Made by a program: the position numbers and the translations under genes
Notes under the pieces: generated by a model
Database searches by the model: none
What the model was told of the DNA's origin: nothing
What the model saw: only the letters and a program-made list of their open reading frames with translations
Assembly: GCA_947627255.1 (NCBI GenBank)
Contig: CANQVI010000004.1
Location: 1 to 61,547 of the forward strand
DNA length: 61,547 nt
Direction of reading: 5' to 3'
DNA from: an uncultured Clostridia bacterium
GTDB lineage: Bacteria; Bacillota; Clostridia; TANB77; CAG-465
Shown here: positions 1-61,547 of the stretch, piece after piece
Layout of the letters: each line of letters starts with the position of its first letter
Numbering within the stretch: position 1 is the stretch's first letter

Positions 1-22
1 GGTTTGTTTCTTGCATTGTTTA

Positions 23-58
23 TTTTTCAATGTGCTCTTGTTCTCACTCCGTGAGAAC
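23..58 (-). promoter_or_regulatory. rRNA operon leader antitermination elements (boxB-like hairpin plus boxA)
   Basis: On the minus strand a perfect hairpin GTTCTCAC-GGA-GTGAGAAC (40-58) is followed by GCACATTGAAAAA (23-35), a boxA-like motif, directly downstream of tandem promoters. The 16S gene itself would lie outside the window. Confidence 0.7.
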
Positions 59-64
59 GATTTT

Positions 65-94
65 ATTATAACACAAAAAGATAACTTTTGTCAA
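65..94 (-). promoter_or_regulatory. sigma-A promoter (rrn P2-like)
   Basis: TTGACA (94-89), 18 bp, TATAAT (70-65) with extended -10 TG. Confidence 0.8.
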
Positions 95-179
95 CATGTT
101 TTTATATATTTTAAAAAAAGTTTTTTTCAAAACTTTTTACCAATAAAATTATGTTTTTTATCTCCTTGCGACGTCTATT

Positions 180-208
180 ATGATACTACTTTAAAATGCT
201 TTTGTCAA
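180..208 (-). promoter_or_regulatory. sigma-A promoter (rrn P1-like)
   Basis: TTGACA (208-203), 17 bp, TATCAT (185-180), with A-tract UP-like sequence upstream. Confidence 0.7.
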
Positions 209-284
209 CACCTTTTTCAAAAAAAAGTAAACTTTTTTACAAAAATATTTCAATCAAAGAAAAAGTGCTTAAAAATAAGCACTT

Positions 285-1850
285 TTAATTAACTCCTAAA
301 TATTCTTCTAAACATAAACCACTATCATAAACATCCTTTGCAATGTCCTTGCCTAAGTATCTAATATGCCAAGGTTCATATTTATATCCTGTAATATTTT
401 CTTTATCTTTTGGATACCTTATTATAAAGCCATATTTGTAGCAATTTGCAGCAAGCCACTTACCAGATGGTGTGTCAGCATATGCATCATCTATCCAGCC
501 CACATCCATGGCAAGTCCTGTTTGATGTTCAGATGTTCCAGGTCTTGCTGAAAAAGTATCTGCCTCAGCTTGTCCATATGTTGCTACATAATTATTGTAT
601 AAGTTTCTTTGAGTTTCATAAGATCTATAGCCAGATAATAGTTGTATATCATATCCTTCTTGCAATGCTGCACTTCTTAATTCTTGAAAAGCATTATAAG
701 CAATTTGTAAAAGTCCAGGTGCATAATCTTGTGGTATTGGATGAGTTTTATTTACAAGTAATATTCCATTTATGTAAGTAATTCCTGGTACTTGTGCTCC
801 TATATTTGGTAATTGTAAAACAGGTTTTTCTATTACTTGTACTTGAACAGTTGCACTTATAACAGGCTCAGACAGAGTAGAGGCTGTTACCTGACAATTT
901 CCAACTGCCACAGCTACTATATTTCCATCATTATCTACTTTTGCTATATTTTCATCGCTACTACTAAATTTAATTTCTTTATTTGTAGCATCATCAGGAC
1001 TAATACTTACATCTATTTTAGAAGACCTTCCTATAACTATTTCTATAGTTGATTTGCTAAGTTCTATTTTTTCTACTGGTTGCTCTACTATAAGTTTTAA
1101 TTCTTTAGATGCCTTACTATTTTTTAATATTATTTTATATTCACCTACTTTATTAATAGTTAAATTATTATTTTCATCTACATTTATTGCCTCTTTATCT
1201 TCGGCTTCCACTAAATAACTATTATATGTATAACATTCTTCATTTATGCCAAAATCTAATTTTATATTTTCTCTCTTATTTACTTTTAATTCTTCTATAT
1301 TTAGATTTTCTACATCTAATTCTATATATTTTAAAATATATTCTCTAGCATTTTCTATAAGTTTTAAATCGTAATAACCAGCTTCATCCATTTTAATATC
1401 ATTAGCTACATATACTTCTTCTGTTTCATTATTATAATATTCTGAAAGCCAATAAATATTATCCATATTATTTTTTATTTTCAAATCATCTAATATAGCT
1501 CCACTTACTTTTATATAAGTATAAAGCTCATTATTTTTTATATTTACATTCAAGTTTATATTTTTAGTAATATTTTCATTTTTTATTTTAGCTATATATT
1601 TTTCATTAACTATTATCAAATCTACTTTTTCTTCTTTTAATTTATTATATATTTTATTTGAAAGAAATATATTATTTCCACTACTATATGATATAGCCAC
1701 TTGATTTTGAGAATCAAGGCTATTAAATATTTGATTTGCAATTATATTATTTCGTATAATAAATGTAAGTAAAAAACTTATTACTATTATTAATATAATA
1801 ACTACTACAGAAAAAATTATTATTTTACCTTTAGTTATTTTCAACTTCAT
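285..1850 (-). CDS. M15B (VanY-like) D,D-carboxypeptidase with N-terminal membrane anchor and Ig-like (Big_2) domain
   Basis: SGYRSY, SEHQTGLAMD (SxHxxGxAxD) and YEPWH motifs; Big_2-like segment (SSSDENIAKVDNDGNIVAVAVG); hydrophobic N-terminus. Confidence 0.88.
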   Translation of the reverse strand: MKLKITKGKIIIFSVVVIILIIVISFLLTFIIRNNIIANQIFNSLDSQNQVAISYSSGNNIFLSNKIYNKLKEEKVDLIIVNEKYIAKIKNENITKNINLNVNIKNNELYTYIKVSGAILDDLKIKNNMDNIYWLSEYYNNETEEVYVANDIKMDEAGYYDLKLIENAREYILKYIELDVENLNIEELKVNKRENIKLDFGINEECYTYNSYLVEAEDKEAINVDENNNLTINKVGEYKIILKNSKASKELKLIVEQPVEKIELSKSTIEIVIGRSSKIDVSISPDDATNKEIKFSSSDENIAKVDNDGNIVAVAVGNCQVTASTLSEPVISATVQVQVIEKPVLQLPNIGAQVPGITYINGILLVNKTHPIPQDYAPGLLQIAYNAFQELRSAALQEGYDIQLLSGYRSYETQRNLYNNYVATYGQAEADTFSARPGTSEHQTGLAMDVGWIDDAYADTPSGKWLAANCYKYGFIIRYPKDKENITGYKYEPWHIRYLGKDIAKDVYDSGLCLEEYLGVN

Positions 1851-1864
1851 ACATAATCACCTTT

Positions 1865-2473
1865 TTAATTAATAGTAGAATTACATATTGTGACATTGCT
1901 TACTAATGATGTATCTTTTTCTATATCATATCTAACCTTATAATAAATCATTTTATTACCAATATTTTTAGTATATCCTACATAAACAACTTCAAAATTA
2001 TTCTCATATAATATAGACTCAATATTTCTATTATCATATCCAATATAATCTATTGGCTCTAAATATAGTTCTACAAAGTCATCTTCAAAAAATTTATATG
2101 AAGATATATTACTATCTATATTAGTAAAAAATTTTTTTAATTCTGCTATAAAAAAAGACGAAGTTACTTTTCCAAAGTTAAAGTATGGAGTACCATTAAA
2201 TACTTTATATTCCGTTTGACATGGCTTTATATATTCTATATATTTTTCTCTATTTTCAATAATATATCTTACCATAAAGTCTAGTTTATCATCTTGTGTA
2301 ATTTCAATTTCTCCATTACTTGACATACAGCAAAGTGCCACTTTTTCTACATTATCAATAATATCAAATATTTCATTTTTAGTCAATATTTCCTCTTTTT
2401 CTATATTAGAATTAAAGCCTAAAAATAGCAGCATTATTACTATAAAAATTGTTATTATAATATATTTTTTCAT
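1865..2473 (-). CDS. hypothetical exported or membrane-anchored protein
   Basis: 202 aa ORF, signal-like N-terminus, GAGG RBS, 14 bp upstream of the peptidase gene. Confidence 0.7.
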   Translation of the reverse strand: MKKYIIITIFIVIMLLFLGFNSNIEKEEILTKNEIFDIIDNVEKVALCCMSSNGEIEITQDDKLDFMVRYIIENREKYIEYIKPCQTEYKVFNGTPYFNFGKVTSSFFIAELKKFFTNIDSNISSYKFFEDDFVELYLEPIDYIGYDNRNIESILYENNFEVVYVGYTKNIGNKMIYYKVRYDIEKDTSLVSNVTICNSTIN

Positions 2474-2530
2474 TTTATCTTCCTCAGATAATACTTTAAC
2501 ATTAAATATAGACGAAATTAAAATTTAGAC

Positions 2531-2569
2531 AAAAAAAGGCTAGTTAATAAATTAACTAGCTCTTTTTTT
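2531..2569 (-). terminator. intrinsic terminator
   Basis: GCTAGTTAAT/ATTAACTAGC stem flanked by A and T tracts. Confidence 0.8.
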
Positions 2570-2575
2570 ACAATT

Positions 2576-3085
2576 TTAGAATTTGTGACCACATTTATTA
2601 CAATATTTAGCTGTTGGCTCAAAAACTTGACCACATTCTGGGCAAACCTTTTCAACTTCAACTTCTTCTTTTTTAGTTTCTTTTTTCTCTTCTTTTATTT
2701 TTACAGCTTTTTGTTTTTCTCCACAGTTTACACAGAACTTGCTATCTAAAGGAATAGTTTCTCCACATGATGCACATACTCTTAAGCCTTTATTGTATAA
2801 GATTTTTGTATTCATGTTTTGAATTTCTTCATTTAGCTTATCTATTTTTTTAGCTTCTTTTGTGAAATCTTTTCCTACATCTTCCCCTGCTTTATATGCA
2901 TTATATACTGCTTTTCCAATTTCTTCATAAATCTCATCAATATCTGTTTGTTTTTCTGATATTGCTATTTTTAATTTTGTTTCCTCAATTAACTTTCCTG
3001 ATTTATCTGCTACAGTATTATATGTATTTGTTGCAGTATCACCAACTTTTTTAGATATTTGTTCTACTTTCTTCATAAATTCCAT
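2576..3085 (-). CDS. coiled-coil protein with two double zinc-ribbon modules
   Basis: CASCG..FCVNCG and CPECG..YCNKCG; ATG at 3085 follows AAGGAGG. Confidence 0.8.
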   Translation of the reverse strand: MEFMKKVEQISKKVGDTATNTYNTVADKSGKLIEETKLKIAISEKQTDIDEIYEEIGKAVYNAYKAGEDVGKDFTKEAKKIDKLNEEIQNMNTKILYNKGLRVCASCGETIPLDSKFCVNCGEKQKAVKIKEEKKETKKEEVEVEKVCPECGQVFEPTAKYCNKCGHKF

Positions 3086-3143
3086 ATTCAAATTCCTCCT
3101 TATTCGTAATTACACTATATCACAAAAATCTTATAATTTCAAC

Positions 3144-5585
3144 TTATTTCTTACTTATAATTACTTCATCATTTTGAGCAGAGATTACTATACTATCTCC
3201 ATCTTTTATTTTATTATCTAGCAGTTCTTCAGCAAACTTATCTTCTACCTTAGATTGTATAGCTCTTTTAAGTGGTCTAGCACCATAAACATCATCAAAT
3301 CCAACTTTAGCTACATAGTCTATTAAAGATTGATCAATTTCTATGTTTATATTTCTAGATTTCAATTTTTCTATAACTTCATTAAGCATAATTTTAGATA
3401 TTTTTTCTATAGAATCTTTATTTAATTTTTTAAATACAATTATTTCATCTAGTCTATTTAAAAATTCTGGTCTAAATGTTCTTTTTAATTCGCTCATTAC
3501 TTCTGCTTTATTTTTTTGATAAGTTTCTTCGTCATTTTCTTTACTTACAAATCCTATTGTTTTATTTTCAACAATATTTCTTGCACCTGTATTTGAAGTC
3601 ATAATTATTACTGTATTTTTAAAGCTTACTGTTCTACCATTAGAATCTGTAAGTCTACCGTCATCTAGTATTTGAAGTAATATATTAAATACATCTGGAT
3701 GTGCTTTTTCTATTTCATCAAATAATATAATAGAATATGGTTTTCTTCTTACTTGCTCTGTTAATTGACCGCCATCATCATATCCAACGTATCCAGGAGG
3801 TGAGCCAATTAATTTAGATACACTATGTGGTTCCATATATTCTGACATATCTAATCTAATCATTGCATTTTCGCTTCCAAACATATTTGTAGCTAATGCT
3901 TTTGTTAACTCTGTTTTACCAACACCAGTAGGACCTAAAAAGATAAATGAACCTATCGGTCTATTTACATCTTTTAATCCGACCCTAGCTCTTTTTATAG
4001 CTTTTGCTAACACATCTATTGCTTCGTCTTGACCTATAACTCTCTTTTTAAGTTCTTTATCTAGATTTTTAATTTTTTCAGCTTCAGTTAATGTTAATTT
4101 TGTTACTGGAATTTTTGTCCAATTTGATACAACAGCACATATATCTTCTTTTCCTATTGATATTTCTTCTGCTTTTCCTTGTTTTTTCCAAGCCTCATCT
4201 TGTTTTGTTATTTGTTCTTTTAGCTCTTTTTCTTCATCTCTAATTTTAGCTGCTTTTTCAAAATTTTGAGATATAATTGCTTCTTCTTTTTCTTTAGATT
4301 TTTTCTCTAATTCTTTTTCAAGATTTTTATAGCTATCTGGTTTTGTTAGACTTTTTATTTTAGCTTTAGAACATGCTTCATCAATCAAATCAATAGCTTT
4401 ATCTGGTAAAAATCTATCAGTGATATATCTTTCAGATAAAATAGTAGCCTCTTTAATTGCCTCATCTGTTATTTTTACTTTATGATGTGCTTCGTATTTG
4501 TCCTTCAAGCCTTTTAATATCTCTATTGTATTTTCTACACTTGGCTCTTCAACTATTACACTTTGAAATCTTCTTTCAAGTGCACTATCTTTTTCTATAT
4601 ATTTTCTGTACTCATTTAAAGTTGTAGCACCAATTACTTGAATTTCTCCTCTTGATAAAAGAGGTTTTAAAATATTTGCTGCGTCCATAGCACCTTCTGC
4701 AGAGCCAGCTCCAACAATGGTGTGTATTTCATCTATGAAAAGTATTACATTTGAAGCAGATTTTATTTCTTGTAATGATTTTTTTAATCTTTCTTCAAAA
4801 TCTCCTCTATATTTTGCACCAGCAAGCATTGATGCCATATCTAGAGAAACTACTCTTTTATTTTTTAGTATTTCTGGCACGTTATTTTCATTTATCATTT
4901 GAGCTAATCCTTCAACTACAGCTGTTTTACCAACACCTGGTTCACCTATAAGTACAGGATTATTTTTTGTTCTTCTACTTAATATTTCAATTACTCTTTC
5001 TATTTCATTTTCTCTACCAATTACTGGATCTAGTTTTCCTTCTTTAGCGAGTTCTGTTAAATCTTTACCATATTGATTAAGAGTTGGTGTACTATTTTTA
5101 CCCTTTGTCTCTAAATTTGCAGGGTCGTTATATGAATTAGATATAGGAGATTCATCACCTAATATTTTAAGTAATTCAGTAAATATTTTTTGAGGGTCAA
5201 CATCAGCATCAATAAGTATTCTAATAGCTACACTATCTATTTCTCTCATAAGCGATAATAATATATGCTCTGAGCCAACATAGTTTTGTCCCATTCTTAA
5301 TGCTTCTTTTTGACTATTAGCAATTATTCTTTTTGCTCTAGGAGTAAAATCTATATCGTTTTCATCTACAACTGTATTCATAATTCCATCTATTTTTACA
5401 ATTTCATCTTCTATATATTCAGCAGTCAAATCTTGTTTCTTTAAAATAACTGCGGCAAGTCCTTCGCCCTCAGCAATGAGTCCATATAAAATGTGTTCTG
5501 TACCTATATATGAGTAATTATGTTCGATAGAAAAATTCTTTGCACATTCTATTACATTTCTTGCACTTTCTGTAAATTCATACAT
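3144..5585 (-). CDS. clpC: ATP-dependent Clp protease ATP-binding subunit ClpC
   Basis: ClpN repeats, two AAA+ Walker A motifs (GEPGVGKT, GPTGVGKT), UVR coiled coil, IGF loop; in the ctsR operon. Confidence 0.97.
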   Translation of the reverse strand: MYEFTESARNVIECAKNFSIEHNYSYIGTEHILYGLIAEGEGLAAVILKKQDLTAEYIEDEIVKIDGIMNTVVDENDIDFTPRAKRIIANSQKEALRMGQNYVGSEHILLSLMREIDSVAIRILIDADVDPQKIFTELLKILGDESPISNSYNDPANLETKGKNSTPTLNQYGKDLTELAKEGKLDPVIGRENEIERVIEILSRRTKNNPVLIGEPGVGKTAVVEGLAQMINENNVPEILKNKRVVSLDMASMLAGAKYRGDFEERLKKSLQEIKSASNVILFIDEIHTIVGAGSAEGAMDAANILKPLLSRGEIQVIGATTLNEYRKYIEKDSALERRFQSVIVEEPSVENTIEILKGLKDKYEAHHKVKITDEAIKEATILSERYITDRFLPDKAIDLIDEACSKAKIKSLTKPDSYKNLEKELEKKSKEKEEAIISQNFEKAAKIRDEEKELKEQITKQDEAWKKQGKAEEISIGKEDICAVVSNWTKIPVTKLTLTEAEKIKNLDKELKKRVIGQDEAIDVLAKAIKRARVGLKDVNRPIGSFIFLGPTGVGKTELTKALATNMFGSENAMIRLDMSEYMEPHSVSKLIGSPPGYVGYDDGGQLTEQVRRKPYSIILFDEIEKAHPDVFNILLQILDDGRLTDSNGRTVSFKNTVIIMTSNTGARNIVENKTIGFVSKENDEETYQKNKAEVMSELKRTFRPEFLNRLDEIIVFKKLNKDSIEKISKIMLNEVIEKLKSRNINIEIDQSLIDYVAKVGFDDVYGARPLKRAIQSKVEDKFAEELLDNKIKDGDSIVISAQNDEVIISKK

Positions 5586-5605
5586 ATTTTTTTCCTCCTT
5601 TAACT

Positions 5606-6577
5606 TTATATGTTATTTTTTATATATTCAGCACGTTTTAAGTTTTCCTGTTCTCTTGGAAAATTATCTTTTAAATTTTTTCTTAGTGTATTTTTACCTA
5701 TATTTTTTATTATTTTATCCACTTTATCCAATGTTGTTTTATCTATAAGTTCCATATTTACACCCATACGTACATTAGATAGAAGCTCCATAGCCTCATT
5801 TTTAGAGATAAGATAAGCACTATTTAAAATTCCATAAGAACGATATACCTCATCTTTAATTTCTATTTTATTTTTTATTATATCTCTAGCTTTTCTTTCT
5901 TGATTTACTATATATTTAGTAACTTGTTTTACTTGTTCAATTATTTCCTCTTCTGAAACGCCTAAAGTTTTTTGGTTAGATATTTGATAAATATTTCCAT
6001 CTCCATTTGAATTTTCACCATACATTCCTCTGATAGAAATTCCAAGATTAGAGATTTCACTAAATATTTTATCTAAAGCTCTAATTTTTTGTAATGCAGG
6101 TAAATGTAGCATTACAGATACACGCATACCTGTACCTATACATGTAGGGCAAGCAGTTATATATCCATATCTCTCATTATATGCATATTCAACATTTTCA
6201 TCTAATATTCTATCAAAATTTTTTATTTCATCGTATGCCTTATCTATATTAAATCCATTTTCAAAGGCTTGTATTCTTAAATGATCTTCTTCATTAATCA
6301 TAGTAGTAATGTTGTTTTTCTCATCTAAAATTAATGCAGTTTCATTACTATTTAATAATTCTTTAGAAATCATATGTGTTTCAAACAAAGATTTTTTTGT
6401 TACATCATCAATATTATTTAATTCTAGAATATTATATTTTCCATTTAATTTATCTTTTAAATATTTTAAAATTTCATTTTTTTGTTTATCTATCATATTA
6501 TTAGGAAATCTATATCCTTTTATATTTCTGGCAAGTCTTATTCTAGTTGTTAATACAACATCATTAAAATCTTCCAT
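5606..6577 (-). CDS. mcsB: protein arginine kinase McsB
   Basis: RIRLARN, NEEDHLRIQ, TACPTCIGTG phosphagen-kinase motifs; operon context. Confidence 0.93.
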   Translation of the reverse strand: MEDFNDVVLTTRIRLARNIKGYRFPNNMIDKQKNEILKYLKDKLNGKYNILELNNIDDVTKKSLFETHMISKELLNSNETALILDEKNNITTMINEEDHLRIQAFENGFNIDKAYDEIKNFDRILDENVEYAYNERYGYITACPTCIGTGMRVSVMLHLPALQKIRALDKIFSEISNLGISIRGMYGENSNGDGNIYQISNQKTLGVSEEEIIEQVKQVTKYIVNQERKARDIIKNKIEIKDEVYRSYGILNSAYLISKNEAMELLSNVRMGVNMELIDKTTLDKVDKIIKNIGKNTLRKNLKDNFPREQENLKRAEYIKNNI

Positions 6578-6578
6578 A

Positions 6579-7067
6579 TTATTCCTCCTTTAATGATTTA
6601 TTTTCTAGTTTTTTTATTTCGTCACGTATTTTAGCAGCTTCTTCAAATTCTTCATTTTCTACTAATTTTTTAAGTTTTTCTTTTAAATCATCTAATTTAC
6701 TTACTTTCTTATCTGGTTTCTTATCTACTTTTTTATCTGCTTTTAATTTTAGAGTTCTATTTTTTCCTTGTAGTCTTAATAATATAGCGTCAATTTCATT
6801 TTTAAATGTGTCATAGCACTCATCACAGCCAAATAATCCAGTTGATTTATATTGAGATAAAGTATATCCACATTTTTTACATTTTACTTCTTCTGGTAAT
6901 ATATAATCTAAGTCTAAGACCATTGGTGAGAATATATTATCAAAACTATTGAATATTCCTAACTTTTTTGCACATTCTTCACATAGTATTAAATTTGTAA
7001 CTTCTCCATTTATATTTTGTTGATATGTAATATTAGCATTATTTTTTCCACAATTTGTACACTTCAT
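6579..7067 (-). CDS. mcsA: McsA, activator of McsB
   Basis: Four CxxC motifs and a C-terminal UVR domain (EEFEEAAKIRDEIK). Confidence 0.93.
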   Translation of the reverse strand: MKCTNCGKNNANITYQQNINGEVTNLILCEECAKKLGIFNSFDNIFSPMVLDLDYILPEEVKCKKCGYTLSQYKSTGLFGCDECYDTFKNEIDAILLRLQGKNRTLKLKADKKVDKKPDKKVSKLDDLKEKLKKLVENEEFEEAAKIRDEIKKLENKSLKEE

Positions 7068-7082
7068 AATAATTCACTCCTT

Positions 7083-7529
7083 TTACATCAAGCTAACAAG
7101 TATATTTTTAAACATATCTGCTCTTACTTGATCTCTTTTTAATTTGTCTACTTGATTTAAACTTTTTTCAGATAATGCACTACTTATTATATTTGCATTC
7201 TTCTCATCTATAATATTATATCCAAGTAATTCACGTAAGTAAATCTCTACTACACTTTGCGACATATTACTACCTATTTTGCAAATTATATTTTTTAAGT
7301 AATCAGATTTTGAGTGGCTTATTCTACTAATTTTTATATAGCCTCCACCACCTCTTTTACTTTCAACATAAAATCCTAATTCTGGTATAAACCTTGTTGA
7401 AATAACGTAATTAATTTGTGATGGCACACAATTAAATTCTTGTGCCAGTTCACTTCTTTTAAGTTCGATTTGCTCAGCCTCGTCAAAAGCATCTATTATA
7501 TATTTTTCAATTATATCAGATAGATTCAT
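7083..7529 (-). CDS. ctsR: class III heat-shock repressor CtsR
   Basis: FNCVPSQINYV and ESKRGGGGYI; start placed at 7529 (MNLSDIIE) after AAGGAG rather than 7628. Confidence 0.95.
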   Translation of the reverse strand: MNLSDIIEKYIIDAFDEAEQIELKRSELAQEFNCVPSQINYVISTRFIPELGFYVESKRGGGGYIKISRISHSKSDYLKNIICKIGSNMSQSVVEIYLRELLGYNIIDEKNANIISSALSEKSLNQVDKLKRDQVRADMFKNILVSLM

Positions 7530-7548
7530 TTTATCATCTCCTTTTAAC

Positions 7549-7597
7549 TTTGACTTTCTTTGACTATTATTATATAAAAAAATATACACTTTGTCAA
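7549..7597 (-). promoter_or_regulatory. sigma-A promoter with CtsR operator
   Basis: TTGACA (7597-7592), 17 bp, TATAAT (7574-7569), then AGTCAAA-GAA-AGTCAAA (7565-7549), the CtsR direct heptad repeat. Confidence 0.92.
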
Positions 7598-7614
7598 GTG
7601 CATATTTTAAAGTT

Positions 7615-8085
7615 TTATTTTTTCTCATTATTTCTTATAGCAAATATAAATATAGGTCCTAGTAATCCAAATGATAAAATATCTATAACTAGCATAATTA
7701 TTGTACTTTTACTATATTTATTATATATCTTATATCTTGCAATAAAAGAATATATTGACACGATAAAAGATACTACAAAGATAGCTATAGATAATATACG
7801 CAATACATATATATCTTTACATATAAAAATAGCATAAGTATATAATAGCATATCTAATATATTAATAATTAGCATTATTATTGCTTGTACTTTAGATTTA
7901 AAAGCTATTTTACCTAATAAATATTGATTTAAATATGGTATCCATGCAAATGGATATGAACTTTCTTCCTCTCTTTTTCCTATCTTATATAATCCCACAG
8001 AATAAAATACATAAGATAATACTCCAGCAGTAAAGAAAATTATTAAAACCATTGTTAATATGAATATTGCTATTCCCCATTCCAT
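7615..8085 (-). CDS. four-TM membrane protein of unknown function
   Basis: 156 aa hydrophobic ORF with AWIPYLN motif and GAGG RBS, directly after rpoD. Confidence 0.75.
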   Translation of the reverse strand: MEWGIAIFILTMVLIIFFTAGVLSYVFYSVGLYKIGKREEESSYPFAWIPYLNQYLLGKIAFKSKVQAIIMLIINILDMLLYTYAIFICKDIYVLRILSIAIFVVSFIVSIYSFIARYKIYNKYSKSTIIMLVIDILSFGLLGPIFIFAIRNNEKK

Positions 8086-8103
8086 TATTACTTACCTCAA
8101 AAT

Positions 8104-9363
8104 TTATATATCACTACTCATGAAATCTTTTAATTTTTTACTTCTACTTGGATGTCTTAGTTTTCTTAATGCTTTAGCTTCGATTTGTCTTATTCTTTCA
8201 CGAGTAACATCAAATTCTCTTCCAACTTCTTCAAGAGTTCTCATTCTTCCATCTTCAAGACCAAATCTTAATTTTAATACTTTAGCTTCTCTTGGCGTTA
8301 ATGTTTGCATAACTTCTTCGATATGCTCTCTAAGTAAAGTATCAGCTGCTTGTTCTGATGGTGATGGAGCATCATCATCTGGTATGAAGTTTCCTAAATT
8401 ACTTTCATCTTCTTCACCTACTGGTGTCTCCAATGATATTGGCTCTTGAGAAACTTTTAGTATATCTCTAACTTTTTCTACAGGCATTTCAAGTTCTTCT
8501 GCAATTTCTTCAGGAGTAGGTTCTCTACCTAGAGTCTGTAGTAAGTGTCTAGATGTTTTTATTAATTTATTTATTGTCTCTACCATATGAACTGGTATTC
8601 TTATAGTTCTAGCTTGGTCTGCTATAGCTCTTGTAATAGCTTGTCTTATCCACCAAGTTGCATAAGTAGAAAATTTGTATCCTTTAGTTTGATCAAATTT
8701 ATCTACCGCTTTTATTAAACCTAAATTACCTTCTTGTATTAAGTCTAAAAATCCCATTCCTCTACCAATATATTTTTTGGCTATACTAACAACTAAACGT
8801 AAATTTGATTCGATAAGTTGTTTTTTTGCTTCTTGATCTCCATTTACCATTCTTTCGGCTAATGCATTTTCTTCTTCATATGTTAATAATCTAATTTTTC
8901 CTATTTCTTTTAAGAACATTTTTACAGGGTCATCAACATTTAAATTATCTACAAATGACATATCTTGCATATCCTGAAATAGTAAATCTTTTTCAGTTTC
9001 ATCGATATCATCAAGATCTGGTTCAATATCTAAATCAGCAACAGCTAGATCATCATCTTTTTTATCACTATCATCTTCAAGTTCTTCTTTTATTTTTCCT
9101 TCAATCATTAAGTCTTTTTCATCATCTTCGTCATCTAATACTAAATTAACTTTGGCTTTATCTAGCTCATCATATATTTTAGTTACATACTCTGAATCAA
9201 TATCCTCTTTACTGATAAATTCAATTACATCCTTCATTTGAATTTTTTTAGCTTTTACAGCTTCATCAATAAATTTTTTAACTTTTTCTTTTTGTGAAAC
9301 TTCCTTCACTTCTGTTACTTTTTTTTCTTTCACTTCTGTTGCCTTTTTTTCTTTTTCTTCCAT
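8104..9363 (-). CDS. rpoD: primary sigma factor SigA/RpoD
   Basis: [37 protein letters not shown], region 4 HTH; downstream of dnaG. Confidence 0.98.
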
Positions 9364-9380
9364 TTTTCATGAACTCCTTT

Positions 9381-11195
9381 TTACTTTAATTTTGAAAGCT
9401 CAATTATAATTTGATTTAATTCATATTTTAATATTTCGCTTTCATCATTTGAGACGTTTTCTCCTAGTCGTTTTAAAATTTCATCTCTTCTTGTAAATAG
9501 TTTTTCTTTTTTCTTATTCTTTAATACATCTTGAAGCAATTTTTCTTCATATCCTGAAATATCGATATACATTATATCAGTGATTTCCTTTATCATATCT
9601 TCATCTTGTATTTTGGATAAGATATCAATTTTATTTATATCATAATTATCTTTCAAAGATAATATGAAATCGAAAATTTTTCTAACTTCTTCATTTTCTA
9701 TATCTGAAGATTTTATATTTAAAAAGATTTGCTCTAATATTTTTGGTTTCTTAGAAAGTAGCAATGCTACTATATACTGTTCTTGTCTTTTTCTAACATT
9801 TGTTACTAGTTGCATTTTCTTATTTAGTGTTTGCATATCTATTACCAAATTATCTGTAGCTTTGGTTTTTAAACCTTTTTCTACTTCTTTTAATATTGGT
9901 CCTGGACTCATGCCATATTTTTTTGAAATTTTATCTATATACAAATCTCTTTCTATATTATTATCTATTTTAGACAATATATTTGCAACTCCTGTAAGAA
10001 ATCTTACTTTTGAATCAAAATCATTTATATCCAAATCTTTTTCTAAAATTGACACTTTAAATTCTACTAAAGAAATAGCATTTTCTATGCATTTTTTTAA
10101 TCTTTCTGGTCCGTACTTATTTAGATATTCATCTGGATCTTTAACATCATCTTTATCTAATTTTAAGACTTTTACATTTAAACCATGACTTACAAGAATA
10201 TCTAAACCTCTCATAGTAGCAGCCTGTCCTGCACCATCTTGGTCATATCCTATTATAACATTATCTGTATATTTTTTTATAAGCCTTGCTTGATTTTCAG
10301 TAAGTGCTGTTCCTAAAGAAGCAACTGCATTTAAAAAACCAAACTTTTGTAATGCTATTGCATCCATATAGCCTTCAACTATTATAATGTTATCTAGTTT
10401 TTCTCTTTTAGCAAAATTCATTAAATATAACGTTTTTCCTTTATGATAGATATCATTTTCCGGTGAATTTACATATTTAGGTATTGTTTTATCTAATACT
10501 TTAGCACTAAATGCTCTACCGCCAAAAGCAATAGTTCTATCTCTAATATCAAAAATAGGAAATATAATTCTAGAATAAAATCTATCATAGAGTTTTCCAT
10601 TTTTATTGCTTTCAAGTAAAATGCCAGAAGCTAACATTTCTTCTTTAGTATATCCTAAAGATAATAGATGTTCTTCTAATGAAACTTTTCCTGTAGCATA
10701 TCCAATTCCAAATTTATTAATAGTCTTTATATCTAATTTTCTTTTTATAATATATTCTTTTACTGGATTATTTTCTTCTTTTAGAAGTTCAATCAAATTA
10801 TTATGATAAAATATCCCAACATCTCTATTAAGTTTCAATAATCTTTCTTTTAAATCGCTTTTAGTTGAGTCCATTTTATTATAATAACTCTTAACTTCAT
10901 ATCTAGCTGTATCTATTCCTGCTCTTTCAGCTAACATTTCAACAGCTTCCCAAAATTCTATGTTTTCTACTTTCATTATAAATGAAATGACATTTCCACC
11001 TTCAGAACATCCAAAACATTTATATATTTGTTTATCCATTGAGACACAAAAAGAGGGGGTTTTTTCTCTATGAAAAGGACAAAGACCCATATAGTTTCTG
11101 CCACTTTTCTTTAGAGTTACATATTCAGATATAACTTCTACTATATCATTTTGAGATATAACTTCTTCTATTAAATCACCTGAATAGTATGCCAC
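9381..11195 (-). CDS. dnaG: DNA primase
   Basis: CPFH..CFGC zinc finger, KYVNSPE, EGYMD, DQDGAG Toprim motifs. Confidence 0.97.
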   Translation of the reverse strand: MAYYSGDLIEEVISQNDIVEVISEYVTLKKSGRNYMGLCPFHREKTPSFCVSMDKQIYKCFGCSEGGNVISFIMKVENIEFWEAVEMLAERAGIDTARYEVKSYYNKMDSTKSDLKERLLKLNRDVGIFYHNNLIELLKEENNPVKEYIIKRKLDIKTINKFGIGYATGKVSLEEHLLSLGYTKEEMLASGILLESNKNGKLYDRFYSRIIFPIFDIRDRTIAFGGRAFSAKVLDKTIPKYVNSPENDIYHKGKTLYLMNFAKREKLDNIIIVEGYMDAIALQKFGFLNAVASLGTALTENQARLIKKYTDNVIIGYDQDGAGQAATMRGLDILVSHGLNVKVLKLDKDDVKDPDEYLNKYGPERLKKCIENAISLVEFKVSILEKDLDINDFDSKVRFLTGVANILSKIDNNIERDLYIDKISKKYGMSPGPILKEVEKGLKTKATDNLVIDMQTLNKKMQLVTNVRKRQEQYIVALLLSKKPKILEQIFLNIKSSDIENEEVRKIFDFILSLKDNYDINKIDILSKIQDEDMIKEITDIMYIDISGYEEKLLQDVLKNKKKEKLFTRRDEILKRLGENVSNDESEILKYELNQIIIELSKLK

Positions 11196-11212
11196 CTCTT
11201 ATCGCCCTCCTT

Positions 11213-12457
11213 TTATGCTTCAATCATTTTTATTCTTTCTTCTCGATTATAATATATGTTTGTTGTATTAACAATACATATTATAACTAAAAGTATTGTA
11301 AGTATTGGTTGATAATATAATATATTTATCTTAAATATAGTTATAACTGCAAATAACGCAACAAATATCATTTTTATTAAAGTAGATTTTGTATCATATT
11401 TTCTATGTAAAGTAATAGATAAAATTTCCATAAATAGAATATATACAAAGCATAATATATAAAATTTTGTTGACATTCCTACAAATACAAAGGCATTTTC
11501 TTTAATGTTTGAAAGACCTATATTAGTATTTGAATGTATGCCATATGTTAAATCTCTAACAATATTTCCAGCAACTCCATTACCATATGTAGCAATTTTT
11601 ATTACAACACATCTGCCACCAAAGTATATTAAAGCTGCAATTATAGTTATTATAATTAAAGAGATTAACAATTTGCTGATTTTTATTCTCTCAACTTTAT
11701 ATATAAAATAATTATTTCTTCTTCTTTTTATAGTGTTATTAGATTTGTTAGAAAGGTTTAAACTTGTAGAATCTAAATTTGAAGTTATCATTAATGAAAC
11801 TATAGCAAGTACCATCCAAACAATATAATTAACACCACAAATAGTACTAAATCCTATGCATATACCTAGTATTATAGCTTGTCTAATGTACTTTTTGTTT
11901 TTTATATTTAATTGTTTTAACTCATCAATTAGTGTCTGCATAATATAAATAGAAAGTAGTAACATTACAGCTATGAATTTTGAATTTAAATTCATAGTTT
12001 TATCTTCTACAATATTAGGTAAAGAAAATGCTACAAACATTCCAAATACGGATAAAACATCACTTTTTGATACGTTAAATATTATACGTTGTGTATAAAA
12101 GCCCATTAAGAAAGTTAATATAAAATATAATACTAAAGTCTTTTTAGGATAAATATCCATTATACTATATATTTTAAAAAAAGTTGTTGTAAGCATAACT
12201 AATATTATGTATGTATATCTATATGCTGTTGCAATCTTTTTTTGTAATTTTAATCTAGATAATTTTTCTCTAACATAAGTATATAACGAAATAAGTATAA
12301 TTATTAAAGCGAAATATCCAAATTTTAAAATTCCACTTGGTCCATCTAAAGACGCAACACCTTTACCAATATATATAAAATCTGTTATGCCTAATAATAA
12401 TATAACTACTGCAAATATTACTACAACTATACTACGTGAAATTTTACTTATACTCAT
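11213..12457 (-). CDS. polytopic membrane protein (about 11-12 TM), function unknown
   Basis: 414 aa of alternating hydrophobic helices; tightly spaced between the nucleotidyltransferase and dnaG. Confidence 0.75.
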   Translation of the reverse strand: MSISKISRSIVVVIFAVVILLLGITDFIYIGKGVASLDGPSGILKFGYFALIIILISLYTYVREKLSRLKLQKKIATAYRYTYIILVMLTTTFFKIYSIMDIYPKKTLVLYFILTFLMGFYTQRIIFNVSKSDVLSVFGMFVAFSLPNIVEDKTMNLNSKFIAVMLLLSIYIMQTLIDELKQLNIKNKKYIRQAIILGICIGFSTICGVNYIVWMVLAIVSLMITSNLDSTSLNLSNKSNNTIKRRRNNYFIYKVERIKISKLLISLIIITIIAALIYFGGRCVVIKIATYGNGVAGNIVRDLTYGIHSNTNIGLSNIKENAFVFVGMSTKFYILCFVYILFMEILSITLHRKYDTKSTLIKMIFVALFAVITIFKINILYYQPILTILLVIICIVNTTNIYYNREERIKMIEA

Positions 12458-12476
12458 ATTTTAACCACTCTACTTT

Positions 12477-13211
12477 TTATTTATTGCTATATAACTTATT
12501 TACGTAAGCTAAAGACTCATGTGTTCCAACATCATAGCAATCACCTTTAAATGGGAACGCATATACTGATGCATGTTTATATAAATAAGCTACAAAGTTA
12601 CCAGGTGCATCACTATTATTTCCTTCTTCAATATATTTTTTAAATACAGGTACGATTTCTCTTGGATATAAATATTCTGCATATGCAGCAAATTTACCCT
12701 TAGGTTCTGCTGGTTTTTCTTCAAATCCAACGACTTTCATATCTGAATCTGTTTCAACAACACCTAATCTTTTTAATGTTTCATTATCTTCTTCTCTAAC
12801 ACAAATAGCAGATGTACCTTTTGTTTTTTGAAAATCTACGAAATCTCTTAATTTAAATGTAAATAAATTATCTCCTGCTATTATTAATAAATCATCATCT
12901 ATTTTTGCTTTTTCAATTACGAATTCTATATCTCCAATAGCTCCAAGTCTATTTTCATTTGTTGTTGTATTATCATTAAATACAGTTATAGGCTTTACAT
13001 TGTTTTTGTTTTTTGCCCACTCTTCAAAGTGAGGAGTATATTTTTTATTAGTTACTAAATAAATTTGATCTACTTCCTCTAATGAATTAACCTCATCTAA
13101 AATGTAGTCTATTAATGGTCTTCCACCAACTTCTAGTAATGCCTTTGGAAAGTTTTCAGTTAATGGAAATAATCTAGTTGCATATCCTGCACAAAGTAAA
13201 ATACATTTCAT
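12477..13211 (-). CDS. sugar-phosphate nucleotidyltransferase (NTP_transferase family)
   Basis: LCAGYATRLFPLT..PKALL, GDNL, FEEKP, DVGT motifs. Confidence 0.9.
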   Translation of the reverse strand: MKCILLCAGYATRLFPLTENFPKALLEVGGRPLIDYILDEVNSLEEVDQIYLVTNKKYTPHFEEWAKNKNNVKPITVFNDNTTTNENRLGAIGDIEFVIEKAKIDDDLLIIAGDNLFTFKLRDFVDFQKTKGTSAICVREEDNETLKRLGVVETDSDMKVVGFEEKPAEPKGKFAAYAEYLYPREIVPVFKKYIEEGNNSDAPGNFVAYLYKHASVYAFPFKGDCYDVGTHESLAYVNKLYSNK

Positions 13212-13313
13212 TTTTTCAATCTCCTTTTATTCAATTGTGTTGTAATTACCACGACATTATATCACATATAAGTATTTTTTTCAATATATTTTATTCTGTA
13301 AAATAATCCCATT

Positions 13314-13342
13314 AAAAATGTTGCTACACTGTGTAGCAACAT
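13314..13342 (-). terminator. intrinsic terminator
   Basis: ATGTTGCTACAC/GTGTAGCAACAT stem followed by a T-run on the minus strand. Confidence 0.7.
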
Positions 13343-13360
13343 TAATAGTTAAATATTAAA

Positions 13361-14362
13361 TTATACTGATTCAATATCATTTAATTTTTCTTCAAATTCT
13401 GATATTCTTTGTTCAGTTTCATATTGTTCAATTCTATTTAAAGCATATAAATATTTTCTTTCTTGAGATAATAATGATTGATATTCTTCATTCCAATCTT
13501 CATGATTTTTTAAGTTGTTATGAACATCATCTAGTTTTTCTTCTAATACTGATTTTATAGGTTCTAATATATTTGCATCTTTTTCTACTTTGATACCATT
13601 ATCTACCATATAAGTAACAACTTCTGCAAATAATCTTTCTCCTTGAACATTTACTCCTTCATCAGTATTATCATGTAAAATATTTACTACTTTATTTACT
13701 TGATCTATACCAATTTTATCAAAAATTGTATCTACTCTTGAATCAATGAATTGTCCATTTTCTCCAAATACTTCTTGTCCTTTTATAAACAAATCTACAT
13801 TATTTTGAATTATTCTTGCTTGTTCTACTGGAAGTTCTTCTGTTGCAATCTTTAAAGCATGTCTATCATAATATTTTCTAAATGCACTATTGCACATATC
13901 TTGTGCTTCACTATATGGTTTAAAATATTGAGCATATTCTCTTAATACTTCGTGTTGTGTTTTATCTCCACTCATATTCATTCTTAATTCATCAATATTT
14001 TCACCAAAATAAGCAGTAACTTTATGATCTATTCCATCTAATTGATATATAGGTTGTTGAACTTCTGCACTTTCAGCTGGTTGACTAGCATCAGCAAATA
14101 CACCATTGTCTTGTGCAAATGCTCCACCTACCACACTATCAGTTTGACCATCTAAAGTTACTTCTGAAGATACATTTTCTAATGATATTGATGAAGACGC
14201 TTGTACAGGTTCTTCAGTAGGAAGTACTTCTCCGTTTTCTTGAACTCCTGATTTTAACATTAAATAATCTTGTTTTTTACCAAACAATCTAGCTATTGCA
14301 TTTTTTACAGAGTCAATATCTTCAAGAAATAATTTCCATTCATTTTTCCAAAATTCAAACAT
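13361..14362 (-). CDS. hypothetical acidic protein with N-terminal FWKNEWK amphipathic motif
   Basis: Start placed at 14362 (MFEFWKNEW) after GAGGTG; long open frame with a terminator downstream. Confidence 0.8.
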   Translation of the reverse strand: MFEFWKNEWKLFLEDIDSVKNAIARLFGKKQDYLMLKSGVQENGEVLPTEEPVQASSSISLENVSSEVTLDGQTDSVVGGAFAQDNGVFADASQPAESAEVQQPIYQLDGIDHKVTAYFGENIDELRMNMSGDKTQHEVLREYAQYFKPYSEAQDMCNSAFRKYYDRHALKIATEELPVEQARIIQNNVDLFIKGQEVFGENGQFIDSRVDTIFDKIGIDQVNKVVNILHDNTDEGVNVQGERLFAEVVTYMVDNGIKVEKDANILEPIKSVLEEKLDDVHNNLKNHEDWNEEYQSLLSQERKYLYALNRIEQYETEQRISEFEEKLNDIESV

Positions 14363-14547
14363 TAAAAACACCTCTTTTGTACATAATATAACCATTATTA
14401 TATGTAACTTCATTATATTAAATGCTAAATAAAAAAGCAATAACAAGAATATTTTATTTACATTTCATTAAAATTACAATATGCTATATATATCAAAAAA
14501 AGTGTCTTTTTATCATTTTTATATGTCGTAACAGTTTACAATAATAT

Positions 14548-14709
14548 CTATCTAGTTTCAAACAAATATTCTATAAAAGTCTTGAATTCTTTTATATCTT
14601 CCTTTACTCTTTTCCACTCACTCTTCCAAAAAGAGTTAACATCACATTTTTGTTCTATTTCCATAATGCTTGGATATAGCATTAACATTTTCTTATTTTT
14701 TAATATCAC
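14548..14709 (-). CDS. small protein, 53 aa, with FWKSEWK motif (not in ORF track)
   Basis: GGAGG RBS plus GTG; MILKNKKMLMLYPSIMEIEQKCDVNSFWKSEWKRVKEDIKEFKTFIEYLFETR; upstream TTGAAT-17-TATAAT (14763-14735); similar to the N-terminus of the next gene. Confidence 0.75.
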   Translation of the reverse strand: MILKNKKMLMLYPSIMEIEQKCDVNSFWKSEWKRVKEDIKEFKTFIEYLFETR

Positions 14710-14859
14710 TTTTTTCCCTCCAAAAAGTAATTAAATTATACAAAAATCTTAATTTAAATTCAAGGACAAAATCATTTCAATTAAGTTACCATGTTAAATA
14801 TAATTTTTCAAAAAATGTTAAAGTATGATTTTATATTCTAATTTTTTTACATAATTCAT

Positions 14860-15222
14860 TTAAAAAATTAGCATATCTTTAAATGGGAAGTTAGATAATG
14901 CTCCATATTCCCATATGTATATATTCATATATCCAAGTAAATTCAATATATTAATTGCCTCTTTAGTCCTTATACCACTAGAGCAATACACTATTATACA
15001 TTTCTTATTTTTATATTCATTTTCACAGCATCTTATCTTATCTACCGGAATATTTACTGCATTATTTATATGCATAATATCATATTCTCTTTTCGTTCTA
15101 ACATCAATTACTATATTATCTTTATCTTCTATCATTTTTCTTACGGTATCATAATTTACCAAATTATATATTAAATTTCTATTTGGGCATCTATTTTTTC
15201 TACTGGCAAAAAAATTAAACAT
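14860..15222 (-). CDS. rhodanese-like domain protein
   Basis: IDVRT..EY..HI..A.NIP and YCSSGIRT active-site loop; sigmaE-like TCATA-N16-CATAGATT upstream. Confidence 0.88.
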   Translation of the reverse strand: MFNFFASRKNRCPNRNLIYNLVNYDTVRKMIEDKDNIVIDVRTKREYDIMHINNAVNIPVDKIRCCENEYKNKKCIIVYCSSGIRTKEAINILNLLGYMNIYIWEYGALSNFPFKDMLIF

Positions 15223-15273
15223 AGTTATACCTTCTTTCTGATATAATCTATGTTTAATTCATTTATTTTATGA

Positions 15274-16470
15274 TTATTTTGCAACTATTGTTTCAGGCTC
15301 ATTATTATCTTCCTTTTTCTTTTTAGGAATAATTAATGATATACAAACTCCAAGTGAAATTATAAATACAATAAATGATATTACAACTCCAACATATGGA
15401 ATTTTTTCTAATAGTTCAAGTAATATAAATGTAATTATAGCTACTAAAATATTATTAGGTCTTATAGCTGTTTTATCCACATTTTCATATTTTTTATCTA
15501 CAAGTTGTACTATAAATGTTCCAACAATTATATTTTTTATTAATGATAAGCATACAAGTATCGCAGCTGCAAATACTATTGCAGCAATTCCAACTGATGG
15601 AGCAAGCATTAAGAATATTATTCCTAAGCATATAGCACCAATAATAGCAACATATCCTTTTAAGCCATTTGATAAAGCATTGCTTTGTTCAATTTTATTT
15701 AGTAGTTTTGATAATCCATCTTTCTTAATAAATAGTAATATTATTAAAAATAAAACAAAGTTTGTTATACCAGCTGAAAATATTTCCATAGCATAATCTT
15801 TTATTGTTATTTTTTCTTCTTCTACTATGTCAATAGTAGCAGTTCCTACGCTTTCATCTACTTTAAGATCTGTATTTGATGTATTAATATATATTCCTTG
15901 CTCAACTTTACCATTTTCAGAAAATTCTATGCTATCTGTATCTAGTCTTAATTCACCTTTTATATTATTGTTTATTTTAGCACTTACAGTAGAGCCTAAT
16001 ATATTTCCATCAATATTTCCATTAACTATTAAATCAGATGCATAAATTGTAAGATTTTCTTTTACATTAGAATTTTCGCCTAATGTTACTGTTCCTGTAC
16101 AGAATATAATTGCATTATTAACATTAGCATTTATTACTGTATCTCCAGTAGTACAAATGACTGCTGAGTTAATATCTGAATTTATTCTAATAGTATCTTG
16201 GTTACATATTAATAAATTTCCATCCATTTTAGAATTTATATCAATAGTAGATGTACTACATATAATTCCACTTTGACTTAGTTCTTTATCCATTTCTACT
16301 CTTTGAGTAGTTACTCTTACAAACGGAAGTTTAAATTCAGATGTATCTTCACTAACTTTATACATTGTACTTAAAGTTTTAGTATCCCATATTGATACTG
16401 CATAAATATTATTAAATAATAGTACAAATGCAAAAACAAGTGAAATAAGTAAAGAAACTTTTTTCTTCAT
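15274..16470 (-). CDS. exported beta-helix (bactofilin-like) domain fused to a C-terminal multi-TM domain
   Basis: Signal peptide, repetitive (I/V)xGx(I/V) beta-solenoid pattern, about 5 C-terminal TM helices with IPYVG. Confidence 0.7.
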   Translation of the reverse strand: MKKKVSLLISLVFAFVLLFNNIYAVSIWDTKTLSTMYKVSEDTSEFKLPFVRVTTQRVEMDKELSQSGIICSTSTIDINSKMDGNLLICNQDTIRINSDINSAVICTTGDTVINANVNNAIIFCTGTVTLGENSNVKENLTIYASDLIVNGNIDGNILGSTVSAKINNNIKGELRLDTDSIEFSENGKVEQGIYINTSNTDLKVDESVGTATIDIVEEEKITIKDYAMEIFSAGITNFVLFLIILLFIKKDGLSKLLNKIEQSNALSNGLKGYVAIIGAICLGIIFLMLAPSVGIAAIVFAAAILVCLSLIKNIIVGTFIVQLVDKKYENVDKTAIRPNNILVAIITFILLELLEKIPYVGVVISFIVFIISLGVCISLIIPKKKKEDNNEPETIVAK

Positions 16471-16530
16471 ATTTTATTCCCCCTAATATATAGTTATTTT
16501 ATAACACTTAATAGCAAAAATCAATAATAT

Positions 16531-17406
16531 TTACATCACTTCATTTATGCTTTGTGATATTATGTCTGCCATTATTTCTATGAGTTCGTCTATATCTTTT
16601 GGTGTTACAATATAATTTTGTGTATCTAAAGTAGAGGCTATTTTTTGGTATCTTTCATTTTTTTCATCTTTGCTATTTTCTATTATGTTTAAAGCATCAT
16701 TAGTTATAGTTGCAATATCTACCACCATAGGTACTCCTATCGATACAATTTTAGCATTTGTACTTTCAGTATCTATTTTATTATTTATTCCAGTTATTCC
16801 AGATCCTGGTGTTATTCCAACATTGCTAATTTGAATAGAGGCACCTACTCTTTTTATTGATTTTGACATAAGACTATCGATAACTACTATATATTCTGGT
16901 TTTACTAATTCTGAAATAGCAGAAATAATTTCTGATGTTTGTATTCCTGTATTTCCCATTACGCCAGGACATATAGCACTTACTTCCCTTGTATCTTTAG
17001 ATAAAATATCTTCTGTAAGTTTTAATATATGTCTTGTAACATCTATTTGTTTTACTACTTTTGAGCCAAGTGCATCCGGTGTAACATACATATTTCCTAG
17101 TCCTACAACTAAAACTGATCTTTTATCTTCTATAAGATTAACTAAAATTTCTTTTACTTTTTCTACTAGCTTTTCTCTATCATTTATATATTTTACTTCT
17201 TGCATTTCAAAAGTAATATACTTTCCTATTTGTTTATCTATGGCATTAGCACCATTTTCATTTAATACATCTACTTGTATAATTTTAAATTCTTCAAAAT
17301 TTTCTTCCTTAATCTCTATACCATCAATTTTTTCCATATCATTAATTACTTTGTATTCGTCTACTCTTTCATCTGCCATATCCGTATTAAATTTTATTTT
17401 ATTCAT
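16531..17406 (-). CDS. gpr: germination protease GPR
   Basis: TDMADE propeptide site, VVGLGN..TPDALG, PGVMG.TG, IGVP.VVD, VTPKDID. Confidence 0.93.
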   Translation of the reverse strand: MNKIKFNTDMADERVDEYKVINDMEKIDGIEIKEENFEEFKIIQVDVLNENGANAIDKQIGKYITFEMQEVKYINDREKLVEKVKEILVNLIEDKRSVLVVGLGNMYVTPDALGSKVVKQIDVTRHILKLTEDILSKDTREVSAICPGVMGNTGIQTSEIISAISELVKPEYIVVIDSLMSKSIKRVGASIQISNVGITPGSGITGINNKIDTESTNAKIVSIGVPMVVDIATITNDALNIIENSKDEKNERYQKIASTLDTQNYIVTPKDIDELIEIMADIISQSINEVM

Positions 17407-17423
17407 AAAAAAACACCTCTATA

Positions 17424-17454
17424 TAATTATGCTTATATAGAGGCACTTTTATTC
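17424..17454 (-). promoter_or_regulatory. forespore (sigmaG/F-type) promoter of gpr, overlapping a hairpin
   Basis: GAATA-N18-CATAATTA on the minus strand resembles the sigmaG consensus; gpr is a known forespore gene. Confidence 0.5.
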
Positions 17455-18362
17455 TATAACATACATATAATTTTTTTAAGTCCTATTTCAAAATCCATAT
17501 CACCATTTTTAGTTTTTTTATCATAATCATCAAACGCATATAATATATTTTTTAGTTCATCTACTTTATATTTATCGCAAGAATATAGTAGTTTTTTTAC
17601 AACAAAAGGATGTATTCCAAGTTCAAGGGCTATATTCTTTTCTCCTTTTTCTTTTAAAAGTTTTATCATATATAGTTGTCTAAACTGTTTATATAGCATT
17701 ATATAAATTTTAACTATTGGCTCTTTTTGTTGTAATAATGAATTGAGTTGTTCTATAGCAATTTCTTTTTTCTTATTTACTATATTTTCTAACACATCAA
17801 ATATCTTTGCATTTAAAGTTTTAGAGCAAACTTTATCTATTATTTCTTTAGTAACTGTTCCACCATTTTGAACGTATATAACTAGTTTTTGCATTTCATT
17901 AATATTATTAGACTTATTGTTTCCACATACATTTTGCATATACTGTGCATCTTCATATGATATTTTTACATTATACTTTTTTAAAGTATTTATAATAAAG
18001 TCTGTCATTTGCTTTTCATCTAAATATTTATATTCAATACATTCTGCAATTTTAGCTATTGCTTTATACTCAGATAATCTTTTATCTACACTATCTTCAA
18101 TAATTATAACTGTTACATCTTCATCTAAATTATCTAAGTATTTTACATTAAATTTCAAATTTGTATCCTTTATTATAATTAGCTTTTTACTTCCAAAAAA
18201 TGTTACTCCCTGTGATACATTTTCTAATTCATCTATGTTATCACTATTTATATAAAAAAGATTTACTCCTACTTCTAAACTAGTAAATTCTTTTTTTATT
18301 TTCTCTACTTTTTGGTTTAAATCATACTTTTCCTCACCATATAATAAATAAATATTACTCAT
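17454..18362 (-). CDS. holA: DNA polymerase III delta subunit
   Basis: YLLYGEE N-terminus, FFG..KLIII, DKR motif, IHPF..KK, D..KTKNG. Confidence 0.92.
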   Translation of the reverse strand: MSNIYLLYGEEKYDLNQKVEKIKKEFTSLEVGVNLFYINSDNIDELENVSQGVTFFGSKKLIIIKDTNLKFNVKYLDNLDEDVTVIIIEDSVDKRLSEYKAIAKIAECIEYKYLDEKQMTDFIINTLKKYNVKISYEDAQYMQNVCGNNKSNNINEMQKLVIYVQNGGTVTKEIIDKVCSKTLNAKIFDVLENIVNKKKEIAIEQLNSLLQQKEPIVKIYIMLYKQFRQLYMIKLLKEKGEKNIALELGIHPFVVKKLLYSCDKYKVDELKNILYAFDDYDKKTKNGDMDFEIGLKKIICML

Positions 18363-18371
18363 ATTTTCTCC

Positions 18372-19730
18372 TTATAGATTTTCTTTAAATTTTGATATGC
18401 TCTCTATTGCTCTATCGGCTAAAACACTATATCTTTCTTTTTTATCTCTAATAGTCTTTTCTAATGGCTTTAATATTCCAAAATTTGCATTCATTGGTTG
18501 ATAATTTTCGTTTTCTGTTGATACATAGTTTGCTAAACTTCCAAGCATTGTATCATCTGGAAATTTTATTTTTTTATTTTTTGTCCTTTCAATTATACTA
18601 TAAGCTACAATAAGTCCTGAGGCTGCTGATTCAACATATCCTTCAACACCAGATATTTGTCCTGCAAAATATATATCATTATCTAATTTTAAGTTAAAAT
18701 TATCATTTAATAATTTTCCACCATTAATATATGTATTTTTATGCATAACTCCATATCTTTCAAAACTTGCGTTTTCTAAACCTGGAATCATAGAAAATAC
18801 TCTTTTTTGCTCTGAAAATTTTAAATTAGTTTGAAAACCAACTAAATTAAACATTTCAGCCTCTTTATTTTCTGCTCTTAGTTGAACATTAGCATATGGC
18901 CTTTTACCAGTTCTTGTATCTGTAAAGCCAACAGGTTTTAATGGTCCATATCTTAAAGTATCTACACCTCTTTTTGCCATTACTTCTATTGGCATACAAC
19001 CTTCAAAGATTTCCTTTTTTTCAAATTCATGAAGTTTTGCTACCTCAGCATTAACTAGCTCATTATAAAAAGCAATATATTCATCTTTATTCATAGGTAA
19101 ATTAAGATAATCTGCTTTAGGTGCTTTTTCTATTCTTGCTTTCCACTCATCTACTGATTCTTCTCTTTTTCTTTCTTGATCGTATCTATCTCCCCAATAT
19201 GCTATACTCATATCTATAGATTCTCTTGATACTATTGGAGCTGCTGCATCATAAAAATATAGGCTATCATCTCCAATTTTTTCCTTTAATGTATTCATTA
19301 ATTTTTCATCTGTAAGCGGTCCTGTTGCAATTACTTTTATTCCATCTATACTATCAATATCATCAACTTTTTCATATATAATCTCAATATTTGAATTACT
19401 CTTTATTTTGTCTGTTATATAATTTGAAAATATTTCTCTATCTACTGCTAAAGCCTGACCTGCTGGTACTTTAGAATTATATGCTGCTTCTATAAATAGG
19501 CTATTTAAAATTTGCATTTCTTTTTTTAATAGTCCACACGCATTTGTTAGTGCTTCTGATTTTAAAGAATTACTACAAACAAGTTCAGCAAATTTATCTG
19601 ATGTATGTGCTTCACTTTTATATTTAGGTTTCATTTCATAAAGCCTTACTTTAATATCATTGTTTGCTAAAATATATGCACATTCACATCCTGCAAGTCC
19701 TGCTCCAATTACATTTACTACTGTATCCAT
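18372..19730 (-). CDS. trmFO: tRNA U54 methyltransferase TrmFO (Gid)
   Basis: GAGLAG, AELVCSNS, FEGCMPIE, AGQISGVEGY, QPMNANFG; follows topA. Confidence 0.96.
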   Translation of the reverse strand: MDTVVNVIGAGLAGCECAYILANNDIKVRLYEMKPKYKSEAHTSDKFAELVCSNSLKSEALTNACGLLKKEMQILNSLFIEAAYNSKVPAGQALAVDREIFSNYITDKIKSNSNIEIIYEKVDDIDSIDGIKVIATGPLTDEKLMNTLKEKIGDDSLYFYDAAAPIVSRESIDMSIAYWGDRYDQERKREESVDEWKARIEKAPKADYLNLPMNKDEYIAFYNELVNAEVAKLHEFEKKEIFEGCMPIEVMAKRGVDTLRYGPLKPVGFTDTRTGKRPYANVQLRAENKEAEMFNLVGFQTNLKFSEQKRVFSMIPGLENASFERYGVMHKNTYINGGKLLNDNFNLKLDNDIYFAGQISGVEGYVESAASGLIVAYSIIERTKNKKIKFPDDTMLGSLANYVSTENENYQPMNANFGILKPLEKTIRDKKERYSVLADRAIESISKFKENL

Positions 19731-19783
19731 TTTATTCTCCTAACTATTGTTATTATATTATACTGTCACCATTTTTTCAATAG

Positions 19784-19813
19784 AAAAAAAGATATCTGGA
19801 TACCAGATATCTT
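19784..19813 (-). terminator. intrinsic terminator after topA
   Basis: AAGATATCTGG/CCAGATATCTT stem plus T-tract on the minus strand. Confidence 0.8.
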
Positions 19814-19823
19814 ATATAAACTA

Positions 19824-21791
19824 TTATTTTTTAGCCTTTGGTTTAGTCCATGATATATAGTGACATTTACTATCTTCACTATTTGTATTATTTTCACAAA
19901 CGTAAAAAGGTCTTTTAGTTTTTGTTCTTTTTATTAAAACTTTTCCTCCACATTCTGGGCAAGGAACATCTATTGATTCATTATATGGTTTTATATTTTG
20001 GCATTCTGGATAGCCTGGACAAGCTAAGAATTTTCCAAATCTTCCTTGACGAATTACCATATGTCTTCCACACTTTTCACATATCACATCAGTTTCTTGT
20101 TCAGGTATTTTTACCTTTTCAATTTTATCTTGCACTTCAAGTAAATTTTTATTAAAAGGTTCATAAAAGTTTCTTAACATTTCTATATAATTTTGTTTTG
20201 AATCAGCCACCATATCCAATTTATTTTCCATATCTGCTGTAAATTGGATATCTACTATATCTTTAAAGTTTTCTTCTAGTAGTTTATTTACTACTATTCC
20301 TAAATCTGTTGGTACTAAATATTTTCCTTCTTTTTCAATGTATAATCTATCTTCTATAGTAGATATAGTTGGAGCATATGTACTTGGTCTTCCTATGCCT
20401 TTTTCCTCCATAACCTTTACAAGACTTGCTTCTGTATATCTTGCTGGTGGCTCAGTTGTTTTCTTATCTGCTATCAATTCTTTTTGCTTTAACACTTCGC
20501 CCATTTCAAATTCAGGAAGACTTGTTAATTCATCTTCATCATCTTCATTAAAGCTTTTTCCCTTAGCTTTTTCATCTTTTCCTTCAATATATAGTTTCAT
20601 AAAGCCATCGAATTTTATTACACTTCCATTTATATTGAATATATAATCTTCTACATTTACTTTAATTTTTGTAGTATCATATACAGCAACTGCCATTTGA
20701 GATGCTAAAAATCTGTTTACAATTAAAGTATATAATTTTTCTTCATCCTTGCTTAAACTTGGTACACTTTCTAAATGTGTTGGTCTTATTGCTTCGTGTG
20801 CATCTTGAGCATTTTCTTTAGCCTTAAATTCTCTATTTAAATAATAATTATTTCCAAAATTAGTAGTAATATATTTTTTTGCCATTTTTTTAGCATCATC
20901 AGAAAGTCTGATAGAGTCAGTTCTCATATAAGTTATATATCCAGACTCATATAGCTTTTGTGCTACCATCATTGTCTTTTTTACACCGAAGCCTAATTTT
21001 CTTGAAGCCTCTTGTTGTAATGAAGATGTTGTAAAAGGTACAGGTGGATTTTTTCTTCTTTCACTCTTTTTTATATCCACAACTTTATACTCTTTATTAT
21101 CTATTTTCTTAATTATTTTATCTACTTGTTTTTTATCTTTTAATTCGATTTTACCATCAATATCTCCATAAAATTTGGCAATAACAACATCAGAGCCTTT
21201 TTCTAATTTTGCATACATTAAATAATAGTCTTCTGGCTTAAAGTTTTGAATTTCCCTTTCTTTATCTACTATTATTTTTAAAGCAACTGATTGCACCCTT
21301 CCAGCACTAGTACCTTTTTTTACTTTTCTCCATAAAAGTGGAGATAGCTTATATCCTACTATTCTATCTAGAATACGTCTGGCTTGTTGTGCATCAACTA
21401 AATCTTGATTTATTACTCTTGGTTTTTCTACAGCATTTTTTACAGCATTTTTTGTAATTTCATTAAATTCTATTCTACATTTTTCGTCGTCTTTTATATT
21501 TAATACATTTCTTAAATGCCATGCTATTGCTTCCCCTTCTCTATCAGGGTCGGTAGCTAAATATACTATTTCTTTATCTTTAGCTAGTTCTTTTATTTCT
21601 TTTATTATATTTGATTTTCCCTTCATTGTTTTATATTCAGGCTTAAAGTTGTTTTCTATATCAACACCTAATTTACTTGAAGGTAAATCTATTATATGTC
21701 CTTGTGAGGCAATAACCTCATAATCATCACCTAAATATTTTTTTATAGTCTTTGCTTTTGAAGGTGATTCCACTATTACTAATTTTGCCAT
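19824..21791 (-). CDS. topA: DNA topoisomerase I
   Basis: VESPSKA, ATDPDREGE, SAGRVQ, ITYMRTDS, C-terminal C4 zinc ribbons. Confidence 0.98.
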   Translation of the reverse strand: MAKLVIVESPSKAKTIKKYLGDDYEVIASQGHIIDLPSSKLGVDIENNFKPEYKTMKGKSNIIKEIKELAKDKEIVYLATDPDREGEAIAWHLRNVLNIKDDEKCRIEFNEITKNAVKNAVEKPRVINQDLVDAQQARRILDRIVGYKLSPLLWRKVKKGTSAGRVQSVALKIIVDKEREIQNFKPEDYYLMYAKLEKGSDVVIAKFYGDIDGKIELKDKKQVDKIIKKIDNKEYKVVDIKKSERRKNPPVPFTTSSLQQEASRKLGFGVKKTMMVAQKLYESGYITYMRTDSIRLSDDAKKMAKKYITTNFGNNYYLNREFKAKENAQDAHEAIRPTHLESVPSLSKDEEKLYTLIVNRFLASQMAVAVYDTTKIKVNVEDYIFNINGSVIKFDGFMKLYIEGKDEKAKGKSFNEDDEDELTSLPEFEMGEVLKQKELIADKKTTEPPARYTEASLVKVMEEKGIGRPSTYAPTISTIEDRLYIEKEGKYLVPTDLGIVVNKLLEENFKDIVDIQFTADMENKLDMVADSKQNYIEMLRNFYEPFNKNLLEVQDKIEKVKIPEQETDVICEKCGRHMVIRQGRFGKFLACPGYPECQNIKPYNESIDVPCPECGGKVLIKRTKTKRPFYVCENNTNSEDSKCHYISWTKPKAKK

Positions 21792-21846
21792 TTAATCATA
21801 CCTTTCATTACTGATTTTGTATTATATCATAAACAAATTACTCAAA

Positions 21847-22992
21847 TCAATCCTTATATAATATATTTAATAAATTCGCCAAACATCTTGTAGCTAATTT
21901 TGCTTCTTCTATTGTATTTCCAGAAGCACCAACTTCTACTAAAAAAGAATTTGCTTTTAAATCTTGATTATATATTGAGTTTCTTATTATCATTGGTCTA
22001 AAAAGGCCTGGATATATTTTATTTCCAAGTTCTTGTAACTCTAATGCTAATTTTAAATTTCTCATATAATACGGGTTTTCTTGTCCTTCATATCCTATTC
22101 CCATAACTAGCATTATTGCTGCTACATCATATCCTTTTATATTTACTTTAGGTGCAAATTCTAAATCTTCTATTGCATCTCGATGAACATCAATTGATAT
22201 GGCTATATCTTCATTTTCTTCAAGTAATGTTGCAAGTGTCATTCTAGAATTAGTATATGCACTATTATACTCTCCATAGTCATGAGGTGTTAAGCTATTA
22301 ATAGTCTTAATATTTTTACTATTTAAATTTTCAGAAAGTGTTGATGATATAGCTAACATATTATAATTTCCATCTACACTTCTTCTAGGACTAGTATATT
22401 CAAATTTATAATTTTGACTATTAGCATATGACTCAGATGTATGAGTTGTATATAATGCTACTTTATCTACTTGCTTATTAAAAAATATATCCTCACTATT
22501 AAAAATACTCTCAAAATCTATATTTCTATTTGTAGAGTAATTAGTTATATCTATACCACATATATTTAATTTTTGGTAAGTTGAAACATCTGCTACAATA
22601 TTTATATCACTTTTAGATATATTATTAAATACCATTTGCTCATTATATTCTTCTGCAATTTTATCCATAGCTAACATATCATCACTAATATTTTCTTTTA
22701 CATCTTCTTTTTCTTCTACTATACTAAACTTATAATTGTTTTTATTTGCTATACCATTTAGTGATATTATATCCTCTTTACTAACTTTAAAAAAATTAAT
22801 ATTACATATATTAGTAGCTAAGTATAACATATTATTACTATTAAATGCAATAACTATACCTACTACTAAAATAATTATAACTTGATATTTATCAATATTT
22901 ATTGTCTTTTGGTTAATTAAATTTATATATTTATCTTTTAAATTTTTGTTTTTTTCCCTTTTTTTACCAAAAAAAGTAATCGCAACCTTCAT
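21847..22992 (-). CDS. spoIIP: stage II sporulation protein P (engulfment amidase/endopeptidase)
   Basis: YTTHTSESY, IDVHRD, YNQDL, LVEVG..GNT.EEA motifs; N-terminal TM. Confidence 0.9.
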   Translation of the reverse strand: MKVAITFFGKKREKNKNLKDKYINLINQKTINIDKYQVIIILVVGIVIAFNSNNMLYLATNICNINFFKVSKEDIISLNGIANKNNYKFSIVEEKEDVKENISDDMLAMDKIAEEYNEQMVFNNISKSDINIVADVSTYQKLNICGIDITNYSTNRNIDFESIFNSEDIFFNKQVDKVALYTTHTSESYANSQNYKFEYTSPRRSVDGNYNMLAISSTLSENLNSKNIKTINSLTPHDYGEYNSAYTNSRMTLATLLEENEDIAISIDVHRDAIEDLEFAPKVNIKGYDVAAIMLVMGIGYEGQENPYYMRNLKLALELQELGNKIYPGLFRPMIIRNSIYNQDLKANSFLVEVGASGNTIEEAKLATRCLANLLNILYKD

Positions 22993-23043
22993 AAAACATA
23001 CTCTCCTATGTTCTATTGTATTACGATTACTAAAATATAATTA

Positions 23044-23463
23044 CTAATCTAATAAATTATTAATTTCTTGACTATACTTGTCTAACAAACCTACAGTTTT
23101 TTCTTTTAAATCTATTACTTCTCTTTTCATATCTAAGAGTTTTTCTTTTTCCATTTCAATTAAGTGTTCAATTCTATCTTTTTCTTGTATTGCTTCACTT
23201 CTAGAATCTTCTATAATTTTTTTAGCTTGATCTTCTGCTGTTATTAAAGCACTAGCAACCTTTTCTTGTTTTGCTATATAGTCAGACTCATATTTTTCTA
23301 ATTTTCTTTTAACTAATGAAAGTTCGTTTGCAATTCTATTTGCATCTGAACGTTCAGCTTGTATTTTACTTTCATATTCAGCTTTCATAGCTTTCATATA
23401 TTCTTCTACTTCTTTTTTATCATAACCGAACATTTCAGTTCCAAACTTTTTTTCGTTTTCCAT
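23044..23463 (-). CDS. DivIVA-domain coiled-coil protein
   Basis: F...FGYDKKEVEEYM DivIVA motif, then coiled coil; ATG at 23463. Confidence 0.8.
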   Translation of the reverse strand: MENEKKFGTEMFGYDKKEVEEYMKAMKAEYESKIQAERSDANRIANELSLVKRKLEKYESDYIAKQEKVASALITAEDQAKKIIEDSRSEAIQEKDRIEHLIEMEKEKLLDMKREVIDLKEKTVGLLDKYSQEINNLLD

Positions 23464-23600
23464 AATACTTCCCCCCAAAAAGTCTACTTATATATGTGCT
23501 AATTATACCAAATTATTTTTTTTATTTCAATATTTTTTAAAAAATATGACTAAAAATTATATTATCTAAATTTTAGCAAATACTAGTATTGGTGATTATT

Positions 23601-24059
23601 ATGAATACAAACTTAAATATTTCAAATAGTGAATATGATAATTTGATATCTCAAAAAGCACAAAAAAGTCCTATATTAAAAAATATTTTACTTGCTTTTT
23701 TAGTTGGAGGACTAATTTGTGTACTAGGTCAATTTATTAATAACAAATTAATGGGATTTGGAATAGATAAAGAATCAGCTTCTGCCTTTACTAGTATAAT
23801 CTTAATTTTTATAGGGGCATTTTTAACATCTGTAAACTTGTATTCTCGTATAGGTAAATTTGCTGGTGCTGGTTCTACAATTCCAATAACAGGTTTTTCT
23901 AATTCAGTTGTTGCTCCAGCTATTGAGTTTAAAAGTGAAGGATATGTACTTGGAATTGGTGCTAATATGTTCAAAATAGCAGGTCCTGTTTTAGTCTATG
24001 GTATAACTTCTACAGTTATATTAGGCTTTGTATATTATTTATTTCATTTTGTTTTTTAG
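23601..24059 (+). CDS. spoVAC: stage V sporulation protein AC
   Basis: AFLVGGLIC, AGAGSTIPITGFSNS, FKIAGPV. Confidence 0.93.
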   Translation: MNTNLNISNSEYDNLISQKAQKSPILKNILLAFLVGGLICVLGQFINNKLMGFGIDKESASAFTSIILIFIGAFLTSVNLYSRIGKFAGAGSTIPITGFSNSVVAPAIEFKSEGYVLGIGANMFKIAGPVLVYGITSTVILGFVYYLFHFVF

Positions 24060-24070
24060 GAGGTAAAATA

Positions 24071-25087
24071 ATGAAAATAGGTAAACAAACAATAAAATTA
24101 GAAAGTAAGCCTTGTATATATTCTACTTCTAGTATTGTTGGCCCCAAAGAAATGCAAGGACCTCTTGCTCAGTATTTCGATTTACATATAAAAGATGTAT
24201 ATTTTGAAGAAAAATCATTTGAAAAAGCTGAAAGTAAAATGCTAGAAACTTGCATAAATAATTTACTTATAAAAAGTGGTATAACTCAAAATGATGTAGA
24301 TATTATTTTCTCTGGTGATTTGCTTAATCAATGTATCTCATCTGGCTTTGCAATAAGAAATTTTGATGTTCCATTTTTAGGACTTTATGGTGCTTGTTCT
24401 ACATTTTGCGAAGGATTACTTTTATCTTCTATAGTTATAGAAGCAAATGTAGCAAAGCAAGTAATAGCTAGTGCTTCTTCACACTTTTGCAGTGCAGAAA
24501 GGCAGTTTAGAATGCCACTTGAACACGGGAACCAAAAAAGTCCTCTTGCTCAATCTACTGTAACTGGAAGTGGTGCTGCCCTTATTACTAATAGAGAAGT
24601 AGCAGATAATGGAATTCATATAACATATGTAACTCCTGGAAAAATAATAGATTTAGGTGTTACAGATATGTCAAATATGGGAGCTGCAATGGCGCCTGCC
24701 GTATTTAGTACAATTAGCAATCACTTAACAGATACCGGTAGAACTATAGATTATTATGATTATATAATAACAGGCGATTTAGGAATACATGGCTCAGATA
24801 TGCTATATGAATTATTTAAAAAAGAAGGAATAGATATTAGCAAAAAACATAAAGATTGTGGTGTACTTATATATGATGAAGAAAATCAAGATGTAAATTC
24901 TGGTGGCAGCGGTTGTGGATGCGTAGCTAGTGTATTTAGTTCTTATATTTTTAATGAATTAAAAGCTAAAAATATAAATAAAATATTACTAATAGCAACT
25001 GGTGCTCTTATGAGTCCTGTATCTTCAAGTCAAGGTGAATCAATACCAGGAATTGCACATGCCATAGCAATAGAAAATGAGGTGTAA
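24071..25087 (+). CDS. spoVAD: stage V sporulation protein AD
   Basis: GDLLNQC, GACST, SSHFCSAERQFR, GGSGCGC, SIPGIAHA. Confidence 0.96.
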   Translation: MKIGKQTIKLESKPCIYSTSSIVGPKEMQGPLAQYFDLHIKDVYFEEKSFEKAESKMLETCINNLLIKSGITQNDVDIIFSGDLLNQCISSGFAIRNFDVPFLGLYGACSTFCEGLLLSSIVIEANVAKQVIASASSHFCSAERQFRMPLEHGNQKSPLAQSTVTGSGAALITNREVADNGIHITYVTPGKIIDLGVTDMSNMGAAMAPAVFSTISNHLTDTGRTIDYYDYIITGDLGIHGSDMLYELFKKEGIDISKKHKDCGVLIYDEENQDVNSGGSGCGCVASVFSSYIFNELKAKNINKILLIATGALMSPVSSSQGESIPGIAHAIAIENEV

Positions 25088-25089
25088 TC

Positions 25090-25455
25090 ATGGATATAAT
25101 TTTAACATATGGAAAAGTATTTTTAACAGGTGGCTTAATTTGTACAATAGGTCAAGTTTTAATAGACAAAACTAAATTATCTCCAGCAAGAATTCTAACA
25201 CTTTTTGTTACACTTGGAGTAATATTTACATTTTTAGGTATATATGAACCAATAGTTGAATTTGGAAAATGTGGAGCAACAGTTCCAATATCTGGATTTG
25301 GCTATTCACTATTTAAAGGTACAGTAAAAGCAATAAATGAAAAAGGTATTTTAGGTATATTTACAGGTGGTGTTACAGCAACTGCTGGTGGTATTGCTGC
25401 AGCAGTAGTATTTGGATTTCTAGCTTCGCTCTTTTCTAAACCAACAATAAAATAA
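25090..25455 (+). CDS. spoVAE: stage V sporulation protein AE (AEb)
   Basis: GGLICTIGQ, GATVPISGFG; third gene of the spoVA cluster. Confidence 0.93.
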   Translation: MDIILTYGKVFLTGGLICTIGQVLIDKTKLSPARILTLFVTLGVIFTFLGIYEPIVEFGKCGATVPISGFGYSLFKGTVKAINEKGILGIFTGGVTATAGGIAAAVVFGFLASLFSKPTIK

Positions 25456-25457
25456 TT

Positions 25458-25486
25458 GTATAATTCTTATTCTTTATCACATACTA
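25458..25486 (+). promoter_or_regulatory. sigmaG-type promoter
   Basis: GTATA-N17-CATACTA matches the sigmaG consensus, upstream of two small spore genes. Confidence 0.7.
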
Positions 25487-25513
25487 TTATTAGTGATTTA
25501 AAAGGAGGTTATT

Positions 25514-25696
25514 ATGGATAATTTAAATCAAATTGAAATTCAAAATATTCGACACATATGTGGTCATGCAACAGAGTTTTGTTCAAAAATTAATTACTAT
25601 AAAACTCTAACTTCAGATACTAATGTTACTACCGTTTTAGATGATATTACTAATGAGTGTAACAATTTAAAATCTGAGTTATCAAATATTTTGTGA
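25514..25696 (+). CDS. small spore-associated protein (partner of the Coat F-like gene)
   Basis: AAAGGAGG RBS, 60 aa, coupled to the next gene, sporulation-type promoter. Confidence 0.75.
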   Translation: MDNLNQIEIQNIRHICGHATEFCSKINYYKTLTSDTNVTTVLDDITNECNNLKSELSNIL

Positions 25697-25706
25697 GGTG
25701 AATAAA

Positions 25707-25949
25707 ATGACAGAGAAAATAGCTGTAAATGATGTATTATCTACATTAAATTCAACAATTACTTTAATAAATTATGCAATTCAACAATCTAATAATAAAA
25801 ATTTTAGAGACACTTTAATAACTTCTAGAAATTCACTAGAAAATTATCAATGGCAAATATATTTAATTGCTAAAGAAAAAGGATATTATATCCCAGCAGC
25901 ACCTGCTGGTGCAGCAGATATTGAGCAAGTTAAAAATGCTATTTGCTAA
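25707..25949 (+). CDS. Coat F-family spore protein
   Basis: MTEK..ND.L, YA...S.N..FR..L, KGYY.PA pattern; GAGGTG RBS. Confidence 0.75.
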   Translation: MTEKIAVNDVLSTLNSTITLINYAIQQSNNKNFRDTLITSRNSLENYQWQIYLIAKEKGYYIPAAPAGAADIEQVKNAIC

Positions 25950-25978
25950 AAAAAGTACCTATTTTAGGTACTTTTTTT
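25948..25978. terminator. bidirectional terminator
   Basis: AAAAAAGTACCT/AGGTACTTTTTT between convergent genes. Confidence 0.85.
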
Positions 25979-26468
25979 ATATCATTTTTTCATCTTTTTC
26001 TATTTTCTTTTCTTTTTGCTTTTTAGCTTTATCTTGCATTGCTTCATTCTTTAGCAATTCTTTAGCCATTTCTGCTTTTTGTTTTTCAATAATTTCCATT
26101 TTTTGTTTTTTAACATCTCTTTGATCTAATATAGGGTTTAATTGATATTTTATAAAATAATCTAAATACATATCAGTAGCTTCTTTTTTAGTTTTCTTCT
26201 TTTTTCTTTTTGTACTGTCTGTAGAAGAAATAGAAAAGAACTCACCATTTTCATAATATAATTGTTCCTCTCCATCTGTAAAAATAACATATTTATCTGA
26301 TGGCAACTCAACTTCGTCTATTTTTTGTAAGAAGTCTATACTATTTTTTGCTTCTTCAGTTAATTTTTTTATTTCCTCTTTAGATAACTCTTTATCTAAA
26401 CTTTTTAGAACACCTTTTCTAAGTTCTTCTTCTAAATCATAAGATTTGTTTTCATCTTTTTCTCCCAT
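25977..26468 (-). CDS. hypothetical highly charged protein
   Basis: AAGGAGG RBS and ATG at 26468; coupled to mrnC. Confidence 0.75.
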   Translation of the reverse strand: MGEKDENKSYDLEEELRKGVLKSLDKELSKEEIKKLTEEAKNSIDFLQKIDEVELPSDKYVIFTDGEEQLYYENGEFFSISSTDSTKRKKKKTKKEATDMYLDYFIKYQLNPILDQRDVKKQKMEIIEKQKAEMAKELLKNEAMQDKAKKQKEKKIEKDEKMI

Positions 26469-26478
26469 AATATCCTCC

Positions 26479-26874
26479 TTATTCAAAGCACTCAATACAT
26501 TTTTTTACAATATCATTTAGTCTTTCATTTTCTTTTTTTATATATAAATATCCAATTAAACATTCAAAGCCTGTAGCTTTTTTATACTCTATCACATCAA
26601 CATGTTTAGAAACAGTTGCAATATTGGTATTTCTACCTCTTTTATATATATTAATTTCTTCTTCTGTAAGAAATTCCATTATTTTATCAATAGTATATGC
26701 TTGTCCTTTAGCACTAACATATTTTATAGATAACTTATGTAGTTGTCCACTTTTAGCACTAGAAATACTTGTCAAATATGTTCTAATATAAACATTATAC
26801 ACAGCATCCCCTATAAATGCTAAAGTCTGAGCAGGTACAGTTTGAATATCTATATTTTTTATATATTCTTCCAT
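26479..26874 (-). CDS. mrnC: Mini-ribonuclease III
   Basis: LAFIGDAVY, VSAKGQA, KRGRN, YKKATGFECLIGYLY. Confidence 0.93.
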   Translation of the reverse strand: MEEYIKNIDIQTVPAQTLAFIGDAVYNVYIRTYLTSISSAKSGQLHKLSIKYVSAKGQAYTIDKIMEFLTEEEINIYKRGRNTNIATVSKHVDVIEYKKATGFECLIGYLYIKKENERLNDIVKKCIECFE

Positions 26875-27020
26875 ACTTTTCTCCTAATTTATCTACATAA
26901 TATTATATATTAAATACTTGTGTTTTGCAAGAATTATTTTTAAATTAAACTTTTTAAGTAAATTCTAAATTGACTTTGATAATTTTATATAATATAATAA
27001 CTTCAAAGAGGTGTTAAAAT

Positions 27021-27455
27021 ATGTCAAATAAAGAAACTTCTAACAAGAAAAATATTATAGTAAAAATATTTTCTGTTATTTTAATTATATTTACACTTTT
27101 ATGTGTTTTAGTTGTAGTTACTAATTCTAATAAAACACTTATTGTAGGTATTGTTGGATTAGTATTACTAATAATAACAATGAATGTTGCAGATTCATTG
27201 AAAGTAAATAAGCATAATTCAAAGGTTATATCTATTATTTCAATCATAATGGATTTAACTTCAATAATCTTTTTATTTAAATACGTAATATTCTCATACG
27301 TACTAGTAGTACCAGCTATGATTTTATCATATAGATGTATGAAAGCAGATACAAAAAATAAACTAACAATTATTAGTTTTGCTTTATCATTAATATTATT
27401 TGTAGTTTGCTTATCACTTTCTATTGGAGGATATATAAAATTACTAAAAAGATAA
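27021..27455 (+). CDS. small membrane protein
   Basis: 144 aa, 4-5 TM; GAGG RBS, sigma-A-like promoter upstream, terminator downstream. Confidence 0.75.
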   Translation: MSNKETSNKKNIIVKIFSVILIIFTLLCVLVVVTNSNKTLIVGIVGLVLLIITMNVADSLKVNKHNSKVISIISIIMDLTSIIFLFKYVIFSYVLVVPAMILSYRCMKADTKNKLTIISFALSLILFVVCLSLSIGGYIKLLKR

Positions 27456-27473
27456 GTTTATTTAGCTTATATT

Positions 27474-27507
27474 AAAAATCCTTAAGAATAATTCTTAAGG
27501 ATTTTTT
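27474..27507. terminator. bidirectional terminator
   Basis: AAAAATCCTTAAGAAT/ATTCTTAAGGATTTTT. Confidence 0.85.
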
Positions 27508-29102
27508 TATGTTTCTTGATTTTGTACAACATTGCTAGGGCAGATTGCAACATCAGTTGTAAGGATCATTGAAGAAATAGAAACAGCATTTTCAAGTGCA
27601 GTTCTTGTTACTTTAGTTGGGTCAATTATTCCTTTTTCTTTCATATTTACATATGTATTATTTATAGCATCATATCCAATATTTTCAGGACTTTCTTTCA
27701 CTTTTTCTACAACTATATCACCATTTGCACCTGCATTTTGTGCTATTTGGTAAAGTGGCTTTTCTAAAGCTCTAAATACAATTTGTGCTCCAACTCTTTC
27801 TTCATCATTTAAAGTATTCATAAAATTAGTCATTCTTTTTAGTGCTGTTATATATGCCCTGCCTCCTCCTTCAACAACTCCTTCTTCTATAGCAGCTCTT
27901 GTAGCAGATAATGCATCTTCTATTCTTAGTTTTTTTTCGTTTAATTCAGTTTGTGTAGCAGCACCTACTTCTATTACAGCTATCCCTCCTAATAATCTAG
28001 CTAATCTTTTTCTAAGTATTTTTATTTCCTCATCATCATTTTTAGTAAGTAAAGTATTTTTAGTTTCTTCAATTTTTTCCTCTATTTTTACACTATCACC
28101 ATTACCTCTTAATATTATAGTGGAATCTTTAGATATTTTTACACTTTTAGCAGTTCCCAAATCTTCAGTATTAATATCTTTCAAATCAACTAAGATTTCT
28201 TCATCTAACATTTTTCCACCAGTTACCAAAGCTATATCTTCCAATATCTCTTTTCTTCTATCTCCAAAACTTGGAGCTTTAATTGCAACAGAATTAAAGT
28301 TTCCTCTTAATTTATTAACAATAAGTGTTGCTAAAGCTTCTCCCTCTATATCATCTACTATTAATAATAAAGGTCTATTTTGTGAAGCAACTTTTTCTAT
28401 TAAAGGTACTATTTCTTGAACACTTGTAACTTTTTTATTACTAATTAATATATATGGATTTTCTAAAACTTCTTCCATTTTTAAATTATCATTTACCATA
28501 TATGATGAAATATAGCCACTATCTATTTTTAAGCCTTCAACTATATTCAAATTAGTATTCATACTTTTAGATTCATCAACAGTTATAACTCCTTCTTTTC
28601 CTATCATATCTATCGCTCTACATATTAGCTCTCCAATTTCTTTATCGTTAGCTGAAATTGTAGCTATTTCTTTAATTTGTTCATTTGAATTTATACTCTG
28701 TGATATTTCCTTTATATTTTTAATAGTTTCATCTAGTGCTTTCTGCATTCCTTTTTTTATCAAAATTGGATTACTACCTGCAGCTATATTTTTCATTCCT
28801 TCTTTTACCATATTGTATGCAAGAACGGTTGCAGTAGTTGTACCATCTCCTGCTATATCATTAGTTTTCATGGCAACTTCTTTTAAAAGCTCTGCTCCTA
28901 AATTTTCAAACTCATCTTCTAAAACAATTTCTTTTGCTATACTTACACCATCATTTATTATTACTGGTGCACTATATTCACTTTTTAATGCCACATTTTT
29001 TCCTTTAGGTCCTAAAGTTATTTTGACGGCATTAGCTAATTTTTCAATTCCTTTTTGTATTGCCTCTTTAGCATCATTTCCATATAATATTTTCTTTGCC
29101 AT
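27507..29102 (-). CDS. groEL: chaperonin GroEL, divergent copy without GGM tail
   Basis: TLGPKG, NDGVSIAKEI, AGDGTTTAT, KAPSFGDRRK, RIEDALSATRAA, GIIDPTKV. Confidence 0.95.
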   Translation of the reverse strand: MAKKILYGNDAKEAIQKGIEKLANAVKITLGPKGKNVALKSEYSAPVIINDGVSIAKEIVLEDEFENLGAELLKEVAMKTNDIAGDGTTTATVLAYNMVKEGMKNIAAGSNPILIKKGMQKALDETIKNIKEISQSINSNEQIKEIATISANDKEIGELICRAIDMIGKEGVITVDESKSMNTNLNIVEGLKIDSGYISSYMVNDNLKMEEVLENPYILISNKKVTSVQEIVPLIEKVASQNRPLLLIVDDIEGEALATLIVNKLRGNFNSVAIKAPSFGDRRKEILEDIALVTGGKMLDEEILVDLKDINTEDLGTAKSVKISKDSTIILRGNGDSVKIEEKIEETKNTLLTKNDDEEIKILRKRLARLLGGIAVIEVGAATQTELNEKKLRIEDALSATRAAIEEGVVEGGGRAYITALKRMTNFMNTLNDEERVGAQIVFRALEKPLYQIAQNAGANGDIVVEKVKESPENIGYDAINNTYVNMKEKGIIDPTKVTRTALENAVSISSMILTTDVAICPSNVVQNQET

Positions 29103-29111
29103 ATATCCTCC

Positions 29112-29363
29112 TTATATTATTGCTAAAACATCTTTCTCATTTAAAACGTAGTATTCGTTACTTTCATATATTATTTTTTTAGCATTACTTTCGCTGTATA
29201 TAACTTTATCTCCTACACTTATATCCATAACTTCATTTCCAACACAAATTACATTACCAATAATATTTGATACTGTACTTGTCTTAATAATAATACCGTT
29301 TTTTTCATATTCATTTTGACCTACTGAGTCTACAATTATATTTTTTCCTATGCATCTTATCAT
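29112..29363 (-). CDS. groES: co-chaperonin GroES, short and divergent
   Basis: GIII loop, G.V..VG, VGDKVIY, E.DVLAII; immediately upstream of groEL. Confidence 0.85.
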   Translation of the reverse strand: MIRCIGKNIIVDSVGQNEYEKNGIIIKTSTVSNIIGNVICVGNEVMDISVGDKVIYSESNAKKIIYESNEYYVLNEKDVLAII

Positions 29364-29434
29364 TTTTATCCCTCCTAATATTATATATGCATAAGAATAA
29401 ATAATATAACAAAAAAAGAGAGTATATACTCTCT

Positions 29435-30220
29435 TTAATAGTTTAACTTTGTTGGATCAAAGCTAATTTTATCATTATTTCTTCTAGTTACATTTATATC
29501 TGAAAATAGATATTTTTGTTCAATATCTACTTGTTTCATTTTACCAAGTTCAAGGACACCTAGAAAAGCGGTTACTACTTCTAAATTATCGCATTTATCA
29601 TTAAACACTTTATTAAACACCATATTTCTATTTTCATTTAAGTATCCTACTATTTGTTTTACTTTGTCTTGAACAGTATATTTTTCATATACTGCTATTT
29701 TTTCGATTTCTCTTGCTTTTTTATTTATCTTATTTTGATTTCTAAACAATATATCTGAATATACATTAAAAATATCTTCTTTATTAAATTTCTCACCAGT
29801 ATACTCAACTTTTCTTTTAAATTTTATTTTTTCAAATGCTTTAACAAAAGAGCCAAAATTTTGTTTATATAGTTCATATACTTGTTCTGCAACTTCTTTA
29901 TACATTTTATATTGGTTTAATTTATTTAATATATCTTCTTCGGATAATTGTTCTTCTTCCTCTTCATCTTCAAGTTGTGGCAATAATTTTCTTGCTTTTA
30001 TATCTAAAAGTGTTGCTGCCATAACTATAAATTCAGAAGCTACTTCTATGTTATTTTCATTCATTTCTTGAAGGTAGCCAACATATTCATCTGTAAGCTC
30101 ACTAAGTGATATATCAAAAATATCCTTTTTATTTTTTGAAATTAGATATAACAACAGATCTAATGGGCCTTCAAAATTAGTTATATTAAATTTAAAATCT
30201 TCTATTTTTTCAGTTACCAT
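29435..30220 (-). CDS. scpA: segregation and condensation protein A (kleisin)
   Basis: FEGPLDLLLYLI, ASEFIVMAATLL.IKAR.LLP, VTAFLGVLEL. Confidence 0.95.
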   Translation of the reverse strand: MVTEKIEDFKFNITNFEGPLDLLLYLISKNKKDIFDISLSELTDEYVGYLQEMNENNIEVASEFIVMAATLLDIKARKLLPQLEDEEEEEQLSEEDILNKLNQYKMYKEVAEQVYELYKQNFGSFVKAFEKIKFKRKVEYTGEKFNKEDIFNVYSDILFRNQNKINKKAREIEKIAVYEKYTVQDKVKQIVGYLNENRNMVFNKVFNDKCDNLEVVTAFLGVLELGKMKQVDIEQKYLFSDINVTRRNNDKISFDPTKLNY

Positions 30221-30221
30221 A

Positions 30222-30971
30222 CTACATTTTTCCTTTTTCTAATTCAACTGCTATTTCAAGTGCTAATTCTATCATCTCATTTAACCCTGTTTGTCTTTGA
30301 GATGAAGGCATAGCTTCTCCTTTTAATGGCTTATCTGATACAGTAAATATTGCAAGAGCGTTTTTATTTGCAACAAGTGCATTTGTATACAATGCTAGTG
30401 TTTCCATTTCAACACCTAGTACATCACTTTTTGACTCTTGTATTAAAAATTTACTATCTTTATAGAAAGTATCAGATGTATAAATTGTGCCTATTTTTAC
30501 ATTATTTCTCTTAGCACTTTTTTGTTTTGCTATTTCCATTAACTTTTCAGATGCAACAGGATATACATCATACTCATTTTCAACAATATAATTTGAATCT
30601 GTAATAACATCTTCGGCAATTATTATATCTCCAAGATTTACACTTTTACAAATATCACTAGCTTCATCATTATCTAATGAGCCAGCACTACCAATTCTAA
30701 TTATATTATCTACATCATAGCCTTCATATAGTTCTTTTGAATATATAGCCATTGATGGTACACCCATTCCACTTCCTTGAACGGAAATAGTTACTCCTTT
30801 ATATTTTCCAGTATATCCAAGCATACCTCTAACATTATTATATAATTTAGCATCTTCCAAAAAATTTTCTGCTATGTATTTTGCTCTTAATGGATCGCCT
30901 GGCATTAATACAGTACTTGCAATATCTCCAAATTTTGCCTCGTTATGAGGTGTTGGTACATCTATTTTCAT
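30222..30971 (-). CDS. deoD: purine nucleoside phosphorylase, DeoD type
   Basis: TPH, VLMPGDPLRA, GMGVPS, RIGSAG, GVEME. Confidence 0.95.
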   Translation of the reverse strand: MKIDVPTPHNEAKFGDIASTVLMPGDPLRAKYIAENFLEDAKLYNNVRGMLGYTGKYKGVTISVQGSGMGVPSMAIYSKELYEGYDVDNIIRIGSAGSLDNDEASDICKSVNLGDIIIAEDVITDSNYIVENEYDVYPVASEKLMEIAKQKSAKRNNVKIGTIYTSDTFYKDSKFLIQESKSDVLGVEMETLALYTNALVANKNALAIFTVSDKPLKGEAMPSSQRQTGLNEMIELALEIAVELEKGKM

Positions 30972-31045
30972 ATTCTACCTCCAAAATCTATTTAGATTAT
31001 ATACTATTTTATTTTTTAATGCAAGAAAAAAAGAATACTAGTATT

Positions 31046-31465
31046 TTAGTATTCTTCTTGATTTACATTATTAAACCCTCTCCTATATAAATATGCTTTT
31101 TGTTTTAAAGGCTCCATATTTTTTAATTTGCCATTTAATAGTTTTTCTATAAGCAGTCTTTCATATTCTTTTCCGTTAAATTCTTCAATTTTTTTATGTA
31201 CTAAGTTTTTGTCTATTCCTTTTTGTATTAGTTTCATCTTAATTTCATACAATGAATACTTAGGAATATTTATACTTTGCCTTAGATATGAATCTACATA
31301 TTTGGAATCATCTATATATCCTATTTCCTTTAAATACTCAATTACATCATTAATAACATCATCTTCAACATTTATCTTTTTTAATTTATTTCTTACTTCT
31401 AATTCTGTTCTTAATGCTAAAACTAAATATTTAACTGCCTTTTCTTTTGCTTCTTCGAAATTCAT
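31046..31465 (-). CDS. recX: RecX regulatory protein
   Basis: RTELEVRNKL, GYIDD, YLYRRGF; downstream of recA. Confidence 0.9.
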   Translation of the reverse strand: MNFEEAKEKAVKYLVLALRTELEVRNKLKKINVEDDVINDVIEYLKEIGYIDDSKYVDSYLRQSINIPKYSLYEIKMKLIQKGIDKNLVHKKIEEFNGKEYERLLIEKLLNGKLKNMEPLKQKAYLYRRGFNNVNQEEY

Positions 31466-31510
31466 ATACCTCTCCTAACTTAAAAGGCACATATATATGT
31501 GCCTTTATTT

Positions 31511-32572
31511 TTATTCTTCATCTAATGGAATTTCTTCTTCCTCGTCTTCACTTTCTGTTGTGCCAGTCATACTATTCTCAAAAGCAGTATTAAAGTTTTC
31601 TCTTACTTTATTTTCTATTTCTTTCATAACATCTGGGTTTTCTGCAAGATATACTTTAGCATTTTCTCTACCTTGTCCTATCTTTTGACCATTATATGCA
31701 AACCATGCACCACTCTTATCTACTATATTCATATCTGTAGCAAGATCTAATACACAACCTTCATTTGAAATTCCTTTTCCATATACTATATCAAATACAG
31801 CTTCTCTAAATGGAGGTGCAACTTTATTTTTTACAACTTTAACTTTAGTACGTGTACCCATAACTTCTCCATTTACTTTGATTGCTTCCTGTTTTCTTAC
31901 ATCAAGTCTTACTGAAGCATAGAATTTTAATGCTCTTCCACCTGGAGTTGTCTCTGGATTTCCAAACATTATTCCAACTTTTTCACGTAATTGGTTAATA
32001 AATATAGCAACAGTATTAGATTTATTTAATACACCTGTTAATTTTCTTAATGCTTGAGACATAAGTCTAGCTTGTAATCCAACGTGTGAATCACCCATTT
32101 CACCATCTATTTCTGCCTTAGGAACTAATGCAGCAACTGAGTCAATAGTTATGATATCAACAGCTCCACTTCTTACTAATTGTTCTGCTATTTCAAGTGC
32201 TTGTTCTCCTGTATCTGGTTGTGCAACAATTAAATTATCTACATCTACACCTAAATTTTTAGCATATACTGGATCAAGAGCATGTTCTGCATCAATAAAT
32301 GCAGCAATACCACCTTGTTTTTGAGCCTCTGCTATTGCATGTAAAGCAACTGTAGTTTTACCAGATGATTCTGGTCCAAAGATTTCAACAATTCTTCCTC
32401 TTGGAAAACCACCTATTCCTAATGCAATATCCAAACTTAATGCTCCTGATGGAATTGTATCGATTGAAACATCTCCTACTTCTCCTAATTTCATAACAGC
32501 ACCTTTACCAAAATTTTTCTCAATTTGAGCCATTGCTATGTCTAGTGCTTTTTTTCTTTCTTCAGATATCAT
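31511..32572 (-). CDS. recA: recombinase RecA
   Basis: [31 protein letters not shown]. Confidence 0.99.
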
Positions 32573-32597
32573 AATTTTCTCCCCCTTATACGTATTA

Positions 32598-32645
32598 GAA
32601 CGTTTGTTCGTTTATTATTATACTATTAATTTTTTTGTTTGTCAA
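32598..32645 (-). promoter_or_regulatory. recA sigma-A promoter with LexA SOS box
   Basis: TTGACA (32645-32640), 17 bp, TATAAT (32622-32617); GAAC-N4-GTTC at 32598-32609, the Firmicute SOS box. Confidence 0.9.
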
Positions 32646-32830
32646 CACCTTTTTTATACTTTTTTTTACTTCTTAATTTTTATTTATATTTCAATGTTTA
32701 CAAGTATTTTTTTTATTGAGTTGCAAAAAAAATTTTATCTTCTGTATAACGAAATTATATCAGTTGCTTTTAGATTTGTAAATATATTTTTGATTTATTT
32801 TCATCGCAAAATTTCTTATATATAATAAAT

Positions 32831-32857
32831 AAAAACAGAAGAAAAATCTTCTGTTTT
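32831..32857 (-). terminator. intrinsic terminator
   Basis: AAAACAGAAGA/TCTTCTGTTTT stem at the end of the HD-EAL gene. Confidence 0.75.
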
Positions 32858-34487
32858 ACATTATTGATTGGTCTTCTTCTGAATTTAATAATTCATAAAC
32901 CTTTTCATTTATCATATTTATTTCTGGTAATGGTTTTCCAAAATAATATCCTTGAACTAATCTTACTCCTACTAGTTTTAGTGTATCAAGTATTCTTTTG
33001 TCCTCTACTCCTACTGCAATTAAATTTATGTCCTTAGATATTGTATATGTAATTAAGCTATTTATATACTTTTGCTTTTCAAAATCTTTATATATTTCTT
33101 TAATAAATGACATATCAGGAATTATATAATCTATATCTAAATAGCATATATCTTCTATAGTTAATTTATCTAATGTGAAGTCATCAAATGCAACTTTTCC
33201 ACCTTTTAAATGTATACTATTTATTGTTTCTTGTATATCTGTTAAATCTTTATTTTCATAATTTTTAAATTCAATAACTACTTTATTTCTTGCCATCATA
33301 TCGTATATTCTTGGTTTATTTACATAGTTTACATAGCTATTGTAATCTATATTTACCATTATCATATTAGATTCACGATTTACAACATTTTCAAATTGCT
33401 CTATTGCATTAGTAAATAATACTTGTTGTAATTTATCATAATCATTGTAATCTTTTGCTACTTCAAGCAATTTATCTATTCTTATTTTCTTTCCTGTAGT
33501 TATTTGAGATAAAACTTCATATCCATATACACTTTGAGTTTTTAAATCTACAATAGGCTGATATTTTACTCTAACATTCTTTTTAGTAATAATTTCATCT
33601 ATTATTTCTTTTATATCTTTACTAGTTAGTTTTTCTTCTGCCTCTTTAGTTGTTTCTTCATCAGTTTCATCTTTTTTAGCATCACTATTTACTTCTATTT
33701 TCTTTCTATTTTTTTGCATAAAGTAATTATTAGCAAACTCATAATACTTTTCTTTAATAACTTTAAATTCATTATATACTTCTGTATTTTTAGCTTTTGC
33801 ATCTGCATCCTTAACATTTATTAGTAAATAAAATAGCTCTCTATCATCATTAAGACCATTTGCTAAGAAAGTTAAATTTTCTTGTGTAACTTCTTCAGCA
33901 TTTAAATACATATCATGATATCTAATTAAAGTTAATATTATATTTCTTTCATTTTCAGTAAAGTCAAATCTACTTAAAATCGCTGCTGCTAAGTCAACAG
34001 ATTTTTCACTATGACCTACAAAGCTCTCATTGCCATCATCATCTACTTTTTTTACATATGGTTTTCCAATATCATGAAGAAACATAGCCCATTTAATTAT
34101 TTTCTTTTGCCAATCTGCAATAGAAATTTCTGTAACATTAGCATTTTCTATACTAGCAACAATATGATGAAAAACACTATATTTATGATATTTACTATTT
34201 TGCTGACAATTAAATAGATTTTCTCCATACTCATTATATACAAATAGTTCTGGAAAATGTCTATAAAATACATCTTGTTGTGTTATTTTAGGTAAAAAGT
34301 ATGAAACATTTTCATCCATTAAAACTTTTGTATAAATTTCAGTTACTGTTCTAACATTGTCTGCATACATGTTTAGATTATTTATAATATTTCTTAATCT
34401 TCCTCTTTCACTAGCATCTACCATGGTAGCAGAAGTATCTGCAAAATCCATATCAAAGATACCTTCATAAACCTCATATTTTATCAT
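32856..34487 (-). CDS. HD-domain and degenerate EAL-domain fusion protein
   Basis: FPEL..QQNSKYH..SVFHH, LHDIGKP, GH..KS, YHD, AD..AK (HD); YQPIVDL..GYEVL, FDDF, GVED, QGYYFGKP (EAL). Confidence 0.88.
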   Translation of the reverse strand: MIKYEVYEGIFDMDFADTSATMVDASERGRLRNIINNLNMYADNVRTVTEIYTKVLMDENVSYFLPKITQQDVFYRHFPELFVYNEYGENLFNCQQNSKYHKYSVFHHIVASIENANVTEISIADWQKKIIKWAMFLHDIGKPYVKKVDDDGNESFVGHSEKSVDLAAAILSRFDFTENERNIILTLIRYHDMYLNAEEVTQENLTFLANGLNDDRELFYLLINVKDADAKAKNTEVYNEFKVIKEKYYEFANNYFMQKNRKKIEVNSDAKKDETDEETTKEAEEKLTSKDIKEIIDEIITKKNVRVKYQPIVDLKTQSVYGYEVLSQITTGKKIRIDKLLEVAKDYNDYDKLQQVLFTNAIEQFENVVNRESNMIMVNIDYNSYVNYVNKPRIYDMMARNKVVIEFKNYENKDLTDIQETINSIHLKGGKVAFDDFTLDKLTIEDICYLDIDYIIPDMSFIKEIYKDFEKQKYINSLITYTISKDINLIAVGVEDKRILDTLKLVGVRLVQGYYFGKPLPEINMINEKVYELLNSEEDQSIM

Positions 34488-34618
34488 ATTTTATCCTCTC
34501 TAATAAAAAATATAATTACACTATATATATTACTATAAATGTTTTTAATTTGCAAGTAGTAATACTAGTTATAATTATGTTAAATTTTCACTTTTTTAGT
34601 AACTTTATATTTATTTAG

Positions 34619-34705
34619 TTGACATTTTTACAAAAAAAATGTATAATATACGAGTATCGTATAGTTAGTCAAACTATAACCCCGGAAAATTTGACTTTCT
34701 AAGAT
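34619..34705 (+). promoter_or_regulatory. rplM sigma-A promoter and structured leader (possible L13-type autoregulatory leader)
   Basis: TTGACA (34619), 17 bp, TATAAT (34642); leader has TATAGTT/AACTATA and AGTCAAA/TTTGACT pairings around CCCCGG. Confidence 0.65.
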
Positions 34706-34728
34706 TATATTTTAGGAGGATAAATTAA

Positions 34729-35163
34729 ATGAATAATACTACACATAGCGTAAAAGCTAATGAAATCGAAAAAAAATGGTATATTCTAGATGCAGCTAAT
34801 AAGCCACTTGGTAGAGTAGCTACAGAGGCAGCTAGACTTTTAAGAGGTAAACACAAACCTACTTATTCTACACACATGGATTGTGGAGATAATGTTATTG
34901 TTTTAAACTCAGATAAAATAGTTTTAACTGGTAACAAATTAAACGATAAAGTATATAGACGTCATTCAGAATACATGACTGGTCTTAAAGAAACATCTTA
35001 TAAAGATTTAATGGCAAACAATTCTGATAAAGCTGTTATGTTAGCTGTTAAAGGTATGCTACCAAAAAATTCTTTAGGTAGAGAAATGTTAACTAAATTA
35101 AGAGTATTTAAAGGTGCTGAGCACAATCATGAAGCTCAAAAACCTGAAATATGGAATTTTTAG
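34729..35163 (+). CDS. rplM: 50S ribosomal protein L13
   Basis: KWYILDA, LGRVA, LRGKHKP, KGMLPKN, HEAQKP. Confidence 0.98.
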   Translation: MNNTTHSVKANEIEKKWYILDAANKPLGRVATEAARLLRGKHKPTYSTHMDCGDNVIVLNSDKIVLTGNKLNDKVYRRHSEYMTGLKETSYKDLMANNSDKAVMLAVKGMLPKNSLGREMLTKLRVFKGAEHNHEAQKPEIWNF

Positions 35164-35176
35164 GAGGAATTAAAAA

Positions 35177-35572
35177 ATGGCAAAAAAAGAATATATTTAT
35201 GCAACAGGAAAAAGAAAATCTTCAATAGCAAGAGTAAACATTATTCCTGGTACTGGTAAAATAACAATAAATAAAAAAGACTTAAATGAAATCTATACTT
35301 TAGATACTTTAAAAGCTATAGTTTTAAAACCTTTTACAGTTGCTAACATGATGGAAAAATATGATGTAGAAGCTACAGTTCATGGTGGCGGTTTTGCTGG
35401 TCAAGCTGGTGCTGTTTCACATGGTATTGCAAAAGCATTAGCAACAACCGATCCAGAAGTTCATGCTGTATTAAAAAGAAATGGTCTTTTAACTAGAGAT
35501 TCTAGAGTAAAAGAAAGAAGAAAATACGGTCTTAAAAAAGCAAGAAAAGCACCTCAATTCTCAAAGAGATAG
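35177..35572 (+). CDS. rpsI: 30S ribosomal protein S9
   Basis: TGKRKSS, GGG..GQAGA, KARKAPQFSKR. Confidence 0.98.
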   Translation: MAKKEYIYATGKRKSSIARVNIIPGTGKITINKKDLNEIYTLDTLKAIVLKPFTVANMMEKYDVEATVHGGGFAGQAGAVSHGIAKALATTDPEVHAVLKRNGLLTRDSRVKERRKYGLKKARKAPQFSKR

Positions 35573-35598
35573 GAAGCTTTTTACAAAAAAGATTATAC

Positions 35599-35632
35599 AA
35601 AAACTCGGAAGTTTTATCTTCCGAGTTTTTTT
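35599..35632. terminator. bidirectional terminator
   Basis: AAAAACTCGGAAG/CTTCCGAGTTTTT. Confidence 0.88.
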
Positions 35633-35646
35633 GTTACCTATTAATA

Positions 35647-36222
35647 TTATTTGTTATTCTTCTTAGTAAATAAAACTGTTGTATATATTAACAATGTTCC
35701 TAAAGTTGCTGTTATTAGTTGAGTTACTCCCATTGATGTACTTAAAGTATTTTTAGCAACTTCTGGTATATTTACAAGTGAACTCATTATTAAAAAGCCA
35801 CCATATATTAGTGCAACTTTTACTAATATTGCTACTGCACCTGAAATTACATAGTTTATTTTTTTATTTACAAATAGCACTTTAAATATTAAAATTAATG
35901 CAAAATTTCCAAGCCAAATTGCTGGTATCATCAATTTTGAATATAAAGTAATATTGCTAAATAGTACTCCTCCTAATATTGTAGACATTGAAGGTAAAGT
36001 TGCCATAGCTATAGTCTTAATATTACCTTTTGTATATAATGCTACAGATATTAAAGATGCATTTACAATTGTTCCAACAACTATTTGTTGATATTTTCCA
36101 AGTGGTACTATTTTAGCTAAAAATGTTGGTACAAAACATGCTCCTAAAATTATTAATAATGTAATAATTACATTCATAGATTTTTTGGTATCTATATATT
36201 GTTTTCTTAATACTTCTAACAT
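35647..36222 (-). CDS. membrane protein, probable ECF transporter S-component
   Basis: About 6 TM; Q.VVGTIVNA, P.I.LGN and QLITA..G pattern. Confidence 0.65.
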   Translation of the reverse strand: MLEVLRKQYIDTKKSMNVIITLLIILGACFVPTFLAKIVPLGKYQQIVVGTIVNASLISVALYTKGNIKTIAMATLPSMSTILGGVLFSNITLYSKLMIPAIWLGNFALILIFKVLFVNKKINYVISGAVAILVKVALIYGGFLIMSSLVNIPEVAKNTLSTSMGVTQLITATLGTLLIYTTVLFTKKNNK

Positions 36223-36279
36223 ATAATCCCCCTCTTTTCAAAAAGATACTATCATAAATATTTAATTTAAGCAATATTA

Positions 36280-37530
36280 TTATTCTAAAAATTTTATTAT
36301 AGAATTTGCTGCTTCTCTACCAGCTCGTGCAGCCCAAGCTACAGTAGCTTTATTTCCGGCCACATCTCCACCTGAAAATATTTTAGGATTTGAAGTTTGA
36401 TGATTTTCATCTACCTTAATGCAGTTCCATTTATCTAGCTCAAGATTTAACTTATCTAAAACACTTTTTTCAGTTTTTGAGCCTACAGCCATAATAACAT
36501 AGTCCATATCTAATAAATAATTACTTCCTTCTATATTTACAGGGCTTAATCTTTCTTCATTTTCTTTCTTTTTTAATTCTGTTTTTATGCATTCTATTTT
36601 TTCTACTTTTTTACTACCTATTATTTTTAATATATTAGTCTGAAATAAAAAGTCTATCTTTTCTTCTTGAGCCTCTTTAATTTCCTTTCTTTCAGCAGGC
36701 ATTTGCTCCATAGCTCTTCTATATATTATAGTTACTTTATTTGCTCCAAGTCTTTTTACAGTTCTTGCCGTATCAATAGCTACATTACCACCACCTATTA
36801 TTGCAACATTTTTATTAATATAATTTGGATGAATATTACTTTCTAATAATTCATTTCCACCATATACTCCATTTAGATTTTCGCCTTCAATATTCATTTT
36901 TGATGATACATTTGCACCTATTGCTATATAGATAGCATCATATTCTTTTTCTAATTCTTCTAGCTTTAAATTTTTTCCTAGTTCTTTTTCAAGTTCAACT
37001 TTTATTCCTAATTCTAATATCTTATTTATTGCTTTTTCTAGTATATCTTTAGATAATCTAAAATCTGGTATTCCGTGATATAGTAGTCCTCCTAAATGAT
37101 TATGTTTTTCAAATATAGTAACATCATAACCAGCTCTTGCTAAAAACGAAGCGCAAGTAATTCCTGATGGGCCAGCACCTATTACTGCAACTTTTTTATC
37201 TATTTTTTTAGATGTAAATTTAGGTATCTTCCAATTATTTTCTATTGCTAAATCTCCTATATAGCTTTCTAAATTTCCTATTTCTACAGCCTCATTTTTA
37301 ATTTTCCTTATACATTTTCCTTGACATTGTTTTTCATGAGGACATACTCTACCACAAATAGATTGTAGCACTGTAGTATTGCATAAAAGTTCGTATGCTT
37401 CCTTGTCTTTTCCTTCTTTTATTAGTCTTATAAACTCCATAGTATCATTTCCTAGCGGACATCCATCATGGCATGGTCTTTTAGGACAGCTTAAGCAATA
37501 TTTGGCTTTTTCAATTATTTCTTCTTTCAT
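36280..37530 (-). CDS. GltD/SudA-like NAD(P)H-dependent Fe-S flavin oxidoreductase
   Basis: CLSC...PC..GCP and CGRVCP..QC..C Fe-S motifs; GAGPSG; GGGNVAID; GGD. Confidence 0.9.
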   Translation of the reverse strand: MKEEIIEKAKYCLSCPKRPCHDGCPLGNDTMEFIRLIKEGKDKEAYELLCNTTVLQSICGRVCPHEKQCQGKCIRKIKNEAVEIGNLESYIGDLAIENNWKIPKFTSKKIDKKVAVIGAGPSGITCASFLARAGYDVTIFEKHNHLGGLLYHGIPDFRLSKDILEKAINKILELGIKVELEKELGKNLKLEELEKEYDAIYIAIGANVSSKMNIEGENLNGVYGGNELLESNIHPNYINKNVAIIGGGNVAIDTARTVKRLGANKVTIIYRRAMEQMPAERKEIKEAQEEKIDFLFQTNILKIIGSKKVEKIECIKTELKKKENEERLSPVNIEGSNYLLDMDYVIMAVGSKTEKSVLDKLNLELDKWNCIKVDENHQTSNPKIFSGGDVAGNKATVAWAARAGREAANSIIKFLE

Positions 37531-37623
37531 AATTTTCTCCTCATATAAGTATATTACACATCAAAATAGCTTTAAAGTCAATAGAAAAAAAGATTGCAAT
37601 AAGCAATCTTTTTAACTTAAACA

Positions 37624-38442
37624 TTAAAGTACATATTTACTTAAGAAGTATGCTACTCCATCTTCATCATTAGTAAGTGTGACATAGTCAGCTTTAGCTT
37701 TTAATTCATCATTAGCATTTCCCATAGCAACTTTTATTCCACAAGAATTAAACATTGAAGTATCATTAATATGGTCTCCAAAGCACATTGCATCTTCTTT
37801 AGCTACATTAAATGCATTTAAATACTCTTTTATAGCATTACCTTTACTAGACTTTATATCGTTAACATCTATATAATAATGTGATTCATTTCTTAGTCCA
37901 TTTATATATGCTCTTGAACAATTTAATATTTCTAACTCACTATTATTTTTTATATAGTTTATCATTTCTGTCATTTTATCATAAGAATTTGTTTCAATTA
38001 CAAGTTGATACACATCCTTATTTTCTATTTCATTAAGATTTTTTATAATCTTATCTCCTGGATTCATTTTTCTCATTAAGTACTTATTTCCATATCTAAT
38101 ATCACTACAATTTAATATAAAACCTTCTTCTTTTGAATTAATATACTCCATAACTTTTTTTAGTACATCTTTGCTTATAATATTTTTATATATTACTTCA
38201 TCAGTTAAATAATCATAAATTTGTGAACCATTACTAGATATTATTTGTGAACTTGCATTAGCTAGTCTGCTTTTTATTTGTGTATATTGATTAGATCTTC
38301 CAGAGCACAAAACTATACTTATTCCCTTTTGAACGACTTTAGCAATAACTTCGCTAGTTTTTAAAGTTACTTCTTTTTTGCTATTTGTTAAAGTACCATC
38401 AATATCTACAAAAATAACTTTTACATTATTTAGCTTCTGCAT
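37624..38442 (-). CDS. Cof-type HAD-IIB hydrolase
   Basis: DIDGTL, SGR, SKG, FGDHIND..M, AMGNA, DGVA. Confidence 0.93.
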   Translation of the reverse strand: MQKLNNVKVIFVDIDGTLTNSKKEVTLKTSEVIAKVVQKGISIVLCSGRSNQYTQIKSRLANASSQIISSNGSQIYDYLTDEVIYKNIISKDVLKKVMEYINSKEEGFILNCSDIRYGNKYLMRKMNPGDKIIKNLNEIENKDVYQLVIETNSYDKMTEMINYIKNNSELEILNCSRAYINGLRNESHYYIDVNDIKSSKGNAIKEYLNAFNVAKEDAMCFGDHINDTSMFNSCGIKVAMGNANDELKAKADYVTLTNDEDGVAYFLSKYVL

Positions 38443-38505
38443 GTTTACCACCTTCTATTTGTATTATATAACAGTAATTTGTTTTTTTCCATAGCAAACA
38501 GCTTT

Positions 38506-39186
38506 TTATTCTAATAAATTCATTACATCAGATTCTTCTTTTAAATCTAAATTGTAATATGTATCTGGTATTTCACCATTTATTATAGTTTCTGCCATAA
38601 CAATTTCTTTTTCATAAAATTGGTCATTTACATATATAGGTGCAATTATAGTAAAAGAAGTTTTTATCTTTAAAATTATTCTATGTCGTGTCTGATTTAT
38701 TCCAACACTATCAAATTCAGAAATACAATCTATTTTAGTATCTCCAAGCGGACTAGTTTTTATATTTAACTTTATTCCAGCGCCACTAAAAATTCCCGCA
38801 TTAAAAAATAATCCTATTGGTATTTTTATTTTACTCGATTCAATTTTAGATATGTTATTTTCTATATCTGTTGCTAAATAATTAGATATTTTATTTAATT
38901 CCTTAGTATTTGTCTTTAAAGCTATTATTTTTCCATTTTCATCAAGAACCTCTGAAACTATACTATCATATGTGATATTGCTTAAATTGGTCCTTATTGC
39001 TTCTTCTGTGGCCCTCATAGCTAATGTATATGCATTTGATTTTGTAAAATTTAACAAAACAGGCTCTATTACCTTTATATATAGTGTTGTTATACTAGAA
39101 AACATAACTAAAAATATAAAAAATAAGACAAATGATTTTTCATTTTTCATTTGTCTTAATGATAATTTATAATACTTAGCTCTCAT
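38506..39186 (-). CDS. yunB: sporulation protein YunB
   Basis: N-terminal TM, IPIG, SEFDSVGINQTRHRI, ETIINGEIPDTY. Confidence 0.9.
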   Translation of the reverse strand: MRAKYYKLSLRQMKNEKSFVLFFIFLVMFSSITTLYIKVIEPVLLNFTKSNAYTLAMRATEEAIRTNLSNITYDSIVSEVLDENGKIIALKTNTKELNKISNYLATDIENNISKIESSKIKIPIGLFFNAGIFSGAGIKLNIKTSPLGDTKIDCISEFDSVGINQTRHRIILKIKTSFTIIAPIYVNDQFYEKEIVMAETIINGEIPDTYYNLDLKEESDVMNLLE

Positions 39187-40712
39187 TATCTAATTATTAA
39201 TATTTTTTGTCCAATATCAATCATATTAGGGTCTTCTAGCTTATTAATTTTTATAATATTTTCCATGCTAGTTTTATATTTTTTAGCTATTTTCCATATA
39301 CTATCTCCTGGTTTTACTATATATATATTTATGCTACTGATATTTTTTAAATTTATTGGTGCATCTTTAATTTCTTCTATTGAGCTTATATTCAAAACAT
39401 TTTCAACATTAATCTTAACAGTAATAATTATTTTTATATCTATTCCCATACCATTTTGTATTACATTAATTGTTACATCATCTATTTTTATATGTATATT
39501 TGAATTTTTCCACGAATCTTCTAGTAAAAAATCTTGATTTACCATTATATCTATAGTCTTATTTTCTAGTTCGTTATTTTCTTTATTTTGAATTAAAATA
39601 TTTAGTTTAGCTATCCCATTAACTTTAATGCTATCATTTTCCAGCACTGGTAATATACCATTTGTATCTAAACTATACTCTACAATTCTACCACCTTCTG
39701 GAATTATATCACTTATTGTTTCATTTATATTTATTTCTTTTGATACATCAAATTCATCTGCTGATATAGAAATATCTTTAACTTCATAATCTAAGTCTCT
39801 AGATCTACTATAAAAATCATCTATATACTCTATCTCCTCTTTTTCATATAATGAAACATTATTTTCTATTTTATAATCTACATTCAACGTTCTTTGATCT
39901 ATATCTGGATTTAGTCTAATATTTAAATCTCTTATTATATAGTCTATATTAAATTTTGATTTTTCTGAAATGTTATCTAATTCAATCATACTTGAAAAAG
40001 GTAGTTCTACTTTTTCACTACAAATTTTTTTATCTTCACCGATATATACCATACTTATTTCTATTATGCCTTTTAGCATTAATTTATTATAGCTTTCTTT
40101 ATATTCTGTATCTTTTATTTTTGCCTTAACTTTTAATATTTCATAAATTGCTGAAGATTCTTTTTTTATCATTACATCATCTGAAGACGCAATAATAGTT
40201 CTTTTCTTCTCTTTTATATTGTTAAACCAATTTTTACATTTATTATATTCAATATCATTATCTGATGGAAAATCTTTAATAATATCTACATTTACACTTT
40301 CTTCAATTTCTATGTTAAAACATACCTCATTTTTAATCGCTACTTTTCTTTCATTTGGTAAAGAATATATTATATTTTTTAATTTAGATTTTATTACTAC
40401 ATCCTCTTTATTTTTTATATTATTTTTTTCCAAATTTACAATATATGGATGTGAAACATTTAGACCTCTTATGCTCATTTCCTCGTCATTGGCTCTATAT
40501 ATAACAGAATAATTTATCTTACCTACTATTTTTACTCTACCATTATTTATTTCTAAATCATTAATATATGGTGTTGATGTTATATTAATAATTTTTACTG
40601 CATCTGGCATATTATCTGGTACTATAATATCTTGTTCTATCCACCTCTCATCCTTTTCTATAACCTTTAATTTATTTAAGTTTAACTTCATATTACTGAT
40701 ACTAACACTCAT
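39186..40712 (-). CDS. sipL: SPOCS (DUF3794) repeat plus LysM spore coat morphogenetic protein, SipL-like
   Basis: DIIVPD.MPD..KI, three repeated beta-rich domains, C-terminal LysM (YIVKPGDSIWKIAKKY); downstream of veg. Confidence 0.85.
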   Translation of the reverse strand: MSVSISNMKLNLNKLKVIEKDERWIEQDIIVPDNMPDAVKIINITSTPYINDLEINNGRVKIVGKINYSVIYRANDEEMSIRGLNVSHPYIVNLEKNNIKNKEDVVIKSKLKNIIYSLPNERKVAIKNEVCFNIEIEESVNVDIIKDFPSDNDIEYNKCKNWFNNIKEKKRTIIASSDDVMIKKESSAIYEILKVKAKIKDTEYKESYNKLMLKGIIEISMVYIGEDKKICSEKVELPFSSMIELDNISEKSKFNIDYIIRDLNIRLNPDIDQRTLNVDYKIENNVSLYEKEEIEYIDDFYSRSRDLDYEVKDISISADEFDVSKEININETISDIIPEGGRIVEYSLDTNGILPVLENDSIKVNGIAKLNILIQNKENNELENKTIDIMVNQDFLLEDSWKNSNIHIKIDDVTINVIQNGMGIDIKIIITVKINVENVLNISSIEEIKDAPINLKNISSINIYIVKPGDSIWKIAKKYKTSMENIIKINKLEDPNMIDIGQKILIIR

Positions 40713-40801
40713 CTACTTATCCTCCTTATTAATATATATATATTTAAAGGTTAAAAAAATATTACCTCTGTAACAAAAAAGGTAATATAGCATAATATAT
40801 A

Positions 40802-40858
40802 TTAGTTAGATGCATTGCATCTAGCATTAGATAAATTCTTTCTTACTATAACATACAT
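40802..40858 (-). CDS. putative 18-aa micro-peptide (MYVIVRKNLSNARCNASN)
   Basis: GGAGAG RBS 7 nt before ATG; flanked by terminator-like hairpins on both sides. Confidence 0.35.
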   Translation of the reverse strand: MYVIVRKNLSNARCNASN

Positions 40859-40893
40859 TTATATACTCTCCGAATTTAAGAAGGTTTACCTTC

Positions 40894-40928
40894 AAAAAAA
40901 ATAGGATTAAATGCTTGCATTTAATCCT
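40894..40928 (-). terminator. intrinsic terminator after veg
   Basis: AGGATTAAATGC/GCATTTAATCCT stem plus T-tract. Confidence 0.8.
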
Positions 40929-40964
40929 TCTTTTTCATATATATCAACTTCTTTGATTGCCTTA

Positions 40965-41249
40965 TTATAATCTAGTATATTTTGGTGTAGAGAAATCATA
41001 TCTTGTAATAGGCTCCCCAGTTGGCAAACTTAATTCTAATGTGTTTGTTACTAAGTCTGAATAACTATATGATAGTTTGCTATCAGTTTCAGAATCTCTA
41101 AACACGAATAAATTAGTGTAAGTGCTGTCTATATATCCTTTCCTTTCTATGCATTTGTTTCTTCCTACGTTTGCTTTTACACAAATTTCTTGTCCAACAT
41201 AGTTTTCTACGTCTTGTTTAATCTTCATTAGTGAATCTTTTGAAACCAT
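40965..41249 (-). CDS. veg: Veg family protein
   Basis: KANVGRNK, G.I..TY..LFV, SYSYSDLVT; TTGACA-17-TATAAT promoter at 41315-41287. Confidence 0.88.
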   Translation of the reverse strand: MVSKDSLMKIKQDVENYVGQEICVKANVGRNKCIERKGYIDSTYTNLFVFRDSETDSKLSYSYSDLVTNTLELSLPTGEPITRYDFSTPKYTRL

Positions 41250-41418
41250 ATATACCACCTCTTATATTGTACTTTCTACAAGGCGAATTATATCATTTTT
41301 TGTAAAAAGTGTCAAAGCATAAAATGGGTGTATAAAAGCAAAATATGTAAAATAAAGTAGTGATTTTATTTATCACTACTTTATTTATTTTTTAACATTT
41401 GCTTATGTAACATTTCTG

Positions 41419-42660
41419 TTACATTTGACTATTTATATATTTTATAGCCTCTTGTAATTGTAAATCTTGATCTCTTTCAATATATGAATTGTTTTTTATT
41501 TCATCTGGTAATTCAACTACTATATTAGGCTCAATACCATTATCTTGTATTACTACACCACTTGGAGTAAAATATTGTGCAGCAACTATTGATATAGCAC
41601 CATGATTTGCTATAGGCTCTACATATTGTACAACACCTTTTCCAAATGTTTTTGTACCAATTACAATACCCTTTTTAGAATCTTTTATTGCACTAGCAAA
41701 TATTTCTGATGAACTAGCACTATTTTGATTTACTATAACAGCTAAAGGAATATCTATTTGTTCAGTATCATCTGTTCTAAATACACGTGCATTTCCATCT
41801 TTGTCTACTAGTTTTAAAACATCTAATTTTGGAAGAAGTAAATTTAGTATATTTAATGTATCTGCTACATATCCTCCAGAATTATTTCTTAAATCTACTA
41901 TTATTCCTTTTACATTTTTCTCTCTTAATTTAGTGTATTCTTCTTTAAATTGATTATATATTCCATTATCGAAAGAGAATATTCTAATATATCCTATATC
42001 ATCAATAACTTCTGAAGCTACATTATTTTCTACTATACTTGCTCTTTTTACTTCTAATTCAAAAGTTTCCCCATTTCTTAGTATAGTTAATTTTACTGTT
42101 GTATCTGGTTCTCCTTTAATTTTATCTACTGCTTCAAGATATGTATCTGTTGTTACATATAACTCATCAACTGTTAGTATTACATCTCCGGCTTTTACTC
42201 CTGCTTGTTCTGCTGGTGAATTTGGCATTGTTCCTAAGACTTTAATTGCTTTATTTGTAATGTCATAAGTTAAGTGAACACCTATTCCAACATAATTATC
42301 ATTTGATCCACCATTTGAGCTTTCTTGATACTCGTCTTCAAACTCATAATACGTATAAATATTATCTAGTGAATTTACCATTCCATCTATTGCACCATCA
42401 ACCAATTTTTCTTTATCATACTCATATAGAAAATCATTATCTATAATTTTTGCAGCTGTTTCTAATCTATCTATTTGTTCTTGTGTAAAAAAGTTGCTTG
42501 TTAGAGTAGTTGCAAAATATGGTTTTGCAACTATATATAAACAGAATAAAATAATAGCACTTAAAACTATTGCTATTGTTAAAGTAATGGCATTACTAAT
42601 TATTTTAGTTTTATTAATTTTATTTCCTTCATTTTCATAATTATAATTATTTTCTTCCAA
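41419..42660 (-). CDS. S41 family C-terminal processing protease (CtpA/CtpB-like) with PDZ domain
   Basis: GIG, SPAEQAG, DLRNNSGG, SASSSEI, TFGKGVVQ, GIEP. Confidence 0.93.
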   Translation of the reverse strand: MEENNYNYENEGNKINKTKIISNAITLTIAIVLSAIILFCLYIVAKPYFATTLTSNFFTQEQIDRLETAAKIIDNDFLYEYDKEKLVDGAIDGMVNSLDNIYTYYEFEDEYQESSNGGSNDNYVGIGVHLTYDITNKAIKVLGTMPNSPAEQAGVKAGDVILTVDELYVTTDTYLEAVDKIKGEPDTTVKLTILRNGETFELEVKRASIVENNVASEVIDDIGYIRIFSFDNGIYNQFKEEYTKLREKNVKGIIVDLRNNSGGYVADTLNILNLLLPKLDVLKLVDKDGNARVFRTDDTEQIDIPLAVIVNQNSASSSEIFASAIKDSKKGIVIGTKTFGKGVVQYVEPIANHGAISIVAAQYFTPSGVVIQDNGIEPNIVVELPDEIKNNSYIERDQDLQLQEAIKYINSQM

Positions 42661-42916
42661 TTTTTATATCTCCTTTGTTTAACTATGTATTATTATATAT
42701 TAATAAAAAAATATAGTCAACTCTACTTTTTTTATTATGCACTTATTCTCAATAATATGTTTTACTTTGCCATTTTTCTTTTTACATAATTTTCTTCTTA
42801 TTCCTTGACTTATATATTATTTTATTGTATAATTTAATAGTAAATTTAGAAATACTTAGTAATAGACTATATAATATATATAAAAGTATTTCCCAAACTG
42901 GAGGGAGGGAAAGTAA

Positions 42917-43090
42917 ATGCCAGGTATAAAGATTAAGGATAACGAAAGCTTAGATAATGCTTTAGCTAGATTTAAAAAACAATGTGCAAAATATGGAGTT
43001 CTTGCTGAAATTCGTAAAAGAGAACATTATGAAAAACCTAGCGTAAAAAGAAAAAAGAAATCAGAAGCTGCTAGGAAAAGAAAGCACTAA
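42917..43090 (+). CDS. rpsU: 30S ribosomal protein S21 (not in ORF track, 57 aa)
   Basis: [21 protein letters not shown]...[25 protein letters not shown]; GGAGG RBS; TTGACT-17-TATAAT at 42805-42833. Confidence 0.97.
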
Positions 43091-43140
43091 TTTTAAAATT
43101 TTGTAAATTTTATAAAATGTAAAAATTTTATTAGTAATAT

Positions 43141-43173
43141 AAAAAATACATCTATCTCTAGATGTATTTTTTT
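43141..43173. terminator. bidirectional terminator
   Basis: AAAAAATACATCTA/TAGATGTATTTTTT. Confidence 0.8.
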
Positions 43174-43855
43174 ATATTCTTTTTATTTCTTCTTCCGTTA
43201 AGTATCTGTATTTTCCTGTTTGTAAATTTCCAAGTTCAATAGTTCCTACTTTAATTCTTTTTAAATTTAGTAAATTAATTCCTACACTCTCACACATTCT
43301 TCTTACTTGTCTATTTTTTCCTTCTGATATTATAATTTCTAATCTATTTTTATCTTTAATATTAACTTTAGCAGGTCTTGTAATATAGTCACCTATATCA
43401 ACTCCACTTTTTAGTTTTTCAATTTGCTCATCAGTAATATTAGTATCTGTTGTGACTAAATATGTTTTTTCTATCTTATTTTTAGGATGCATCATTCTAT
43501 TTGAAAAATCGCCATCGTTAGTTAATATTAATAGTCCTTCTGTATACATATCTAGTCTTCCCACTGGATATACTCTTACATCTTCATTTATTAAATCTAA
43601 TACATTTTTTCTATCAAATTGATCTTTGTTAGTAGTAACATATCCCTTAGGCTTATTTAATGCTATATATACTTTTTTATCCTCTTTAGTTATGACTTTA
43701 TTATCTAGTTTTACTACATCATTTGGTGCTACAAGTCGTGCTAAATCTTGAACGACTATATCATTTATTTTTATTCTTCCTTTTACAATGTAATCTTCTG
43801 CTTTTCTTCTTGAACATATTCCACAAGAAGCAATATATTTATTTAATCTTTCCAT
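43172..43855 (-). CDS. rluB: RsuA/RluB-family pseudouridine synthase
   Basis: S4 domain (SRRKAE), NKPKG, GRLD, EGKNRQVRRM. Confidence 0.85.
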   Translation of the reverse strand: MERLNKYIASCGICSRRKAEDYIVKGRIKINDIVVQDLARLVAPNDVVKLDNKVITKEDKKVYIALNKPKGYVTTNKDQFDRKNVLDLINEDVRVYPVGRLDMYTEGLLILTNDGDFSNRMMHPKNKIEKTYLVTTDTNITDEQIEKLKSGVDIGDYITRPAKVNIKDKNRLEIIISEGKNRQVRRMCESVGINLLNLKRIKVGTIELGNLQTGKYRYLTEEEIKRI

Positions 43856-43929
43856 ATCTTTCACCTTTTCTTTTAATATACATATTATATATTATCATAA
43901 GCTTATGTTAATATAGATTTAAAGCTGCA

Positions 43930-44865
43930 TTAATTTGCAGCTTCTTCTTTTTTCTCAAGACTATTTAAGATTTTTACAAAGTAATCTGGTAGTTCTGAAT
44001 CAAACTCCACATATTTTTGAGTTGTAGGATGAAGAAATCCTAAATATTTTGCATGTAACATTTGACCTTCTACTTTAAACTTAGTATCTTTTTTACCATA
44101 TACTTCATCTCCTACTAAAGGATGATGTAAATATGCCATATGAACTCTAATTTGGTGTGTTCTTCCAGTTTCAAGTTCTGCCTCAACTAAAGTTACATTT
44201 GAAGAATAAAAGCGCTTTAAAACGGAAATATGAGTGATTGCGTTTCTAGAATTCTTATCTGTAACTGCCATTTTCTTTCTATCTTTTGTACTTCTTCCTA
44301 TAGGCATATTTATTGTTAATGTATCCTCTTTAATTATTCCCTTTACAAGTGCTACATATTTTCTTTTTATGCTATGAACTTTAAACTGTTCAGATAATTT
44401 TTTATGTGCATTATCATTTTTAGCTACTACTAAAATTCCACTTGTGTCTTTATCTATTCTGTGTACAATACCTGGTCTTATAACCCCATTAATTGATGAT
44501 AGGTTATCTTTATGTGTTCCCATAAGAGAATTTACCATAGTGCCAGTATAATTTCCATTTGCAGGATGAACTACCATACCTTTAGGTTTATTTACTATAA
44601 TAATATCTTCATCTTCATAAACTATATCTAGTGGTATTTTTTCAGGTAATACATCTTCACACACTTTTTTTATAATTGTAACTTCTATATTATCATTTTC
44701 CTTTAGTTTATATCCAGCTTTTACACTTTTTCCATTTACTAAAATGTTAGAATTTTCTATAAGTGTTTTTATATAGCTTCTTGTTATATTTTCTTCCTTT
44801 AATATATCACTTAAATATATATCTAATCTTTTAGATTCATTTTCTTTATTTACAATATATGTCAT
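43930..44865 (-). CDS. rluD: RluA/RluD-family pseudouridine synthase
   Basis: S4 domain, NKPKGMVVHP, HRIDKDTSG, TGRTHQIRVH. Confidence 0.9.
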   Translation of the reverse strand: MTYIVNKENESKRLDIYLSDILKEENITRSYIKTLIENSNILVNGKSVKAGYKLKENDNIEVTIIKKVCEDVLPEKIPLDIVYEDEDIIIVNKPKGMVVHPANGNYTGTMVNSLMGTHKDNLSSINGVIRPGIVHRIDKDTSGILVVAKNDNAHKKLSEQFKVHSIKRKYVALVKGIIKEDTLTINMPIGRSTKDRKKMAVTDKNSRNAITHISVLKRFYSSNVTLVEAELETGRTHQIRVHMAYLHHPLVGDEVYGKKDTKFKVEGQMLHAKYLGFLHPTTQKYVEFDSELPDYFVKILNSLEKKEEAAN

Positions 44866-44873
44866 TTTATCTC

Positions 44874-45743
44874 CTATTTACTAAATAACTTTTCCACTTC
44901 TTCAACATTAAATCTGTACTTTTTATTACAAAAATTGCAAGATAATTCTAATATTCCATTTTCTTTTGCTATTTTTAAAGCTTCTTCTTTTCCAAGTGCA
45001 ATTATTGTATTTTCAATTCTTTTTAATGAGCAATCACACTTAATAGCAGTGCTATTCTCATATACAGTTTCTATTTTCTTATCTCCAGTAGCATTTTGAA
45101 GTATATCGTCTATATTTCTTCCCTTTTTCATAAGCTCTGTCATTGACGGTAACTTCATATTAATACTTTCCAATTTATCTATTATGCTATCTTCACAATC
45201 TGGTAAAGGTTGAATTATATATCCACCTGCTTTTTCTACTTTTCCATCTTTTCCAATCAATACTCCTACAGAAACAACTGATGGTGTTTGCTCAGATACA
45301 TTGAAGTAATATGCAAAGTCATCTCCAATTTCTCCACTTAAAAGTTCACATGTACCTATATATGGTTCTTTTAGTCCAATATCTTTTATTACTGTTAAAT
45401 TTCCTAGTCCTATTCCTTTTGAAACGTCAAGTTTTCCCTCACTATTTAATGGTAACTCTACTTCAGGACTATCTATATAACCTTTTAGTTCTAATTTAGC
45501 ATTTGCACATACAACTATATTACCTAATGGTCCATCACCTTTTACTTGTACTGTTAATCTATCTTCTTGATTTTTCAAAGTTGATGCTATCATAGCAGAA
45601 ACTATCATAACTCGTCCAAGTGCTGCTGTAGCTAAATTAGATAAATTGTGTGTATCTCTTATTTCTTGTACTATTTCAGTAGCATCTATTCCCATAGCTC
45701 TTACACTTTTATCATATGCTAAATATTTTTTAATATTATTCAT
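44874..45743 (-). CDS. hslO: Hsp33 redox-regulated chaperone
   Basis: AALGR, GDGP, SEQTPS, CDCS...CNFC zinc site. Confidence 0.95.
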   Translation of the reverse strand: MNNIKKYLAYDKSVRAMGIDATEIVQEIRDTHNLSNLATAALGRVMIVSAMIASTLKNQEDRLTVQVKGDGPLGNIVVCANAKLELKGYIDSPEVELPLNSEGKLDVSKGIGLGNLTVIKDIGLKEPYIGTCELLSGEIGDDFAYYFNVSEQTPSVVSVGVLIGKDGKVEKAGGYIIQPLPDCEDSIIDKLESINMKLPSMTELMKKGRNIDDILQNATGDKKIETVYENSTAIKCDCSLKRIENTIIALGKEEALKIAKENGILELSCNFCNKKYRFNVEEVEKLFSK

Positions 45744-45844
45744 TTTCTACTCCTTATTTGCTGTATATATTTTACCAAAATTATGTTATTTTTTCAATAT
45801 TATATATATGATAAAAAGGTAAAGTAAAAAATTACCTCTAATTT

Positions 45845-46303
45845 TTACTCTACCTTTTTAGAATTTGATTTTCTTTTCTTTATAGTTTTTGTTAATGTTA
45901 TAATTGTCCCTTCATTTATTTTAGAATCTATTATTACTTCATCCATAAATGATTCCATAATTGTAAAGCCCATACCAGCATGTTCATTTTCTGGCTTTGA
46001 TGTATAAGCAGGTGTTGTAGCAAGTGCTATGTCTTCTATTCCTTTTCCATAATCTATGACTTTTATTATTATTTTTTCTTCATCCCTTATCCAGGCCTCT
46101 ACTGTTACTATACTCTCTGTATCTTCTTGACCATAACCATGATCTATTGCATTACTTACCGCTTCAGATAAAGCAGTTTTAATATCCATCAGTTCATCAA
46201 AATGAATATTTATAGTAGATAAAAAAGATGTTATTCCTACACGTATACTAGCTATATTTTCACTTCTAGATTTTGACTCTATTTTTATATAGTTCTCATT
46301 CAT
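45845..46303 (-). CDS. spoIIAB: anti-sigma F factor SpoIIAB
   Basis: IKTALSEAVSNAIDHGY, D.GKGIEDI..A..P.YTSKP, GMGFTIMESFMD. Confidence 0.92.
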   Translation of the reverse strand: MNENYIKIESKSRSENIASIRVGITSFLSTINIHFDELMDIKTALSEAVSNAIDHGYGQEDTESIVTVEAWIRDEEKIIIKVIDYGKGIEDIALATTPAYTSKPENEHAGMGFTIMESFMDEVIIDSKINEGTIITLTKTIKKRKSNSKKVE

Positions 46304-46598
46304 ATTGCACACACTCCAAATTTATATTAGAAAGTTCTATCATTCTCTTTATATTTTTACTAGCATTTATAACTTTCATTTTAGAATCTAATAATCTAAT
46401 TAAATTATATCTTCCAAGTATTAAGCCTATGCCACTACTATCCATAAATTTTACATCAGATAAATCTAAAACTAATTCATACGGTTGAAATTTCATTATA
46501 TATCCATCTATTACTCCTCTTATTATTTTGCAAGAATTCATATCTAGTTCTTCTTCTAAGTATATAGTAAGTTTTCCATTTAGATAGTTATATTTCAA
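46296..46598 (-). CDS. spoIIAA: anti-anti-sigma F factor SpoIIAA
   Basis: STAS fold, FMDSSGIGLILGRY; overlaps the spoIIAB start. Confidence 0.92.
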   Translation of the reverse strand: MKYNYLNGKLTIYLEEELDMNSCKIIRGVIDGYIMKFQPYELVLDLSDVKFMDSSGIGLILGRYNLIRLLDSKMKVINASKNIKRMIELSNINLECVQYE

Positions 46599-46689
46599 TT
46601 AAACTCACCTCTTTTTTTAGTATTATACCAAAAGAAATGTAAGAAAAATGTTATAATTTGCTAAAAAGAAAAAATCCCTAGAATTTAAT

Positions 46690-47463
46690 CTAAGGATTTT
46701 TTACGAGTCTTGCTTGTACTACAAATCTTCCATCTCTAATAGAATAATCGCAAGTAGATAAAGTTAGTATACTATCTGCTGCTGTTACTTCAACTTCTGT
46801 TGAATATCTACTCTTTCCAGCTACACTTTTAATAAAGTCACCATATTCAGACATAGAATCAAAAACTGTATCTATATAATAAAACTTAGTATCTGTTGTA
46901 TATACACTAAAGATTTCATATGTATATGTTCCCTCTGTCGTAGCAAGTTCTATATATTTATGTTTGTCAAAAAACTCTTGTCTTTTATAGTTTAAAAGTG
47001 GTGTAAATCTATTATCTGTTTCTGTATTGTGTCCATATATTATTAAATTAGTCATATTGCTAGCTAATTGCTTTATGTCGCATCTATAGTCTAGATATGT
47101 TTCTCCCCAATTTTGAGTTATTCCATCTCTATCTTCTCTATAATATCTTGTATTATCTGTTCCTTGAAATACAGGATAATCTATTGATGTACCTGGTACT
47201 TTAATCCAAGCAACAGCATCTTTATATGTTACATTTATTTTAGAAATTTCTTCTGCTAAATTTCTTCCTTCTTCTTTAGATGTTTTTACTTCTGCATCTT
47301 CATTTCCTATAAATATATCCCAACCTAATTCTTCACCAGGTTTTTCAAGTTTGCTATCTGTAATCATATTATTTATAATTAATGCACCGACACCAATTAT
47401 AGCCATTAATATTATTATTACAACTAAAATTATAAATCCAATATTATTTTTCTTTTTTGCCAT
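46690..47463 (-). CDS. srtB: class B sortase
   Basis: N-terminal TM, WIKVPGT.IDYPV.Q..DN..Y, IYGHN, LTLSTC, GR. Confidence 0.9.
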   Translation of the reverse strand: MAKKKNNIGFIILVVIIILMAIIGVGALIINNMITDSKLEKPGEELGWDIFIGNEDAEVKTSKEEGRNLAEEISKINVTYKDAVAWIKVPGTSIDYPVFQGTDNTRYYREDRDGITQNWGETYLDYRCDIKQLASNMTNLIIYGHNTETDNRFTPLLNYKRQEFFDKHKYIELATTEGTYTYEIFSVYTTDTKFYYIDTVFDSMSEYGDFIKSVAGKSRYSTEVEVTAADSILTLSTCDYSIRDGRFVVQARLVKNP

Positions 47464-47567
47464 ATTAGCCTCCAACAAATTAAGTAAATTATACCATATA
47501 ATATTTGTTAGTTCAACAAAGTAAAATAAAAAATTCTACTCTTTAAGAATAGAATTTTTTACTAATA

Positions 47568-48440
47568 TTATAAATTAACATTATTATCATTATCTTTATT
47601 TGTTAAGTTAGCCATTTGAGTATACATCATTGTAGATGCAACATCAGTATGTCCTAACAATTCTTGGACTGTTTTTATTTCAGCGCCATCTTCTAACATA
47701 TGTACTGCAAATGAGTGTCTTATAGTATGTGGAGTTATATCCTTGTCTATTTTAGCTTGATCTTTATATTGTTTTAATATTTTCCAGTAACCTTGTCTTG
47801 TCATTTTTTGTCCATTTGTATTTATAAATAAAGTTTTTTCTTCTTCTGTTCTAATTAATAGTGGTCTTACTTTACTCATATATTCTTTTAAACATTTTAA
47901 AGATAAGTTTCCTAAAGGTATATGTCTTTCTGTATTTTTCTTCTTAACTTTAATATATCCATTTGTTAAGTTAACATCTTCAACTCTTAATGATATAAGC
48001 TCTGTTACTCTTATTCCAGTAGCATATAATATCTCTAACATAGTCTTATCTCTTTGACCTTTTAGTTCAGAAAGATTTGGTTGCTCTAAAAGTTTTTCAA
48101 TTTCTGCTTTTGTAAGTATTAATGGTTCTTTTCTATCAACTTTAGGAGCTTCTACATTTTCTGCTATGTTAGTCTCTGCCAATTTTTTATTTACTAAATA
48201 TCTGTAAAATGCCTTAATTGAAGCTGTACTTCTTGATATAGTAGAATTAGATTTTCCTTCTGCCATTAAATGATTAATATACTCTTGCATGTCCTCTCTA
48301 GTTAAATCAAATATTTTTTTGCCTTGAGCTTCAAAATAATTGCTAAATTGAACAATATCTCTCTCATAAGATGCTAGTGTGTTTTGTGACGCTTGTCTTG
48401 CTTTTAAGCTGTCGATAAATTCATCAATTATTATTTTCAT
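47568..48440 (-). CDS. xerD: tyrosine recombinase XerD/RipX
   Basis: YATGIRVTEL, TRQGYWK, TPHTIRHSFA, QELLGH, T..YT; adjacent to spoIIM as in many Firmicutes. Confidence 0.88.
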   Translation of the reverse strand: MKIIIDEFIDSLKARQASQNTLASYERDIVQFSNYFEAQGKKIFDLTREDMQEYINHLMAEGKSNSTISRSTASIKAFYRYLVNKKLAETNIAENVEAPKVDRKEPLILTKAEIEKLLEQPNLSELKGQRDKTMLEILYATGIRVTELISLRVEDVNLTNGYIKVKKKNTERHIPLGNLSLKCLKEYMSKVRPLLIRTEEEKTLFINTNGQKMTRQGYWKILKQYKDQAKIDKDITPHTIRHSFAVHMLEDGAEIKTVQELLGHTDVASTMMYTQMANLTNKDNDNNVNL

Positions 48441-48547
48441 TTTTCAGTCCTCCATTCGTAATCACTTGTTATTTTACACTATTTCTGTGTATTTTGCAAT
48501 AGTTTTGGCAAAAATTATGTAATGTTTCTATGTTTAGTAGCTTTTAA

Positions 48548-49144
48548 TTACATCTTGCTATAAATATTTATTACAATATTGCTCATAATTTGCTCTACTA
48601 CCAATGAAAATGATATTAATGAAAAGGATATTATCATCCAATATAACTGCTTTATTATAAATTTAAAATCTACCTTTTCACTTGAATTTATCTTTAAAAA
48701 AATGTTAATTATATTTGTGCATATAAAAATATAACCTAAAAGACTAAAAATTAAAGGAATAAAAACACTACAAAATATAACGATTATCCCTTTTATTATT
48801 CCAAAGATGGAAAATAATGTACAGATATATATTCCAGTTATAATTGCTTTTAATGTAAGTATAATAGCTATAATTATTGGTGCAATCAATGTTATTATGC
48901 ATGAGTATAATATCAATATTAAAATCATATTATTTTTTAATCCATTAATTATTACGTTTATGCTTTCAAAATTATCTAATTTAATGCCATCTAATATTTG
49001 TTTTACTGTATCGATGTATTCAGTTTTTATATCTGTAAAGATAAAAATTGCTATACCAATACTTAAACCTATTGTGTATATTACTAGTAATCTGGAAATT
49101 ACAGAAAAATTATCTTTTATATACTTTTGTATGCTTTTATTCAT
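48548..49144 (-). CDS. spoIIM: stage II sporulation protein M-like membrane protein
   Basis: About 5 TM, 198 aa, upstream of xerD, sigmaE-like GCATA-N16-CATAAAGT upstream. Confidence 0.65.
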   Translation of the reverse strand: MNKSIQKYIKDNFSVISRLLVIYTIGLSIGIAIFIFTDIKTEYIDTVKQILDGIKLDNFESINVIINGLKNNMILILILYSCIITLIAPIIIAIILTLKAIITGIYICTLFSIFGIIKGIIVIFCSVFIPLIFSLLGYIFICTNIINIFLKINSSEKVDFKFIIKQLYWMIISFSLISFSLVVEQIMSNIVINIYSKM

Positions 49145-49185
49145 AAATAATCACCATATAACACTTTATGCTATATGGTGATTTA

Positions 49186-49623
49186 TTATGCAAATTTCTC
49201 TCTTTCACTTACAGCAAGCCTATCACATCTATTGTTCAATTCATCATCTGCATGTCCTTTTACTTTTAAAAAGGTTACTTTATGTATTTCTAACTGTTTT
49301 AATAACCTTTCCCATAATTCTATATTTTTTACTTGCTTTTTATCTGCTTTTTTCCATCCATTCTTTTTCCATGAATATATCCAGCCTTTTTCAATAGAAT
49401 TAACTACATATGCACTATCGCTATATACCTCTACTTCACATGGTTCTTTTAACATTTCTAAGCCTTTGATTACAGCTAACATTTCCATTTTATTATTTGT
49501 AGTTTCTTTTTCTCCACCAGATATTTCTTTTTCTATATTATTATATATTAATATTGCAGCATATCCACCTGGTCCTGGATTTCCACTACAAGCACCATCT
49601 GTGTATAAAATTACTTTTTTCAT
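49186..49623 (-). CDS. rnhA: ribonuclease HI
   Basis: [39 protein letters not shown]. Confidence 0.96.
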
Positions 49624-49719
49624 AAGTCCCTCCATTTATTGAAATAACTATATTTTTATGCTAAACTTATATATATATTAACATACAAATATTTTATTAT
49701 CAAGAAAGAAGTGAAATAA

Positions 49720-50874
49720 ATGAAAATAGTTGCTATTATAGCAGAGTTTAATCCTTTTCATAATGGGCATAAATACATAGTAGATAAAGCTAAAGAACTA
49801 ACAAATGCAGATGTTGCAATATGTATAGTATCTGGTAATTATACTCAAGCTGGAAATATTGCCATAAAAGATAAATTTGAAAGAGCAAATATTGTAATAA
49901 AAAATGGAGTTGATGTAGTAATTGAATTACCAACAATATATGCAACTTCAAGTTCTGAGTTTTTTGCATTCGGTGCTGTTAATATACTTAATAGTTTAAA
50001 TTGTGTAGACTACTTATGCTTTGGAAGTGAAACAGGTGATATTGAAATATTAAAATCCATTTCAAAAAAACTTCTTGATAATAACGAAGCTATATGGGAT
50101 GAAATAACTAAAAATTTAAGACTTGGTATCTCATTTGCTGAGGCAAGAGAAAAATCTATAGGAAAGTTTTTAACAAGTGATGAAGTAGCAATTTCAAAAA
50201 GCTCAAACAATATTCTTGCAATAGAATATATTAAATCTTTAATTAAATTAAATAGCAACATAGTACCTATTGCTATAAAACGTGAAGAAAGTTCAAAAAT
50301 TGTAAGTGCTACAAAAATACGTGAATTACTAAAAAGCAGTTCAAATGTATCAGAGTATTTACCTAATTACACTTTGGACAATTCTTTACTTTTTAATGAT
50401 TCTCTATTTCAATTAATAAAATACAAAATAGTAACAACTTCTAAGGAATATTTATCTACGATTAATGAAATAAATGAAGGATTAGAAAATAAACTATATA
50501 GCGAATTAAATAACTCCAAAACCTATGATGAATTTGTATTAAATGTAAAGAGTAAAAGATACCAATTAAGTAAGATAAAAAGAATAATGTTAAATATTTT
50601 ACTTGATATTACAAAAGAAAAATTTATGATGTTAAATAACAACAAAAACGTATATATACATATTATTGCAATAAATCCTAATATAAAAAGTAGTATTCTT
50701 TCTTATTTTAATAAAAAATCTAAGGCTATTATACTTACTTCTATAAATGATGATTTATTAAAAAAATTAGATAGCCCAATAAAAGAATCTATATTATTAG
50801 ATATTAAAGCTACTAATATTTACTCTACACTTTTAAATGATAAAATAAATAAAGATTATACTAATAAATTATAA
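49720..50874 (+). CDS. tmcAL: tRNA(Met) cytidine acetate ligase (YlbM/TmcAL, HIGH nucleotidyltransferase)
   Basis: AEFNPFHNGH, FGSE, NNILAIEY, SATKIR, KSKRY. Confidence 0.88.
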   Translation: MKIVAIIAEFNPFHNGHKYIVDKAKELTNADVAICIVSGNYTQAGNIAIKDKFERANIVIKNGVDVVIELPTIYATSSSEFFAFGAVNILNSLNCVDYLCFGSETGDIEILKSISKKLLDNNEAIWDEITKNLRLGISFAEAREKSIGKFLTSDEVAISKSSNNILAIEYIKSLIKLNSNIVPIAIKREESSKIVSATKIRELLKSSSNVSEYLPNYTLDNSLLFNDSLFQLIKYKIVTTSKEYLSTINEINEGLENKLYSELNNSKTYDEFVLNVKSKRYQLSKIKRIMLNILLDITKEKFMMLNNNKNVYIHIIAINPNIKSSILSYFNKKSKAIILTSINDDLLKKLDSPIKESILLDIKATNIYSTLLNDKINKDYTNKL

Positions 50875-50910
50875 AAAAAGAACTTGGATTATATCCAAGT
50901 TCTTTTTTTT
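50872..50910. terminator. bidirectional terminator
   Basis: AAAAAAGAACTTGGAT/ATCCAAGTTCTTTTTT. Confidence 0.88.
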
Positions 50911-50915
50911 ATAGC

Positions 50916-51437
50916 TTATATTAATTCAATTATAGCCATGTCAGCGCCATCTCCACGTCTAGCAACTAACTTAACTATTCTTGTATATCCACCTTTTGCT
51001 TCATATTTTGGTGCAATTTCATTGAATAGTTTTTCTGTTAAATCGATTGTATTTCCTTTAGCATCTTTTACTTTATTTAATGTTTTAAACATTTTTCTTC
51101 TTGCAGCTAATTTAGAAGCACTATCAACTTTAACTTCTTCTTTTACTACTTCTCTTGCTATAACTTCATATTTGTTTCCGTTTTTAGATGTTTTTGTTTC
51201 TTTAACTTTTTTACCGTTTTTGTCTAATTTAGCTCTTGAAAGAGTTTTTTCTTTAGTTTCGAAATTATCTTTCTCTTTTATAGCTAAATCTATTAAACTA
51301 TCTGCTAGAGGTTTAACTTCTTTTGCTTTTGCAAGTGTTGTTTCAACTCTACCATTTAGAATTAAAGAAGTAACTAAGTTATTTAGCATTGCATTTCTAT
51401 GAGAAGTTGTTCTTGAAAGTTTTCTTGTTCCTGGCAT
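50916..51437 (-). CDS. rplQ: 50S ribosomal protein L17 with internal insertion
   Basis: RKLSRT..HR.AML, TT.AKAKE, GGYTRI, RRGDGA. Confidence 0.96.
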   Translation of the reverse strand: MPGTRKLSRTTSHRNAMLNNLVTSLILNGRVETTLAKAKEVKPLADSLIDLAIKEKDNFETKEKTLSRAKLDKNGKKVKETKTSKNGNKYEVIAREVVKEEVKVDSASKLAARRKMFKTLNKVKDAKGNTIDLTEKLFNEIAPKYEAKGGYTRIVKLVARRGDGADMAIIELI

Positions 51438-51456
51438 TGTAAATTTCCTCCTTTAA

Positions 51457-52410
51457 TTAGTCTTCTTTACTTTTAAATTCAAGTCCTAAATCTGTAATTT
51501 TATTCATTACTTCATCTAATGATTTTTTACCTAGATTTCTAACTTTTATCATATCTTGTTCAGTTTTACTTACAATATCTGCTACTGTATGTATTCCTGC
51601 TCTTTTTAGACAGTTGTATGATCTTACAGAGAATTCTAATTCTTCAATTGGTGTTTCAAGAAGTTTATCTTTTAGAGATAATTCTTTTTGAGACATAATT
51701 GACATTGTCTTAGCAATTTCTGATAAATCTATAAACATTTCTAAATGTTCATTTAATATCTTTGCGGCCATACTTAGAGCTTGATATGGTTCTATAACAC
51801 CATTTGTCCAAATATCCATAGTTAATTTATCATAATCTGCATTTTGACCAACTCTTGTTTTGTCAATTTGAAAATTCACTTTTTTAACAGGTGTAAATAT
51901 TGAATCGATTGGTAAAGCATTTGCTGGTAATTCATTTTCATCATAGTTATTTCTGTCTCCAGCTCTATATCCTCTACCTTTAATAGCAGTCATATCAATA
52001 TTTAATACTGCATCATCATCTAAATAAGCAATGTGTAAATCTTTATTTACTACACTTATAGTTGAATCTGTAACTATATCTCCAGCTAAAACCTCACAAG
52101 GTCCTTTAGCTTTTATAGATAGTTCTTTTAAGTCTCTATCATCTGACTTTAAGCAAACTTGTTTTAAGTTTAATATTAAGTCTGTTACATTTTCAGTAAC
52201 ACCTGGAATTGTTGAGAATTCATGTGCTATGCCTTCAACTTTTATAGTATCAATAGCATAACCTGGTAAAGAAGAAAGTAATATTCTTCTTAGAGAATTA
52301 CCTAATGTAATTCCAAAACCTCTTTCTAAAGGTTCTACTTCAAATCTTGCATAAAATGTGTCTGCATCAACATTTACACATTTTATCTCTGGTCTTTGCA
52401 TTTCAATCAT
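51457..52410 (-). CDS. rpoA: RNA polymerase alpha subunit
   Basis: EPLERGFG.TLGNSLRR, HEFSTIPGV, SVRSYNCLKRAGI, RNLGKKS. Confidence 0.98.
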   Translation of the reverse strand: MIEMQRPEIKCVNVDADTFYARFEVEPLERGFGITLGNSLRRILLSSLPGYAIDTIKVEGIAHEFSTIPGVTENVTDLILNLKQVCLKSDDRDLKELSIKAKGPCEVLAGDIVTDSTISVVNKDLHIAYLDDDAVLNIDMTAIKGRGYRAGDRNNYDENELPANALPIDSIFTPVKKVNFQIDKTRVGQNADYDKLTMDIWTNGVIEPYQALSMAAKILNEHLEMFIDLSEIAKTMSIMSQKELSLKDKLLETPIEELEFSVRSYNCLKRAGIHTVADIVSKTEQDMIKVRNLGKKSLDEVMNKITDLGLEFKSKED

Positions 52411-52488
52411 TTTTATTCCTCCTCCTAGCACGCTCTGATTACACGCACTATTTTTAACTAAATGATTTTATAATAATTTATCTTTTAA

Positions 52489-53118
52489 CTAGTTCTTAGA
52501 GTATAACTCAACTATTAGATTTTCTTGAACATCTAAATCTACATCTTCTCTAACTGGTTTTCTTAATACTTTAGCTTCCATTTTATCTTTGCTAACTTCT
52601 AGCCAAGATGGAGCTCCTTTTAATTTATTAGATTCTAATGTAGTAACTATAGCTTTATTGTCCTTTTTAGAATCTCTTACTTTTACAACATCACCAACTT
52701 TTAATATATAAGATGGAATGTTTACTTTTTTACCATTAACTTCTAACATTTCGTAGCTTACTAATTGTCTAGCTTCTGCTCTAGAAGCACCAATTCCCAT
52801 TCTATAAGCAACATTATCTAATCTTAATTCTAATTGTTCGAATAATACATCAGAAGTAACTCCTTCTCTTCTGAAGGCTTCTTCATAATATTTTCTGAAT
52901 TGAGATTCAGAAACTCTATAATATGTTTTTGCTTTTTGTTTAGCTCTTAGTTGAAGACCATATTCAGATAATTTAGCTCTGTTTTTTCCATGTTGTCCTG
53001 GAGCATATGATCTTCTATCAAGTGCGCATTTTGTTGTATTACATCTTTCGCCTTTTAAGAAAAGTTTAGAACCTTCTCTTCTACATTTCTTACATACTGC
53101 GTCTGTATATCTTGCCAT
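52489..53118 (-). CDS. rpsD: 30S ribosomal protein S4
   Basis: MARYT..CKKCRRE, PGQHG, ELRLDNV, LIVELYS. Confidence 0.98.
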   Translation of the reverse strand: MARYTDAVCKKCRREGSKLFLKGERCNTTKCALDRRSYAPGQHGKNRAKLSEYGLQLRAKQKAKTYYRVSESQFRKYYEEAFRREGVTSDVLFEQLELRLDNVAYRMGIGASRAEARQLVSYEMLEVNGKKVNIPSYILKVGDVVKVRDSKKDNKAIVTTLESNKLKGAPSWLEVSKDKMEAKVLRKPVREDVDLDVQENLIVELYSKN

Positions 53119-53136
53119 TTTTTACTTACACCCCCA

Positions 53137-53523
53137 CTATACTCTTCTTCTCTTTGGTGGTCTACAACCATTGTGTGGTATTGGAGTAACATCTTTAATC
53201 ATGTTTATTTCCAATCCTGCAGCTTGAAGTGATCTTATTGCTGCTTCTCTACCAGAACCAGGTCCTTTTACAAATACCTCAACAGTTTTTAGGCCATGTT
53301 CTTTAGCTGCATTAGCTGCTGCTTCTGCTGCTTGACCTGCTGCAAAAGGAGTATTTTTTCTTGAACCTTTAAATCCTAATCCACCAGCACTAGCCCAAGA
53401 TAAAACATTACCTTGTGAATCTGTCATTGTAACTATAGTATTGTTAAATGAAGATTGAATATGTGCAGCACCAGTTGATACATTCTTTTTAACTTTTTTC
53501 TTTGATACTACTTTTTTAGCCAT
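53137..53523 (-). CDS. rpsK: 30S ribosomal protein S11
   Basis: [28 protein letters not shown]. Confidence 0.98.
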
Positions 53524-53528
53524 TTCTA

Positions 53529-53900
53529 CTATACTCCTTTCTTACCTGCGATTGCAACTGCTTTACCTTTTCTAGTTCTAGCATTTGTTTTTGTTCTTTG
53601 TCCACGAACAGGTAATTTTCTTTTATGTCTTTGTCCTCTGTAGCAATTAATTTCCATTAATCTTTTAATGTTTAAAGCTACTTCTTTACGAAGGTCACCT
53701 TCAACAACATAATCTCTTTCGATTATTTCTCTTATTTTAGCTTCTTCTTCTTCTGTAAAATCTTTTACTCTTTTAGTAGTTTCAATACCAGCTTCTGCTA
53801 GTATTTTTCTAGCAGCAGGACGTCCAATTCCATAAATTGCTGTTAATCCTATTTCTGCTACTTTATTTTTTGGTAAATCTACTCCAGCTATACGTGCCAT
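53529..53900 (-). CDS. rpsM: 30S ribosomal protein S13
   Basis: [27 protein letters not shown]. Confidence 0.98.
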
Positions 53901-53917
53901 TTACTATACCCCCCAAA

Positions 53918-54031
53918 TTAACCTTGTCTTTGTTTGTGCTTTGGATTTTCACAGATTACACGAACTACTCCGTTTCTTCTGATTACCTTGCACTTTTCAC
54001 AAATTTTCTTTACAGATGGTCTTACTTTCAT
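53918..54031 (-). CDS. rpmJ: 50S ribosomal protein L36 (not in ORF track, 37 aa)
   Basis: [37 protein letters not shown]; AAGGAGG RBS. Confidence 0.98.
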
Positions 54032-54179
54032 TTTAAAATCCTCCTTAAAAGTTTTGTTAATTAATTAACAAAAGTAAGTTAAATATATAATAAATAAACT
54101 CTTTAAAATAAAAGGATTTTAGGCTTATCCTTTTACAGCCGCTTCAAAGAATCTATTTATAACAAATTAAAATAATAGG

Positions 54180-54401
54180 TTATTTACTTTTTCTCCAAGT
54201 AATTCTGCCTTTGTTTAAATCGTATGTTGATAATTCTATTCTAACTTCATCACCAGGTAAAATTTTTATATAATGCATTCTTAATTTACCAGATATATGT
54301 GCTAAAACTTCATGTCCATTTTGTAGTCTTACTTTAAAAGTTGCATTTGGTAATGCGTCAACTACAACACCTTCAACTTCTATAACGTCATCTTTTGGCA
54401 T
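54180..54401 (-). CDS. infA: translation initiation factor IF-1
   Basis: IEVEG.V...[26 protein letters not shown]. Confidence 0.98.
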
Positions 54402-54458
54402 TTTACTACCTCCCTATTATCGTCTTTTGCCCTCATTAGAGCAAAATATAACACATAT

Positions 54459-54487
54459 ATTATAGCTTAAATTCTAAATATTGTCAA
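54459..54487 (-). promoter_or_regulatory. sigma-A promoter for the infA-rplQ operon
   Basis: TTGACA (54487-54482), 17 bp, TATAAT (54464-54459). Confidence 0.85.
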
Positions 54488-54559
54488 CTATTTTGTTACT
54501 TTTTTTGAATATTTAAATAAAAATAAAAAAGTAACCTTATTGGTTACTCTTATTAATTT

Positions 54560-55327
54560 TTATATAGTTAATATTTCTGGTCCTTTATCTGTAATTAAAA
54601 CAGTATTTTCATAATGAGCAGCTAAACTACCATCTTCTGTAATTATAGTCCAGCCATCATCTAGTTCTAATATATCTGGTTTTCCTTGAATTACCATAGG
54701 TTCTATTGCAAGTGTCATACCAGCTTCAATTCTAACACCTCTTCCAGCTTTACCATAGTTAGGAATTCCTGGATCTTCGTGCATTTGTCTTCCTATTCCA
54801 TGACCTTGAAATTCTCTTACAACACTATATCCTTGAGATGCTACATACTCGCCAATAGCATGAGATATATCACCTATTCTATTTCCAACTTTTGCATACT
54901 TTAGTCCCTCATAAAATGCTTGTTTTGTAACATCAACTAGTCTTTGTGCCTCTTTAGATGCTTTTCCAACTATAAAAGTTCTTGCTGCATCACCATTGAA
55001 GCCATTTTTTAATGCAACTGTATCTACACTAACAACGTCTCCTTCTTGTATAACTCTGTGTTTAGATGGAACTCCATGTATTACTTCATCATTTATTGAA
55101 ACACAAATTGATGCAGGAAATGGAGGCACACCTTTTACACCTATGTCATAACCTTTTTCAGCAGGTATTGCACCTAAACTTCTCATTTTATTTTCGGCTA
55201 TTTGGTCTAATTCTAAAGTTGTCATTCCTGGTTTTATTTTCTTTTCAATTTCTTCATATACTAATGCTACTACGTGGCATGCTTCTTTCATTAATTCTAT
55301 TTCTTTTTTATTTTTAATTGTTATCAT
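54560..55327 (-). CDS. map: methionine aminopeptidase type I
   Basis: C.SINDEVIHG, D...GD.ART, GHGIG..HE.P, AIEPM, AHYE. Confidence 0.96.
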   Translation of the reverse strand: MITIKNKKEIELMKEACHVVALVYEEIEKKIKPGMTTLELDQIAENKMRSLGAIPAEKGYDIGVKGVPPFPASICVSINDEVIHGVPSKHRVIQEGDVVSVDTVALKNGFNGDAARTFIVGKASKEAQRLVDVTKQAFYEGLKYAKVGNRIGDISHAIGEYVASQGYSVVREFQGHGIGRQMHEDPGIPNYGKAGRGVRIEAGMTLAIEPMVIQGKPDILELDDGWTIITEDGSLAAHYENTVLITDKGPEILTI

Positions 55328-55344
55328 TTTTTCACTCTTTCTAA

Positions 55345-55962
55345 TTAAACTTTTGCATCTTCAATAACATTTTCAGGATTAGCAGATGCATCTACTGTCA
55401 TAAGTAATCCTTTTTCTCTATAATAATCTAATATAGCTTTAGCATTTTCTCTATATGTATTAATTCTTTTAGTTAAAGTTTCTTTAGTATCATCAGTTCT
55501 TACACTTAGATGTCCTCCACATTTATCGCAAACATCTTCTACTTTTGGTGGAAAATCTATTCCATACATTTCTCCACATTTTTCACATTTTTTTCTTTCA
55601 AGTATTCTCTTAAAAGCTAATTCGTCTGGAACAACTAATTCCATAACTTTAGTTATTTTTCTGTTTAATTTTGCTAAAACTTCATCTAATAGTTCAGCTT
55701 GTTTATATGTTCTTGGATATCCATCAAGAACAAAACCTTTTTTGCAATCATCTTTTTTTAGTCTTTCTTCTAGTAAGTTTGTTATTATCTCATCAGATAT
55801 AAGCTCACCTTTTTCTAATTTCTTTCTAATTTCTTCATTTTCTTTTGCAACATTTCTTAGCATATCTCCTGTTGCAATATGTGGAATATTTAAAGCTTTG
55901 GCAAGTATTTCAGATCTTGTTCCCTTTCCAGTAGCTGGTCCACCAGTTAAAATATAAATCAT
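55345..55962 (-). CDS. adk: adenylate kinase
   Basis: GGPATGKGT, TGDMLR, LDGYPRT, four-Cys LID, RTDD. Confidence 0.9.
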   Translation of the reverse strand: MIYILTGGPATGKGTRSEILAKALNIPHIATGDMLRNVAKENEEIRKKLEKGELISDEIITNLLEERLKKDDCKKGFVLDGYPRTYKQAELLDEVLAKLNRKITKVMELVVPDELAFKRILERKKCEKCGEMYGIDFPPKVEDVCDKCGGHLSVRTDDTKETLTKRINTYRENAKAILDYYREKGLLMTVDASANPENVIEDAKV

Positions 55963-56041
55963 TCTATCTCACTCCCATTTCACGACATATATATTATTGC
56001 ACAAAATAATTTAAAAGTAAAGGTAAGATTTACATTTTTTA

Positions 56042-57091
56042 TTATAATATATTATATTCACATGCTCTAATTAATCTATTCATTATAGCTGTTCCTATCA
56101 GCTTTTTTTCAACACCTTCAACAATACACAAATCTATGTCTAAATTGTCTATATTTCTTAGTAATGAGAAAATGTTTTTAGATATACCCATTAGATTATT
56201 TTTCTTAGCTATAGTTATGCACTTTATCCCCATTTTCTGATACTCATTTTCATGTTCTTCAAAGCATATTATTCCAACTTTTTTGTTTGTATTTTCAGAT
56301 ATATATTCTTTTACTTTATTTATCATTATTGAATCATCACTATTATATTCTAATAGTATTGTCTTAGTCTTTGGTGCATAGTGTCTATGTTTCATTCCAG
56401 GAGACTCTACTTTTTCTCCTTCTTTTACATCTTTAAAAATATGCTCATCAAGTTTTGCATTTATACCAAGATTTAAAATATCTTCTATAGATATTTTACC
56501 TGGTCTTAATATTCTTACTGTATTATCTTCTTCAACCTTTAATACTGTTGATTCAATTCCAATGTTTGTACTTCCACCATCAACAAATATATCTACTTTA
56601 TCTTTTAACTCATCATATACATCTTCTAGTTTTGTGCCACTTGGTCTTCCTGATACATTTGCACTTGGTGCTGCAATAGGAACACCGGCACTTTCTATAA
56701 TACTTAATGCAATATCATTGTCTGGCATTCTAATTCCAACTGTTTTAAGTCCTGCTGTAACATTTTTAGGTAATATATCTTTGCTCTTTAAAATTATAGT
56801 CATAGGTCCAGGCCAAAAATTTTCAATGAGCTTTTTTTCAATGTCATTTACATCTTCGGCAATGCTATTTAACATTTTTATATTACTTATATGAACAATT
56901 AACGGATTATCTTGTGGTCTACCTTTTGCTATAAATATTTTATCTACAGCCTCTTTATTAGTAGCATCAGCACCAATTCCATATACTGTTTCAGTAGGAA
57001 ATACAACTACTTTTCCCATTTTTATATTCTGAGCTACATTATCCAATTCTTCTTTTTTTATGTTTTCTTTAAAATTATAAATTACACTCAT
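56042..57091 (-). CDS. tsaC: L-threonylcarbamoyladenylate synthase (Sua5 type)
   Basis: PTETVYG, KGRP.DNPLIVH, APSANVSG.PS, SPGMKHRHYAP, C-terminal SUA5 domain. Confidence 0.95.
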   Translation of the reverse strand: MSVIYNFKENIKKEELDNVAQNIKMGKVVVFPTETVYGIGADATNKEAVDKIFIAKGRPQDNPLIVHISNIKMLNSIAEDVNDIEKKLIENFWPGPMTIILKSKDILPKNVTAGLKTVGIRMPDNDIALSIIESAGVPIAAPSANVSGRPSGTKLEDVYDELKDKVDIFVDGGSTNIGIESTVLKVEEDNTVRILRPGKISIEDILNLGINAKLDEHIFKDVKEGEKVESPGMKHRHYAPKTKTILLEYNSDDSIMINKVKEYISENTNKKVGIICFEEHENEYQKMGIKCITIAKKNNLMGISKNIFSLLRNIDNLDIDLCIVEGVEKKLIGTAIMNRLIRACEYNIL

Positions 57092-57131
57092 TTTCCTATT
57101 CTCCTATAAATATTATAGCACTAAAGTCAAA

Positions 57132-57163
57132 TAAGCTCAGAAAGTTATTACTTTCTGAGCTTA
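57132..57163 (-). terminator. hairpin or terminator after the mini LPxTG gene
   Basis: TAAGCTCAGAAAGT/ACTTTCTGAGCTTA 14-bp stem. Confidence 0.7.
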
Positions 57164-57193
57164 GAATAAAACATTTTAAAACATTCTATTGTT

Positions 57194-57373
57194 TTATTTT
57201 TCCTCGTCGATGAAATCATCATCTTTAAAATCTTTCAAATCGTCATTTTTATTTTCTCTTAGTGTACAAAATATGACGTAACCTATGACAAACACAACTG
57301 TCACAGCTAAAATAATTAATCCATTTGTACTGAATAAGCCACCTGTTACAGGCAAAGTTAAGTTATTTTCCAT
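57194..57373 (-). CDS. 59-aa stand-alone LPxTG sorting-signal protein (not in ORF track)
   Basis: AAGGAGAGG RBS plus ATG; MENNLTLPVTGGLFSTNGLIILAVTVVFVIGYVIFCTLRENKNDDLKDFKDDDFIDEEK; resembles the C-terminus of the protein ending at 60017. Confidence 0.8.
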   Translation of the reverse strand: MENNLTLPVTGGLFSTNGLIILAVTVVFVIGYVIFCTLRENKNDDLKDFKDDDFIDEEK

Positions 57374-58418
57374 TGTCTACCTCTCCTTATGGCTAAAATA
57401 TTATATTTTAGATATACATTCTTCAAGTATTAGATTTTTTTATTACTATATACTGTATCGTATGGTTATACTTGACTAAAAACTTATACTAAATATATTA
57501 AAAAGTTTTTTAGTATAACTTAGTATAGACTTTTATATATATAACATTCATCATGCCATAATAGTAATAAGTCTTATACTTTATATAAGCATACTACTTT
57601 AGAGATTAAGTTTAATCTCTATATAATAGTATTATTTACATGATCATATATCTTTACTATACAATACCTATAATATAAATTTTTGCTATATTAAAATATA
57701 GCTTTTTGTAGATTCTATTCAAACTATAATATTTAAATTATTGAGCTCTCACTAATAGAAATACAATTCTATCTTCATTTATAATATTTATCTCTTTTTT
57801 AAACTTATAATTCTTCAATTATCTACTTAAAATATCAACCTCTCTTCCTATACGAAATATTAATAGTTATAATATTTAAAACATATAAACACATATTTTT
57901 AATCAATTAAAAATTCTTTCCGTTCATTTTTTCCTCTTTAATTTAATTCATACTTTTTTTATACGTTTTTATTAAACTTATAATTACATACTTATCTTTT
58001 TAATACTATACCTCAAATTTTTTCCCACACCTTTTATTCCATTTCATACTAATGTGGAGTTATTACAATTATTTTTCTATAGTGTTGGGGGAACTATATA
58101 TGTTTAGTGTATAACCAATTCTATATTATAATATCAAAAATAATAATCACATTTTTATAAGTTGTGTTTCTATCTTAAATAATTATATTTCATATTTATA
58201 TAACCTCATAATTATCAATTATTAATATTTATTTGTTACTTGAATTCTAGCATATTATTTTTTATGATTCAACACTCTTTTAGTATAATTATGTAGTCTT
58301 TTGCTGCTGAATTTATTGTATTTTGTCATTTGTTACGCTAATGTATAATTTATGTAATATATGACTAGTTTTTTAAGATAAAAATGTTGTTTTTTGTTGA
58401 TATTTCAACATTTTAGCA

Positions 58419-58460
58419 TAAAAAAAGTACTAATATTTTATTTAATATTAGTACTTTTTT
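58419..58460 (-). terminator. intrinsic terminator
   Basis: AAAAAAGTACTAATATT/AATATTAGTACTTTTTT. Confidence 0.85.
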
Positions 58461-58462
58461 AC

Positions 58463-59899
58463 TTATTTTTTCAAGAAAGAATCCAAAGAATCAATGTTTA
58501 TGTCTAGACTTACTGAGTCGTCTTCTGATACAAGGTTTGCCTCATATCTGTTTTGATTTAGTAAATAATCTTTTGGCACATCATAAATTTCAATATAATA
58601 TTTGCCAAGTGGTAGTCTAAACTCATTTGATTTTGAATATCCATCAACGTCTTGTAAAAGTTTTTCTGCCTCATTATATAGCTTATATTTTACGCCATAT
58701 ACTTCGTTTCCTTCACCATCTTTAAAGTTTAATTTCAAATCTGCTACCTCAACATTATCATACATTGCTGTAACTGTTTTTGAAACTAGATCCTTTGGTG
58801 TTAGAACTGCATACCTCTTTTGCTTATCTCCTGCAGAATAAATTCTTGTATATAGTACTTCAGCATTAACTTCTACATTTAGTTGTGAGAAATATTTCTC
58901 GTTTCCAACAATTTTTACATAGAAAGGTTCACCAGTTTTTACATTAGATATTTCGTTTCCGTCTTTGTCTACTGTATACGCTTTACTTTCATCATAAAAG
59001 CTATTTACTTTAAAAGTAGTCGTATAGTTTAATAATTCTGGCGAATTCTTGTGAAATGTTTTCAAGTCATCATCTATTGTTGTTTTAGTATAAAAAGGTC
59101 CTATTAAAGTCTCATTTCCATTATCCACAATATCTACTTGATCAGTTACAAATGAAGAACTGGTATCATCTTCGTAGGTATCTTCAATAGCAAGTTGAAC
59201 TAATTGTTTAGCCTTTTTTATTACCCTATTTACCATATCTTCATATTGTTCTTCACTAGCATTAATCTTGTCTAATGAAAATGTTCCGTTAGAGATTCCT
59301 TCTATACCTTGTCTTGAAATCATTTCATAAACTGCAAGCTGTGTTGCCATATATGCTTCTTCTTCATTTTTTAGTCCCATCTCCTCATAGCTTACATATG
59401 GATACCCATTTAATAATATAGTCGTTACCTTTTCAGTTGTTAAATAATGAGTATATACTACTTCACCTTGTGGAATTGTGTCGTTATTATACGTTACAGA
59501 ATAAGCAACATTACCATCGATTTCAGTATAAGCAGTTTTTACATATATATTATTGATACTATCTGTCATATACCTTGTCAAATCTCCTGCAACTATAGTC
59601 GCTCTTTCTCCATCAGGTATCTCTACCTTACCACTTGAAGTAGCATTTGGGCTTGCATTATTATTTGGCTTATCCATTTCAAACTGTTTAATTAAGCATA
59701 CTACTGTTACTCCTAGACAAAGGATAATAATTAATGACACGAGTATTCTTTTTTTTCTTGTTATAGACATTTCCTTTCTATTTGCTTCTGATAATTGTTT
59801 TTCTTCCTCCATCTTCTTTAAAGCGGCATCAGTAAAAGCAAATCTCATAAAGCGCTCCTTCAATCGTCCAATAGTTTCTTTAACTTTATTGGATTTCAT
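58463..59899 (-). CDS. N-terminally anchored thioester-domain (TED)-like protein with C-terminal CnaB/SpaA-like domain
   Basis: One N-proximal TM; NGYPY..EEMG..EAYMATQLAVY (TQxA-type motif); C-terminal LPLGKYYIE...PKDY domain; no sorting signal. Confidence 0.75.
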   Translation of the reverse strand: MKSNKVKETIGRLKERFMRFAFTDAALKKMEEEKQLSEANRKEMSITRKKRILVSLIIILCLGVTVVCLIKQFEMDKPNNNASPNATSSGKVEIPDGERATIVAGDLTRYMTDSINNIYVKTAYTEIDGNVAYSVTYNNDTIPQGEVVYTHYLTTEKVTTILLNGYPYVSYEEMGLKNEEEAYMATQLAVYEMISRQGIEGISNGTFSLDKINASEEQYEDMVNRVIKKAKQLVQLAIEDTYEDDTSSSFVTDQVDIVDNGNETLIGPFYTKTTIDDDLKTFHKNSPELLNYTTTFKVNSFYDESKAYTVDKDGNEISNVKTGEPFYVKIVGNEKYFSQLNVEVNAEVLYTRIYSAGDKQKRYAVLTPKDLVSKTVTAMYDNVEVADLKLNFKDGEGNEVYGVKYKLYNEAEKLLQDVDGYSKSNEFRLPLGKYYIEIYDVPKDYLLNQNRYEANLVSEDDSVSLDINIDSLDSFLKK

Positions 59900-59974
59900 A
59901 TTAATTCCTCCTTTTCAATATTTTAATACAAAAATATTATATCACAAAGCTTTTTAAATTGCAATGATTTACAT

Positions 59975-60003
59975 AAAAAAGATAGCCTTTCGGCTATCTT
60001 TTT
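59975..60003 (-). terminator. intrinsic terminator
   Basis: AAAAAGATAGCC/GGCTATCTTTTT. Confidence 0.88.
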
Positions 60004-60016
60004 ATATTATTAGTTA

Positions 60017-61547
60017 TTAGTCTTCTTTTTTAGCTTCTAGTAGTCTCATGCATCCATATCCTAAGATACTTATTAATGCTACTGCTAGTACTATTATCAT
60101 GTTATCGCTTACCATTCCACCAGTTTTTGGTAATGAATCTTTTTGGTTGTATACTATTGCTTCAATTAAGTCATCGTTATCTACAATGCTAAATTCATGT
60201 TCAGTAGTATCCATTATATATCCAACTGGAGCTTCAATTTCTTTGAAGTAATATTTACCATAAGGTAATTTACTAGATTCAGCTATACCATTTTCATCTG
60301 TTACTATTTCTTCAATAACTTCTTTGCTTTCATTTAAGATTGCAAATTTTACACCAGCTATTGGAGTTTTAGTTCCATCTTCTAATTTAAGTATTTTTAA
60401 TTGTCCTTTATTGTAGTAGTTTACTACTCTTTCAATTACATTTTGTCCATCTTCTTCTATTGTGAATTTATGTAATGAACTATCTACAATTAATCCTTCT
60501 GGAGCTTCTAACTCTCTATAGTAATATGTTCCTTTTTCTAATTCTTCAGATTCAGCTCTACCAGTTTCATCTGTAGTCATATAGCATACATGTTTTTCGT
60601 CTAAATCTAAGATTTCGAATTTAACACCTGCAAGTGGGTTTTCACTTTCGTCTACTTTTATAATTACTAATTTACCATGTTTAATGTCGTTTACAACTGT
60701 TTTAGTTACAATTTGACCATTATCATTTAAAGTAAATTCGTGTTCTTCAGCATCCATGATTACATTTTCTGGAGCTTCAGTTTCTTTATAATAGTAAGTT
60801 CCTAATGGTAAATCTTTTGATTGAGCTTCACCATTTTCGTTTGTTACTATTGTGTCTACTACTTGTTTATTAGCATCTAATATATCGAATTTAACATTTG
60901 AAAGTTTAGAACCATTGCTATCATATTTAACAATTTTTAATTTACCATGTGCTAAGTGGTTAACTACAGTAACAGCTTTTATTTCACCTTTATTAGTGAT
61001 TTCAAATGGATATTCAGTTCCATCTAATATATATCCTTTTGGAGCTTCTATCTCTTTGTAGTAATAGCTTCCTGGCTCTAATTCTTGAGATACAGCTATA
61101 CCTTGAGAATTTGTAGTTACTGTTTCTATAACTTGTTTATCTGAGCTTAAGATGTTGAATTTAACATTTGCTATTGGTTTATTGTCATCTCCAACTTTAG
61201 TAATTTTTAAAGAACCTTTAATTTTTTCATTAACGATATCTTTTCTAATTACTTGGTTATTTTCAGTAATGCTAAATTCATGTTTTTGTGTATCCATTAT
61301 AACATTTTCTGGAGCTTTTGTTTCTTGATAGTAATATTTACCATATGGTATATTTGCAAGACCAGCTCTACCTAAATTGTTAGTTGTTAATGTTGATACA
61401 ACATTTCCATTTTCATCTGTAATTTCAAATTCTACACCTTCAATTGGTGTTTTCTCGTCATCTGTTTTTTCTATTAATAATGTACCTTTATATCTAATGT
61501 TAGTTACAGTTTTATAGAATGTTCTGTTTTCTGCATCAACTGTAAAT
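60017..61547 (-). CDS. cell-wall-anchored CnaB/SpaA isopeptide-repeat surface protein, 5' end outside the window
   Basis: Frame open to the window edge; at least five ~90-aa repeats (G.L.I.K..D...L.GVKF.I...TT...G.A....L..G.YY..E..AP..Y); C-terminal LPKTG, TM and charged tail. Confidence 0.92.
   Translation of the reverse strand, partial: FTVDAENRTFYKTVTNIRYKGTLLIEKTDDEKTPIEGVEFEITDENGNVVSTLTTNNLGRAGLANIPYGKYYYQETKAPENVIMDTQKHEFSITENNQVIRKDIVNEKIKGSLKITKVGDDNKPIANVKFNILSSDKQVIETVTTNSQGIAVSQELEPGSYYYKEIEAPKGYILDGTEYPFEITNKGEIKAVTVVNHLAHGKLKIVKYDSNGSKLSNVKFDILDANKQVVDTIVTNENGEAQSKDLPLGTYYYKETEAPENVIMDAEEHEFTLNDNGQIVTKTVVNDIKHGKLVIIKVDESENPLAGVKFEILDLDEKHVCYMTTDETGRAESEELEKGTYYYRELEAPEGLIVDSSLHKFTIEEDGQNVIERVVNYYNKGQLKILKLEDGTKTPIAGVKFAILNESKEVIEEIVTDENGIAESSKLPYGKYYFKEIEAPVGYIMDTTEHEFSIVDNDDLIEAIVYNQKDSLPKTGGMVSDNMIIVLAVALISILGYGCMRLLEAKKED

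Follow-up and report, generated by a model that had tools for sequence, protein, structure and literature searches.

The window, which is the whole 61,547-nucleotide stretch of DNA analyzed here, belongs to a genome of 1.40 Mb in 66 contigs with a GC content of 27% (G000). Near one end of the window, on the minus strand, resides a gene of 59 codons, referred to here as the mini-gene, together with a long non-coding spacer and two genes for surface-type proteins; a sortase gene lies further along the same strand. The features that matter for the discussion below are as follows.

46690..47478, minus strand: class B sortase (TIGR03064, 183.6 bits against a cut-off of 153.75)
57132..57163, minus strand: terminator-like hairpin of 14 pairs with a loop of 4, directly 3′ of the mini-gene stop
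57194..57373, minus strand: mini-gene, ATG start, 59 aa, stop codon TAA at 57194-57196
57374..58462, minus strand: non-coding spacer of 1089 nt, GC 19%, between the TED-like gene and the mini-gene
57380..57388, minus strand: ribosome-binding site AAGGAGAGG, ending 6 nt before the ATG of the mini-gene
57421..57427, minus strand: CTTGAAG box, -35-like and followed by an A/T-rich -10-like stretch, invariant in a 12-species alignment of the spacer
57999..58138, minus strand: candidate structured RNA (core), in which three helices form a nested domain with a C-rich loop; coordinates hand-converted from alignment A2
58244..58272, minus strand: conserved promoter-like site (TTGAAT-17-TAGAAT, with TG) that precedes the structured RNA
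58463..59899, minus strand: TED-like protein of 478 aa with a basic N-terminus and transmembrane segment, a thioester-type domain and one SpaA/CnaB-type domain, no LPXTG
60017..61546, minus strand: SpaA-repeat adhesin (its C-terminal 509 aa), with an LPKTGG signal of the same class and a short basic tail

The product of the mini-gene, MENNLTLPVTGGLFSTNGLIILAVTVVFVIGYVIFCTLRENKNDDLKDFKDDDFIDEEK, is laid out as a 6-residue N-terminus, LPVTGG (of which LPVTG forms residues 7-11), a linker, a transmembrane helix, LRENK and an acidic tail bearing an FxDDDF[VI] motif. A sequence-only reading of the window had described a 59-aa frame of LPVTGG, helix and acidic tail with its own ribosome-binding site and hairpin, and all of these elements are confirmed in the sequence. 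Its statement that the product has neither a signal peptide nor a cargo domain also stands, as the motif has just six residues ahead of it and the reading frame spans no more than 60 codons from stop to stop; this frame is closed one codon 5′ of the ATG, so that a longer form is impossible. Given the local base composition, chance alone would leave a 59-codon frame open with a probability of about 0.003. The hairpin at 57163-57132 is the only terminator-like hairpin found within 57000-58600, against a mean of 0.1 in shuffled sequences. The putative promoter of the mini-gene is placed at the CTTGAAG box, an element that is missing from the site list of a consensus promoter scan.

Within its own genome, the mini-gene product has matches to long surface proteins only, in their C-terminal sorting signals. 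The adhesin ending at 60017 gives the best of these, with 40% identity over residues 6-45 (E 2e-5), and the likeness to the C-terminus of this nearby adhesin that had been seen by eye is thus real. In Pfam and NCBIfam, the sorting-signal models PF00746 and TIGR01167 gave no report for the product at E <= 1, and the matches returned were unrelated membrane families only, all under their cut-offs. Such a profile test is weak here, because the neighboring adhesin's own signal also falls short of the cut-offs (13.2 vs 15.9 bits and 13.6 vs 20 bits).

Comparison with relatives reveals that the mini-gene is conserved as a separate gene. A protein search covered 78 genomes of the family, comprising 49 of the genus, including G000, and 29 of five other genera. 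A stand-alone frame was found in 15 of the 48 other genus genomes, matching residues 1-57/59 (3-58 in one genome) within stop-to-stop frames of 60-112 codons, and a stand-alone match was found in 0 of the 29 genomes from the other five genera. The ATG resides at the homologous place, and the frame is open, in all 16 bearers; a GAGG-type site precedes the ATG by 6-9 nt at most of the 15 other loci and is weaker at a few. In all 120 pairwise comparisons pN is lower than pS (Nei-Gojobori). Between G000 and its nearest relative, G005, there are 19.5 synonymous and 10.5 nonsynonymous differences, corresponding to dS 1.03, dN 0.08 and a dN/dS of 0.08, and very close pairs give ratios of 0.04-0.10. 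Over seven pairs picked for small overlap on the tree, 123 synonymous differences at 246 sites stand against 130 nonsynonymous differences at 948 sites (Fisher p 5e-31). The start codon, the GAGG site, an N-terminus of 5-6 residues and [LM]PxTGG have been kept in 16 species with dN/dS far below 1. The sequence-only reading had allowed that relatives might present the segment only as the end of a long protein, with start codon and ribosome-binding site not kept; the segment instead stands alone in 16 genomes. Its central proposal, a sorting-signal gene free of cargo, is upheld by this conservation with start codon and ribosome-binding site under purifying selection. It is highly probable that the mini-gene is a real, selected gene that originated from the sorting signal of an adhesin.

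The family to which the mini-gene belongs is real but narrow. A profile of the family retrieved 69 small proteins, mostly of 59-75 aa, from a collection of 5.8 billion proteins. These derive from Clostridia MAGs, some being present on hundreds of contigs, and are either unnamed or called "hypothetical protein", which is also how NCBI annotates the two named members. The family is judged narrow because a search of 1.84 billion cluster representatives yielded no more than 28 proteins at E <= 0.001, of which two represent full-length stand-alone clusters and the others are C-termini of long adhesins or fragments. The best matches in the ESM Atlas (0.80-0.83) are unnamed clusters of 59 and 62 aa that are possibly the protein's own. 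A search for longer homologues, made by a weak method, returned only P0076, a TED adhesin of 1442 aa (E 1.3e-6).

An alignment of 18 sequences (A1) contains the invariant residues M1, P8, T10, G11, G12, S15, T16, I20, Y32, F35, R39, N41, L46, F49, D53 and F54. Motif and topology were counted over 51 full-length stand-alone members. In these the motif reads [LM]PxTGG, with M in the first position in 33 and L in 18, and with x represented by V (37), Y (6), E (4), I (2), N (1) or S (1). Among the 69 database members, 64 contain xPxTGG; [LM]PxTGG begins at residue 6 or 7 of the small proteins, and is found further in where an upstream start has been called or where the record is the end of a longer protein. 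The remaining five carry MPVIGG (once) or MHVTGG (twice), entries that represent either sequence errors or tolerated variants, or are fragments or chimeras (two). Sortases cleave LPxT/G of cell-wall sorting signals, and fixed P, T, G and G positions around a free x would be the pattern expected from sortase recognition. The product is probably still a sortase substrate. The prevalence of M in place of the canonical L at the first position counts against this cleavage reading, the acceptance of MPxTG by any sortase of G000 being conjectural.

The transmembrane helix consists of about 20 hydrophobic residues (19-38) and is followed by LRENK. According to the positive-inside rule, basic residues that flank a transmembrane segment mark its cytoplasmic side. 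No K or R precedes the helix in 48 of the 51 members, and every member has at least three in the 12 residues after it (three or four in 50 of the 51). Because the basic residues lie only after the helix, the product is predicted to be N-out/C-in; in this orientation LPxTGG would face the exterior, as far from the membrane as it is in a normal precursor. It is conceivable in principle that the acidic tail is instead the end that crosses the membrane. Classical signals finish in a short basic tail, but that of the mini-gene family is long and net acidic, having about nine D/E on average and a length ranging from 21 residues in the mini-gene product of G000 up to 37 in G004 and G031. Its motif, approximately FxDDDF[VI], is shared with the giant adhesins described below and with the end of the 990-aa TED adhesin P0072. 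In several relatives (L018 and L019 from G004 and G031, P0038-P0043 and P0057) the motif is tandemly duplicated in the form (G/E)FxDxDFV, yielding versions of 67-75 aa. The motif is absent from the other sorting signals of G000, and a search of that genome for other proteins with it gave five pattern matches, none of them convincing.

The distribution of constraint along the protein bears on which part is being selected. The pN/pS ratio is highest in residues 2-6 (0.57), followed by the motif (0.33), the transmembrane helix (0.29), the linker (0.23) and the tail (0.19). One proposal is that the gene yields, via a precursor, a peptide of 10 residues (fMet...LPxT) that a sortase either links to the wall or releases as a signal. 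The fixed N-terminal length of 5-6 residues in the 51 full-length members, in which M-E/D-x-N is common, is consistent with such a product, but residues 2-6 are less constrained than any other region and the proposal assigns no role to the conserved tail. It is very unlikely, and of the three mechanisms offered in the sequence-only reading it fits least, because it is precisely these residues that are the most free to vary. A second possibility is a small membrane protein that operates independently of sortase, its helix and acidic tail having been exapted, with LPxTGG serving a structural purpose or with the protein inserted N-in and thereby out of reach of sortases. The strong constraint on tail and linker, the duplication of the tail motif in some species, the frequent M in the first motif position and the missing anchor-model match all speak for this possibility. 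It is nevertheless rather unlikely, given that the motif varies in the manner of a sortase motif, that the distribution of basic residues predicts N-out and that the length of the N-terminus is maintained in all 51 members.

Similar comparisons can be extended to the surroundings of the mini-gene. All 12 other stand-alone loci that were read widely share the gene order of the window: an LPxTG adhesin of about 800-1000 aa, the TED-like gene, an ORF-free spacer of 1.0-1.5 kb, the mini-gene and, usually, sua5-adk-map. What follows the mini-gene, or the giant adhesin described below, varies. Locus L044 (G004) has a YrdC-like form of 204 aa, not the usual 349-aa Sua5; in L040 (G041) the mini-gene is followed directly by adk; and L035 (G044) contains an extra ORF of 142 aa. 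Where intact, the TED-like gene has 459-485 codons. In the window, its protein begins with a basic, predicted-cytoplasmic N-terminus of about 55 residues and a transmembrane segment, not with a cleavable signal. The thioester Cys is replaced by Ser in this protein and by Ser or Ala in its orthologues (L038-L049), with the TQxA Gln context kept. All of these proteins retain a single SpaA-type domain and stop, at slightly varying places, at the point where one would expect a sorting signal to come next. Frameshifts break the TED-like gene in G025 and G030, and its first ~97 residues are missing in G041 (three of 15 loci); one further TED-like locus ends at a contig end. The mini-gene is intact in all 15. 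Because these genomes are MAGs, assembly errors are possible at the broken TED-like genes. A pairing of the mini-gene product with the basic N-terminus of its TED-like neighbor was also considered; this idea loses weight because that N-terminus is poorly conserved and because the TED-like gene has frameshifts in genomes whose mini-gene is intact.

The likely source of the mini-gene is seen in four genomes of the genus (G024, G044, G036 and G009), where its residues 6-57/58, acidic tail included, form the end of giant TED adhesins of 1817-2364 codons (the G036 giant being incomplete, as its frame ends at a contig end). Each giant follows an adhesin gene, G044 and G009 having one extra gene between the two, and precedes sua5 (adk in the case of G036); another small gene separates the giant from sua5 in G044. 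The giants carry 15-20 CnaB/SpaA-type repeats and a true thioester domain, with TQxA in all four and a Cys in the context TAYC[VI]DY in the three complete ones (G036 ends short of this site). Their tails are 55-64% identical to the mini-gene product, and their N-terminal 80-400 residues are only 25-28% identical to the 478-aa TED-like protein.

In a tree of Map, Adk, RpsM and InfA, the 16 genomes with the mini-gene make up one side of a branch supported at 100/100 and the genomes with giant adhesins lie outside it, the tree giving no resolution on the giants as the sister group of the mini-gene clade. Every genome with at least 85% identity in RpoA has either the mini-gene or the giant form. 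Sua5 identities rank the genomes differently from RpoA. One split in the ancestor of the clade, with retention in every sampled descendant, is the simplest history. At this locus an ancestral TED fibrillar adhesin ended in LPxTGG, a transmembrane helix, LR(D/E)(K/N)K and a tail with the acidic motif FxDDDF[VI]. Its body shrank in the clade ancestor to an anchorless TED-like protein of 465-485 aa, a non-coding element of 1.0-1.2 kb came to lie between body and signal, and the signal acquired its own ATG and ribosome-binding site. These steps are shown by, or follow directly from, the comparisons above. The more mundane suspicion that the mini-gene is a detached remnant of a decayed gene is correct as to origin, given that four giants carry the segment as their C-terminus, and incorrect as to decay, given the purifying selection.

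The spacer itself is also conserved. In the aligned species it starts with a hairpin and a T-run right after the TED-like stop. It can be aligned over its whole length with 12 other species at 66-75% identity; in the closest of these, the synonymous sites of the mini-gene differ at 56%. Strong matches to the spacer occur in exactly the 15 other mini-gene-bearing genomes among 77, with spacer and mini-gene found together in 16 of 16. Rfam returned nothing for the spacer at E <= 1 and only four unrelated sub-threshold matches at E <= 10, and a tblastn comparison with the repeats of the giants found no remnant of them at E <= 0.01. For the RNA at 57999..58138, 18 of 44 predicted pairs change on both sides, compared with 6.9 +/- 1.7 in shuffled alignments (0/500) and 3-8 in slid controls, a result biased in favor of the structure in that the structure was derived from the same alignment used for covariation. 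Pairing is found in 96.7% of cells, and several invariant G:U pairs fit the strand of the mini-gene only. The spacer thus holds a candidate new structured RNA that occurs only in the 16 genomes with the mini-gene.

Evidence at the RNA level comes from the contigs assembled from one public library, which are strandless and may include carried-over DNA. One contig (57206-57589) covers 168 of the 180 bases of the mini-gene ORF and 216 nt upstream, without differences, at a depth of 3.9; another (57840-58213) covers the core of the structured RNA and is the deepest at 21.7. Contigs also lie on the TED-like gene, and they leave sua5, adk and 57590-57839 uncovered, parts that are given no weight as evidence. 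No joints were seen in the contigs over this region. A role of the spacer as an intron or a bypassed segment was considered and set aside, with no Rfam intron family, group I and group II included, at E <= 10 and no joints in the RNA contigs.

These data bear on two further alternatives. In dual-function RNAs of the RNAIII/hld type, a structured regulatory RNA is paired with a small ORF, and the arrangement described here is reminiscent of it in that a conserved structured RNA and a small ORF occur on one strand and always together. The mini-gene might accordingly be the coding part of a dual-function or long-leader RNA in which the RNA is the main actor, or a type I toxin-like peptide held in check by the RNA. 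The covarying structure on the same strand, its constant association with the mini-gene and the extension of the ORF contig 216 nt 5′ of the ATG agree with such a role. However, purifying selection at the amino-acid level means that the mini-gene protein itself matters. The mini-gene further differs from the RNAIII/hld type in having a known ancestry and only a putative common transcript with the RNA. Type I toxins are small hydrophobic peptides, toxic when over-expressed, that an overlapping or adjacent antisense RNA controls. The mini-gene product resembles them only in its size and its single transmembrane segment; it has an acidic tail, not a basic one, and the homology to adhesin signals already explains the sequence. 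This alternative, in either version, is highly improbable. The other alternative is that the mini-gene is no longer functional, being what is left of a decayed adhesin gene, or that it forms the 3′ exon of a gene split by a self-splicing intron. It would account for the adhesin-tail origin and for a TED-like ORF that stops where the signal should come. It is at odds with a frame open in all 16 genomes despite the low random expectation, with a dN/dS of about 0.1, with an ATG that is kept and a GAGG-type site in most genomes, with the hairpin and T-run after the TED-like stop in the aligned species, and with the lack of Rfam introns at E <= 10 and of joints in the RNA contigs. This last alternative is close to refuted.

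Six sortase genes are present in G000, three of class B, one of class C and two without a class assignment. A class B sortase had been reported about 10 kb from the mini-gene, and its score for TIGR03064 confirms that assignment for 46690-47478. Directly downstream of it is a gene for a 155-aa HATPase_c protein (45845-46312), flanked by ORFs of 100 aa and 289 aa; this set, at 44874-46598 of the window on the minus strand, presumably resembles the genes for an anti-sigma kinase, an anti-anti-sigma factor and a sigma factor. There are seven HATPase_c matches in G000, of which three, in frames of 404-499 aa, were judged to be of kinase size.

A second class B sortase, on contig C19 (L052, 10756-11625), has a predicted-cytoplasmic N-terminus of about 40 residues that ends in a Lys-rich patch. 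Its identity to the corresponding enzymes is 64-77% in the 15 other genomes with the mini-gene, 49-53% in three of the four genomes with giants and at most 41% elsewhere. Genus genomes also contain matches of about 30% identity to the C19 sortase that share a contig with the adhesin locus, at a distance of about 10 kb, and these are taken to be counterparts of the sortase at 46690-47478. The C19 sortase may be dedicated to the acidic-tail signal, or its co-distribution with that signal may be explained by plain shared ancestry. Controls for the distance of the giants disagree: Sua5 places them farther than other genomes, RpoA places them nearer, and the four-protein tree gives no resolution. 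A shared origin can thus explain the pattern, and the link to this sortase is a lead only. A complex prediction for the C19 sortase (alignment A3) and the mini-gene product (A1) scored 0.02, compared with a mark of 0.32, and carries no weight in either direction.

The sorting signals of G000 comprise an LPxTGG class, which includes two adhesins and the mini-gene product, an LPDT[GAS]D class and several other variants. Members of the first class share LPxTGG followed by xxS(T/D)(D/N). Signals of the form (L/A)PDT[GAS]D, with short basic tails, make up the larger class and are found on very long proteins (contigs C1, C2, C17, C18, C39, C57 and C64) in which ITNEKAPE precedes the motif; several of these proteins end at contig ends, which suggests that repeats break their assembly. 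Membership in the same signal class as two adhesins, and a position adjoining the adhesin cluster with its own terminator-like hairpin and conserved promoter-like box, would suit a decoy or buffer, that is, a cheap substrate that titrates sortase or keeps the acyl-enzyme turning over and in this way tunes the anchoring of neighboring LPKTGG adhesins. A decoy would need a motif and a transmembrane segment only, however, leaving unexplained a tail that is the most constrained part of the protein and is common to the parent adhesins, and this role is quite unlikely.

Relative to the canonical LPXTG signal (PF00746, TIGR01167), the mini-gene product has the pentapeptide, the Gly next to it, the hydrophobic helix and the basic residues after the helix, and it is homologous to the C-termini of TED adhesins from four genus genomes and of P0072. 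It differs in being the product of a separate gene with no signal peptide and no cargo, in having a net acidic tail of 21-37 residues with FxDDDF[VI], and in scoring under the family models. Judged by these features, the mini-gene product descends from, and appears to work like, an LPXTG sorting signal, yet it fails the context features of that family. A limited literature search found no described stand-alone sorting-signal gene.

The reading preferred here, though by a modest degree of confidence, is that the mini-gene encodes an orphaned sorting signal that is inserted N-out and cut by sortase, and whose stub or tail is the functional part. Coat-type proteins such as that of Pf3 are small, N-out/C-in and single-span, and they depend on YidC and use no signal peptide. 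The mini-gene product is not homologous to them, but it is of similar design: a short N-tail of about 18 residues that is acidic or neutral, a single transmembrane segment and basic residues on the C-side. It is predicted to insert in the same manner. Insertion of this kind would expose [LM]PxTGG at the outer surface of the membrane in just the way that a normal precursor does, and a sortase (probably of class B, of which there are three) would then cut between T and G. The short N-terminal peptide would be disposable. The selected product would then be the membrane stub with its cytoplasmic acidic motif, in the capacity of a membrane-resident signal or a partner-binding module, given that the tail is the most, and the N-terminal stretch the least, constrained part. 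The chances that function resides in the stub or tail, and not in the peptide, are put at roughly even.

A precedent for a functional stub comes from streptococci, the original study of which is reportedly that of Hall et al. (2019). In Streptococcus gordonii, C-pep is the membrane stub left by sortase A cleavage and is sensed by the histidine kinase SGO_1180, through which it reports on the processing of adhesins (PMC11502775, PMC11326707). As these accounts are read here, C-pep acts via its transmembrane segment, and a conserved cytoplasmic motif is not part of the precedent. The expected cleaved form of the mini-gene product, a transmembrane stub starting with Gly and continuing into a cytoplasmic tail, would be similar; C-pep, in contrast, is there a by-product of full adhesins, whereas the mini-gene would exist solely to make the stub. 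A C-pep-like stub would explain why selection acts on the stub. Conceivably, the stub acts in the way of the sortase-cleaved C-peptide of streptococcal adhesins, and the clade kept it after the adhesin body was lost; a lineage dependent on the stub would keep its coding part under these circumstances. By analogy, C-pep-like signaling in particular is possible though doubtful. A still more specific version, which is unlikely, holds that the mini-gene is a dedicated "C-peptide gene", born by the split of a TED adhesin and kept for its signaling half alone, in which the acidic tail of the stub would report sortase or wall-sorting capacity to a cytoplasmic or membrane partner and the always-linked RNA would control it or cooperate with it.

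Overall, the mini-gene shows clearly how a targeting signal can be exapted to become a gene, and it illustrates that ORFs of fewer than 60 codons can hide real genes. Sorting signals are usually viewed as disposable address labels, and here is one that has outlived its protein, kept as an independent gene by purifying selection throughout a clade whose synonymous sites have reached saturation. This conservation suggests that the membrane stub of a sorting signal may have a job of its own, and it provides evolutionary evidence that the stub remaining after cleavage, notably its cytoplasmic tail motif, can have an independent function. The linked structured RNA is a second, independent lead. As a natural and predicted minimal sortase substrate, the mini-gene product would be suited to tests of C-peptide signaling outside the streptococci.
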